From: an uncultured Streptococcus sp.
GTDB taxonomy: Bacteria > Bacillota > Bacilli > Lactobacillales > Streptococcaceae
Length of the DNA stretch: 52,333 nt
Assembly: GCA_959025735.1 (NCBI GenBank)
Contig: CAUFJQ010000001.1
Location: 1 to 52,333 of the forward strand
Direction of reading: 5' to 3'
Shown here piece after piece: positions 1 through 52,333 of the stretch (position 1 is its first letter; every line of letters starts with the position of its first letter). The translations under genes were made by a program, and so were the position numbers. The notes under the pieces are model-generated. The model did no database searches and was not told where the DNA came from. It saw only the letters and a program-made list of their open reading frames with translations.

Positions 1-46
1 TCTTCTCTGTAATATAGAGAGAAACCTCGCTTTTTACCTCTATTTA

Positions 47-55
47 TGGTATAAT
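47..55 (+). promoter_or_regulatory. Extended -10 promoter (TGgTATAAT) of the gdpP-rplI-dnaB operon
   Basis: tggtataat at 47-55, just upstream of RBS gagg and ATG 71. Confidence 0.7.
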
Positions 56-70
56 TCCGAGAAGAGGTTT

Positions 71-2050
71 ATGATGAAAAAATTTCGTTTATCGTTCATC
101 CATTATGTGTTAATTGGTTTTATTTCATTTGCAATTTTAGCAATTTTTTTAAGAATCTTTGGCAAAGGCTATGTAACTCTCATTGCAATTTTTTTAGTCT
201 TAGCTGGATTGATTGCTTTATTTGAATACCAGTTACAAATTTCAGAGTTAGATGAATTAGAACAAATACAATACGTTAACCATCAGGCAGAAAGCGGATT
301 AGCATCCCTCCTTGATAAAATGCCTGTTGGAGTTATCAAAATTAATGAAGAGACAAATGAAGTAGAGTGGTTCAACCCTTATGCTGAATTGATTTTTTCA
401 ACAGATGATGGGGACTTTGATGTTGAATCCTTGAAAAAGTTACTCAATACTCTGTTTGAGGATAAAGGTCATTATGTCACTGTAGCCGATAAGAAATATT
501 CTGTTTACTTTGATCAGACGTCTAGTGTTGTTTACTTTTTTGATGTTTCAAGTGAGTATGAAGCAACTGTGGGATTGGTGACAACTCGTCCCGTTATCGG
601 TATTATTTCTGTTGATAACTATGATGATCTAGAAGATGTCATTTCAGACTCTGATATTAGCAATATCAATAGTTTTATTGCCAACTTTGTAGAAGAGTTT
701 ACAGCTCATTACCATATGTTTTACAGACGTGTGGGGATGGATCGTTTCTATTTATTTACAGACTACACGGTCTTAGAACAGTTGATGGAATCAAAATTTT
801 CTGTCATCGATCAATTCCGTGAAGAAGCTAAAAATCGTGAGCTACCTATTACCTTAAGTATGGGATTCTCGTATGGTGACGGGGAGCATGATGAGATTGG
901 TAAAGTGGCTCTCTTGAACCTAAACCTTGCGGAAGTTCGTGGTGGGGATCAAGCAGTAGTCAAAGAAAACGATGAACAGAAAAACCCTATTTTCTTTGGT
1001 GGTGGAACAGCTTCTGCTGTGAAGCGGACGCGGACTCGCACACGCGCTATGATGACAGCTATTTCGGATAAGATTAAATCCGTTGATCAAGTTTTCATTG
1101 TTGGGCATAGAAACTTGGATATGGACGCTTTAGGAGCGTCTGTGGGAATGCAGTTTTTCTCTAGCAATATTTTGGCTTCCTCTTATGTGGTCTATGACTC
1201 GCATGCAATGGCTAGTGATATTTCAAGAGCAATTGCGAAACTAGAAGAAGAGCAGGTAACGAAAATCCTTCCCCTAGAGGAAGCCATGCAAATGGTGACG
1301 GATCGCTCTTTGTTAATTATGGTTGACCATTCTAAGACAGCCTTGACCCTTTCTAAAGAATTTTATCAGGAATTCCAACAGATTATTGTCATTGACCATC
1401 ATCGTCGGGATGATGATTTCCCTGAAAATGTTCTGATCACCTATATTGAAAGTGGAGCAAGTAGTGCGAGCGAATTGGTTAGTGAACTTATTCAGTTCCA
1501 GAAGTCGAAGAAAAATCGGTTAACGAAGATTCAAGCTAGTGTCTTGATGGCTGGAATTATGCTGGATACTAAGAACTTCTCCGCACGTGTTACGAGTCGG
1601 ACCTTTGATGTGGCGAGTTACCTTCGTTCAAGAGGTAGTGATAGTGTAACCATCCAGGAGATCTCTGCGATTCAGTTTGATGAGTACCGCGAAGTGAACG
1701 AACTGATCTTGACTGGTGAAAAGATTTTGCCGCATATCATCGTAGCTTGTGCCAATACGACTAAAGCCTATGATTCAGTAACTATTAGTAAAGCAGCTGA
1801 TAGTATGCTAGCCATGTCTGAGGTGGAAGCAACCTTTGTCATTGCTTGTAATCAAAGTGGAACTGTCTCGATTTCTGCACGAAGTCGAAGCAAAGTCAAT
1901 GTACAGCGTATCATGGAACAGCTTGGCGGAGGAGGTCATTTCAACTCGGCGGCTTCTCAAATTGAGGGTCAAGATTTAATGAGTATTCGTCAACAACTGA
2001 TTGAGACTATTGAAAACGAAGTAACTATTGAAAAGGAGAATGTGGAATGA
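71..2050 (+). CDS. gdpP: c-di-AMP phosphodiesterase GdpP (2 TM, PAS, degenerate GGDEF, DHH/DHHA1)
   Basis: N-terminal TM helices, [21 protein letters not shown] and GGGGH motifs; conserved gdpP-rplI-dnaB synteny. Confidence 0.95.
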
Positions 2051-2499
2051 AAGTTATTTTCTTAGCGGATGTAAAAGGTAAAGGTAAAAAGGGCGAAATT
2101 AAAGAAGTGCCTACTGGTTATGCACAAAACTTTTTGATCAAAAAAAATCTTGCGAAAGAAGCCAATGCCCAAGCAATCGGTGAGCTTCGTGGAAAACAAA
2201 AGTCAGAAGAAAAAGCGCATGCTGAATTGTTAGCGGAAGCGCAAAAGATTAAAGCAAAATTAGAAGAAGAAGCAACTGTTGTTCAATTCACTGAAAAAAT
2301 TGGGCCAGATGGCCGTACTTTCGGCTCTATTACTAATAAAAAGATTGCAGAAGAGCTTGAGAAACAATTTGGCATTAAAATTGATAAACGTCATATCCAA
2401 GTTTCCTCTCCAATTCGTTCAACAGGTTTGATTGACGTCCCTGTAAAAATTTATCAAGATGTTACAGGTGTGATTAATATTCGTGTAAATGAAGGGTAA
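2047..2499 (+). CDS. rplI: 50S ribosomal protein L9
   Basis: [30 protein letters not shown] signature, 150 aa. Confidence 0.98.
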
Positions 2500-2524
2500 A
2501 CACGATCGATAGAAAGGTTTTTTT

Positions 2525-3883
2525 ATGGCTGAGATAGAGGAATTACGAACACAACCTCAGGATATCCAAGCGGAGCAATCAGTGTTGGGAGCCATCTTTA
2601 TTGATGAGGGGAAATTGGTCTTTGTTCGTGAATATATCGAGCCTGGCGATTTCTTTAAGTACTCGCACCGTTTGATTTTTAAAGCCATGATCGATCTAGC
2701 TGACCGCGGGGATGCGATTGATGCGACGACTGTTCGAAATATTTTAGATAGTCAGGGGGATCTCCAAAATATTGGCGGTCTCTCCTATTTGGTAGAAGTC
2801 ATTAATTCGGTACCAACTTCAGCTAACGCGGAGTATTACGCGAAGATTGTTGCCGAAAAAGCTGTCTTACGTCGATTGATCTCTCGATTAACGGAAAGTA
2901 TTAATCAAGCTTATGATGGTGCAAGTCCTTCAGATGAAATCATTGCGGGTGCTGAAAAAGCTCTGATTGATGTTAGTGAAAACGCAAATCGTAGTGGATT
3001 TAAAAATATTCGAGACATCTTGAATATAAATTTTGGTAGCTTAGAAGCCCGCTCGCTTCAAACCTCTGATATTACGGGTATTGCGACAGGCTATCGCGAT
3101 TTGGACCATATGACGACGGGGCTACATGAGGAAGAGTTGATTATTTTAGCGGCTCGTCCTGCAGTAGGAAAAACAGCCTTTGCTCTAAATATTGCTCAAA
3201 ATATCGGGACAAAGTTGGATAAGACAGTGGCTATTTTCTCATTAGAAATGGGTGCTGAAAGTTTGGTAGACCGGATGCTAGCTGCTGAAGGCTTAATTGA
3301 ATCCCATTCGATTCGTACAGGTCAATTGACGGATGAAGAGTGGCGAAAATATGCCATTGCTCAAGGAAATTTGGCCAATGCGAGTATTTACATCGATGAC
3401 ACTCCAGGAATTCGGATCACTGAGATTCGTTCGAGAGCAAGAAAATTAGCGCAGGAAACAGGTAATCTCGGTCTTATTCTGATTGACTACCTGCAGCTGA
3501 TTACAGGGACTGGAAGAGAAAACCGTCAACAGGAAGTTTCAGAAATTTCCCGTCAGTTAAAGATTTTGGCTAAGGAACTAAAAATTCCCGTTATTGCTTT
3601 GAGTCAGCTATCACGTGGTGTGGAACAGCGCCAAGACAAACGTCCTGTTCTTTCTGATATTCGTGAATCTGGATCGATTGAGCAGGATGCGGATATTGTT
3701 GCTTTCTTGTACCGTGATGATTATTATGATCGAGCTGGTGAAGAGGACGAAGATGGAATGCCCAATAATACGGTTGAAGTGATTATTGAGAAAAACCGTT
3801 CAGGTGCGCGTGGGACAGTCGAATTAATATTCCAAAAGGAATACAATAAATTCTCAAGTATTTCAAAGAGAGAGGATCAATAA
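2525..3883 (+). CDS. dnaB: Replicative DNA helicase (DnaB; DnaC in Firmicutes nomenclature)
   Basis: Walker A AARPAVGKT, IDYLQL, LSQLSR and ESGSIEQDAD motifs. Confidence 0.98.
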   Translation: MAEIEELRTQPQDIQAEQSVLGAIFIDEGKLVFVREYIEPGDFFKYSHRLIFKAMIDLADRGDAIDATTVRNILDSQGDLQNIGGLSYLVEVINSVPTSANAEYYAKIVAEKAVLRRLISRLTESINQAYDGASPSDEIIAGAEKALIDVSENANRSGFKNIRDILNINFGSLEARSLQTSDITGIATGYRDLDHMTTGLHEEELIILAARPAVGKTAFALNIAQNIGTKLDKTVAIFSLEMGAESLVDRMLAAEGLIESHSIRTGQLTDEEWRKYAIAQGNLANASIYIDDTPGIRITEIRSRARKLAQETGNLGLILIDYLQLITGTGRENRQQEVSEISRQLKILAKELKIPVIALSQLSRGVEQRQDKRPVLSDIRESGSIEQDADIVAFLYRDDYYDRAGEEDEDGMPNNTVEVIIEKNRSGARGTVELIFQKEYNKFSSISKREDQ

Positions 3884-3884
3884 G

Positions 3885-4157
3885 ATGAGTGATGCATTTA
3901 CAGATGTTGCAAAAATGAAAAAAATTAAGGAAGAAATTAAGGCCCATGAAGGACAAGTGGTTGAAATGACGCTTGAAAATGGACGGAAACGTCAAAAAAA
4001 TAAATTTGGACGCTTGATTGAGGTCTATCCTTCTTTATTTATTATCGAGTATACGAACGACAATAGTTTACCAGGTGAACCGGCCAATACATACGTGGAG
4101 TCTTACACCTATTCAGATATTTTAACAGAGAAGAATTTAATTCGTTATTTGGATTAA
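3885..4157 (+). CDS. veg: Veg family protein
   Basis: ENGRKR...EVYPSLFII...SYTYSDILT pattern, 90 aa, follows dnaB. Confidence 0.85.
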   Translation: MSDAFTDVAKMKKIKEEIKAHEGQVVEMTLENGRKRQKNKFGRLIEVYPSLFIIEYTNDNSLPGEPANTYVESYTYSDILTEKNLIRYLD

Positions 4158-4161
4158 TTCC

Positions 4162-4190
4162 TTGCTTTTATCGTCTAAAACAGTTATTAT
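4162..4190 (+). promoter_or_regulatory. Sigma-A promoter of the TPP-regulated operon
   Basis: TTGCTT(4162)-N17-TATTAT(4185) directly before the riboswitch. Confidence 0.55.
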
Positions 4191-4197
4191 AATAAAT

Positions 4198-4290
4198 ACA
4201 TATGGGAGTCTGTGTACAGTCTGAGAGGAAGTGTAAGCTTCGACCGCACCTGATCTGGGTAATGCCAGCGTAGGAAACAAATGAAATGTA
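4198..4290 (+). ncRNA. TPP (THI-box) riboswitch aptamer; boundaries approximate
   Basis: Hallmark motifs GGGAG...CTGAGA...ACCTGATCTGGGTAATGCCAGCGTAGGAA upstream of a thiamine-precursor transporter. Confidence 0.95.
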
Positions 4291-4319
4291 TTTTTCGTTA
4301 TGAGTGACCTTGTGCAATC

Positions 4320-4345
4320 CGTCTCCTATTTTGGAGGCGTTTTTT
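4320..4345 (+). terminator. Riboswitch expression-platform terminator
   Basis: cgtctcc-tatttt-ggaggcg hairpin followed by a T run, just before the RBS. Confidence 0.8.
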
Positions 4346-4367
4346 ATTTGTGAGAAAGGAGGTTACG

Positions 4368-5126
4368 ATGTCTCTTGTAAAAAGATATTCAAAACAGTTG
4401 ATAGGATTTGCAGGTTTTAGCAGCCTTCTTGTCTTATGGCAGCTAGCAGGATTTTTAAATATCCTCCCCAAATTTGTATTACCAACGCCACTTGAAATTG
4501 GGAATGCCTTTGTACGAGATCGAGCTCTCCTGATTCATCACAGTTTGTCTACCCTTCAAGTGGCCTTGATCGGACTTGTTATAGGGGTTCTTCTTGCTGC
4601 TGGCTTTGCGATTCTCATGGATAGTTTTCAATGGGTGAATGATCTGGTCTATCCTTTTATGGTTGTTATTCAAACCATTCCGACGATTGCCTTGGCCCCC
4701 ATCCTGGTTCTTTGGTTTGGTTATGGTATGCTTCCAAAACTAGTTTTGATCATTATTACGGTGGTATTTCCCATCGTAGTCAGTCTGTTAGATGGTTTTC
4801 GGCATTGCGATCAAGATATTCTGAGATTGTTTCAGATTATGCAAGCCAATCGCTTTCAGACCTTAGTTCATTATAAAATTCCTGCAGCGCTTCCTTATTT
4901 TTTTGCAGGTTTACGTGTGAGCGTTTCCTATGCTTTTATCAGTACGGTAGTTTCAGAATGGTTAGGAGGTTTTGATGGATTGGGGGTCTATATGATCCAA
5001 TCGAAGAAGTTATTTCAGTATGATACGATGTTTGCGATCATTGTATTGATTTCTGCTATTAGTTTACTCGGTATGTTTCTCGTTGACCAATTAGAACGAA
5101 CCATTCTGAAATGGAAAAAGGATTGA
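4368..5126 (+). CDS. ABC transporter permease, ThiX/SsuC-like (HMP/thiamine precursor)
   Basis: Multi-TM BPD permease; ATG 4368 follows AAGGAGG (ORF track starts at GTG 4350); under the TPP riboswitch. Confidence 0.85.
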   Translation: MSLVKRYSKQLIGFAGFSSLLVLWQLAGFLNILPKFVLPTPLEIGNAFVRDRALLIHHSLSTLQVALIGLVIGVLLAAGFAILMDSFQWVNDLVYPFMVVIQTIPTIALAPILVLWFGYGMLPKLVLIIITVVFPIVVSLLDGFRHCDQDILRLFQIMQANRFQTLVHYKIPAALPYFFAGLRVSVSYAFISTVVSEWLGGFDGLGVYMIQSKKLFQYDTMFAIIVLISAISLLGMFLVDQLERTILKWKKD

Positions 5127-5183
5127 CAAACTTGTAAATGGTGTAAAATTTAAATTGACAAAAATGTAAAAGAGGTATAGCTA

Positions 5184-6179
5184 ATGAAAAAGTCAATAGG
5201 TTTATTTTTCTCAATAATATTGGGATTTGTTTTCTTGAGTGCTTGTCAAAATTCTGTCAAGCAATCGTCAAGCGATTTGAAAAAGATTGATTTTATTCTA
5301 GATTGGACCCCGAATACCAATCATACGGGTCTCTATGTAGCAAAGGAAAAAGGGTATTTTAAAGATGCAGGACTGGATGTAGATATAAAACTTCCGCCGG
5401 AAGACAGTAGTTCTGATTTGATTATTAATGGGAAAGCTCCATTTGGTATTTATTTCCAAGATTCTATGGCCAAGAAATTGGATAAAGGTGCGGGGATTAC
5501 CGCTGTTGCAGCTATCGTCGAACACAATACGTCAGGGATTATTTCAAGAAAAGATGCAGCGATCACAAGTCCAAAAGATTTGGTTGGTAAGAAGTATGGT
5601 ACCTGGAATGATCCGATTGAGTTGGAAATGATCAAATCGATGATGAAAAAAGAGGGGGCTGATTTTAATCAAGTAAAATTGGTTCCAAATAGTGATTCAA
5701 ATTCCATTACTCCGATTGAAAATAAGGTCTTTGATGCTGCTTGGATTTATCACGGTTGGGATGGAATTTTGGCTGAGCAAAAGGGAATGAAGACCAATTT
5801 CTTCTATATGAAAGATTTTGTTCCTGCATTTGACTACTATTCGCCTGTTATTATTGCTAACAATGACTATTTGAAGTCTCATAAAGAGGAAGCAAAAAAA
5901 TTCATTCAAGCGGTGAAAAAAGGCTACCAATATGCTATAGAGCATCCGGAAGAAGCTGCGGATATCTTGATCAAACAGGCCCCTGCCTTAGCTAACCAGC
6001 GTGATTTTGTACTAGCTTCTCAAAAATATCTTTCCAGTCAATATGCTTCAGACAAGGATAAATGGGGGCAGTTTGACTCCAAGCGTTGGAATGCTTTTTA
6101 TGCTTGGGCAAAAGAGCAAGGATTGGTTTCAAATGACTTAGAAGACAAAGGTTTTACAAATGAATTGGTAGGTGACTGA
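5184..6179 (+). CDS. ABC substrate-binding lipoprotein, ThiY/NMT1-THI5 family
   Basis: Lipobox LSAC; LDWTPNTNHTG signature. Confidence 0.9.
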   Translation: MKKSIGLFFSIILGFVFLSACQNSVKQSSSDLKKIDFILDWTPNTNHTGLYVAKEKGYFKDAGLDVDIKLPPEDSSSDLIINGKAPFGIYFQDSMAKKLDKGAGITAVAAIVEHNTSGIISRKDAAITSPKDLVGKKYGTWNDPIELEMIKSMMKKEGADFNQVKLVPNSDSNSITPIENKVFDAAWIYHGWDGILAEQKGMKTNFFYMKDFVPAFDYYSPVIIANNDYLKSHKEEAKKFIQAVKKGYQYAIEHPEEAADILIKQAPALANQRDFVLASQKYLSSQYASDKDKWGQFDSKRWNAFYAWAKEQGLVSNDLEDKGFTNELVGD

Positions 6180-6903
6180 TATTTTAACCGTAAAAGATGT
6201 AAGTTTCTCTTTTGGAGATAAAGCAGTTTTAAACAATGTATCACTAGAAGTGCAAAAAGGAGAAATCGTCTCTATTCTAGGTCCAAGTGGGGTAGGGAAA
6301 TCAACCTTGTTTAATTTAATTGCTGGGATCTTTCCCTTACAAAAGGGCGCTATAGAAGTAGATGATGCCCCGATCTCCTTTGGAAAAGTCAGCTATATGC
6401 TACAAAAGGATCTTTTGTTAGAACATAAGACAGTATTGGGAAATATTATTCTTCCCCTTCAATTAAAAAAGATTCCTAAGGAAGAGGCAACATCTACAGC
6501 TCTAAAATTGTTAGATGAATTTAAATTGGGAAGTATTGCCAACCTTTATCCCAATGCCCTGAGTGGGGGGATGCGGCAACGGGTGGCGCTATTGAGAACC
6601 TATCTTCTGGGTCATTCTGTCTTCCTATTAGATGAAGCTTTTAGTGCCTTAGATGAATTGACAAGGCAGGATCTTTATCACTGGTATCTAGACAGTAAGG
6701 AACGTCTTGGTCTCACCACTCTAGTGATCACTCATAGTATCGAAGAAGCTTTGACATTGAGTGACCGGATCTATATCTTAAATCATAATCCCGGTGAAAT
6801 TATTGCAGATCTTCCTTTAAAATGGGATCCAGCAACGGATAGAGACTGGCAACAATTGCAATATAAAAAACGAATCATAGAATTATTGTCTGAATTTCAT
6901 TGA
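6172..6903 (+). CDS. ABC transporter ATP-binding subunit, ThiZ-like
   Basis: GPSGVGKST, LSGGMRQR, LLDEAF. Confidence 0.9.
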   Translation: MTDILTVKDVSFSFGDKAVLNNVSLEVQKGEIVSILGPSGVGKSTLFNLIAGIFPLQKGAIEVDDAPISFGKVSYMLQKDLLLEHKTVLGNIILPLQLKKIPKEEATSTALKLLDEFKLGSIANLYPNALSGGMRQRVALLRTYLLGHSVFLLDEAFSALDELTRQDLYHWYLDSKERLGLTTLVITHSIEEALTLSDRIYILNHNPGEIIADLPLKWDPATDRDWQQLQYKKRIIELLSEFH

Positions 6904-6919
6904 AATTGTTTTGAAGGAC

Positions 6920-7100
6920 TTTACAAAGTTTCTATTCCGTGATAGAATAGAATTCGTGCGAAATGACAGCAGGACAAAATGAAGCTCGTCAACAGGAAGT
7001 CAGCTAGAAAAGTAACCTTTGCTGTTTGGGCGAAGGCTTTCTGAACGAATCAGGTTTGTCTAAAACGTTATTTCCTACAAAAATTATTTTTATAGGAGGA
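6920..7100 (+). promoter_or_regulatory. rpsD promoter and structured 5' leader (probable S4 autoregulatory leader)
   Basis: TTTACA(6920)-N17-TAGAAT(6943) with TG; about 150-nt UTR with acagca...tgctgt pairing and a GTAA motif; Firmicutes rpsD leaders are established. Confidence 0.6.
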
Positions 7101-7108
7101 CATTTTAA

Positions 7109-7720
7109 ATGTCACGTTATACAGGACCATCTTGGAAACAATCTCGCCGTCTTGGCTTGTCACTTACAGGTACAGGTAAAGAATTGGCACGTCGTAACTA
7201 CGTACCAGGTCAACACGGACCAAACAACCGTTCAAAATTGTCAGAATACGGTTTGCAATTAGCTGAAAAACAAAAACTTCGTTTCTCTTACGGACTTGGT
7301 GAAAAACAATTCCGTAACTTGTTCGTACAAGCTACTAAAGTTAAAGAAGGAACTGTCGGTTTCAACTTCATGCTTCTTTTGGAACGTCGTTTGGATAACG
7401 TTGTTTACCGTCTTGGACTTGCGACTACTCGTCGTCAAGCTCGTCAATTCGTTAACCACGGTCACATCCTTGTTGACGGAAAACGCGTTGATATCCCTTC
7501 ATACCGTGTAACTCCAGGTCAAGTGATCTCAGTTCGCGAAAAATCAGCTAAAGTTCCAGCTATTCTTGAAGCTGTTGAAGCTACAGTTGGACGTCCAGCA
7601 TTCGTATCATTCGATGCTGACAAACTTGAAGGTTCATTGACTCGCCTTCCAGAACGCGATGAAATCAACCCAGAAATCAACGAAGCACTTGTCGTTGAAT
7701 TCTACAACAAAATGCTTTAA
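7109..7720 (+). CDS. rpsD: 30S ribosomal protein S4
   Basis: [16 protein letters not shown]...[12 protein letters not shown], 203 aa. Confidence 0.99.
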
Positions 7721-7740
7721 TTTTAAGATATACCTTACAG

Positions 7741-7764
7741 AAAGCCTACAACAGTGGGCTTTTT
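7741..7764 (+). terminator. rpsD intrinsic terminator
   Basis: aaagccta...tgggcttttt. Confidence 0.75.
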
Positions 7765-7872
7765 GTTTTGTCTTAAAGGGTTGATTTCTGGCTTTGTTCA
7801 GTTACAAATTTTCTAAAGCTGTTTCATTAAATGAGACAGTTTTTTGTTTTCTTAAAACCTAAACCTGCTAAT

Positions 7873-7903
7873 AAAAAAACTCCTGATCTAGATCGATCAG
7901 GAG
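7873..7903 (-). terminator. tetR intrinsic terminator
   Basis: ctcctgatc-N6-gatcaggag hairpin with an A run on + (U run on -). Confidence 0.75.
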
Positions 7904-7909
7904 AGACTG

Positions 7910-8443
7910 TTACCGTAACATTTTCATTAAAAATTCAGCCATTTGTTGAGGGCTTTCTTTTTTTCCGCGAGAAACCCACATTTGACAGACTCCGAAGAAG
8001 GCATTGGTCAGATAGACAGAACTGTAGACTCTTTCAATATCTGTTAATGATTTATGACTATAGCGCTCTTGCAAACTATCAACCAGAAGAATCTGTAATT
8101 TATGTCGTAAGAAGGTTTGGATCTCTTTGGTTCCATTCTCTGTCAGAAGAACTGCAAAGAGTGGCTCCTTGGTTAGGAATTCGAACACTTCTGTAATCGC
8201 TTGGCGCTTGTCGTCTTGGTGTTTGTCAAAGATATATTCAAGCTTGTGAAAGAGTGCTTGTTGGTAGCGCTCGATCATATCGTACTTGTCTCGATAGTGG
8301 GTATAAAAGCTAGAGCGACTAATGCCGGATTCTTGTGCTAACTCAACCGTTGTGATTTGGTCGAATGATTCCTTTTCTAGTAGTCGAACCATCGCCTCCT
8401 CGATATTTCGTTTTGTTTTTAATCGTTTATTGCTCTCAGTCAT
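7910..8443 (-). CDS. TetR/AcrR family transcriptional regulator
   Basis: ITTVELAQESGISRSSFYTHYRDK helix-turn-helix; divergent from yhgE/pip. Confidence 0.93.
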   Translation of the reverse strand: MTESNKRLKTKRNIEEAMVRLLEKESFDQITTVELAQESGISRSSFYTHYRDKYDMIERYQQALFHKLEYIFDKHQDDKRQAITEVFEFLTKEPLFAVLLTENGTKEIQTFLRHKLQILLVDSLQERYSHKSLTDIERVYSSVYLTNAFFGVCQMWVSRGKKESPQQMAEFLMKMLR

Positions 8444-8466
8444 CTGTTAATCCTTTTTGCACAAAA

Positions 8467-8561
8467 TTATACACAGTGTCTAAAAATAAAGATTTCCTAC
8501 TTGTGAAAATTTCTAGAAACTGTATAATCTATTATATCAGAAATTTAGACAATGTGTATAA
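8467..8561. promoter_or_regulatory. Pair of inverted 18-bp candidate TetR operators flanking the divergent promoter region
   Basis: ttatacacagtgtctaaa (8467-8484) vs tttagacaatgtgtataa (8544-8561) are reverse complements with 1 mismatch. Confidence 0.65.
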
Positions 8562-8577
8562 AAAGGAGACAAAAAAT

Positions 8578-11373
8578 ATGATGAAAGAATGGAAGGCTAT
8601 TCTTAAAAAGCCAACATTTATCATTGTCATGATTGGAGTTGCTTTGATTCCAGCTCTTTATAATATTATTTTTCTATCTTCCATGTGGGATCCATATAGC
8701 CAAGTTTCGGATCTTCCTGTAGCGGTTGTCAATAAGGATCAATCTGCTACATATAATGGACAAAAAATGGAAATCGGGAAAGACATGGTGTCCAATTTGA
8801 AGGACAATGACTCACTTGATTTTCATTTTGTAGATGAGAAAGCTGCGAAAGATGGTCTCAAAAATGGCGATTATTATATGATTGTAACCCTGCCTGAGGA
8901 TCTTTCAAAAAAAGCTAGCTCCATCTTAACCAATCATCCGGAACAGATGACCATTGATTACCAAACATCCAGTGGTCATAGTTTTATCGCAGGGAAAATG
9001 AGCGACACTGCGATGACAAAAATGAAGCAGTCAGTGGCTGAAAAAGTGACCAATACGTATACAACAGCTTTATTTTCCAAAATGGGATCGCTTAAAACTG
9101 GTATGGGGACAGCGGCAGATGGAAGTGCTAAATTAGCAGATGGTGCAAGTAAATTGGAAGATGGTGGTCAAACACTATCTACTAATTTGAATACATTGGC
9201 TCGTTCAAGCTTAGCATTTTCAGATGGTGCGACTACTCTTCGTACAGGTCTAGCAGCCTATACAGATGGTGTTGGTCAATTAGGAAATGGTCTCAATCAA
9301 ATGGCTGGTCAACTTCCAAATTTGGTATCTGGCGTCAATCAATTAAATAATGGGTTTGGTACTTTTAATACAGGCTTGATGGCTTACGCTACCGGAGTGG
9401 ATCGATTAGGAAATGGTCTCAATCAAATGGCGAGTCAAACCCCTCAGTTGGCTTCAGGAGTTGGTCGGTTAACCAGCGGTATGGGGACCCTCAATGACGG
9501 TCTTGGGAATTATACCAATGGCGTGCGTCAATTGAATTCGGGTCTATCTAACTTTTCAAATGGTTTAGTGACCTATACAAATGGCGTTGCTACTTTATCA
9601 GAGGGAGCAGGTCAATTAAGTAGTCAATCCGCTACTCTTCGAAATGGGGTTTCTCAATTAGAATCAGGTATTCAAACATTATCAAGTCAGCTACAAGCTT
9701 CTACAAGCCAATCAGCTCAGATTGATCAATTGGCAGCTGGTTTGAACCAATTAAATGCAGCGATTCAAAATGCTTCGGTAGATACCAGTCAACTTTCATC
9801 TGGCTTGACGAGTATTGCGAATTCAGCTCAATCAATCCTTGCTTCAGCCCAAGCGGATCGTGCAAATGCCCTTGCAAGTGTACAAGGGACAGCAGCCTAT
9901 CAAGCAATGACAGCTGACCAACAAGCGGAAATCAATGCGGCGATCTCATCGAGCCCAAGCTCGAGTGAAACGGCGGCTCAAGGAATCTTGACTACGATTC
10001 AAACGATCCAAAGTAGTTTGAATACAGGAAATAGCTTGACACAACTGCAAACGGCAGCCAATCAAGTTTTACCAACAGCTTCTTCTACCTTGACAGACTT
10101 GTCAAGTGGCTTGTCTAAGATCCAATCCGCAGTTAGTGGACAATTGTTGCCAGCTAGCCAAACCATCAGTCAAGGGATCGGCGCTTATACAGCTGGTGTC
10201 GATAAAATCGCTAATGGAGCAACCCAACTTCAGACGAATAGCAGTACTTTAACAAATGGGGCTAGTCAGTTAGCAGCAGGTGTTGGTCAACTAGATAGTA
10301 AATCATCAGAATTACTTGCAGGAAGCAATCAATTAGCTTCTGGTCTAGGTGAGTTAAATGGGAAGATGCCTGCCTTGACATCAGGCATGAATCAACTGGC
10401 TTCAGGAGCGACCCAATTAACAGGTAAGTCGGGTGAATTGGTTGCTGGTGCTGGAAAATTAGCTGACGGTGTAGGGCAATTGAACAGCAAAACTCCAGAG
10501 TTGGCAGGTGGTGTCAACAAACTTGTCACTGGTGTCAATCAGTTGACAGAAAAATCAGGTCAATTGGTGACTGGTGCTGATAAACTAGCCGACGGTGCAA
10601 ATCAAATCTCAGATGGGTCCAGCAAATTAGCAGCAGGTGGCCAAACATTGACAAATGGTTTAGGTGAATTAGCAACAGGAAGCCAAACCTTGAGTCAAGG
10701 ATTAAACGATGCTAAGGGACAATTGAATGTGGCTACAACTGAAAAAGAAAACGCTAAAACCTTAGCAGATCCTGTCACTTTGTCTAAAACAGACCGTGAC
10801 AATGTCCCGGTGAATGGTGTCGGAATGGCTCCTTATATGATCTCTGTAGCACTCTTTGTTTGTGCCTTGTCAACCAATATGATCTTTGCAAAATTACCAT
10901 CCGGTCGTCATCCTGAAAGTCGCTGGGCATGGTTTAAATCTCGCTTTGAGGTCAACGGAACGATTGCGGTGATTGCAGGAGTCTTGGTCTATGGTGCCGT
11001 TCACTTAATTGGTTTATCAGCTAATCATGAGATGGCTACTCTCTTCCTTTGTGTGATTGGTAGTGTGGCCTTCATGTCTATCGTGACTGCTTTGACAACA
11101 TGGCAAAGAAAGATCGGTGCTTTCCTTTCCTTGATCCTCTTGCTCTTGCAATTGGCTTCTAGTGCAGGAACCTATCCTCTGGCTTTGACAAATGGCTTTT
11201 TCCAAGCCATTCATCCATTCTTGCCAATGAGTTATACCGTTTCTGGTCTTCGTCAAACGATTTCGATGACAGGAGAAATTGGAAATCAAGTGGCCTTCCT
11301 TCTGATGACTATTGTTCTTTTTGCAGGGCTAGGAATGTGGTTCTATAATCCAAAAAAATATGAAGAGGACTAA
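8578..11373 (+). CDS. YhgE/Pip-domain membrane protein (phage infection protein/EsaA-like), 931 aa
   Basis: MWDPY...LPVAVVNKD N-domain, long xxLxxGxxQL coiled-coil repeats, C-terminal multi-TM with SSAGTYP; start moved to ATG 8578 after AAGGAG. Confidence 0.92.
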   Translation: MMKEWKAILKKPTFIIVMIGVALIPALYNIIFLSSMWDPYSQVSDLPVAVVNKDQSATYNGQKMEIGKDMVSNLKDNDSLDFHFVDEKAAKDGLKNGDYYMIVTLPEDLSKKASSILTNHPEQMTIDYQTSSGHSFIAGKMSDTAMTKMKQSVAEKVTNTYTTALFSKMGSLKTGMGTAADGSAKLADGASKLEDGGQTLSTNLNTLARSSLAFSDGATTLRTGLAAYTDGVGQLGNGLNQMAGQLPNLVSGVNQLNNGFGTFNTGLMAYATGVDRLGNGLNQMASQTPQLASGVGRLTSGMGTLNDGLGNYTNGVRQLNSGLSNFSNGLVTYTNGVATLSEGAGQLSSQSATLRNGVSQLESGIQTLSSQLQASTSQSAQIDQLAAGLNQLNAAIQNASVDTSQLSSGLTSIANSAQSILASAQADRANALASVQGTAAYQAMTADQQAEINAAISSSPSSSETAAQGILTTIQTIQSSLNTGNSLTQLQTAANQVLPTASSTLTDLSSGLSKIQSAVSGQLLPASQTISQGIGAYTAGVDKIANGATQLQTNSSTLTNGASQLAAGVGQLDSKSSELLAGSNQLASGLGELNGKMPALTSGMNQLASGATQLTGKSGELVAGAGKLADGVGQLNSKTPELAGGVNKLVTGVNQLTEKSGQLVTGADKLADGANQISDGSSKLAAGGQTLTNGLGELATGSQTLSQGLNDAKGQLNVATTEKENAKTLADPVTLSKTDRDNVPVNGVGMAPYMISVALFVCALSTNMIFAKLPSGRHPESRWAWFKSRFEVNGTIAVIAGVLVYGAVHLIGLSANHEMATLFLCVIGSVAFMSIVTALTTWQRKIGAFLSLILLLLQLASSAGTYPLALTNGFFQAIHPFLPMSYTVSGLRQTISMTGEIGNQVAFLLMTIVLFAGLGMWFYNPKKYEED

Positions 11374-11380
11374 TCTTCGG

Positions 11381-11412
11381 GAACTCCCAACAGAATGTGT
11401 TGGGAGTTTTTT
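11381..11412 (+). terminator. yhgE intrinsic terminator
   Basis: aactcccaaca-gaatg-tgttgggagtt plus T run. Confidence 0.8.
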
Positions 11413-11427
11413 GTTTCATGTGAAACA
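11412..11427. other. parS centromere-like site (ParB/Spo0J binding)
   Basis: TGTTTCATGTGAAACA, one base from the consensus TGTTTCACGTGAAACA; origin-proximal gene context. Confidence 0.8.
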
Positions 11428-11605
11428 AGAGGCTGGGACAAAAGTCCTAGCCTCTCAATTGTTTTTGGATTGTCGAGCAAGACGCAGTGGTTGAGTGGGC
11501 TCTACTACGCTGATTTCATCAGCTTTTACAGCCCTACTCAACTGTGCGGAGGTGGGACGACGAAATCGAATTCTAACGAATTACCGATTTCTGTCCCACT
11601 CTCTT
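11427..11605. repeat. 179-bp dispersed multi-hairpin repeat, copy 1
   Basis: Reverse complement of 41460-41638 with one mismatch seen; three internal stem-loops; lies between convergent genes. Confidence 0.92.
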
Positions 11606-11606
11606 A

Positions 11607-12290
11607 TTATTTAAAGAAAACAACATCAGGATTTGGAGTAATATAGAGAAGTTGGTCGTTTTCAAAGACCAGTTGGATAGTGTTGTTTTTATAGGTGTAA
11701 ATGGTGTAGTTTACTCCGAATTTAGAAGCTTGTTTGAGATCAACAGCTCCCATCAAAAAGGCGTGAGCTTGTTCCCCTGTGATTTTTCCCTCGTGGTAGA
11801 GCCCTTTAATATTTTCTAATTCGGTATTTTCAAAAGATTCGGCAATATAAGCAGGGTCTGTTATTTGTTTCTCTGGATTCCCAAGAATTGTTTGGACAAG
11901 AGCGGTGGTATATCCTTCATAATCCGGCGTCTGTGCAAAAATTTTATCGTCATTTCTAGAGTAGGCTACTTTTAGGTTCCCTGTCGCATAAATCTTATCT
12001 TTTGGAGCTTCTTGAGCATTTTTAGGGAGTCCTTCGGTCGTGACGATGTCAGAAGAGGTTTCCGTAGTAGTTGAGGGAGAGCTAGAGGAGTTGCTTGAGC
12101 TATTTGAACTGGTTGAGCGACTCGGGAGGCTAGAACGACTCGAGCTACTTTTTTTAAAGGTTTTCTTTTTTGAGCTGGTAGCAGTGGGTACTTTTTTAAA
12201 GTTGATCTTAAGGTCCGGCACACAGGCTGATAGAAAAAGAAGAGACAGCAAGAGTGTGAACAAAAGAGGTAGTGTCTGTTTTTTCATCAT
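11607..12290 (-). CDS. Hypothetical lipoprotein with Ser/Thr-rich linker
   Basis: Lipobox LSAC, poly-Ser/Thr stretch, globular C-terminal domain; RBS AAGGA. Confidence 0.75.
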   Translation of the reverse strand: MMKKQTLPLLFTLLLSLLFLSACVPDLKINFKKVPTATSSKKKTFKKSSSSRSSLPSRSTSSNSSSNSSSSPSTTTETSSDIVTTEGLPKNAQEAPKDKIYATGNLKVAYSRNDDKIFAQTPDYEGYTTALVQTILGNPEKQITDPAYIAESFENTELENIKGLYHEGKITGEQAHAFLMGAVDLKQASKFGVNYTIYTYKNNTIQLVFENDQLLYITPNPDVVFFK

Positions 12291-12340
12291 GTTCCTTTCG
12301 ATAAGCTGATTGAATTTCTATTCTATCATAAAAAAGGCAA

Positions 12341-12372
12341 CAAAAAAAGGTCAGGAAGAAATCCTGCCTTTG
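12341..12372 (-). terminator. Terminator after the beta-helix lipoprotein gene
   Basis: Minus strand reads caaaggcagga-tttct-tcctgacc followed by a T run. Confidence 0.65.
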
Positions 12373-12379
12373 TTTGTTA

Positions 12380-13627
12380 TTATTGATGCCCGCCTCCAGG
12401 TCCACCGCCTTGAGGTCCGCCACCGCCTGGAGCCCCACCGCCTCCAGGCATGGAGTTGACAATTTCCGTTTGTTTTTCACCGTTGATATAGATGTCTCCG
12501 CCAGTGTAGGTAGCAGTACCATCAAAGTCGAATCCAGATTGTCCCGTTAATTTAATGGTTCCTCCGGTAACAGTGATATTTCCATTCGAATCAATTGGAT
12601 CGGTATCGCCTTGGCCAACTTCAACGTTGAGGGTTCCACCATTCATGGTGAAGAAAATTTCATCTTGGTTAGCATTAGCATTGGCTGCATTGACACCATC
12701 ATCAGTTGCGTAGATGGTGATATCACCACCGTTGATGGTGATCGATTTTCCTTCGAGACCTTCGACAGACTCTGTTACCTCATAGGTTCCGCTATCGATG
12801 ATCAGATCTCCAGAAGCATGGATTCCGTCGTCTCCTGCGGTGATGGTCATTTTGTTATCTGAAAGATACATGGTTCCGACCGAAGTATCTTCATCATTAT
12901 CCACCTTGACTGCATCTTCATCTGCATCGATGGTCATGGTCGTACCAGTGATATTGAGTTCGTCATTGACGTTGAAGGCATCTCCTACAGCCGTGATCTT
13001 ATAGGTTCCACCTGTGATATGGAGAGTGTCATTGGCCTTGATACCGTTGTTCTTCTTGGCGTCAATGTTGAGTGTACCTGAACCATTGATGGTGAGGTCG
13101 CCTTTAGAGAAGATGACCGCATCGGCATCTTCATCATTGTTTGAACTTGAATCAGACAAGGTATTGGTCGTGCCGTCTGCTAGAGTGAGGTAGACATGCC
13201 CTGCTTTCGTAGCAGAAATTGGCGCGTTGGTGTTGGTCATGGTAACGCCTTTCAAGACGATGTGAACATCATCTGAGTCACCCGCTTCGACCTTGATTTG
13301 AACCCCATCGGATTCACCAGAGATGACATAGGTTCCAGCCTTTGAGATGGTCACAGTTGATCCAGATACAGCTACGCCGTCACCTGATACACTTGCAGAC
13401 GAACCAGACAGTTTTACAGTAGAGGCTTTGCTTTCATCATAAGAGCTGTCCTTGTCCTTATCTGTAAAATAGTTGGAATTGTTTGTTTTATTTTTTGAAG
13501 TAGAAGTAGCGGTTGTTTGTGCAGTATTGCTTTTTGTAGCTGATTGTGATGACGCCTGGGTGCAAGCTGTCAGTAAGGTGAGGGTTGCGGCCCCCGTTAA
13601 TAAAAATTTCCATTTGTTTGATTTCAT
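12380..13627 (-). CDS. Cthe_2159/DUF4353-type 'carbohydrate-binding domain' beta-helix lipoprotein
   Basis: Lipobox LTAC; VTISKAGTYVISG, DAVIFSKGDLTINGSGTLNI; repeated NGIKA/DGIHA/EGLEG/DGVNA/DPIDS coils; Gly/Pro-rich tail. Confidence 0.85.
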   Translation of the reverse strand: MKSNKWKFLLTGAATLTLLTACTQASSQSATKSNTAQTTATSTSKNKTNNSNYFTDKDKDSSYDESKASTVKLSGSSASVSGDGVAVSGSTVTISKAGTYVISGESDGVQIKVEAGDSDDVHIVLKGVTMTNTNAPISATKAGHVYLTLADGTTNTLSDSSSNNDEDADAVIFSKGDLTINGSGTLNIDAKKNNGIKANDTLHITGGTYKITAVGDAFNVNDELNITGTTMTIDADEDAVKVDNDEDTSVGTMYLSDNKMTITAGDDGIHASGDLIIDSGTYEVTESVEGLEGKSITINGGDITIYATDDGVNAANANANQDEIFFTMNGGTLNVEVGQGDTDPIDSNGNITVTGGTIKLTGQSGFDFDGTATYTGGDIYINGEKQTEIVNSMPGGGGAPGGGGPQGGGPGGGHQ

Positions 13628-13660
13628 GAGCTTTTCCTCTCGTTCAATTGATATACTCCT

Positions 13661-13769
13661 AGTCTAAAGTTGCTAGCTGAAAGTTTCCTAAAGTTTTTCT
13701 GAAAGGAACCTTAACTTTAGTTTTATTTAAGTTTGGCTTAATGACCAGTTAAGAAAGTCCTATTAAACT
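13661..13769. promoter_or_regulatory. Divergent promoters with mirror arrays of 11-bp-phased half-sites (OmpR/CiaR-type)
   Basis: Minus-strand sites at + CTGAA 13677, CTAAA 13688, CTGAA 13699, CTTAA 13710, with -10 TAGACT (13666-13661). Plus-strand TTTAG 13716, TTAAG 13727, TTAAT 13738, TTAAG 13749, with -10 TAAACT (13764-13769). Both -10 boxes lie 10 bp from the last site. Confidence 0.7.
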
Positions 13770-13841
13770 AGAAAGCACGTAAGTCGTATTCATACTTACT
13801 GAAGGTTAGAAACAATAGATCCCCCTTAAAGGAGAAGAAAC

Positions 13842-14621
13842 ATGAAAAAAACAATTGAGACAAGTTTCAAACGAATCGAAACAAAATATATCGTCGCAAA
13901 AGATGACGTGAAGGACTTGATCAAAGACTTAAAAGAATACGTCGTAGAAGATGATTACCCAACCTCAACCATTTCAAACATTTATTTTGATACAGAAAAT
14001 TTTGATGTCATTCAAGATGCTCTTGCCAAACAACACCGCCGTGAAAAAATTCGGATGCGGACTTATATAGAAAAACCTCAAGCAGACAGTCCAGTGTTTC
14101 TAGAGGTGAAGTCAAAAGATGAAGAAGGAATTGGCCATAAATTCCGCCTAGTCGCCACTTCACAAGCCATTATCAACTTGATGACAGATGGGAAAGTAGA
14201 TCATCAGATACAAGATCCAGACTTAGTGCAAGAGATTCAGAGATTGCGCAAACGTTATGGTCATCGATTGGAACCACGGATGTTCATTTACTATGATCGC
14301 TTGTCTCTCAAAGAAAAGAAATCCATTCAGGGTTATCCTTATCAGAAGATTCGCGTGACAATCGATCAAAACTTAGTCTTTCGAGATCAGGCTGTTAGCC
14401 TTTTTGATGGGAAGAAAGGAGAACCTCTACTAGAGGATGACTTCGTGATCATGGAAATTAAGGCTCCTGGGCAAGAACCTAAATGGCTAAAGGATATTTT
14501 AGATAAGTACGGACTGGTCAAACAGAAATTTTCAAAATATAGCTGTGCTTATCATAAATCACAAGGCTTGGATTATGCCCCAAGACCAGTTCAAGAAACG
14601 GTAGGTGCTGCCTATGTCTAA
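13842..14621 (+). CDS. VTC-domain (CYTH/TTM tunnel) polyphosphate-polymerase-like protein
   Basis: RIETKY, SNIYFDT, REKIRMRTY, FLEVKSK, YDR, RVTIDQNL, IMEIK, FSKY motifs. Confidence 0.88.
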   Translation: MKKTIETSFKRIETKYIVAKDDVKDLIKDLKEYVVEDDYPTSTISNIYFDTENFDVIQDALAKQHRREKIRMRTYIEKPQADSPVFLEVKSKDEEGIGHKFRLVATSQAIINLMTDGKVDHQIQDPDLVQEIQRLRKRYGHRLEPRMFIYYDRLSLKEKKSIQGYPYQKIRVTIDQNLVFRDQAVSLFDGKKGEPLLEDDFVIMEIKAPGQEPKWLKDILDKYGLVKQKFSKYSCAYHKSQGLDYAPRPVQETVGAAYV

Positions 14622-15297
14622 TCTATTTGATTCTATTTTTAATAATGCCACAGCAACGGTGGATCCCTTGCGCTTACTGCTGGCCCTTTTGGTCAGCCTC
14701 TTTCTAGGGCTGGCCCTATCTTGGACCTATAAATACCGAACACTTTACACTCGAGAGTTTGTCATTAGTTTGACCTTGCTTCCTTGTATGATGACCTTAG
14801 TGATCTTTTTGGTCAATGGAAGTTTGGGAACCTCGATTGCAGTGGCAGGGACCTTTAGTTTGATCCGTTTTCGTTCGGCTACGAGTGGTTCGAGAGAGTT
14901 GATTGCCATTTTCTTAGCCATGATTATAGGACTGGCAGCAGGTTCGGGCTATCTTTTATTGGCCATTTTATCAACTCTCTCTTTACTAGGGGTGTGGCTG
15001 GTATTAGAGAACAAACAGAGTAAGGCAGACCATCAACGGCGCCGTCATTTGACCATTACCGTCTCAAAACAAGATTCTGTTGCAGAACAAATCAGCCAGT
15101 TGTTGGACCAAAGTTGTTCAGAGATTGACTTTATTTCTGTCACAACGGCCCAAGCTGGAGAACAACTGACCTTGAACTACGAGGTAAATATGAAATCGAA
15201 CATCGATGATTTTGCTCTTGCCAATCTATTGATTAGCAAGATTGAAAATTGTGATGTTGCTCTGACAAAGAAAGCGAAGAAAAGAAAGAATTTATAA
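14614..15297 (+). CDS. DUF4956-family membrane protein (MgtC-like TM domain plus soluble C-terminal domain)
   Basis: Several TM helices, AGTFSLIRFRS, GLAAGSGY; ATG 14614 overlaps the end of the VTC gene. Confidence 0.82.
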   Translation: MSNLFDSIFNNATATVDPLRLLLALLVSLFLGLALSWTYKYRTLYTREFVISLTLLPCMMTLVIFLVNGSLGTSIAVAGTFSLIRFRSATSGSRELIAIFLAMIIGLAAGSGYLLLAILSTLSLLGVWLVLENKQSKADHQRRRHLTITVSKQDSVAEQISQLLDQSCSEIDFISVTTAQAGEQLTLNYEVNMKSNIDDFALANLLISKIENCDVALTKKAKKRKNL

Positions 15298-15330
15298 CTG
15301 CTATCCTACTTTAGGATAGTTTTTTAGGGT

Positions 15331-15362
15331 TTTAAGAACTTTTTAAGAAAAAGTGGTATACT
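15331..15362 (+). promoter_or_regulatory. Promoter with a perfect CiaR-type direct repeat
   Basis: TTTAAG-aactt-TTTAAG (15331-15347), 9 bp before TATACT (15357-15362, TG-extended). Confidence 0.6.
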
Positions 15363-15389
15363 GTTTCTAAAAAATTGAAGGAATCCCTT

Positions 15390-16649
15390 ATGAAAAAGAC
15401 TGCTATTTTTGAAGATGTCGTCTCTATTATGACCCATGATTCATCTACCATCAAGGATCGAAAAGGATGCGATCCAGAGCCTTTTCGAGAAAACATTACA
15501 GATGATATGACAGATGATGCCTTTCTCTATCAAGTTAAGACTTACCTAGCTAGTTTTGGGGTGATCGGGCATATTTCCTTTCGAGATAAAAAGGCCAGTC
15601 AAAAAGGGTTCCTTTTGAGAATAAATGGACAGAAATTGTATGTTGAGGAAGCTAATGAAGATACGGGTCTTCAAGTAGGAGATCAGATCCTAGCTCTGGA
15701 TGGAAGTGACTTGGATCAGATAGCTTCTCTTCATAAAGACTATTTTATCAGCAAGACCCCTGAAAGACACTACCGAGAATGGGCAGATTTGGTCTCTCAG
15801 TCAACGAGTGTCACCCTGCTTCGAGAAGGGATAGAAAAGACCATTGAAGTAGTCCCTAGTCGAGAACCGATCCAGGATCATATTTTTTGGAAACGATTAG
15901 ACGATGAGATTCTTTATCTTCGTCTGGATAATTTTATGGATGAAGGAGCCATTAGTCGGGTATATCAAGAGTGTTTGCCGATGATGACGGAGGTCAAGTT
16001 TCTTCTCATTGATGTCCGACAGAACGGCGGAGGGACGGATTCTCTATATCTTCCTCTGTTACATCTAGGCTTAGAGAAGGATCAGGGCTATGATTCGCTT
16101 GACTGGGACGATGATGGTATGGAAATTCTCTACACGGAACGTAATGTTGATCTGCGCTTGAAAGACTTTGAGGACTGGATGCAACAGGAAGAAATTAGTC
16201 CTGAAACAGTCAAGCTGCTTGGAGATATGAAAGAGGAGTTGCTCCGCCATCGAGGCAAAGGTTATGTACTGTATCAGCAAGAAAGCGAGGAATTCTTCCC
16301 AGAGGTTAAAGGTGGCCACTATCCTGAACGGATCTTTGTCTTATCAGATATCTATTGCGGTTCTTCTGGCGACAACTTTGTTCAGATGATGAAGCAGTTT
16401 AAGAAGGTAACGGTGGTAGGTAGACCGACTCTCGGAATTTTAGACTATTCCAATTGTTGTACCGTTGATTATGGCGATTATCAATTGATGTTTCCTACTT
16501 CTCGTTGTCTATGCGTAGATCAAGGTAAAGGAATGACGGATCAAGGTGTTCTACCCGATATAGAGATTCCTTGGACACCTAGCCATTTCGAGAGAGATGT
16601 GGATCTGGACAAGTGTCTGGAGTTGATTCATCAGGGGACTGTGAAATAG
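15390..16649 (+). CDS. S41 family (C-terminal processing-type) peptidase with PDZ-like segment, no signal peptide
   Basis: GLQVGDQIL, IDVRQNGGG, CGSSGD, VVGRPTLG, GVLPD motifs; ATG 15390 after AAGGA. Confidence 0.85.
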   Translation: MKKTAIFEDVVSIMTHDSSTIKDRKGCDPEPFRENITDDMTDDAFLYQVKTYLASFGVIGHISFRDKKASQKGFLLRINGQKLYVEEANEDTGLQVGDQILALDGSDLDQIASLHKDYFISKTPERHYREWADLVSQSTSVTLLREGIEKTIEVVPSREPIQDHIFWKRLDDEILYLRLDNFMDEGAISRVYQECLPMMTEVKFLLIDVRQNGGGTDSLYLPLLHLGLEKDQGYDSLDWDDDGMEILYTERNVDLRLKDFEDWMQQEEISPETVKLLGDMKEELLRHRGKGYVLYQQESEEFFPEVKGGHYPERIFVLSDIYCGSSGDNFVQMMKQFKKVTVVGRPTLGILDYSNCCTVDYGDYQLMFPTSRCLCVDQGKGMTDQGVLPDIEIPWTPSHFERDVDLDKCLELIHQGTVK

Positions 16650-16755
16650 AATAGGATTTCAACCAGAAAACTGATTAAAGAAAAATGCTTTCGTTAAACG
16701 GCTTGAATGATCTGAAATGATAACGTTTTCTACGACATTCTCACTATGTTTAAAA

Positions 16756-16785
16756 TTGCTTACTTGGTATAAAAAATGGTAAAAT
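16756..16785 (+). promoter_or_regulatory. dlt operon promoter
   Basis: TTGCTT-N18-TAAAAT with TG extension. Confidence 0.6.
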
Positions 16786-16818
16786 AGTGAGTAACAATTA
16801 AAATGAAGAGTGAAACTT

Positions 16819-16947
16819 ATGAAACATAAAACACTTTATAAATTTATCGGGCAGACGGTCTTGTATTTCGCCATTTTCCTAGCCCTACTTTATTTCTTTA
16901 GTTACCTTGGTCAAGGTCAGGGTGGCTTTATCTACAACGAATTTTAG
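16819..16947 (+). CDS. dltX: DltX small membrane protein (42 aa; absent from the ORF track)
   Basis: Manual translation MKHKTLYKFIGQTVLYFAIFLALLYFFSYLGQGQGGFIYNEF*; FIYNEF tail; directly upstream of dltA. Confidence 0.93.
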   Translation: MKHKTLYKFIGQTVLYFAIFLALLYFFSYLGQGQGGFIYNEF

Positions 16948-16965
16948 AAAAGGAGACTCCTAGCC

Positions 16966-18516
16966 GTGTCAAACCAACCAATTACTGATATGATCGAGAC
17001 AATTGAACGTTATGCGCAACTACAACCAGACTATCCTGTCTACAATGTCCTTGGTGAGGAGCATACCTATGGCCAATTGAAGGCTGATTCAGATAGCTTG
17101 GCTGCCCACATCGACCAAATGGGACTTCCTGAAAAGTCACCTGTAGTGGTCTTTGGTGGTCAAGAATATGAAATGTTAGCAACCTTTGTGGCCTTGACAA
17201 AATCTGGCCATGCCTATATCCCAATTGATAGCCACTCTGCCTTGGAGCGCGTGTCTGCCATTGTTGAAGTAGCAGAGCCAAGCTTGATTATTGCCATCAA
17301 TGAATTTCCATTGGAAAACCCAGCTGCTCCAATCATGTCCTTGGAGCAAGTGCGTGAAGCTTATGCGGCTCAGCATGCCTATGACTTGAAACATCCGGTC
17401 AAAGGGGATGATAACTACTACATCATCTTTACCTCAGGGACAACTGGGAAGCCAAAAGGGGTGCAAATTTCGCACGATAACTTGCTCAGCTTTACCAACT
17501 GGATGATTACGGACAAGGAATTTGCAACGCCAGAGCGTCCGCAAATGTTGGCACAACCGCCTTATTCCTTTGACTTGTCTGTCATGTACTGGGCACCGAC
17601 CTTGGCTCTTGGAGGAACGCTTTTTGCTCTTCCATCAGCTATCACTCAAGACTTCAAACAACTCTTTGCGACGATCTTTTCTCTTCCGATTGCTATCTGG
17701 ACTTCAACACCATCTTTCGCAGATATGGCCATGTTGTCTGAGGATTTCAATGCTGAAAAGATGCCAGGTATCACCCATTTCTATTTTGATGGGGAAGAGT
17801 TGACCGTTAAAACGGCTCAGAAATTGCGCGAGCGTTTCCCAAATGCGCGCATCATCAATGCCTACGGCCCAACTGAGGCAACTGTAGCTCTTTCAGCTGT
17901 AGCCGTAACAGATGAGATGTTAGCTACTTTGAAACGTCTGCCAATTGGTTACACCAAAGAAGATTCTCCAACCTTCATCATTGATGAGGCAGGAAACAAA
18001 TTGCCAAATGGTGAGCAAGGGGAGATCATCGTATCTGGCCCAGCCGTTTCAAAAGGTTATATGAATAATCCAGAGAAAACAGCAGAAGCTTTCTTCGAAT
18101 TTGAAGGTCTTCCAGCCTACCATACAGGAGATGTCGGAACCATGACGGATGAAGGCCTCCTTCTCTACGGTGGACGGATGGACTTCCAAATCAAGTTTAA
18201 CGGTTATCGTATCGAGCTAGAGGATGTCTCTCAAAACTTGAATAAATCGAAGTATATTGACTCAGCAGTCGCAGTACCGCGTTATAATAAAGATCACAAG
18301 GTACAAAATCTCTTGGCCTATGTCATCTTAAAAGAGGGTGTCAAAGAACAATTTGAGCGCGAAATTGATATCACGAAAGCCATTAAGGAAGATTTAGAAA
18401 ACATCATGATGTCTTATATGATGCCTTCAAAATTCCTCTATCGTGACAGCCTGCCATTAACACCAAACGGGAAAATCGACATCAAAGGGTTGATTAGCGA
18501 GGTTAACAATCGATGA
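16966..18516 (+). CDS. dltA: D-alanine--D-alanyl carrier protein ligase
   Basis: [32 protein letters not shown]. Confidence 0.97.
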
Positions 18517-19766
18517 TCGAGTTTTTGAAACAGCTCCCTCATTTAGAACACTATGGAACACCGATCTATTTTATCTACCTCATTCTAGCCTTTTTACCGA
18601 TCTTTGTGGGTCTCTTTTTCAAAAAGAGATTTCCGGTATATGAAGGACTGGTGAGTCTGATCTTTATCATTTTGATGCTGACAGGTTCGAATCTCAAGCA
18701 AATTTATGCCTTACTCTTTTACGTAGTCTGGCAAATCTTGATTGTATATTCCTACAAGATCTATCGTCAGAAAGCGGACAACAAGTGGATTTTCTATCTT
18801 CATTCCTTCTTGTCTGTCTTGCCCCTGATCTTTGTTAAGGTAGAGCCAGCGATCAAGAACGGGCACCAATCCTTGTTTGGATTTTTAGGGATTTCGTATT
18901 TAACCTTCCGAGCTGTCGGAATGATCATCGAAATGCGAGATGGTGTCTTGAAAGAATTCACACTTTGGGAATTCTTACGCTTTATGCTCTTTATGCCGAC
19001 CTTCTCAAGTGGGCCGATTGATCGTTTCAAGCGTTTTAATGAGGATTATAAAGCCATTCCTGAGCGTGAAGAATTATTGGATATGTTGGAGCAAGCTGTT
19101 AAGTATATCATGTATGGCTTCCTTTATAAATTTATCCTAGCTCATATTTTTGGCCACTTATTGTTAGGCCATGTGCAGACCTATGCCTTGTCTCAAGGTG
19201 GATTCTTCAATATCGGAACGCTGGGAGTCATGTATGTTTATGGCTTTGACCTCTTCTTTGACTTTGCGGGCTATTCGATGTTTGCTTTAGCAGCTTCAAA
19301 TCTGATGGGAATTAAAAGTCCAATCAACTTTGATCGTCCCTTTAAATCACGTGACTTAAAGGAATTCTGGAATCGTTGGCATATGAGTTTATCTTTCTGG
19401 TTCCGTGATTTTGTCTTTATGCGTCTCGTGATGGTATTGATGCGCAATAAAGTGTTCAAGAGTCGGATTACCACCTCAAATGTTGCCTACATTATCAATA
19501 TGTTGGTCATGGGCTTCTGGCACGGGGTGACTTGGTACTACATCGCTTATGGGCTCTTCCATGGGCTTGGACTGGTTATCAATGATGCTTGGATTCGTAA
19601 GAAAAAGACCATCAATAAAGAAAGAAAAGCAAAAGGATTGGATCCTATACCGGACAATCGTTGGACCAAAGCTTTGGGGATCTTTATCACCTTTAACACA
19701 GTGATGCTGTCCTTCCTGATTTTCTCAGGATTCTTGGATCAACAATGGTTTCCAAAATTGAAATAA
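18513..19766 (+). CDS. dltB: MBOAT D-alanyl transfer protein
   Basis: [20 protein letters not shown]. Confidence 0.97.
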
Positions 19767-19781
19767 AAGGAGAATAGAAAA

Positions 19782-20021
19782 ATGGATGTAAAATCACAAG
19801 TAATTGAAATTATTGACGAATTGTTTATGGAAGATGTCTCAGACATGATGGATGAGGATCTCTTTGATGCGGGTGTCCTTGATAGTATGGGAACAGTCGA
19901 ATTGATTGTGGAATTGGAAAATCGCTTTGGCATCCGTGTTCCTGTATCTGAATTTGGACGCGATGATTGGAATACTGCTAACAAGATCGTAGAAGGTGTA
20001 ACGGAGCTTCAGAATGCTTAA
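19782..20021 (+). CDS. dltC: D-alanyl carrier protein
   Basis: [11 protein letters not shown] phosphopantetheine site, 79 aa. Confidence 0.97.
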
Positions 20022-21282
20022 GCGTTTGTGGCTGATTTTAGGGCCCGTATTTTGCGCGCTCCTCATGGTAACAGCTTTATTATTCTTTTATCCAATCAAT
20101 CATAAGCACAACTATACCGAAGAGAAAAAAGCTGCGGTTAGTCTGAATGCAGAAGGCTTCAAGAGTCGTACAAAGAAGCAAGAAGCACTTTCTGATCCAC
20201 AGCATCGATTTGTTCCTTATTTCGGCTCAAGTGAATGGTTGCGTTTTGATGTGGTGCATCCAGCAGTTTTGGCTGAAAAATATGACCGTAATTACAGACC
20301 CTACTTTTTAGGAGAACGTGGTGCGGCTTCTTTGAACCAGTATTTTGGAATGCAACAGATTTTGCCAGAACTTAAGGACAATACAGCTGTTTATGTGGTT
20401 TCTCCGCAATGGTTTACCAAGAAGGGCTATGATTCCTCTGCCTTTCAACAATTCTTTAATAGCGATCAGTTGAATAGCTTTATTGCCAATCACCAACAGG
20501 ATGCTGCATCCCAGTATGCCGCGAAACGCCTGTTGCAACAGTATCCAAATGTCGCCTTTCAAAGTGTTGTGACGAACATTTCTCAAGGAAAGAAAATTTC
20601 AAGATTTGATCAGTCTTTGAACCAGCTTGTTTCCCATCTTGTTCAGCGCGAAGATGCCTTATTTAGCAATCTCGCTACTCGTACAAACGGGAATTACGAT
20701 AAGAAGGTCAAAAAACGTCTACAAGATTTGCCAGATCAATTCTCATATGAGAAATTGGAGGAAATTGCAACGGCTGAAGCAAAAGTCAAAACCAATAACA
20801 ACGACCTTGGAATCAGCAATCATTTTTACAATACTCGTTTAAAAATGAAGTTGAAGAAACTAAAAGGTTTCCAAAAGAACGAATCCTATGTTCAATCTCC
20901 AGAGTACAATGACTTGCAGTTGGTTCTAGACCAGTTTGCTAAATCTCGGACCAATGTCATCTTTGTGATTCCTCCAGTCAATGCCAAATGGATGAAATAC
21001 ACAGGCTTGAGCCAAGAAAAGTATGAACAGGCTGTTCAAAAGATTCGTTACCAATTAGAAAGTCAAGGTTTCACTAATATTGCAGACTTTTCTAAAGATG
21101 GTGATCAGCCCTACTTTATGGAAGACACGATTCATATGGGATGGAATGGTTGGCTAGCCTTTGATAAAGCGGTCAATCCCTTTGTCACAAAGGCTGAAAA
21201 AGCACCAACTTACCATCTAAATGATCGCTTCTTCAGTAAAGATTGGGCCCAATATAAAGGAACACCAGACGAATTTAAATAA
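20014..21282 (+). CDS. dltD: D-alanyl-LTA biosynthesis protein DltD
   Basis: [20 protein letters not shown]. Confidence 0.97.
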
Positions 21283-21365
21283 TGCTTGATCAAAGGGGGC
21301 AGGATCGAATCCTGGCTCCTTGATTTGTGAGGAAAGGGACGGAAAGTCACAAGTAAGCAAGATAG

Positions 21366-21503
21366 TTATCCACAGGCTGTGGGAAACTTACTTGTAAATG
21401 GATGAAAACAGGTCCTGATGCTGATGAACCTTCCTCTTTTAAGGGGAAAATAGGTAAAAGTTATCCACATTTCTGTGGATAAGTGATGAAAAACAGTGGA
21501 TAA
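21366..21503. promoter_or_regulatory. Cluster of DnaA boxes away from dnaA
   Basis: TTATCCACA at 21366 and 21461; TGTGGATAA at 21474; AGTGGATAA at 21495 (1 mismatch); TGTGGGAAA at 21378 (2 mismatches). Confidence 0.8.
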
Positions 21504-21533
21504 GTCAGCTAGCATGTGAAAAGGAGAAGTAGT

Positions 21534-21761
21534 GTGAAAAAAATTTGGTTTTACGCAATTGTTCAGGGGATTGTTATCTTTTTTATTGTGGGTGGCATGA
21601 CCTACGCACTTAGGGGAGATTTCTTTTTCCGTTACTTATCCCCTATTTTTGGACTAGCAGCAGCTGTCTTGAGATTTGGGACAGCGACTTTAATGAAGGT
21701 GATAGCCCCCAATCTCTACGATGATCCCAAAAAGAAGGAAGAAGTTGGCCACGATAACTAA
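21534..21761 (+). CDS. Small hypothetical 2-TM membrane protein
   Basis: AAGGAG then GTG 21534; two hydrophobic segments and a charged tail. Confidence 0.65.
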   Translation: MKKIWFYAIVQGIVIFFIVGGMTYALRGDFFFRYLSPIFGLAAAVLRFGTATLMKVIAPNLYDDPKKKEEVGHDN

Positions 21762-21858
21762 AGAAGTTGGTAACTGAAAAAGTTGAGCTAAAGGCCACTT
21801 TCTGCTGGTCTTTATGGTAAAATAGAAGGAAGAATATTAGTTTGGAGATTAATTAGAA

Positions 21859-23613
21859 ATGAAACGTTCAATGTATGCTGGACGTGTTCGTGAAGAACAC
21901 ATTGGAACTCATATTACTTTGAAAGGATGGGTTAGCCGTCGTCGTGATTTGGGTGGTTTGATCTTTATTGATTTACGCGACCGCGAAGGAATCATGCAAT
22001 TGGTGATCAATCCAGAAACAGTTAGTGCAGAAGTGATGGCCACAGCTGAAAGCATCCGCAGTGAATATGTTGTAGAAGTGACAGGTCTTGTGGAAGCTCG
22101 TGAACAAGCGAATCCGAACTTGCCAACTGGAGCAGTAGAACTTAAGGTAGAGGCTATTACGGTTCTTAATACTGCCAAAACAACGCCATTTGAAATCAAA
22201 GACGGAATTGAAGCCAATGATGATACTCGTCTTCGTTACCGCTACTTAGACCTTCGTCGTCCTGAGATGTTGGAAAACCTCAAACTCCGTGCAAAAGTAA
22301 CTCATTCAATCCGCAATTATTTAGATGAATTAGAGTTTATTGATGTGGAAACACCGTTCCTTTCTAAGTCAACTCCAGAAGGAGCACGTGACTACTTGGT
22401 TCCTTCCCGTGTCAACAAAGGCCATTTCTATGCCCTTCCACAAAGTCCTCAGATTACAAAACAATTGTTGATGAATGCTGGATTTGACCGCTATTATCAA
22501 ATCGTGAAGTGTTTCCGAGATGAGGATTTACGGGGAGACCGTCAACCTGAATTTACACAGGTCGACTTGGAAACCTCTTTCTTGAGTGATCAAGAAATCC
22601 AAGATATCACAGAAGGCTTGATTGCACGTGTCATGAAAGAAACCAAGGGAATTGAGGTAACACTCCCATTCCCACGGATGAATTATGATGATGCCATGTC
22701 CTTGTATGGTTCAGATAAACCAGATACACGTTTTGAAATGTTGCTCCAAGACTTGACAGAGCTTGTCAAGGGTGTAGACTTCAAAGTCTTCTCAGAAGCT
22801 CCGGCAGTTAAGGCGATTGTCGTAAAAGGGGCAGCAGATCATTACTCTCGTAAAGACATCGATAAATTGACAGAAGTTGCGAAGCAATACGGTGCAAAAG
22901 GTCTTGCTTGGGTAAAATATGCTGAAGGTGCTTTGAACGGTCCTGTTGCGAAGTTCTTGACAGACTTGACAAGTGACTTGACAGCTGCTTTACAATTAGA
23001 AGACAAAGATCTAGTCCTCTTTGTAGCAGATACTCTTGAAGTAGCCAATGCAACGCTTGGTGCTTTGCGTGTTCGTCTTGCGAAAGAGCTTGACTTGATT
23101 GACAACAATCAATACAACTTCCTTTGGGTAGTGGATTGGCCAATGTTTGAGTGGTCTGAAGAAGAAGGCCGTTATATGTCTGCTCACCATCCATTTACAC
23201 TCCCACAAGCTGAAACAGAGCATGAATTGGAAGGCGATCTTTCAAAAGTTCGAGCGATTGCCTATGATATCGTCTTAAATGGCTATGAATTAGGTGGAGG
23301 AAGCCTACGGATTAATCATAAAGATTTACAAGAACGGATGTTTAAGGCGCTTGGATTTACAAAAGAAGCTGCTAATGAACAATTTGGTTTCTTGTTAGAA
23401 GCAATGGATTATGGTTTCCCACCACATGGAGGATTGGCGATTGGATTAGACCGCTTCGTGATGCTTCTTGCAGGGGAAGATAATATTCGGGAAGTCATTG
23501 CCTTTCCTAAGAATAACAAGGCGACAGATCCAATGACACAAGCTCCTTCTGTCGTTTCTGAAAAGCAATTGGATGAGTTAAATCTTCAAGTAGAAGTAGC
23601 AGAGCAAGAATAG
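21859..23613 (+). CDS. aspS: Aspartate--tRNA ligase
   Basis: [36 protein letters not shown]. Confidence 0.98.
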
Positions 23614-23682
23614 GACAAGAGAGAAAAGGGAAAGTCTAGGAATCAGTTGCTCTAAAATTTTCCTTTTCTTCTAATCGATGGA

Positions 23683-24630
23683 TTGAAAATGAAAAAAACT
23701 CGCTTTCATAAGCTATTTCGCTATCATGTGCGACGACTAGCTTATAACATTAAATTATTGCGCGTGCTGAAGAGCATCTCCCGTGAGAAATACGATGAAA
23801 AAGTGTCAGCTTCCTTGCTGTATGGTTTTCTATCAGCGATTGCCGTCAACTTCTTCTTTCAACCAGGACATGTATACTCCAGCGGTGCAACAGGGCTAGC
23901 TCAGATTTTATCTGTTCTGAGCCAACGCTTTATTGGCTTTACGATTCCCGTTTCCTTGACCTTTTATGCCATCAATATCCCTTTGATGATTGTGGCTTGG
24001 TATCAAATTGGCCATAAATTTACCATCTTTACCTTTATTACGGTTTCGATGAGTTCCCTCTTTATTCAGTTCGTGCCAGTGATTACGTTGACCAACGATC
24101 CGATCATGAATGCCCTATTTGGTGGGGTTGTCATGGGAACAGGGATTGGTTTTGCTCTTCGGAACAACATTTCCAGTGGGGGAACGGATATTGTCAGTTT
24201 GACGATTCGAAAACGGACAGGAAAGAATGTCGGCAGTATCTCCTTTTTGGTCAATGGGACCATTATGTTGATCGCTGGTCTGACCTTTGGTTGGAAGTAT
24301 GCTCTTTACTCTATGATTACCATCTTCGTATCGAGTCGAGTAACGGATGCTGTCTTTACCAAGCAAAAACGGATGCAGGCAATGATCGTAACGAGCCAGC
24401 CGGATGCCATTATTGAAAAGATTCATAAAAAATTGCATCGTGGAGCAACCATTATCCACAATGCAGAAGGAACCTATAACCATCAGGAAAAAGCGGTTCT
24501 GCTGACAGTTATTACGCGTGCAGAGTTTAATGAATTCAAATATATTATGAAAAAAGCTGATCCTCAGGCTTTTATCACCATTTCAGAAAACGTTCATATC
24601 ATTGGACGCTTTGTGGAAACAGAAGAATAA
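23683..24630 (+). CDS. YitT/DUF2179 family membrane protein (start may be ATG 23689)
   Basis: YSSGATGLAQ, SSGGTDI, C-terminal RGAT...DPQAFI domain. Confidence 0.88.
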   Translation: MKMKKTRFHKLFRYHVRRLAYNIKLLRVLKSISREKYDEKVSASLLYGFLSAIAVNFFFQPGHVYSSGATGLAQILSVLSQRFIGFTIPVSLTFYAINIPLMIVAWYQIGHKFTIFTFITVSMSSLFIQFVPVITLTNDPIMNALFGGVVMGTGIGFALRNNISSGGTDIVSLTIRKRTGKNVGSISFLVNGTIMLIAGLTFGWKYALYSMITIFVSSRVTDAVFTKQKRMQAMIVTSQPDAIIEKIHKKLHRGATIIHNAEGTYNHQEKAVLLTVITRAEFNEFKYIMKKADPQAFITISENVHIIGRFVETEE

Positions 24631-24635
24631 AAATA

Positions 24636-24660
24636 AAGGTCACCACATTGTGGTGACCTT
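24636..24660. terminator. Bidirectional terminator between yitT and pulA
   Basis: aaggtcaccac-att-gtggtgacctt, with A/T-rich flanks. Confidence 0.8.
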
Positions 24661-26735
24661 TATTTTGTTGATTCAGTTTCGTGGAGAAGGAGCCAACTAT
24701 GGGCAGGAATAGAAAGTTCCTTTCCTTTAGGAATAGGCGCTTGGAGGTTGGCATGAGGATAGGCAAATAACAGCTGGCTATCGCTCGGATGTTGATAGGT
24801 CTTTTCTTGATCACCGATATTGACGAGAATCGTTATTTTTTCACGATCTTTCTCAATCGTGTAGATCAAATGATGATCAGACAACCATTTGACATCACAG
24901 TAGTCGCGAATCTCTTGCCCTTTTTTCAAACGAAGGAGTGGCTGTGATTTCCGATAAGCAATCAATTCTTCAAGAAAAGCAATTTCTTCTTGGCATTTTG
25001 AAAGGGATGTCCAGTCCAATTGGTTGAGACTATCTGGCAAGTTATAGGTGTTGTCTTCGAGCCCTTTTGTGCGGTAAAATTCTTGACCAGCATGGATAAA
25101 AGGTACACCTTGGGATAATAATACCAAATGAAGAGCGAGGCGTGAGAGAGCTTTTCGCTCCTCTAGACGAATCTCTTCTTTTTCAAGTTGGAAATAATCA
25201 AAAACAGTTGCATTGTCATGGCATTCGACGTACTGAATGGCTTGTTGAGGTTGGATGAAATGAGCAGGTCCTACTTTCCCGACATTTGCTGTTAGGATAT
25301 TAGAAAAATCATTGGCTGGATGTTGACTATCACGACGGTGATCGGCTAAGAGTGTTCTCTTGACCGTATCCCGGAAATTATCACTGAAAAAGCCAAAATC
25401 TGGTAATCGTTTTGAGTTGTACTGGTGAGCGAGCTGGTCTTCAGAGAGGCCTGTATCCATCTTCCACCCTTCGCCATAGAGATAGACTTTAGGATAGATT
25501 TCACGGAGCTCCTCTGCAATCTCTGTCATGGTTTGAATGTCTAAGATTCCCATCAAGTCAAAGCGAAAACCATCAAAGCCGTAGAGGGAAACCCATTGCT
25601 TGAGGGATTGCTTGATATAGTGTCTTACCATGGAACGTTCACTTGCGACATCATTCCCACAGAAGGTTCCATTAGTCCTCTCTCCTTCTATATTATAGCG
25701 GTAGAAATAACCGGGTACGATTTGTTCAAATGCATACTCATCGGCCTGGTAGACGTGATTGTAGACCACATCCATGATAACACTAAGATTAGATTGGTGA
25801 TAGGTTGCAATAGCATCTTGAAGCTCACAAATCCGTGCATAAGGATCGTTGGGGTCACTAGCATAACTACCTTCTGGAACATTGTATTGGACAGGATCAT
25901 AACCCCAGTTGTAGACTTTCCATTGATTCTCTTCATCAACACTACCGAAATCGTAAACTGGAAGTAACTGTACATGGGTAATGCCCAGTTTTTGAAGGTA
26001 ATTAAATCCAAGGATCTGGCCATTTAGTTGGGGCGATTCTGTCAAGCCTTTGAACTTACCAGGGTGTTTAAAGCCAGCTTCTTTTTGGACAGAGAAATCA
26101 CGAACACTCATCTCGTAAATGATCGCTTCTGTTGGATCTAATTGACGAGTGGCACGCCTGATAGGACGTGTGATCTTCTTCCGGTCGATGACCAAGCTAT
26201 CTCCAGAATTCGCTAAAGAGGATAGAGCATAAGGATCGTGAATCCGACGTTCTAGGCCATTGACACGAAACTCATAGTGGTAGGCAGCTCCTTCCCAATC
26301 CCCTTTGAGCACGAGTTCCCAGACACCGTTTTCTGTACGATTCATCGGATAGACCTGATCTTCGATATGAAGGGTCACATTTTGCGAAATCGGTGCCCAG
26401 AATTTAAATTGTGTCTGACTTGGTGTGTAGAAACTTCCTAGATCCTCTCCACTATAGGTGAAGGTTTGATCAAAAATGGGTTTGCGAACAATTTGACGAT
26501 AGTGGAGAATAGAAGAATTTCCAGCAGCATCGTAGATGGTGTACTCTTCTCCCAGTTCAAGCGGAATCGGGCTTAAGAAATAGTCTCCTGTATCAGTCGC
26601 TCCACTTGACGTTTTGACAGGGATTAAGGCAAGACGACCTTGGTTTGTTTCCAAATAAAAAGGAAGGATATGCTCCTCTCCTTTTTGGATACGAATCAGG
26701 TCTTGGTCATCTAAATAAGCAGTAAATGTAGACAT
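24660..26735 (-). CDS. pulA: Type I pullulanase (GH13), no signal peptide
   Basis: YNWGYDP, DVVYNH, GFRFDLMG, YGEGW, YVECHD. Confidence 0.93.
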   Translation of the reverse strand: MSTFTAYLDDQDLIRIQKGEEHILPFYLETNQGRLALIPVKTSSGATDTGDYFLSPIPLELGEEYTIYDAAGNSSILHYRQIVRKPIFDQTFTYSGEDLGSFYTPSQTQFKFWAPISQNVTLHIEDQVYPMNRTENGVWELVLKGDWEGAAYHYEFRVNGLERRIHDPYALSSLANSGDSLVIDRKKITRPIRRATRQLDPTEAIIYEMSVRDFSVQKEAGFKHPGKFKGLTESPQLNGQILGFNYLQKLGITHVQLLPVYDFGSVDEENQWKVYNWGYDPVQYNVPEGSYASDPNDPYARICELQDAIATYHQSNLSVIMDVVYNHVYQADEYAFEQIVPGYFYRYNIEGERTNGTFCGNDVASERSMVRHYIKQSLKQWVSLYGFDGFRFDLMGILDIQTMTEIAEELREIYPKVYLYGEGWKMDTGLSEDQLAHQYNSKRLPDFGFFSDNFRDTVKRTLLADHRRDSQHPANDFSNILTANVGKVGPAHFIQPQQAIQYVECHDNATVFDYFQLEKEEIRLEERKALSRLALHLVLLSQGVPFIHAGQEFYRTKGLEDNTYNLPDSLNQLDWTSLSKCQEEIAFLEELIAYRKSQPLLRLKKGQEIRDYCDVKWLSDHHLIYTIEKDREKITILVNIGDQEKTYQHPSDSQLLFAYPHANLQAPIPKGKELSIPAHSWLLLHETESTK

Positions 26736-26743
26736 AAAGACTC

Positions 26744-27727
26744 CTAAAGTTTCGTAATGGTATGGTCAATCAATTGACGGTAGCAAACGGTTTTTCCTTC
26801 TTTGTGATCCTTGATAATTTGTAGAATTGTCCGAACAGACTCACGTCCGAGTTCCACTGCATTGATGTCAATATAGGCTTCAATATCGAGTCGTGGCTTA
26901 ATCGAATCAAAGGAAATAATCGGGATTGTCAGCTGGTGTTCTAATAGGTATTGGCGCACCCCTTCAGCAACGAGAATATCGGTTGTCATGATGGCATCTA
27001 ACTCTGCTAGGGGAAGGCTCTCCATCATTTGATAAGAATTGTCTTCCAACATAAAACCAAATGAGAAATGAACCAGTTTTTCATCGAGAGGAATCCCTGC
27101 TTTTTGGAGGGCTTCTTTATAACCTTCGTAGCGGTCTTGAGATACGAACAGTTCTTTGTTTCCCCCGATAAAAGCAATTTTTCGGTAGTTTTGTTGAATG
27201 AAATAATCCGTCGCATCAAATGCAGCCTTGATATTATCATTATCCACTAGCGATACAAAAGGTGAAGCTGCCTTTCCGAGAATGAGGAAGGGGAACTTGT
27301 CTTTGATCGCAAATTCAACGAGGGGATCATTCGGGTTGGAATAAAGGAAAATCAAACCATCTACACGATTTCCGTAGATGAGTTGTTTGAGGTTGTCGAG
27401 CCGCCGTTCTTCATTTTGCCCCGTACAGATTTGGATGGCATAATCATTGTCTGACGCGATCTGGGTAATCCCTCTTAAAACAGTTGGGAAGAAAGGATTC
27501 TGGTAGAAGACGTCACTGTCGATTGGTAGGACCAAAGCAATGACTTGACTAGATTGGCTGACAAGGCTGCGAGCATTAAGATTGGGATGGTAGTCCAATT
27601 CGACCATGGCCTCACGGACACGTTTTTTTGTTTCATCACTAATCGTGGATTTGTTTTGGATGACGCGCGTGACAGTTGAAGGCGCGACGCCAGCGAGTTT
27701 CGCCACATCTTTGATGGTAACACGCAT
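26744..27727 (-). CDS. malR: LacI-family maltose repressor
   Basis: TIKDVAKLAGVAPSTVTR helix-turn-helix; within the mal locus. Confidence 0.92.
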   Translation of the reverse strand: MRVTIKDVAKLAGVAPSTVTRVIQNKSTISDETKKRVREAMVELDYHPNLNARSLVSQSSQVIALVLPIDSDVFYQNPFFPTVLRGITQIASDNDYAIQICTGQNEERRLDNLKQLIYGNRVDGLIFLYSNPNDPLVEFAIKDKFPFLILGKAASPFVSLVDNDNIKAAFDATDYFIQQNYRKIAFIGGNKELFVSQDRYEGYKEALQKAGIPLDEKLVHFSFGFMLEDNSYQMMESLPLAELDAIMTTDILVAEGVRQYLLEHQLTIPIISFDSIKPRLDIEAYIDINAVELGRESVRTILQIIKDHKEGKTVCYRQLIDHTITKL

Positions 27728-27738
27728 GAGAAAACCTC

Positions 27739-28551
27739 CTAGCGGTGATAGTCTGGATCACGGAAGTGGGTCTTATAAAATACCATAGCAAGATAGAGTA
27801 CAAATAAGACATTTTGGATCATGATCGTCGTAGTAAATACTTGATGGAATAGTAAACTGATGAAGACACTCAGTAAAATAGGGAGTCCCAAGCAATTCAG
27901 AATACAATTGAAACATTCCTTGAAAGTTTGTAGTGAAAAGAGTCGAGATTTTCGTGTCAAGTAGAGGAAGAAAGATGCCCCTACGATGAGAATCAAATAA
28001 TTGACTGTCGATAAGAAGCCAGAGAAAATCACGAGAAAGAGACTGACAGGGAGTCGATTGTCGCGAAACCAATCGCTAGAGATAGCTTGAGTGAAGCTTT
28101 TTTTATCCCGAAGGCTCTCTTGATTAATAGCCTGGTATGAGACTGTAGCGAGTTCTTTATTCTCTTTTGAGATAATCAATTGTTTGCGATCAAAATGGAG
28201 TGTTAACTCCTTGCCTTCACTAGCCTTTGCCTCTTGGCCTAAGATAACCTGTCCTTTTGAAGTCTTGTGTACAGGGTTAGTCCCTGTATAGGTGAGCTCT
28301 TGGTCTTTGATCACGACGTGTTCTTGGATATCTTTCATAACGTCTGTTGATAAAGGATCAAACACATCGCTGACAAAGGTTGTCAAAGGATAGGTTTTGA
28401 GTTGAGCATTTTGCAGAGCCACAGGTAATAGTGTGATAGAGATTAGAAAGAAAGAAGTAAAAATCATTTGGAACCAGCTCAGTTTTTTGCGGTTTGCAAA
28501 AGAAGAGCGGAAATTGAAGATACTTGCGAAATAATTAAAAGGATAGGGCAT
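27739..28551 (-). CDS. malA: Maltodextrin utilisation protein MalA (membrane)
   Basis: MPYPFNYF start, TM segments, position between malD and malR. Confidence 0.85.
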   Translation of the reverse strand: MPYPFNYFASIFNFRSSFANRKKLSWFQMIFTSFFLISITLLPVALQNAQLKTYPLTTFVSDVFDPLSTDVMKDIQEHVVIKDQELTYTGTNPVHKTSKGQVILGQEAKASEGKELTLHFDRKQLIISKENKELATVSYQAINQESLRDKKSFTQAISSDWFRDNRLPVSLFLVIFSGFLSTVNYLILIVGASFFLYLTRKSRLFSLQTFKECFNCILNCLGLPILLSVFISLLFHQVFTTTIMIQNVLFVLYLAMVFYKTHFRDPDYHR

Positions 28552-28695
28552 AAGATGACCTTTCTAAATATAAGAGTATCAGAAATGCAAAGAGAAATCT
28601 CTTTGCATTGATTTTATTCTTAACGAAGGGTAGTAAAGCATCCACCATACTACCCTCAACTTAAAAATAAAATGTGCTTGAAATAAGATTCTATT

Positions 28696-29538
28696 TTATC
28701 CTTTATCTCCACCAGCTGTCAAGCCTGAAACAAAGTTCTTTTGTAGGAAGAAGAATAAGATACAGATTGGAACCGCGATCAAAATAGCACCGGCTGCAAA
28801 GAAGGCGATTTTTTGATTTTTTTGGTCACTGATAAAGGTTTGAAGACCAACGGCTACCGTATAGTTCACTTCGTCACGAAGCAAGAATTTAGACAAGATA
28901 TAGTCTCCGAAAGGCCCCATGAAAGCCCAAAGTGCTTGAACGGCAATCATTGGACGAACAAGAGGAAGGACGATTTGCCAGAAGCGACGGAAGTGTCCAG
29001 CTCCATCCAATTTCGCAGATTCATCGAGGGAAATTGGAACAGTATCAAAGTATCCCTTCATCAACCAGGCATTCATTGGAATACCACCACCAACATAAAG
29101 GAAGATCAAGAACCAAGGTTGGTTCAAGGCATTCAGCATCAAAGCCATAACGAAGAAGGCTGTGAGGGCTGCCATGGTTGGGACCATTTGAATAATCAAG
29201 AAGAAGACCAAACTTTGTTTACGCGCCAAGAAATTGTAACGGCTGTATGCGTAACCTGCGAAGGTAACGATACTTGTTTGTACAATCATGGTGATAATGG
29301 CGATAACCAAGGTGTTCATATACCAAGTGCCATAATGGGTTTCAGAGAAAAGTTTTGAGAAGTTATCAAAACTAAGATTGCCACTAAAATCAAGTGTAAA
29401 GGCACTGACATTCCCTGATTTGAAGGCTGATAGAACCGTAATCAACAATGGATAAATGATAACGATTGAAAGAACCACCATGTACAGGTAAGTCAAGAAA
29501 TGATTGAGGCGGCGTTTAAATTGAACTGAATTTTTCAT
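28696..29538 (-). CDS. malD: Maltodextrin ABC permease (MalG-type)
   Basis: [13 protein letters not shown] loop; start moved to ATG 29538, adjacent to the malC stop. Confidence 0.92.
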
Positions 29539-29539
29539 T

Positions 29540-30835
29540 TTATACATCCTCCATATCAAATGCATGTAGTTTCTTGAAGGCAACCATAGAGATTGAGATC
29601 ACAATCACAGAGATAATCAAGGTTACCGCTGCAGCCATTGAATATTGAGGAGAAGAATTGGTTGTCAACTTGTAGATCCATGAGATCAAGATATCTGTAG
29701 ATCCGGCGTTTCCTCCGACAGAACCAGGTCCCCCATCGTTAAACAAGTAAATGATGGAGAAGTTATTAAAGTTGAAGGTATATTGACTGATCAAAGTTGG
29801 AGCTGCAACAGCCATAATCATTGGGAAAGTGATGCTGCGGAATTTTTGCCAACCGTTGGCACCATCAATATAAGCAGCTTCGTAAAGATCGTTTGGAATA
29901 GATTGAAGAATCCCTAAAGTCAAGACGTAGATGTAAGGGAAGCCGAGCCAACCTTGCATCATAATCAAAGCAATTTTTGTCCAGGTAGGATCTGTTTTCC
30001 AAGGAATCAAAACGCCATCTAAGAATGGGAAGATCTTCGCAAACAATGGGATAACTTGTGCATTGATAGCACCGACACTATCGTTAAACATATTTGAGAA
30101 AGTTAGGATAGTGATGAAGGCTGGAACAGCCCAAGGAAGCAAGAAGATAACCCCAAAGATTCGTTTTCCTTTTACGAATGGTTGGTTTGCAACAATAGCG
30201 GTCAAGATACCGAGTACGATTTGAAGAGTAGAAGCTGCGAGGGCCCAAATCAAGGTCCAGCCAAGAACCGATGTAAAGGCTGAGCGGAAGGTACTCAAGG
30301 TCCACATATTAGTGAAGTTTTGGAACCCGATCCAATCAAGCAAGGTTGTTGGAGCGGTATGTTTGAAGTCGTAGTTGGTAAAGGCGATCATCAAAGTTAC
30401 TAAAACTGGGAAGATAATCGCAAATGTCATAGCAATGTATGAAGGAATAATCAATAAATATGGGAAGCCATTTTCATAGATGGCTTGAACCATTTCTTTC
30501 AAGGTTTTTGGAACGGCAATCCCGTTGTTGATGCGTTTAGCAACTGTTCCAGCATCCTTAATATTTAAGGCATAAAATAGGAAGTAAACAACAGTGATGA
30601 TCAAGTGGAAGGCGCCACGAATCAAGATAAAGAGAGAATTATCTTGTCCACGGACGGTTCCAAGTGTAACCAATTTCGCTAATTCTCCAGCTCCAATTCC
30701 TAGGAAATAGGCGAGAAAGAGAATGGTTACGGCAAGAAAAATATAGCCTTTGGTTTTTTGTTTGTTATAAATTTGCCCAAGACCCGGGATCAAAGAGAGC
30801 CACATAGCCTTTTTAGGGTTTTGTTCTGTAGTCAT
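29540..30835 (-). CDS. malC: Maltodextrin ABC permease (MalF-type)
   Basis: [13 protein letters not shown] loop, LPWAVP. Confidence 0.92.
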
Positions 30836-30962
30836 TCAAATCTCCTTATAATGTCCTTGCTAGAGAGCAAGAAGACAAGTCAGACAGTAAGTTGTGCTTG
30901 AAAATTGAACATAAGAGGTTGGGACTTTGTCTCCAACCTCTTACTCACACCTAAAAACTGTC

Positions 30963-32219
30963 TTATTTGCTACCGAATTTTTGTTCGATGGTTTCTTTAA
31001 TCAATTTCACTGCATCGTCAGCAGATGCTTTTGCAGATTTTTTACCACTTACAGCATCGAAAAGCATAGTAGCAGCTGGATCCCAAACAGCACTCATTTC
31101 TGAGATATTTGGCATTGGTTGAGCATTCTTGAATTGATCAACAACGGCAGTTGTCAATTCATCGTTTTTGCTAACCGCATATTTACGAGCTTCTGTGTTA
31201 GCAGGAACCTCATTTGTCTTGTCAAACAAAGCTTTTTGTTGGTCAGTACTTGTCAAGAAGTCAATGAATTTTTGAGCGCCATCAAGGTTTTTCGCACCTG
31301 CAGGGATAACCCAAGCTTTACCACCACCAAAGGCAGAATATTGTTTTCCGTTTGGAAGAGTTGGAATAGTTGCGACACCATAGTTTACTTTAGCTTCTTT
31401 CAATGAAGCAGCTTTCCAAGGACCATCGATGATAGCAGCTGTTTTACCTTCTTGGAATTGTGTTTGGATGAAGTTAGCAGCACCTTTAGTATCTTGCAAA
31501 CCTTTTGGCCATTTAGCATACCAAGTTTTCGCATATTCGATACCGTCGATAGAACCTTGGTTGTTCAATCCAATATCTTTAGGATCTGTACCATCTTTAC
31601 CAAATACATAACCACCATTACCTGAAAGCAAACCGTAAGCATAGTAGAAGTTTGTCCAGTCAGCTAAGAAGGCAGTTGTTTTACCAGGTTCGCTAGCGAA
31701 GTCGTACTTGCTATCTTTTGCAAGATTTTCAAGATCACCAAATGTTTTTGGAGCTTCGCTTACAAGATCTTTGTTATAGTAGAGAACCAATGTTTCGATG
31801 ACAGCAGGTGCACCGTAAACTTTACCACCGTTTGTTACAAGAGCTTCAGTTGTTTTATCTGTATGGCTATCTTTGTTTAATGTCACTTCAGCCAATTGAC
31901 CATCGCTACCAAGACCACCTACACGGTCGTATGGAGCCATCATTACGTCTGGAGCTTTTTTAGATTGGTTATCAAGAGAAAGGTTATCCAATCCACCAAG
32001 AGCATCACCAGTCTTGATGTTAATTTTTACGCCATTTTCTTTTTCAAAAGCTTTTGCAGCTTCTTCAACATAAGATTTGTAGCCTTTGTCTACATAGACG
32101 TTGATTTCTTTACTTGCCTCAGAAGAACCTGATGAGTTATTGCTACAAGCAGCAAGTAAGAAGCCGGCAAAACCAACTGTACCAAGTACAGCAGCACTAC
32201 GTAAAATTGTACGTTTCAT
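30963..32219 (-). CDS. malX: Maltose/maltodextrin-binding lipoprotein
   Basis: Lipobox LAAC, PDVMMAPYDRVG, IDGPW, PMPNI. Confidence 0.93.
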   Translation of the reverse strand: MKRTILRSAAVLGTVGFAGFLLAACSNNSSGSSEASKEINVYVDKGYKSYVEEAAKAFEKENGVKINIKTGDALGGLDNLSLDNQSKKAPDVMMAPYDRVGGLGSDGQLAEVTLNKDSHTDKTTEALVTNGGKVYGAPAVIETLVLYYNKDLVSEAPKTFGDLENLAKDSKYDFASEPGKTTAFLADWTNFYYAYGLLSGNGGYVFGKDGTDPKDIGLNNQGSIDGIEYAKTWYAKWPKGLQDTKGAANFIQTQFQEGKTAAIIDGPWKAASLKEAKVNYGVATIPTLPNGKQYSAFGGGKAWVIPAGAKNLDGAQKFIDFLTSTDQQKALFDKTNEVPANTEARKYAVSKNDELTTAVVDQFKNAQPMPNISEMSAVWDPAATMLFDAVSGKKSAKASADDAVKLIKETIEQKFGSK

Positions 32220-32271
32220 GATTTATTCCTCCTAAAGAATAAAAAAAGATAATAATTAGAAACCGTTTTAG

Positions 32272-32527
32272 ACAAACGTTTTCCTAAAACGTCTTAAGTA
32301 TATCACAAGGCGAAAACGTTTGCAAGTAGTTTTAAACAATTTTTTTAAAAATATTTTAATTCCGAACTTTCTTCTATAAAATGCATCAAATTTGTTGACA
32401 TTAGCCAAAGGAAAGAATACACTAAGGGGGTGAGGACATTCTGAAAAAAGTTAAAAAAGTTTTTAAGAAATCCCTTGCAGAAAATAGGGAAAAAGTTTAT
32501 AATAACATGGTACGCAAACGTTTTCGC
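32272..32527. promoter_or_regulatory. Divergent malX/malQ control region with MalR operators
   Basis: Operators acaaacgttttcc (32272), gcgaaaacgtttgc (32310), cgcaaacgttttcgc (32513). malX promoter TTGCAA-N17-TATACT on minus (32325-32297). Plus promoters TTGACA-N17-TACACT (32395-32423) and TTGCAG-N17-TATAAT (32475-32503). Confidence 0.8.
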
Positions 32528-32668
32528 AAAAATTGCGTAAACTGAGTTGCGCCTGTTCGATTTTTAACAAAGAGTAGAGCCGCTTGAGAGCTGGATACGA
32601 CTCTGCAACGATACCCATACCGTGCACCGAATCGCAGGCTTCAAAGAAATAAAAAAAGGTGGTAACCC

Positions 32669-34198
32669 ATGAAAAAACGTCAAAGTGGTGTTTTGATGCA
32701 CATTTCTTCCCTTCCTGGACAATACGGGATCGGATCATTCGGTCAATCAGCATATGTTTTTGTTGATTTCCTCGTTCGGACCAAGCAACGTTACTGGCAA
32801 ATCTTGCCGCTTGGTACAACTAGTTATGGAGATTCTCCATACCAATCTTTCTCAGCTTTTGCTGGGAACACTCATTTTATTGATTTCGATCTTTTGATCG
32901 AGCAAGGTTTGTTGACAGAAGCAGACCTTAAAGGAGTGGACTTTGGTCAAGATCCTACTCAAGTGGATTATGCAAAGGTTTTCGAACAACGTCGTCCCTT
33001 GCTTGAAAAAGCAGTTGCGAATTTCTTAAAATCAAGTGATCAAAAAGAATTCCAAGAATTTTGTGAAGCCAATGCTTCTTGGTTGGAGCTCTTCGCAGAA
33101 TACATGGCTATTAAAGAACACTTTGATTTGAAAGCTTGGACAGAGTGGCCAGATGCAGCTATTCGTGCGCGTGAACCAAAAGCTTTGGCTAAATACCGTG
33201 AAGAATTGGCTGATAAATTGACTTACCATCGTGTAACTCAATTCTTCTTCTTCCAACAATGGTTGGCCTTGAAAGCTTATGCCAACGACCACCACATTGA
33301 AATTGTGGGAGATATGCCAATCTATGTAGCGGAAGATTCAAGCGACATGTGGGCTAATCCTCATCTCTTCAAAACAGATGAAAACGGAAAAGCAACTTGC
33401 ATTGCAGGATGCCCGCCAGATGAGTTCTCAGCAACTGGTCAACTTTGGGGGAACCCAATCTATGACTGGGAAGCAATGGACAAAGATGGCTACCAATGGT
33501 GGATTGAACGCTTGCGTGAAAGCTTCAAGATCTATGACATCGTTCGGATCGACCACTTCCGTGGTTTCGAATCATACTGGGAAATCCCTGCTGGTTCTGA
33601 AACTGCAGCACCAGGTAAATGGGTCAAAGGTCCTGGCTACAAACTCTTTGCAGCCGTGAAGGAAGAACTCGGTGATTTGAACATCATCGCTGAGGACCTT
33701 GGCTTTATGACGGATGAAGTTATTGAACTTCGCGAACGTACTGGCTTCCCAGGAATGAAGATTCTTCAATTTGCCTTCAATCCTGACGATGAAAGTATCG
33801 ATAGCCCTCACTTGGCACCAAACAACTCTGTGATGTACACTGGAACACATGATAACAACACAGTTCTTGGATGGTACCGCAATGAAATCGACGATCCAAC
33901 TCGTGAGTACCTTGCTCGTTATACCAACCGGAAAGAGTATGAATCTGTTCCACATGCTATGCTTCGTACCGTCTTTGCTTCTGTCAGCTTCATGGCTATT
34001 GCTACGATGCAAGACTTGCTTGAGTTGGATGGTTCAGCTCGGATGAACTTCCCATCTACTCTCGGTGGTAACTGGTCATGGCGGATGACAGCGGATCAAT
34101 TGACTCCAGCTGTCGAGCAAGAATTGCTTGATTTCACAACGATCTATCGTCGTGAAAACAAAGACTTGAAAAAAGAAGTTAAGAAAGCAGAAAAATAA
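32669..34198 (+). CDS. malQ: 4-alpha-glucanotransferase (amylomaltase, GH77)
   Basis: GVLMHISSLPG, RIDHFRGF, IAEDLG, YTGTHDN. Confidence 0.97.
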   Translation: MKKRQSGVLMHISSLPGQYGIGSFGQSAYVFVDFLVRTKQRYWQILPLGTTSYGDSPYQSFSAFAGNTHFIDFDLLIEQGLLTEADLKGVDFGQDPTQVDYAKVFEQRRPLLEKAVANFLKSSDQKEFQEFCEANASWLELFAEYMAIKEHFDLKAWTEWPDAAIRAREPKALAKYREELADKLTYHRVTQFFFFQQWLALKAYANDHHIEIVGDMPIYVAEDSSDMWANPHLFKTDENGKATCIAGCPPDEFSATGQLWGNPIYDWEAMDKDGYQWWIERLRESFKIYDIVRIDHFRGFESYWEIPAGSETAAPGKWVKGPGYKLFAAVKEELGDLNIIAEDLGFMTDEVIELRERTGFPGMKILQFAFNPDDESIDSPHLAPNNSVMYTGTHDNNTVLGWYRNEIDDPTREYLARYTNRKEYESVPHAMLRTVFASVSFMAIATMQDLLELDGSARMNFPSTLGGNWSWRMTADQLTPAVEQELLDFTTIYRRENKDLKKEVKKAEK

Positions 34199-34244
34199 TC
34201 TTTCCCCCTTATTAAAATTGTTGAAACAAAGGAGACTTTAAAAC

Positions 34245-36503
34245 ATGGAATCATTACAAAAATATGTGATTGATCATCACCAAAAAACAATTGCAGAATG
34301 TTCAAATGAAGAATTGTACATTGCCTTGCTAAATTACACCAAGCAAGCAAGTGCCCAAAAGAAATTAAATACTGGTAAGAAAAAAGTTTACTATATCTCA
34401 GCTGAGTTCTTGATTGGTAAACTCTTGTCTAACAACTTGATCAACTTGGGTCTTTACGACGATGTTAAAAAAGAATTGTCAGATGCTGGTAAAGACTTGA
34501 TCGAAGTAGAAGAAGTGGAATTGGAACCATCACTTGGTAACGGTGGTTTGGGACGTTTGGCAGCCTGCTTTATCGACTCTATCTCAAGCCTTGGTTTGAC
34601 AGGGGATGGGGTTGGTTTGAACTACCACTTTGGTTTGTTCCAACAAGTATTTAAAAACAACCAACAAGAAACCATTCCAAACGCATGGTTGACTGACCAA
34701 AGCTGGCTCGTTCGTTCAAGTCGTAGCTACCAAGTGCCATTTGCACACTTCACATTGACTTCTACCCTTTATGATATCGACGTCCCTGGTTACAAGATTG
34801 ATACCAAGAACCGTTTGCGTTTGTTCGACTTGGATTCAGTTGATTCATCTATTATTGAAGATGGTATTAACTTTGACAAGACAGATATCGCTCGCAACTT
34901 GACCCTCTTCTTGTACCCAGATGATAGTAACCGTCAAGGGGAATTGCTCCGTATCTTCCAACAATACTTCATGGTATCAAATGGTGCACAATTGATCATC
35001 GACGAAGCCATCGAAAAAGGAAGCAACTTGCATGACCTTGCTGACTATGCTGTTGTCCAAATCAACGATACTCACCCATCAATGGTCATTCCTGAATTGA
35101 TCCGTCTTTTGACAGAACGTGGTATTGGAATGGATGAAGCTATCTCTATCGTTCGTAGCATGACGGCTTACACTAACCACACAATCCTTGCAGAAGCCCT
35201 TGAAAAATGGCCACTTGAATTCTTGCAAGAAGTGGTTCCTCACTTGGTTCCAATCATTGAAGAATTGGACCGCCGTGTTCGCGCTGAATACAAAGATCCA
35301 GCTGTTCAAATCATCGATGAGAATGATCGTGTACACATGGCACACATGGATATCCACTATGGATTTAGCGTAAACGGGGTAGCAGCACTTCACACAGAAA
35401 TCTTGAAGAATTCTGAGTTGAAAGCTTTCTACGACATTTACCCTGAAAAATTCAACAACAAAACGAACGGGATCACTTTCCGTCGTTGGCTCATGCATGC
35501 TAACCCAACCTTGTCACACTACTTGGATGATATCCTCGGACGTGACTGGCACCATGACGCATCTAAATTGGAAGACCTTCTTTCATATGAAGATAAAGAT
35601 GCAGTCAAAGCAAAATTGGAAAACATCAAGTCTCACAATAAACGGAAATTGGCTCGTTTCTTGAAAGACCATCAAGGTGTGGAAATCAATCCAAATTCTA
35701 TCTTTGACACCCAAATCAAACGTCTTCACGAATACAAACGTCAACAAATGAACGCTTTGTATGTGATCCACAAATACTTGGACATTAAAGCTGGAAATAT
35801 CCCTGCTCGTCCAATCACTGTTCTATTTGGTGGTAAAGCAGCTCCTGCTTACACCATTGCACAAGATATCATCCACTTGATCCTTTGCTTGTCTGAAGTG
35901 ATTGCAAACGATCCAGCGGTAGCTCCACACTTGCAAGTTGTTATGGTAGAAAACTACAACGTAACTGCTGCAAGCTACTTGATCCCAGCTAGCGATATTT
36001 CTGAGCAAATCTCTCTTGCTTCGAAAGAAGCTTCAGGTACTGGTAACATGAAATTCATGTTGAATGGTGCATTGACACTTGGTACGATGGATGGAGCTAA
36101 CGTGGAAATCGCTGAATTGGTTGGACGTGACAACATCTATATCTTCGGTGAAGATTCAGAAACAGTTATCGATCTTTACGCTAAATCAGCATACAAATCA
36201 GCAGACTTCTATGAACGTGAAGCCATCAAACCATTGGTAGACTTCATCGTCAGCGATGCCGTTCTTGCTGTTGGGGACAAAGAACGTTTGACTCGTCTTC
36301 ACAATGAATTGATCAACAAAGACTGGTTCATGACTCTTCTTGATTTGGAAGACTATATTGTAACAAAAGAACGCATGTTGGCTGACTACGAAGACCGTGA
36401 TGCATGGTTGGATCAAGTCATCGTTAACATTGCGAAAGCAGGATTCTTCTCATCTGACCGTACGATCGCTCAGTACAACGAAGATATCTGGCACTTAAAC
36501 TAA
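34245..36503 (+). CDS. malP: Maltodextrin/glycogen phosphorylase
   Basis: [31 protein letters not shown]. Confidence 0.97.
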
Positions 36504-36515
36504 TCACTAGTTATT

Positions 36516-36548
36516 AGACCAAGGTTCTTAGGACCTTGGTCTTTTTTT
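36516..36548 (+). terminator. malQP terminator
   Basis: agaccaaggt...accttggtct plus T run. Confidence 0.85.
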
Positions 36549-37191
36549 ATAGAATTGGGGGAGGAAATTGGAAAGGACTAGAGATTGGGAGGAGCGTAGC
36601 TACAGATGGTGCATGAGTGTGGGAGGAGATTTTCTTTCAATTTGCCCTTGATTTTCATGCTTCTTTCTGAAATAAAGTGAAGGAGACATCGAAAAAGAAA
36701 AAACGATGTGCCCGTTTTTCGAAATAAAAGGGAATAACCGCCCCCAAAAAATAGCTCTAACTAAGGTCTAGGTAAGGGGTTTCAAGCAATGGCTGATTCC
36801 TTAAAATTTGTTGTTTTTTTGAATTTTACGGACCTAAAAAGGGAAAATGTTACATAATTTTTCATTTCAACCTTCAAATCTAATCTATTGGTATAAAAAA
36901 ATACTTCCCCTAAAAAAGCCTTCCGGTGAAATTTAAAAAAAGAGAAAGCGGCTTGAAAACCTTTGAAAATAAAGGTTTTTTCAAACCTGTTTACATATAT
37001 TTTCAACCAAAAGATGAAGAAGAACTTGAAAGTTTGGCGTTTCAAGTTGTTATATCTTTAAAGTAAAATAAAAAATTAAATCAACAAATATTTTAAAATG
37101 GTTGATTGTGATACAATAGATTTAACTGAAAGTAGCATATTTTTGCCTCTACAGTGAGATTTTTTTAAACATAAAAAGGAGAGTTTTGAAA

Positions 37192-39996
37192 ATGAAAAGC
37201 TATCGTGAACATGTTTCGAAGCAGGAAAAATTTTCAATTCGTAAGTTATCAGTCGGTGTTGTTTCATTAGCCATCGCTGGATTGGCTACTGTCAATACCT
37301 ACGGAGCAGAAGTGAAAGCAGATGAGGCAACAGCGCCTGCAACTGAAGCGACTACTACGGATACAGCAACAAGCGATGCAGCTGTTGCAACAAGTTCTAA
37401 GTTGACATCTACAACTGTGGTAGAAGGAAATAAAACAGTTACAACGACTTATGTAGAATCACCAGAACTTGAAAAAGCAAAAGCTGATGCAGCTACAGAA
37501 GGTGTGACCGTTACAGAAGAAGCTGAAAAAGTCCAACCATCTATCGCAGTAGCAGAAGCAGATAATAAAGCCCAAACAGCTGAAATCAACACAGTCGTTG
37601 AAAACTACAAAAAGGCAAAAGCTGAGTATGAAGCGAAATCTCAAGAAATCACATTGATTGAAAAGAGAAATGCGGAAGCAGAAGCGGGTTACAAAAAACA
37701 AGTAGAAGACTACAATACCCAACAAACAGCTTATAAAGCAGCCTTAGCAGCATACAATCAGGAAAAAGCAGCTTACGATGCTAAAGTAGCAGAAAAAGCA
37801 GCAGCGGATAAGGCCAATGCAGAAGCAAAAGCTAAGTATGAAGCAGAAATGGCTGTTTACAATACAGCTAAAGCGCAATACGATAAAGATTTACAAGAAT
37901 ACCAAACTAAGAAAGCGCAATACGATAAAAATAAAGCAGCTTATGATCAATTGGTAGCGAAGAAAGCAGAAGAAGATGCTGCTAAGGCTAAGTATGAAGT
38001 TGAGCTTGCAAAATACAATGTAGACCTAGAGCAATACGGCAAAGATTTTGCTACTTATCAAACAAAACTTGCTGAATATCAAACAGCTTTGGCACAGTAC
38101 AAAGATGCTAAAGCAGCCTATGATAAGTACATGAATGATAATGGTTTCCAAGATCTAAAAGATGTAGAAACTGTTCAAGATTTGACCTTCCAACGTGAAG
38201 GTGGAGCCATTCATACCATCAATGGCATCAGCGCTTATCTCACTCGTGATGCTCAAGCTCGTTTGAATACAAGCAATGTCCATCAGTATGATTCCAATAA
38301 ATTGGAAGCTTCAGATATTGTAGCAACTAGTCCTTGGGCCAATAATGAAACTGAATTTATTCAAATTAAGGAAGGTGACAAATTTGTTGTAACCTATGAC
38401 AATTTGAATCAGTCAAGCATGCGTGAAAATACGGATATGCATCCAATCAAGCGAGTGATATATCGCTATGAAATTTTGAGTCTTCCATCAAATGACGGTA
38501 AAGGAATTGCAGCCGTTAGCTCAGACCCAACTGTAACACTAACAGTCGGTGCTTCAACAGACCAAAATAAACCCGTTAAAGTTGCTGTAGATGTTGAATT
38601 CTATGATGGTAATGGCAATAAGTTTGATTTGACACAACACAATGCGATTGTTGCTTTGAACTCTCTTAACCACTGGACAGGTGCTTCTTATGTAGATAGT
38701 GGGGATAAACCTCGTGCCCTTACAGTAGAAGCCAAGGATAAAGATGGTAAGACTGTTCGTGGAACTTGGGATCCGTATGCAGATGGTTCATCAATGAGCA
38801 TTGAAAACAATGCGGTTGTTGTTAAAAATGGAACAGCTGACTTTGGTACTGCTGATGTCACTATCTCTGCTGAAAATCCAATCAAGATTGTGGCGCAAAA
38901 AGCAACGTGGAATGGTAGTGAATTTACAGTTAGTGAAGAAACTGTGATTGATGCAACTGCAGTCAATGCTTCAGGTGCTGGGAACGGTCACTCTATTGGA
39001 ACAGATGAGTTCACTTTAGATGGTAAAGATGATGTTATCGGTTCTTATACAATTGATCCAACTTCAGGACGTATCATCTTTACTCCTAAGAAGAAATTTG
39101 AAAATGTAGAGCACCAAGAATCTGTAAATATTGGAAACAATAAATACATTCCAATTCCAAATTCAAGTGTTTCTTATGACTCTGCTACAAAAGAGGTAAC
39201 ATCATTTAAAGATAACCAATACATTGAACATGGGTCTATCTTTAATGGTGAATCTTCAACGACTCTTGAAGGTTGGGATAATCCATCTTCTCCATACCTC
39301 TATTATGGTGGAGCAGGCTTGAAGATGGCTGATGGTCACTTGGTATTTACGGCCAATGGAGCTAATGCTGCTGGTCAACCAACAGTATATTGGTTTGCGA
39401 TTAACTCAAATGTTGGTATTCCAAAAAATCCAGGTGAAGCGCCAAAAGAGCCAACAAAACCAACAGAACCTAAGGCACCAACACCACCAACGATTACAAT
39501 TGAAGTACTACCTGCGGAACCAAGCAAACCAGAAGAACCTAAAGGTCCAACGGCTCCAAAAGAACCTAACTACACTGTGATTACGGTCGATGTGAAGGAA
39601 CCAAAGGTTCCAACTCCACCAACAGAGCCAACCCCACCGACTCCTGAAGTCGTTCCAAATCCGGTGAAACCGGAAAAAACTGAAGTGAAATGGCATAAGA
39701 ATAAAGTGGTAACGGAAACAGATATTCCAACTCCGCCAACCCCAGTGCCACCAACTCCACCAACTCCATACAACCCACCAACACCAATTGTTCCACCTAC
39801 ACCAATCGTTCCACCAACTCCAGAGGTTCCAACCGAACCAACTCCTGAAGTTCCGGAACAGCCTGTACAACCTGCGCAACCACAAACACCTGCGCTTCCA
39901 AATACAGGTACAGAAAGCTCAACTGCAGCTGTTCTTGCAGGTGCGATGGCTGGATTGCTTGGATTGGGTCTTGCACGCAAGAAAAAAGAAGATTAA
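37192..39996 (+). CDS. Cell-wall-anchored GbpC/antigen I/II-like adhesin (YSIRK signal, Ala-rich helix, GbpC/V domain, Pro-rich stalk, LPNTG)
   Basis: FSIRKLSVGVVS; KAxYxxxLAxY repeats; VVTYDNL...DPT...VEFYD...SLN...YYGGAG...WFAINS core; PTPP repeats; LPNTG, TM and RKKKED. Start is ATG 37192 or TTG 37186. Confidence 0.88.
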   Translation: MKSYREHVSKQEKFSIRKLSVGVVSLAIAGLATVNTYGAEVKADEATAPATEATTTDTATSDAAVATSSKLTSTTVVEGNKTVTTTYVESPELEKAKADAATEGVTVTEEAEKVQPSIAVAEADNKAQTAEINTVVENYKKAKAEYEAKSQEITLIEKRNAEAEAGYKKQVEDYNTQQTAYKAALAAYNQEKAAYDAKVAEKAAADKANAEAKAKYEAEMAVYNTAKAQYDKDLQEYQTKKAQYDKNKAAYDQLVAKKAEEDAAKAKYEVELAKYNVDLEQYGKDFATYQTKLAEYQTALAQYKDAKAAYDKYMNDNGFQDLKDVETVQDLTFQREGGAIHTINGISAYLTRDAQARLNTSNVHQYDSNKLEASDIVATSPWANNETEFIQIKEGDKFVVTYDNLNQSSMRENTDMHPIKRVIYRYEILSLPSNDGKGIAAVSSDPTVTLTVGASTDQNKPVKVAVDVEFYDGNGNKFDLTQHNAIVALNSLNHWTGASYVDSGDKPRALTVEAKDKDGKTVRGTWDPYADGSSMSIENNAVVVKNGTADFGTADVTISAENPIKIVAQKATWNGSEFTVSEETVIDATAVNASGAGNGHSIGTDEFTLDGKDDVIGSYTIDPTSGRIIFTPKKKFENVEHQESVNIGNNKYIPIPNSSVSYDSATKEVTSFKDNQYIEHGSIFNGESSTTLEGWDNPSSPYLYYGGAGLKMADGHLVFTANGANAAGQPTVYWFAINSNVGIPKNPGEAPKEPTKPTEPKAPTPPTITIEVLPAEPSKPEEPKGPTAPKEPNYTVITVDVKEPKVPTPPTEPTPPTPEVVPNPVKPEKTEVKWHKNKVVTETDIPTPPTPVPPTPPTPYNPPTPIVPPTPIVPPTPEVPTEPTPEVPEQPVQPAQPQTPALPNTGTESSTAAVLAGAMAGLLGLGLARKKKED

Positions 39997-40031
39997 TTCT
40001 TGTTTCTTTCGTTCATTCATCTAAATAAAGA

Positions 40032-40062
40032 AAGTCAGAAGGCAAGTCCTTCTGGCTTTTTT
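40032..40062 (+). terminator. Terminator after the adhesin gene
   Basis: aagtcagaagg-caagt-ccttctggctt plus T run. Confidence 0.8.
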
Positions 40063-40422
40063 GATGGAGTGATGACCAAATAGTTGAGAAATAGAACAGA
40101 ATAGTTTTTGGATAAGGAGAGGAAATGGCTTTTATAGACCAAATCGTGTCCAAATGAAGCAGAATAGAAATGGATGACACAAGAAGAAGAGAATGAGGTA
40201 TACTGGTGGTGTTCGAATGAAAGTTTATAGGACTCCGTTATATCTCTAATCATTCCAGTGATACAGTTGCGATGGCTTTTCATCTTTTGCACACATTACT
40301 TTTCCAAATGAATTTCATTTGAACGTATCAGTGATCAGGCAAGTGCTTCCACGGTTTTGAGGTGCTTGCCTTTCTATCTGTATCGCGATATAATAGGGTG
40401 TAAGAAATGAAAAGGAGTTTGT

Positions 40423-40938
40423 ATGAAAAAGAAACCTATCTATCTTTACATCCTGTTATTTTTCTCTACGGTTGGAACCCTAACTTCAGCTGTTTCAACC
40501 TTTGGAGCTTCAAAGAGTTTTGAGCTGACAGATGATTTTGCGAAACAACTTGGTTTAACAACAGCTCAAGACAAGGCTGACTATGTGACATATTATGAGA
40601 AATCAGCCCAACTCAATCAGTCTCCATTAACCTTTTTATTTGTTTCCCTGATTCTGATTGCTTTGCTGGCAACTTTCTATTTCCTCTTTATGAAGCAGGA
40701 TCTGTTAACAGCACATTATACTTATATGGGGCAGATTTTGTTAAGTCAAGCCTTCTCTTGCTATAATTATTTTGCAGGGCGTCCACTATTAGCTAGTTTT
40801 TCAAACTCAGCGCTTCGCCAACGATATCTGGCATCTTCGTCCATTGCTTTGTTACTCTTGACTGCTTTATCCCTTCTCTTCCTTGGAATTGTTTTGTATA
40901 AAACCTTGCGTTTGAGAAAAGCTCAAGCTACGGCATAA
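40423..40938 (+). CDS. Hypothetical 4-TM membrane protein
   Basis: AAGGAG RBS, upstream TATAAT, four hydrophobic segments. Confidence 0.75.
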   Translation: MKKKPIYLYILLFFSTVGTLTSAVSTFGASKSFELTDDFAKQLGLTTAQDKADYVTYYEKSAQLNQSPLTFLFVSLILIALLATFYFLFMKQDLLTAHYTYMGQILLSQAFSCYNYFAGRPLLASFSNSALRQRYLASSSIALLLLTALSLLFLGIVLYKTLRLRKAQATA

Positions 40939-40999
40939 TAGATAAGTTTGAATAGAGCTCTCTTAGAGGATAAGAGAGCTTCTTGATTGGAGAAAAAAG

Positions 41000-41455
41000 A
41001 TGAAAGTATCCTTTGTTTATATTAGTCTGAGTGGGAATACAGAGAGTTTTGTCCGCCGCTTAAGTGACTATTTGCTGGAAGCCCATCCCGGACTTGAAAT
41101 CGAGAAAGTTCATGTGAAAGACCTGGTCAAAGAGGGCCTGCCCTTCTTTGAAATGACCAATCCTTTTATCACTTTTTTGCCAACCTATTTGGAAGGTGGA
41201 AATGGTGTCGACAATGGCGATGTGGAAATTTTGACGACAGATGTTGCGGATTTTATTGCTTATGGAGACAATGCCAGCAAGTGCTTAGGAGTGGTTGGAT
41301 CAGGCAATCGGAATTTTAACAATCAATATTGTTTAACCGCTAAGCAATACAGCCAACGTTTTGGTTTCCCTATGTTAGCCGATTTTGAAATGCGGGGGAT
41401 GTTGGGAGATATTAAAAAAGTAGCCGCCATTGTAGAAGAGTTGTATCATCTTTAA
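41000..41455 (+). CDS. nrdI: NrdI flavodoxin-like protein (class Ib RNR activator)
   Basis: SLSGNTESFV, PTY, GVVGSGNRNF, FEMRG; near argS as in related streptococci. Confidence 0.88.
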   Translation: MKVSFVYISLSGNTESFVRRLSDYLLEAHPGLEIEKVHVKDLVKEGLPFFEMTNPFITFLPTYLEGGNGVDNGDVEILTTDVADFIAYGDNASKCLGVVGSGNRNFNNQYCLTAKQYSQRFGFPMLADFEMRGMLGDIKKVAAIVEELYHL

Positions 41456-41459
41456 AATA

Positions 41460-41638
41460 AAGAGAGTGGGACAGAAATCGGTAATTCGTTAGAATTCGAT
41501 TTCGTCGTCCCACCTCCGCACAGTTGAGTAGGGCTGTAAAAGCTGATGAAATCAGCGTAGTAGAGCCCACTCAACCACTGCGTCTTGCTCGACAATCCAA
41601 AAATAATTGAGAGGCTAGGACTTTTGTCCCAGCCTCTT
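41460..41638. repeat. 179-bp dispersed multi-hairpin repeat, copy 2 (inverted relative to copy 1)
   Basis: Matches the reverse complement of 11427-11605. Confidence 0.92.
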
Positions 41639-41695
41639 ATTTGTTGCGACTGAATAGAAGAGGAGTCACATTTTATATGACTCCTCTTCTATGGC

Positions 41696-41941
41696 TTATT
41701 TTAATTTTTCTGTGATTTCTTTAGCAAGTAGGAGTCCCAATCGATAGTCTTTATTGATGGCATGGATGACATCGTTGATATTGTCGGTCTCTTGGATTTT
41801 TTCCTTGATGCTATCTTTGAAAGCTTGATCTTTCAAGAGTTGCTCTTGTAAGAGCCGTTGTAGTTTTTCTCTTTCGTACTTGTTAAATAAAAAGAGGACC
41901 ACTAAACTGATGAGGATTAAGATGTAAACGGTTTGATTCAT
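41696..41941 (-). CDS. Small hypothetical protein with N-terminal TM anchor (81 aa)
   Basis: ATG 41941 after AGGAG; MNQTVYILILISLVVLFLF followed by a charged helix. Confidence 0.7.
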   Translation of the reverse strand: MNQTVYILILISLVVLFLFNKYEREKLQRLLQEQLLKDQAFKDSIKEKIQETDNINDVIHAINKDYRLGLLLAKEITEKLK

Positions 41942-42093
41942 AGATTTCTCCTGTATATAAAGGATCTGAAAATATAGAGAATGAAGGGCATTGGGCATGA
42001 GAAAAGGAGTGAGAAAGAACTAAATTAAATCGCATTTAGTTTCTCCTCTCACTCCCATAAGAGATGTTCTACTTATCCATCATAGATAAGAAA

Positions 42094-43782
42094 TTACATT
42101 TTCTCAGGGGCATCGACACCAAGTAAGCGAAGGGCTTCTTTTAAGACTACTGCTGTTGAGTAGCTAAGAGCAAGACGGCTTTCGCGTTCTGGGCTTTCAT
42201 CCAAGATACGAGTGTGTGCATAGTATTTGTTGAAGGCCTGAGCCAAGTTGATGGCATATTTTGCGATCAAAGATGGATCATAGTTTTCAGCGGCACGTTT
42301 GACAACACGAGAGAAGTCTTGGAGAAGCTTGATGATTTCCCAGCTTTCAGGATCGCTCAAGCTGTATGTTGCATCTGTAGATGGTGTGAAGTTGGCTTTG
42401 CGAAGGATTGATTGGATACGAGCGTAAGCATATTGAACGTAAGGTCCAGTTTCTCCTTCAAAGGATACCATGGCTTCGAGGTCGAAGTCATACCCATTGC
42501 GACGGTCTGTCTTCAAGTCGTAGAATTTAACCGCACCAACACCGACTGCATGTGCCACTTCTTCCTTGTTTTCCAATTCTGGATTCTTTTCTTCGATCTG
42601 AGCTTTGGCACGAGAGATAGCTTCTTGAAGAGTTGGTTCGAGAAGGATGATATTTCCTTTACGAGTTGACAATTTTTGGCGGTTTTTTGTTACCAAACCA
42701 AAGTCAACGTGAACCATATCGTCGCTCCAGTCAAATCCCATTTTCTTCAAAACAGCTTTCAACTGACGGAAGTGGTTGGATTGTTCTTGACCTACAGCAT
42801 AGATGTTTTTCACAAAGTTGTAAGTCCGTGCACGGTAGATAGCGGTTGCGATATCACGCGTGATATAAAGAGTGGCACCGTCTGATTTTTTGATCATAGC
42901 TGGTGGAAGGTTTACATCATCGAGCTCAACGATGCTAGCTCCCTTAGACTCTTTCAACAAGCCTTTGTCTTCAAGGATTTGAACCCCTTCGTCCATCTTG
43001 TCGTTGTAGAAAGCTTCCCCGTTTAAGCTATCAAACTCAACACCGAGGAGTTTATAGATACGGTTGAATTCCACCAAGCTTTCGTCACGGAACCATTGCC
43101 ACAATTCAGTTGCTTCTGGATCCCCATCTTCCAATTTTTTGAACCATTTACGTCCTTCTTCATCAAGCTCAGGATCGTTTTCGATTTCAGCGTTGATTCG
43201 AACGTAAAGTTTTAGCAATTCATCGATTGGGTTGGCTTCGACAGCTTCCTTGCTACCCCATTTTTTGTAGGCTACCATCAAGAGACCGAACTGTTTACCC
43301 CAGTCTCCCAAGTGGTTGATTTTAATCGTGTTGTAGCCCATTTTGCGGAAGATGTTTGAAAGAGCATCCCCGATAACGGTTGAGCGCAAGTGACCAACTG
43401 AGAATGGTTTTGCAATATTTGGACTTGAAAGGTCGATGGTAATGTTTTGGCCATGACCTTCGTCTTGTTGACCGTAGTCTGCACCTGCTTCGATGACGGA
43501 TTTGATTACCTGATCAGAGATCTTAGATTTGTCTAAGAAGAAGTTCACGTAAGGTCCAGTTGCAACGACTTTTTCGAAGGCACTTTGGTCGATCTTTTCA
43601 GCAATGTCTGCAGCGATTGCTTGAGGAGCCTTGCGTTCCACTTTTGCAAGTGAGAAGGCTGGAAAAGCAATGTCACCTAGATCAGATGATTTTGGTTGTT
43701 CAAGCAAATTTAAAATAGCATCTTGGTCAAGAGAGTCAATCACTTTGGCCAATTCACTAGCAATGAGTTCTTTATTATTCAT
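42094..43782 (-). CDS. argS: Arginine--tRNA ligase
   Basis: [37 protein letters not shown]. Confidence 0.98.
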
Positions 43783-43886
43783 ATTAGCTCCTTAGTCCTT
43801 TTAACTATTATTTTAACACAATTTCGAGCGAATTTTCAATTTTTTTGGTATAATTTAAAGTATATTTATTCAAAAGTGGAGGTCCA

Positions 43887-44327
43887 ATGAAAAAGACAGA
43901 ACGTCACCTTTTGATTCAACAAATGATTCGAAATGAAAAATTGTCGACTCAAAAAGAGATTCAGGATCGATTAGAAGCAAAAGGAATTGCTGTAACGCAA
44001 ACAACTCTGTCACGAGATTTGCGCGATCTGGGTCTAGTTAAGGTGAAACGAAAAGACCAGTTGTATTATATTTTGCCCAATGAGCCTGAGGTGGCAGAGA
44101 TTTATATTATGTTGTCTAGCCATGCCAAGTCAGTCTCACGAGCAGAATTCACTTTGGTTTTGCGGACAGAACTAGGAGAAGCAGCTCTCTTGGCCAATGG
44201 TGTAGATGAAATGTCAGATGAGCGTATTTTGGGAACAGTAGCAGGGGCCAATACCCTCTTGATTGTCTGCCGTGACCAAGAGGCAGCCATTGAAATTCAA
44301 AATGAAATTTTAGGGATGATGCAGTAA
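43887..44327 (+). CDS. argR: Arginine repressor family regulator
   Basis: TQTTLSRDL, GTVAGANT; argS-argR-mutS synteny. Confidence 0.9.
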   Translation: MKKTERHLLIQQMIRNEKLSTQKEIQDRLEAKGIAVTQTTLSRDLRDLGLVKVKRKDQLYYILPNEPEVAEIYIMLSSHAKSVSRAEFTLVLRTELGEAALLANGVDEMSDERILGTVAGANTLLIVCRDQEAAIEIQNEILGMMQ

Positions 44328-44447
44328 TCAAGCCCCGTTGGAGAGAAAGAGAGATGTCAAAAGGAGGAAGATAGTGAGCTATCTACTCCTGTTTTCATCT
44401 ATGGGGCTTGCGTCAGAAAATGATGCAAGAGTAAGGAATAAAGAAGT

Positions 44448-46997
44448 ATGGCAGTAGAGAAAATATCCCCTGGAATGCAGCAGTATCTAGATATCAAAAA
44501 AGACTATCCGGATGCCTTTTTGCTGTTTCGAATGGGAGATTTTTACGAATTATTTTATGAAGATGCAGTGAATGCAGCTCAAATTTTAGAGATTTCCTTA
44601 ACCTCACGGAATAAAAATGCAGAGAATCCAATTCCTATGGCGGGTGTTCCCTACCACTCGGCCCAGCAGTATATTGATGTTCTCATTGAACAGGGCTATA
44701 AGGTCGCGATTGCGGAACAAATGGAAGACCCCAAAGAAGCTAAGGGGGTCGTTAAACGTGAAGTCGTACAGGTGATTACGCCGGGTACAGTGGTGGATTC
44801 GACCAAGCCAGATAGTGAGAACAACTTCCTGGTTGCTTTGGATCGTTCAGGAAATGAGTATGGGCTAGCCTATATGGATCTGGTGACAGGGGAGTTTCAG
44901 GTGACGACCCTCAATGACTTTAGCATGGTTTGTGGAGAAATCCGCAATTTACGTGCGCGTGAGGTGGTCCTGGGTTATGAGTTGCCAGAACAGGAAGAGC
45001 GTGTGTTTATTAGCCAGATGAATCTCTTGTTGTCACATGTAGAGACGGCGCTCGACGATGTTCAACTCTTAGGGGATCAGTTGAGTGAGCTAGAAAAGAA
45101 AACGGCTGGAAAACTTCTCCAGTATGTCCACCAGACACAAATGCGGGAATTGAGCCACCTCAAAAAAGCCCATCATTATGAGATTTGCGATTTCTTGCAG
45201 ATGGACTTTGCGACCAAGGCTAGTCTTGATTTGACAGAGAATGCACGGACTGGGAAGAAACATGGTAGCTTGTATTGGTATTTGGATGAAACCAAGACGG
45301 CCATGGGAGGTCGTTTGTTGCGATCCTGGATTCAGAAACCCTTGGTCGATTTGAAACGGATTCGAGAGCGCCAGGACATCATTCAGGTCTTTATGGATCA
45401 TTTCTTTGAACGGAGCGATTTGACCGACAGTCTCAAAGGGGTCTATGACATTGAACGCTTAGCGAGTCGGGTTTCCTTTGGTAAGATCAATCCTAAGGAT
45501 CTCTTGCAGCTAGGAGATACTCTGGGGCATGTGCCGACGATCAAGTCGATTCTACTGGGGATTGGTGATCCAGTCTTAGATGTCTTGATTGCACGCTTGG
45601 ATGAGCTTCCTGAGTTGCACCGCTTGATTACCTCAGCTATTGCTCCGGAAGCGTCTGCTGTTATTACAGAGGGAAATATCATCCGAACTGGGTTTGATGA
45701 GCAATTGGATCAATACCGTGTCGTTCTTCGGGATGGTACTGGTTGGATTGCTGAGATTGAAGCCAAGGAGCGCGAAGCCAGCGGCATTACAGGTCTAAAA
45801 ATCGATTACAACAAGAAGGATGGCTACTATTTCCATGTCACCAATTCTCAATTGAGTCACGTTCCTGCTCACTTTTTCCGCAAAGCGACCTTGAAAAATT
45901 CAGAACGCTTTGGTACGGAGGAATTGGCACGCATCGAAGGAGATATGCTGGAGGCGCGTGAGAAGTCTGCAAATCTGGAATATACGATTTTTATGCGGAT
46001 TCGGGAAGAAGTTGGCAAGTATATCCAACGTCTGCAACAGTTAGCTCAGGCGATTGCGACGGTTGATGTTTTACAAAGTTTAGCCAGTGTCGCTGAGTCG
46101 CAACAATTGAATCGTCCCTTCTTTCATGAAGAACGACGAATCGCGATCGACAAAGGTCGCCATCCAGTTGTCGAGAAAGTCATGGGAGCCCAGTCCTATA
46201 TTCCTAATAGCATCTTTATGGATGAGGAACGGGATATTCAGCTGATTACGGGGCCAAATATGAGCGGGAAGTCTACCTATATGCGCCAATTGGCGATCAT
46301 TGTGATTCTTGCCCAAATTGGCTCCTATGTTCCAGCGCAAAAGGCCGAGTTGCCAATCTTTGATGCGATTTATACTCGAATCGGAGCTGCTGATGACCTG
46401 GTATCGGGTCAGTCTACCTTCATGGTGGAAATGATGGAGGCCAATCACGCCATTCGCAAGGCAACGACCCAGTCCTTGATTTTGTTTGATGAGTTGGGAC
46501 GGGGAACGGCGACCTATGATGGGATGGCCCTCGCCCAATCCATCATCGAATACATTCACGATCGTACTGGCGCCAAAACCTTGTTTGCGACCCATTACCA
46601 TGAATTGACGGCTCTTTCAGAAACCTTGTCTCGCTTGGAAAATGTCCATGTTGCGACCTTGGAGCGAGATGGTCAGGTTACCTTCTTACACAAGATTGAA
46701 CCTGGCCCGGCGGATAAGTCCTATGGGATTCACGTGGCCAAGATCGCTGGTTTGCCAGAAGCGTTGCTGGAGCGGGCGGATGCGATTTTGACCAAGCTTG
46801 AAGGACAAGCCCAGCAAGTACCGCTTGCGGATACAACTCCTAAAAAGGAAGTGTCTTCGCAGGTTGCTGAACAAATGTCCCTCTTTGAGGAGGAGGCAGA
46901 AAATACAGTGATCACGGAATTGAAGAATCTGGATCTCTACAATATGACTCCGATGGAAGTCATGATGGCAGTCGCCGAATTGAAAAAGAAATTGTAA
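44448..46997 (+). CDS. mutS: DNA mismatch repair protein MutS (HexA)
   Basis: [34 protein letters not shown]. Confidence 0.98.
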
Positions 46998-47001
46998 AAA
47001 A

Positions 47002-47295
47002 AGATCCTCGTAGCATTGAGGATCTCAGATTGAAGACAAAGTCATCTTAGAAACTTTCCTTAGGTGAGTCCGGACGTCAGCGAACTTCTACGAAGTTCCA
47101 TGACTTAGTTTTGAGCCTAAGGTCTCAAAACTCCCGAGTTCCTGAAACGTTTGTGTTTCAGGAACTTTTCTCACAGAGGAAAGTTTCAGTAGATGATTGA
47201 ATAACTATAACGAGTATAATTTTTATAGAATTTATTAGATTTGTATAAAAGAACAGCTTATCTTCACTTTCAGATCCTCGTGACGGCGAGGATCT
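47002..47295. mobile_element. Non-coding MITE-like element flanked by duplicated terminator hairpins
   Basis: agatcctcg...gaggatct hairpin at both ends (47002-47025, 47272-47295); imperfect inner IRs tgaagacaaag / cttatcttca; internal multi-hairpin domain 47050-47187. Confidence 0.65.
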
Positions 47296-47298
47296 TTT

Positions 47299-47754
47299 TT
47301 AGTGGTTAGTAATGCTTTGATTGATTTCTTGAACTTGTTTTTTATAAAAATGATGGGAGACCAACCAGATGATCACGTAAACAAGGGTGAATTCGACAAC
47401 GAGTGAGAGGTAAAAGCCGAGTCGTGCTGGAAACCAGCCGGCCAAAGTAGCTAGGGGAATAAACCCAAGTAACATGAGTAGGTAATGGCTCAGAGTAGCC
47501 CGTAAGAGGCTCCAGTCTTTTTGAAAGAGGAGACTTCCGAAGCTAAAGAGGACTCCAATTGCACCCCAAACGAGAGCACAATAGAGCATGACCAGTGAGC
47601 CGTGAACATGATGCAAGAACATCCAGCGGCCGACTGCAGAGTTGGGACTTAAGGGAAGGTACAACTCAGGTGAGAAGAGATAGGAAAAGAAGATGGATAG
47701 GATGAGCCCGATGAAAATCCCTTTTAGGGCGTCAGAAAAAGATTGTTTTAGCAT
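47299..47754 (-). CDS. DUF3021-type membrane protein (probable LRS inhibitor, BrsM-like)
   Basis: 4 TM, WSLLRATLSHY...AGWF...YVIIW...EINQ pattern; overlaps the LytTR gene. Confidence 0.85.
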   Translation of the reverse strand: MLKQSFSDALKGIFIGLILSIFFSYLFSPELYLPLSPNSAVGRWMFLHHVHGSLVMLYCALVWGAIGVLFSFGSLLFQKDWSLLRATLSHYLLMLLGFIPLATLAGWFPARLGFYLSLVVEFTLVYVIIWLVSHHFYKKQVQEINQSITNH

Positions 47755-48188
47755 GATAATTTCTCCTTAATGGCTTTCAAGTAACGACGGGAGGAGTAGG
47801 TCAGACTCCCGTTTTTAAGATAGATTTGCACGGATCCCCCACTGGTAAAGTGCAGGTGATCGATTTCTTTTGTGTTGATAATTTCAGATTGGGAAATTTT
47901 GAGAAAGCAGGTCGGCAAGTCTTCAGATAGCTGATAGAGTGGTCCAGTCAGAATAAATTGATCTGTCATGGTCTCGCCAATTACTTGCCGATTTTCAATG
48001 TAAAAACGTTGGAATAGTTGGCTTTCGATCAGGTAAGCTTCCCCATCCTTTTTGGCACGTAAGCGCCCTTTTTGATCCAATTCTTCCACAAAGTCACGGA
48101 TTTTCTCTACACGCGCAGACAGTGCAGGTGCTGTGATCATCACCGCTTCTTCTTGGAAGTGGGAATCAATGTGTACTTTAACTTTCAT
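47748..48188 (-). CDS. Stand-alone LytTR DNA-binding regulator (LRS activator, BrsR/HdrR-like)
   Basis: LYQLSEDLP..FLKISQSEIIN...SSRRYLKAIKEKL; no receiver domain. Confidence 0.9.
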   Translation of the reverse strand: MKVKVHIDSHFQEEAVMITAPALSARVEKIRDFVEELDQKGRLRAKKDGEAYLIESQLFQRFYIENRQVIGETMTDQFILTGPLYQLSEDLPTCFLKISQSEIINTKEIDHLHFTSGGSVQIYLKNGSLTYSSRRYLKAIKEKLSC

Positions 48189-48256
48189 AAGATCGTTTCT
48201 CCCTCCTTTGGGTAAAGTCGGTTGGCCTGCTAGCCCGGCTCCTTCTTTACACTACT

Positions 48257-48325
48257 ATTAAACACTTTTTCCAAAGGGAAGACAAGGGGATTTGTCTATG
48301 TGGTCATTTTCTTTGCCTATGCGGT
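48257..48325 (-). promoter_or_regulatory. LRS promoter with LytTR direct repeats
   Basis: Minus strand ACCGCATAG-N12-ACCACATAG (48325-48296), then TTGTCT (48285-48280)-N17-TTTAAT (48262-48257). Confidence 0.75.
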
Positions 48326-48435
48326 TTTTAAGGAAGAAGATGGGCCAGCCTCTATTTTTTAAGAAAGGGAGTCTTGTAGATCTGTGGTATAATAGAGCTA
48401 CATGTATCGGTGAAAAAATAGGTAAAGGAGCAGAC

Positions 48436-50379
48436 ATGTCACAGATTATTGAATTGCCAGAAGTCCTAGCCAATCAGATTGCGGCAGGTGAAGTGATTGA
48501 ACGACCTGCTAGTGTGGTCAAGGAATTGGTTGAAAACTCGATCGATGCTGGGGCTAGCCAGATCGTTGTTGAAATCGAAGAAGCAGGATTGAAGTCGATT
48601 CGGATTACAGACAATGGGGAAGGAATTGCGCACGATGAGGTCGCTTTAGCCCTCCGTCGACATGCGACCAGTAAGATCAAAAGTCAAGCGGATCTTTTTC
48701 GTATTCGAACGCTTGGTTTTCGTGGTGAGGCCATGCCTTCCATTGCTTCTGTCAGTATTCTAACCCTTCTAACGGCGCAAGAAGGAGCTGCCCACGGGAC
48801 CAAATTGGTCGCAAAGGGTGGCGAAATTGAGGAAGTGGAGCCAGCGACAAGCCCTGTCGGGACCAAGATCACAGTAGAAGATCTCTTTTTTAATACACCT
48901 GCTCGTCTCAAGTATTTAAAGAGCCAGCAGGCAGAGTTGTCCCATATCGTGGATATTCTCAACCGCTTGAGTTTGGCCCATCCTGAGATTGCCTTTACCT
49001 TGATCAATGATGGAAAAGAAATGACCAAAACAGCGGGGACTGGTAATCTCCGGCAGGCGATTGCGGGCGTCTATGGCCTCGCGTCTGCCAAGAAGATGGT
49101 GGCCATTGAAAATCGCGACCTAGATTTTGAAGTGACGGGCTTTGTGTCTTTGCCTGAATTGACTCGTGCCAATCGCAATTACATCAGTCTCTTTATCAAC
49201 GGCCGTTACATCAAGAATTTCTTGCTCAATCGAGCTATTTTAGACGGCTACGGCAGTAAACTCATGGTGGGTCGCTTTCCACTTGCGATCATTAATATCC
49301 AGATCGACCCTTACTTAGCCGATGTCAATGTTCACCCGACCAAGCAAGAGGTTCGTATCTCCAAAGAACGAGAACTGATGGCCTTGATTTCCCAAGCGAT
49401 TGCGAATGCGTTGAAAGAGCAGGACCTGATTCCGGATGCTCTAGAAAATCTAGCCAAGTCGACCATTCGCCGAACAGAAAAGCCAGTACAGACGACCCTG
49501 CCTTTAAAAGAAAACCGCCTCTATTATGACCGAGAAAGTCAAGATTTCAAACTTCGACAAGAAGTGGCAGATCCTCAACGGCCTCTAGCAGATGAGCTAA
49601 CTGCTGATTCTACAAACCAAGAAAACACCGTAGAAAAACCAACAAGCGCGATCAAGTTTGCGGAAAGAAAGACTGCGGTTTATGATGAACTGGATCACCC
49701 AGAGTTGGATCTGGCTAGTCTAGACAAGGCCTATGATAAGTTGGATGGGGAAGAACATTCGACCTTCCCAGAGTTGGAATATTTTGGTCAGATGCATGGA
49801 ACCTATCTCTTTGCCCAAGGAAATGGGGGCCTTTATATCATTGACCAGCACGCGGCCCAAGAGCGGGTCAAATACGAAGAATACCGGGAGAGCATCGGGA
49901 ACGTAGACGGCAGTCAGCAACAACTGCTGGTGCCTTATATCTTTGAATTCCCTACAGACGATCTGATCCGCCTGCAACAGCGCAAACACCTCCTAGAAGA
50001 AGTGGGCGTCTACTTAGAAGAGTACGGAGCCAACCAGTTGATCTTGCGGGAGCATCCGATCTGGATGAAGGAAGAAGAGATCGAGTCGGGTATCTACGAG
50101 ATGTGTGACATGCTCCTCTTGACTAAGGAAGTGTCCATCAAGAAGTACCGGGCTGAATTGGCCATCATGATGTCCTGCAAACGCTCCATCAAGGCCAATC
50201 ACACCCTGGATGATTACTCCGCACGGGATCTCATCTATCAACTGTCCCAATGCGACAACCCTTATAACTGCCCTCATGGCCGTCCGGTCTTGGTCAACTT
50301 CACCAAGTCCGACATGGAAAAGATGTTCCGACGCATTCAGGAAAATCACACCAGTCTGCGGGAATTGGGCAAGTATTAA
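48436..50379 (+). CDS. mutL: DNA mismatch repair endonuclease MutL (HexB)
   Basis: [40 protein letters not shown]; start moved to ATG 48436 after AAGGAG. Confidence 0.98.
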
Positions 50380-50399
50380 ATAAAGAATAAAGGAATCTT

Positions 50400-50993
50400 A
50401 TGTACGAATACATTAAAGGAATCTTAACGAAAATCACCGCTAAATATATCGTGTTGGAGACAGCTGGGATCGGTTATCTCTTGCATGTGGCCAATCCCTA
50501 TGCTTACTCTGGTAAAATGAATCAAGAGGTGCAAGTCTATCTGCACCAAGTAGTCCGTGAAGACGCCCACCTGCTCTATGGCTTTGCGACCGAAGAAGAG
50601 AAAAAGCTCTTTTTGAACTTGATCTCAGTCTCTGGAATTGGCCCAGTCTCAGCTCTGGCTATCATTGCTGCGGATGACAATGCTGGGCTTGTCCAAGCTA
50701 TCGAAAGCAAGAACATCACCTACTTGACCAAGTTTCCGAAGATCGGCAAGAAAACAGCCCAACAGATGGTCTTGGATCTAGAAGGTAAGATCAATCTTGA
50801 CCTAGAAGATGCACCGGCTCAGACCAATGCCAAAGTTTCAGAAGAAAACCAAGCCCTTGAAGAAGCTATGGAAGCCATGTTGGCTTTGGGCTACAAGGCA
50901 ACCGAGCTTAAGAAAATTAAGAAATTCTTTGAAGGAACGACGGATACTGCTGAGAACTATATCAAGTCTGCCCTTAAGATGTTGGTGAAATAA
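50400..50993 (+). CDS. ruvA: Holliday junction branch migration protein RuvA
   Basis: [31 protein letters not shown]. Confidence 0.97.
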
Positions 50994-51580
50994 TGAGCAT
51001 TGCTCGAATTAAACTAGATGAAGCAAGAAGCAGTAACAACCATATCAAGATAATGTTTAAGAATGGGAAGATTAAAACAATATGGATACACTGTAAAGTT
51101 TTCCCTTTATTTTGTAAAAATTGTCAACAGAGTCAGACAGAATTATTTTTGCATAATGGATCTCGCTATGGTCAAGTTGGCTCAATTCCTTGTGAATTTT
51201 GTGGTGTGAATATTGCCATAGTGGATAATGACAATATAGTAGATAGTATAAAGGTGAATGATGAATCTTGTTCTTTCGAAAAACTCTATCTGTTAAGTGC
51301 AGACTACATTGAATGGTTTCAAGAACGGTATGGAATAACATTGGCTCGCGAAAGCTTTTTTGAAGGTTGGACTGATTGGATAACTGTAGACCAACTTCGA
51401 GAACAGATTGAAACATTAACTGGAATAGAAACAGATGATGGTGTAAGGTATCAAACAGACGAGAGATTTAACCCTCTGCCACCAGATATTAATCGTTGGA
51501 TTAATCTATTGGATAAGTCTACTGTTCCCTTGCCTGACTACGTTTCAAAGATAGGAGAAGAAGATGCCAAAACGTTGTAG
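50993..51580 (+). CDS. Hypothetical AT-rich protein with two CxxC motifs
   Basis: 195-aa ORF; TAATG coupling to ruvA; CKNC and CEFC; its 3' end carries the tag RBS. Confidence 0.72.
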   Translation: MSIARIKLDEARSSNNHIKIMFKNGKIKTIWIHCKVFPLFCKNCQQSQTELFLHNGSRYGQVGSIPCEFCGVNIAIVDNDNIVDSIKVNDESCSFEKLYLLSADYIEWFQERYGITLARESFFEGWTDWITVDQLREQIETLTGIETDDGVRYQTDERFNPLPPDINRWINLLDKSTVPLPDYVSKIGEEDAKTL

Positions 51581-52130
51581 CTGGGTCAAAATGGACAACC
51601 CGCTATATGTAGCCTACCATGATGAGGAGTGGGGACGTCCCCTCCATGATGACCAGGCGCTCTTTGAGTTGCTTTGCTTAGAGACCTATCAGGCTGGCCT
51701 GTCTTGGGAGACGGTGCTCAATAAACGCCAGGCCTTTCGAGAGGCTTTTCATGGCTATCACCTTCAAGGTGTTGCAGACATGACGGATGAAGAACTGGAA
51801 GCTTTGTTAGACAATCCAGCCATCATCCGCAATCGTGCCAAGGTCTTTGCGACACGAGCCAATGCCCAGGCCTTTTTACAAGTTCAGGCGGAATTCGGCT
51901 CTTTTGATGCCTATCTCTGGTCTTTTGTAGATGGGAAAACCATCAACAATGATGTCCCGGATTACAGTCAAGCACCAGCTAAGACGACTTTATCTGAGAC
52001 ATTATCTAAGGATCTCAAAAAGCGTGGTTTTAAGTTTACAGGCCCCGTTGCGGTCCTATCCTATCTACAAGCAGCAGGCCTGGTCAATGATCACGAAAAT
52101 GATTGTGAATGGAAAAGTAGAAATGAGTGA
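51564..52130 (+). CDS. tag: DNA-3-methyladenine glycosylase I
   Basis: RCSW...YHDEEWG, QAGLSW, KKRGFKF, GLVNDH..C. Confidence 0.96.
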   Translation: MPKRCSWVKMDNPLYVAYHDEEWGRPLHDDQALFELLCLETYQAGLSWETVLNKRQAFREAFHGYHLQGVADMTDEELEALLDNPAIIRNRAKVFATRANAQAFLQVQAEFGSFDAYLWSFVDGKTINNDVPDYSQAPAKTTLSETLSKDLKKRGFKFTGPVAVLSYLQAAGLVNDHENDCEWKSRNE

Positions 52131-52162
52131 CATTAGATGCCTAGAACATCGGAGAATACAGA

Positions 52163-52189
52163 AAAAGCTGAGAGTCTTATCTCAGCTTT
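52163..52189. terminator. Bidirectional terminator between tag and the convergent gene
   Basis: aaagctgaga-gtctta-tctcagcttt. Confidence 0.7.
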
Positions 52190-52333
52190 CTTTGTTATAG
52201 TCAAAGCGAATGACTTGCTCCGTTGCATCTACATGGGCGTGTACTCCGAAGGGGACAATGGCTCTTGGAGTTGCGTGTCCGACATTCAGATTATAGACAA
52301 TCGGGATATTGCTATCAATGATATCCAATAGTG
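52182..52333 (-). CDS. 3' end of a probable S66 (LD-carboxypeptidase/MccF-like) peptidase; partial, runs off the window
   Basis: Manual translation LLDIIDSNIPIVYNLNVGHATPRAIVPFGVHAHVDATEQVIRFDYNKES*; PIVYN.N.GH..P...PFG resembles the S66 catalytic-His region. Confidence 0.7.
   Translation of the reverse strand, partial: LLDIIDSNIPIVYNLNVGHATPRAIVPFGVHAHVDATEQVIRFDYNKES

Follow-up and report, generated by a model that had tools for sequence, protein, structure and literature searches.

In bacteria, the synthesis of polyphosphate (polyP) is attributed to PPK1 and PPK2. Can a streptococcal locus place a phosphate polymer at the cell surface with neither of them? The locus in question lies in a window of 52,333 nt, the whole stretch of DNA that was analysed, from an uncultured Streptococcus sp., and a sequence-only reading had taken it for a PPK-independent machine that makes polyP, passes it across the membrane and captures it outside with Ca2+. 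No PPK1, PPK2 or PPX was found in this 87% complete genome, in agreement with the claimed PPK independence, and among 160 streptococcal genomes PPK1 was found in one and VTC in 87. Because PPK1 is nearly absent from streptococci, a commensal streptococcus would provide a clean background for tests of PPK-independent polyP. A literature search, mostly of open-access papers, found no functional study of a bacterial VTC module and no paper combining CiaR, polyphosphate polymerase and Streptococcus. According to a 2026 preprint (PMC13484657), extracellular polyP is formed in B. cereus via an unknown pathway, and its authors state that B. cereus lacks a VTC4 homologue. Our analysis partly supported the earlier interpretation of the locus: the module may place a phosphate polymer at the cell surface.

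The three open reading frames, encoding a Cthe_2159 lipoprotein, a VTC enzyme and a DUF4956 protein, were found where the first reading had placed them, and the motifs that it quoted are present in the translations. The DUF4956 gene probably starts at the ATG at 14614, overlapping the VTC stop by 8 nt, because its close homologues are mostly of the resulting length.

Table. Features of the VTC-DUF4956 and lipoprotein units, with positions counted in the window
Feature	Position	Strand	Evidence
Terminator-like hairpin, weak, 3′ of the lipoprotein gene	12352..12366	-	
Beta-helix lipoprotein of the Cthe_2159 family (415 aa) with lipobox Cys22, ladders of conserved Asp/Glu and a Gly/Pro tail	12380..13627	-	Pfam, PDB 4peu profile match
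CiaR-type repeats, 11-bp period (GTTAAG, TTTCAG, CTTTAG, TTTCAG); predicted lipoprotein promoter	13661..13715	-	Sequence, genome scan, kept in related streptococci
CiaR-type repeats (TTTAAG, CTTAAT, GTTAAG); predicted VTC-DUF4956 promoter	13726..13769	+	Sequence, genome scan
Tunnel enzyme with a VTC domain (259 aa) and an active site of Vtc4 type	13842..14621	+	Pfam, 80-sequence conservation, Vtc4 alignment, model, fold match
MgtC-related membrane protein of the DUF4956 family (227 aa); five membrane helices predicted, ACT-like domain at the C-terminus	14614..15297	+	Pfam, conservation, model, fold search
Terminator-like hairpin 3′ of DUF4956	15300..15320	+	

In stranded RNA reads of a close relative (two raw-read runs, one study), the lipoprotein gene was covered on its minus strand at a depth of about 50–600. 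Plus-strand depth over VTC-DUF4956 was about 40–140, dropping to <10 in the last third of DUF4956, and almost no reads fell between the two units. Pairwise dN/dS values against one close relative were 0.075 for VTC, 0.039 for DUF4956 and 0.186 for the lipoprotein. A plasmid search, which returned three records, two of them megabase-sized, gave no sign of a plasmid-borne module. Downstream, dltX (16819–16947) and then dltA do follow DUF4956 after one S41 peptidase gene, as had been pointed out; but among the loci inspected dlt adjoined the module at just two, one of them in a near relative, so this neighbourhood is not conserved and the link is local.

The VTC protein (Pfam VTC PF09359, E 3.1e-41) is a single domain with neither an SPX domain nor membrane helices, and its active site comprises R11, K15, R71, R73, K90, Y151, R153, R171, E205, K207, and K232. 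Across 80 homologues K15, R71, R73, K90, E205, and K232 were invariant, aligning with Vtc4 K200, R264, R266, K281, E426, and the catalytic K458, respectively, K200 and K281 likewise being key residues of Vtc4. Mutation of R264, R266, and E426, the counterparts of the invariant R71, R73, and E205, was used to inactivate Vtc4 (PMC9911596). K69 has no counterpart in Vtc4 in the alignment. Among PDB entries at E ≤ 10, a profile of the 80 homologues found only Vtc4, Vtc2, and Vtc3, with a best E of 7.5e-23, and no hydrolytic TTM/CYTH enzyme. A Foldseek search with the structure model (pLDDT 93) placed Vtc2/3/4 chains within the top 11, above ygiF and AtTTM3. These results support the view that the active site is of the polymerase-like Vtc4 type, as proposed from the letters. 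The quoted CYTH/TTM motifs are present, but the first of them reads R-x-E-x-K (R11-E13-K15), not the ExExK of the hydrolytic enzymes. Hydrolytic tunnel enzymes require a second metal site made of three glutamates (PMC4641920); in the window's protein, with R11-x-E13-x-K15 and E205-x-K207, ExExK and a complete site of this kind are both lacking, two of the three positions being R11 and K207 by motif spacing, the position of AtTTM3 E90 being unmapped. Judged from sequence, the enzyme is a bacterial sister of yeast Vtc4, and since all mapped catalytic residues are kept while two of three hydrolytic glutamates are missing, a polymerase or transferase chemistry is likely.

The DUF4956 protein (Pfam PF16316, E 2.2e-17) carries the conserved motif G79-x2-S82-x2-R85-F86-R87. 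Its third helix consists of small residues and ends in a pair of invariant basic residues predicted to lie towards the cytoplasm; these sit at the helix end rather than being spread along the membrane helix. The likeness to MgtC that had been noticed held in part: 23 of 76 homologues matched PF02308 (MgtC), albeit weakly (best E 1.1e-5), but the window's own protein gave no match at E ≤ 0.05, and against NCBIfam PRK09977 it reached E 7.5e-4 and 19 bits, far below the cut-off of 214. The MgtC/SapB-style architecture, a membrane domain and then an ACT-like domain, is present, and the MgtC C-terminal domain matched the model with Z 8.7 and rmsd 3.0 over 86 aligned residues, a result tied by many ACT domains. 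Fold searches returned almost only ACT-type domains and barely probed the membrane part, for which the best value in an Atlas search was an uninformative 0.79. The relationship to MgtC is real but distant. Modelling of VTC together with three copies of DUF4956, controls not included, scored 0.00 in two runs and speaks neither for nor against a complex.

Further, the neighbourhoods of the three genes were surveyed. VTC and DUF4956 occurred together in all 50 VTC-positive genomes of a 300-genome Bacillota sample and paired at the locus in 75 of 78 fetched and 72 of 72 further loci, bearing out the pairing claimed for them. At four loci VTC lies immediately 5′ of the lipoprotein gene with no DUF4956 match; VTC is intact in three, and all four genomes carry a second VTC copy. 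VTC is split or stop-containing in several streptococci. The third member of the claimed triad was less constant. Cthe_2159 was found in 20/50 VTC-positive vs. 0/250 VTC-negative genomes, counts in which kin are separate rows and not independent, and all 20 Cthe_2159-positive genomes thus carry VTC; but the lipoprotein occurs without VTC in 29 of 113 streptococcal genomes, and many loci have a CotH kinase instead. Within about 8 kb, the 78 loci held CotH (39), Cthe_2159 (18), an LTD-containing protein without CotH (5), or none of these (16), and among the 72 further loci Cthe_2159 was seen in 51 and CotH in 7; no locus in either set held both. At least six changes of state between CotH and Cthe_2159 were counted on an 84-row tree, and CotH was not found in this 87% complete genome. 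A single beta-helix replacement in one CotH-free clade, as on the first tree, was rejected after 80 more loci placed CotH inside that clade. The sequence-only reading mentioned neither this interchange nor the CiaR-type promoters.

The lipoprotein matched Pfam Cthe_2159 (PF14262, E 2.5e-66) and, by profile, PDB 4peu (E 2.3e-60), and its lipobox C22 was invariant across 18 aligned homologues. Its core has 48 D/E vs. 14 K/R, and its conserved charged residues are nearly all acidic and almost none basic, so any capture of polyP would need cation bridges; the proposal that it captures polyP at the surface is weakened accordingly. In the 12 inspected loci with the lipoprotein and without VTC, no VTC or DUF4956 remnant was found, and the genes (11 of the 12, taken as two groups) gave dN/dS values of 0.08 and 0.054, indicating purifying selection. 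The persistence of the lipoprotein without VTC at low dN/dS points to a role that needs no local VTC.

The CiaR box is a TTTAAG-N5-TTTAAG repeat 10 bp ahead of the -10 (PMC3091779, PMC6560143). Both promoters have a degenerate direct repeat at this 11-bp period, in three- and four-repeat versions, followed after 10 bp by a -10-like hexamer, TAGACT on the lipoprotein side and TAAACT on the VTC side, where the middle repeat (CTTAAT) is without the G given as near-invariant in PMC3091779. Each box scored 13/18, a value also reached by 23 of 263 background regions, and the third in-phase repeat scored 5–6 of 6. A plain consensus search of the window gave 4 matches vs. 2.2 expected, which is not significant alone; the significance of the boxes comes from their spacing to the -10 and their conservation. 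The same scan also found htrA-like, csRNA, cia-operon, GT2, and DUF1002 promoters in this genome. Outside Streptococcus, a CiaR-like regulator pair often adjoins the module, the label being given by best match to this genome's CiaR (37–46% identity) and by the recognition helix, as no NCBIfam family exceeded its cut-off for the adjacent regulators tested. All 12 module loci that have a CiaR-like regulator scored ≥13/18, all 9 with another OmpR-type regulator scored 11 or less, and all 46 of a second, Paenibacillus-heavy set scored ≥14. The portions of the pneumococcal CiaR regulon table that were examined (PMC3091779, PMC6560143) do not contain a VTC gene. In RNA-seq of an S. sanguinis ciaR mutant, SSA_2342 (VTC) was at 0.43-fold and SSA_2340, presumably the lipoprotein gene from gene order in similar genomes, at 0.44-fold, both returning to ~1 on complementation and both with q=1. 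Together, motif and conservation suggest that CiaR, an envelope-stress regulator, probably switches on both predicted promoters.

The reading that we tentatively put first, at somewhat less than an even chance, is that VTC is a Vtc4-like polyP maker, DUF4956 its membrane holder and outward path, and the lipoprotein a cation-loaded outer partner in the CotH slot. Under envelope stress CiaR would bind the observed motifs and activate both divergent promoters; E205 would bind Mn/Mg-ATP within the basic tunnel, K232 would take the part of the catalytic K458, as the aligned residues suggest, and the terminal phosphate of the ATP would be moved onto a growing phosphate chain in the manner of Vtc4. 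DUF4956 would keep VTC membrane-bound and conduct the chain to the outside along a path formed by an oligomer via the conserved small-residue third helix, both oligomer and pore being proposed only by analogy. On the outer side, presumably poor in ATP, the chain may act as a phosphoryl donor or as a cation-bound polyanion. In the weakest step, bound Ca2+ would let the beta-helix deal with this product, and the protein might be a wall-glycan enzyme, given that genes for GT2-GtrA and phosphodiester glycosidases are found repeatedly near the module.

Alternatively, the polyP could stay cytoplasmic at the membrane, DUF4956 being an MgtC-like, ACT-bearing anchor and regulator rather than a channel, and the lipoprotein a co-regulated Ca2+/Mn2+ buffer of the wall. 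This is unlikely, though it accords with the MgtC relationship and ACT domain, with the lack of any channel homologue found (the yeast channel domain DUF202/Vtc1 is not among the best 25 of 28 families listed for 76 DUF4956 members), and with an acidic lipoprotein that is transcribed separately and more strongly and is retained without VTC; it leaves unexplained why exported CotH kinases alternate with the beta-helix in one slot and why VTC accompanies Cthe_2159 throughout the phylum sample. Rather less credible is that VTC, as a phosphotransferase or hydrolase of Vtc4-like type, yields something other than polyP, such as a short chain, phosphorylated sugar, or lipid carrier that DUF4956 would present so that wall glycans can be modified: E13 is kept, modules occur in pel and GT2 loci, GT2-GtrA in this genome is preceded by the same kind of box, and AtTTM3 has the same tunnel but makes no polyP, while the loss of two site-2 glutamates and the invariant K458 equivalent fit a polymerase. 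An inward flow, in which the lipoprotein captures external polyP, a phosphorylated glycan, or calcium phosphate, after which DUF4956 imports the product and VTC salvages it (ATP from ADP, or phosphate release), is harder still to credit, as the commonest partner is a kinase, the box at this locus is CiaR-type, and Vtc4 runs in the synthetic direction; in its favour, lipoprotein transcripts outnumber those of the membrane part, a pattern of uptake systems, NAGPA phosphodiester-glycosidase genes lie near the module at 4 streptococcal and 5 other loci, and some loci have a different repeat with a PhoB/YycF-like regulator. That the lipoprotein is a mere CiaR-regulon neighbour is very improbable: its transcript is divergent and separate, and it is unlinked to VTC in 14 of 84 streptococci with both and alone in others, but in the majority of the 51 Paenibacillus/clostridia loci it directly follows DUF4956 in the same orientation, and it co-occurs strictly with VTC in the phylum sample, and alternates with CotH on the tree.

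A bolder form of the polyP-exporting reading, which we consider doubtful, is that an export-coupled bacterial VTC with an MgtC-like channel supplies phosphoryl groups outside, that Cthe_2159 is a new Ca2+-dependent, polyP-using enzyme replacing CotH, and that the module belongs to the ancestral targets of CiaRH-type signalling. If the polymerase is confirmed, it would hint at how exported CotH kinases are supplied with a phosphoryl donor, assign a function to Cthe_2159 proteins, and extend CiaRH by a branch for envelope phosphate.

Compared with known systems, the VTC enzyme shares the tunnel fold and the site-1 glutamate with hydrolytic TTM/CYTH enzymes (AtTTM3, E. coli ygiF, Cet1, and CyaB), while their acidic second-metal patch is here mostly basic. 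DUF4956 resembles the MgtC/SapB family in its membrane and C-terminal ACT-like domains, with weak profile matches, but is a distinct Pfam family with a conserved basic-Phe-Arg motif and a near-fixed linkage to VTC. The lipoprotein belongs to one family with Cthe_2159 (PDB 4peu/4phb). Cthe_2159 itself reportedly binds Ca2+ and acidic polysaccharides. The streptococcal CiaRH regulon shares the repeat period and its distance to the -10, the boxes here being degenerate. Gram-positive pel loci carry cotH, polyP polymerase, and DUF4956 accessory genes (10.1101/768473) and C. perfringens NELoc-2 carries VTC beside genes for a membrane protein and for a third, exported protein (PMC2879425), neither with a tested function; the same three-part arrangement is seen here, but the third gene is the Cthe_2159 lipoprotein, pel genes are not adjacent, and VTC falls in a separate, well-supported clade. 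Finally, the yeast VTC complex (Vtc4/Vtc3/Vtc1; PDB 3g3q, 3g3r, 7ytj, and 8i6v) has in common the catalytic tunnel domain, the mapped catalytic residues, and an enzyme with a small membrane partner, while the bacterial enzyme stands without SPX domain or membrane helices and has Glu13 in place of Thr198, its partner, related to MgtC, has an ACT domain and gave no DUF202 match, and the module adds an outside partner and two-component control.

The feature is real and conserved, and the three genes proposed by the sequence-only reading were borne out by ORF and Pfam analysis at their places in the window. Named homologues were streptococcal almost throughout. Start 14614 was favoured for the DUF4956 gene because most of its close homologues have 227 aa, and with this start it overlaps the VTC gene by 8 nt. 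Terminator-like hairpins were found 3′ of both the lipoprotein unit and the VTC–DUF4956 unit. In two stranded RNA runs (one study) from a close relative, both units were transcribed, each on the expected strand, with the lipoprotein transcript several-fold above that of VTC–DUF4956. TetR and YhgE/Pip genes also lie upstream of VTC–lipoprotein loci without DUF4956 (L180, L181, L183).

Coordinates of the features in the window
Feature	Position	Strand	Remark
TetR regulator, YhgE/Pip protein, DUF4947 lipoprotein	7910-12290
Short palindromic intergenic element	about 11427-11605		RNA read pile-up, depth over 20,000, many loose ends; no Rfam match; probably a dispersed streptococcal repeat
Cthe_2159 lipoprotein gene	12380-13627	minus
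VTC enzyme gene	13842-14621	plus
DUF4956 membrane protein gene	14614-15297	plus	start probable
Perfect TTTAAG-N5-TTTAAG repeat	15331-15362		9 bp before TATACT, ahead of the S41/PDZ peptidase gene
S41/PDZ peptidase gene	15375-16649		possibly a further CiaR target

A sample of 300 Bacillota genomes gave 50 with VTC and 51 with DUF4956, 50 being common to both and the match in the extra genome lying below the cut-off. In a first sample of 78 loci (58 of 60 phylum places plus 20 streptococcal places picked for diversity), DUF4956 was present in 75, and two of the misses were at contig ends. The third gene was CotH at 39 loci (Pfam confirmed 31 of the 39 proteins making up the main CotH cluster), Cthe_2159 at 18, an LTD-containing gene without CotH at 5 and none of these at 16; CotH and Cthe_2159 never occurred together (0/78). 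Of 80 further named loci, chiefly from Paenibacillus and clostridia, 72 had sufficient flank, and these carried DUF4956 in 72/72, Cthe_2159 in 51, CotH in 7 and both partners in none. The near-fixed VTC–DUF4956 pairing with an alternating third gene indicates that the core of the module is this pair and that its exported partner is exchangeable. The co-occurrence expected for all three genes held for the pair, the third place being taken mostly by CotH or Cthe_2159. On a quick tree of 84 rows, with partnerless loci excluded, Paenibacillus rows thinned and a long-branch warning at the base, the partner changed at least 6 times. Cthe_2159 matched at E ≤ 1e-30 in 20/50 VTC-positive vs. 0/250 VTC-negative genomes of the phylum sample. 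Control searches for VTC, DUF4956 and CotH all matched in Bacteroides thetaiotaomicron, Corynebacterium glutamicum and Methanosarcina acetivorans. At two loci (L006, L008) there is a second streptococcal VTC–DUF4956 pair, which lacks a CiaR-type box and follows BlaI-like and BlaR1/M56 peptidase genes. L110, from a contig that bears a Bathyarchaeia MAG label, encodes DUF4956, Cthe_2159 and a VTC 75% identical to a Paenibacillus-type protein; its archaeal label is likely a binning error.

Of 160 streptococcal genomes, 87 had VTC and 113 the lipoprotein (117 matches minus 4 weak-only ones); 84 had both, linked in about 70, while 3 had VTC alone and 29 the lipoprotein alone, which speaks against a fixed triad. 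Twelve lipoprotein-only loci had no VTC or DUF4956 remnant and kept the box (score 13–14), and all 11 genes tested from such loci were under purifying selection. Several streptococcal genomes had VTC split or interrupted by stops, and at four loci the lipoprotein directly followed VTC without a DUF4956 match. The lipoprotein has 22 conserved charged positions, 19 of them acidic; the exceptions are K175, H270 and, within the signal peptide, K5, so that it is unlikely to bind polyP directly in the absence of cations.

Both divergent promoters carry hexamers repeated every 11 bp, the last of them 10 bp ahead of a −10-like hexamer; passages in two papers give this spacing as the layout of CiaR-activated promoters (PMC3091779, PMC6560143). 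A genome-wide scan yielded 19 sites scoring at least 13 out of 18. Among the 12 that survived a stricter rule are the lipoprotein and VTC–DUF4956 promoters, together with sites ahead of the cia operon, two Rfam csRNAs and the genes for an HtrA-type protease, a GT2-GtrA protein and a DUF1002 protein. The candidate leaders C86 and C61 had no Rfam match. Outside Streptococcus, an OmpR-type regulator pair often adjoins the module. With one LuxR-type and one streptococcal regulator excluded, the box scored at least 13 in 12/12 loci whose regulator was closest to the CiaR of the source genome and at most 11 in 9/9 loci with other OmpR-type regulators, against a background of 23/263 at 13 or above. 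In the second set, it scored at least 14 in 46/46 loci with such a regulator and in 15/28 without one in view. The S. sanguinis ciaR-mutant data excerpted from PMC5719415 agree in direction with CiaR activation of the module and are not significant. Between box and ciaR, the source genome encodes a Gln-rich membrane-anchored protein of approximately 180 aa (L189, G000:C112). At seven loci (L151, L153, L156, L161, L164, L168, L175) the VTC promoters have TATCAC/TGTCAC-type repeats at unchanged spacing, which we take to resemble Pho boxes; some adjoin a different OmpR-type regulator, and a two-component system other than CiaRH may have taken over the module there.

Genes for GT2-GtrA and NAGPA turn up repeatedly close to the module and stand behind a CiaR-type box in the source genome (L191, G000:C118), which points to wall-glycan chemistry. 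The unit comprises GT2-GtrA and an NAGPA phosphodiester glycosidase, joined in streptococci by a small membrane protein; other genomes have it next to the VTC pair or the lipoprotein (L007, L016, L096, L097, L116, L124, L131, L148).

The DUF4956 model (pLDDT 79) has five hydrophobic helices followed by an ACT-like domain. G79, R87 and G106 were invariant among homologues, and every aligned homologue was basic at position 85 and acidic at position 95. The proposed MgtC likeness held as a distant relatedness only (23/76 members), and DUF202 was absent from the 25 of 28 families listed for these 76 members. Across the first sample, the third helix differed consistently from one of the two VTC groups to the other. 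From linkage and analogy to yeast, DUF4956 might form a channel.

Our literature search found no functional study of the bacterial module. The gene set has been noted in print: the available text of 10.1101/768473 treats cotH, a polyP polymerase and DUF4956 as pel-locus accessory genes without an explanation, the C. perfringens NELoc-2 gene list includes VTC and CotH (PMC2879425, in part), and the remaining mentions, as excerpted, amount to one row or one sentence each (PMC13454231, PMC5817204, PMC10503014, PMC11980242). The module is nonetheless unexplained, widespread and easy to test. No PPK1, PPK2, PPX or CotH was found in the source genome (87% complete), and PPK1 occurred in 1/160 streptococcal genomes.

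A profile of 80 VTC homologues matched no PDB entries other than yeast Vtc4, Vtc2 and Vtc3, even at E values up to 10, and the suggested fold comparison agreed, these chains ranking above every other tunnel enzyme for the VTC model (pLDDT 93). In full-length Vtc4 numbering, the aligned residues were R11=R196, K15=K200, R71=R264, R73=R266, K90=K281, K100=K294, Y151=Y359, R153=R361, R171=R373, E205=E426, K207=K428 and K232=K458, all 12 invariant or at least 90% conserved among homologues. Mutating R264, R266 and E426 inactivates VTC, according to a passage in PMC9911596. Parts of PMC4641920 describe K458 as catalytic in Vtc4 and its AtTTM3 counterpart as of little importance, and report that hydrolytic tunnel enzymes use three glutamates as a second metal site, which Vtc4 lacks. 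Two of these three positions are basic in the VTC protein and one is acidic (E13). Together these observations make polymerase or transferase chemistry likely. That the enzyme makes polyP is rather probable, and the whole chain through to export to the surface is a tentative, somewhat doubtful proposal. The catalytic step is probably alike in yeast and bacterial VTC, although the bacterial enzyme is not a member of the yeast complex.
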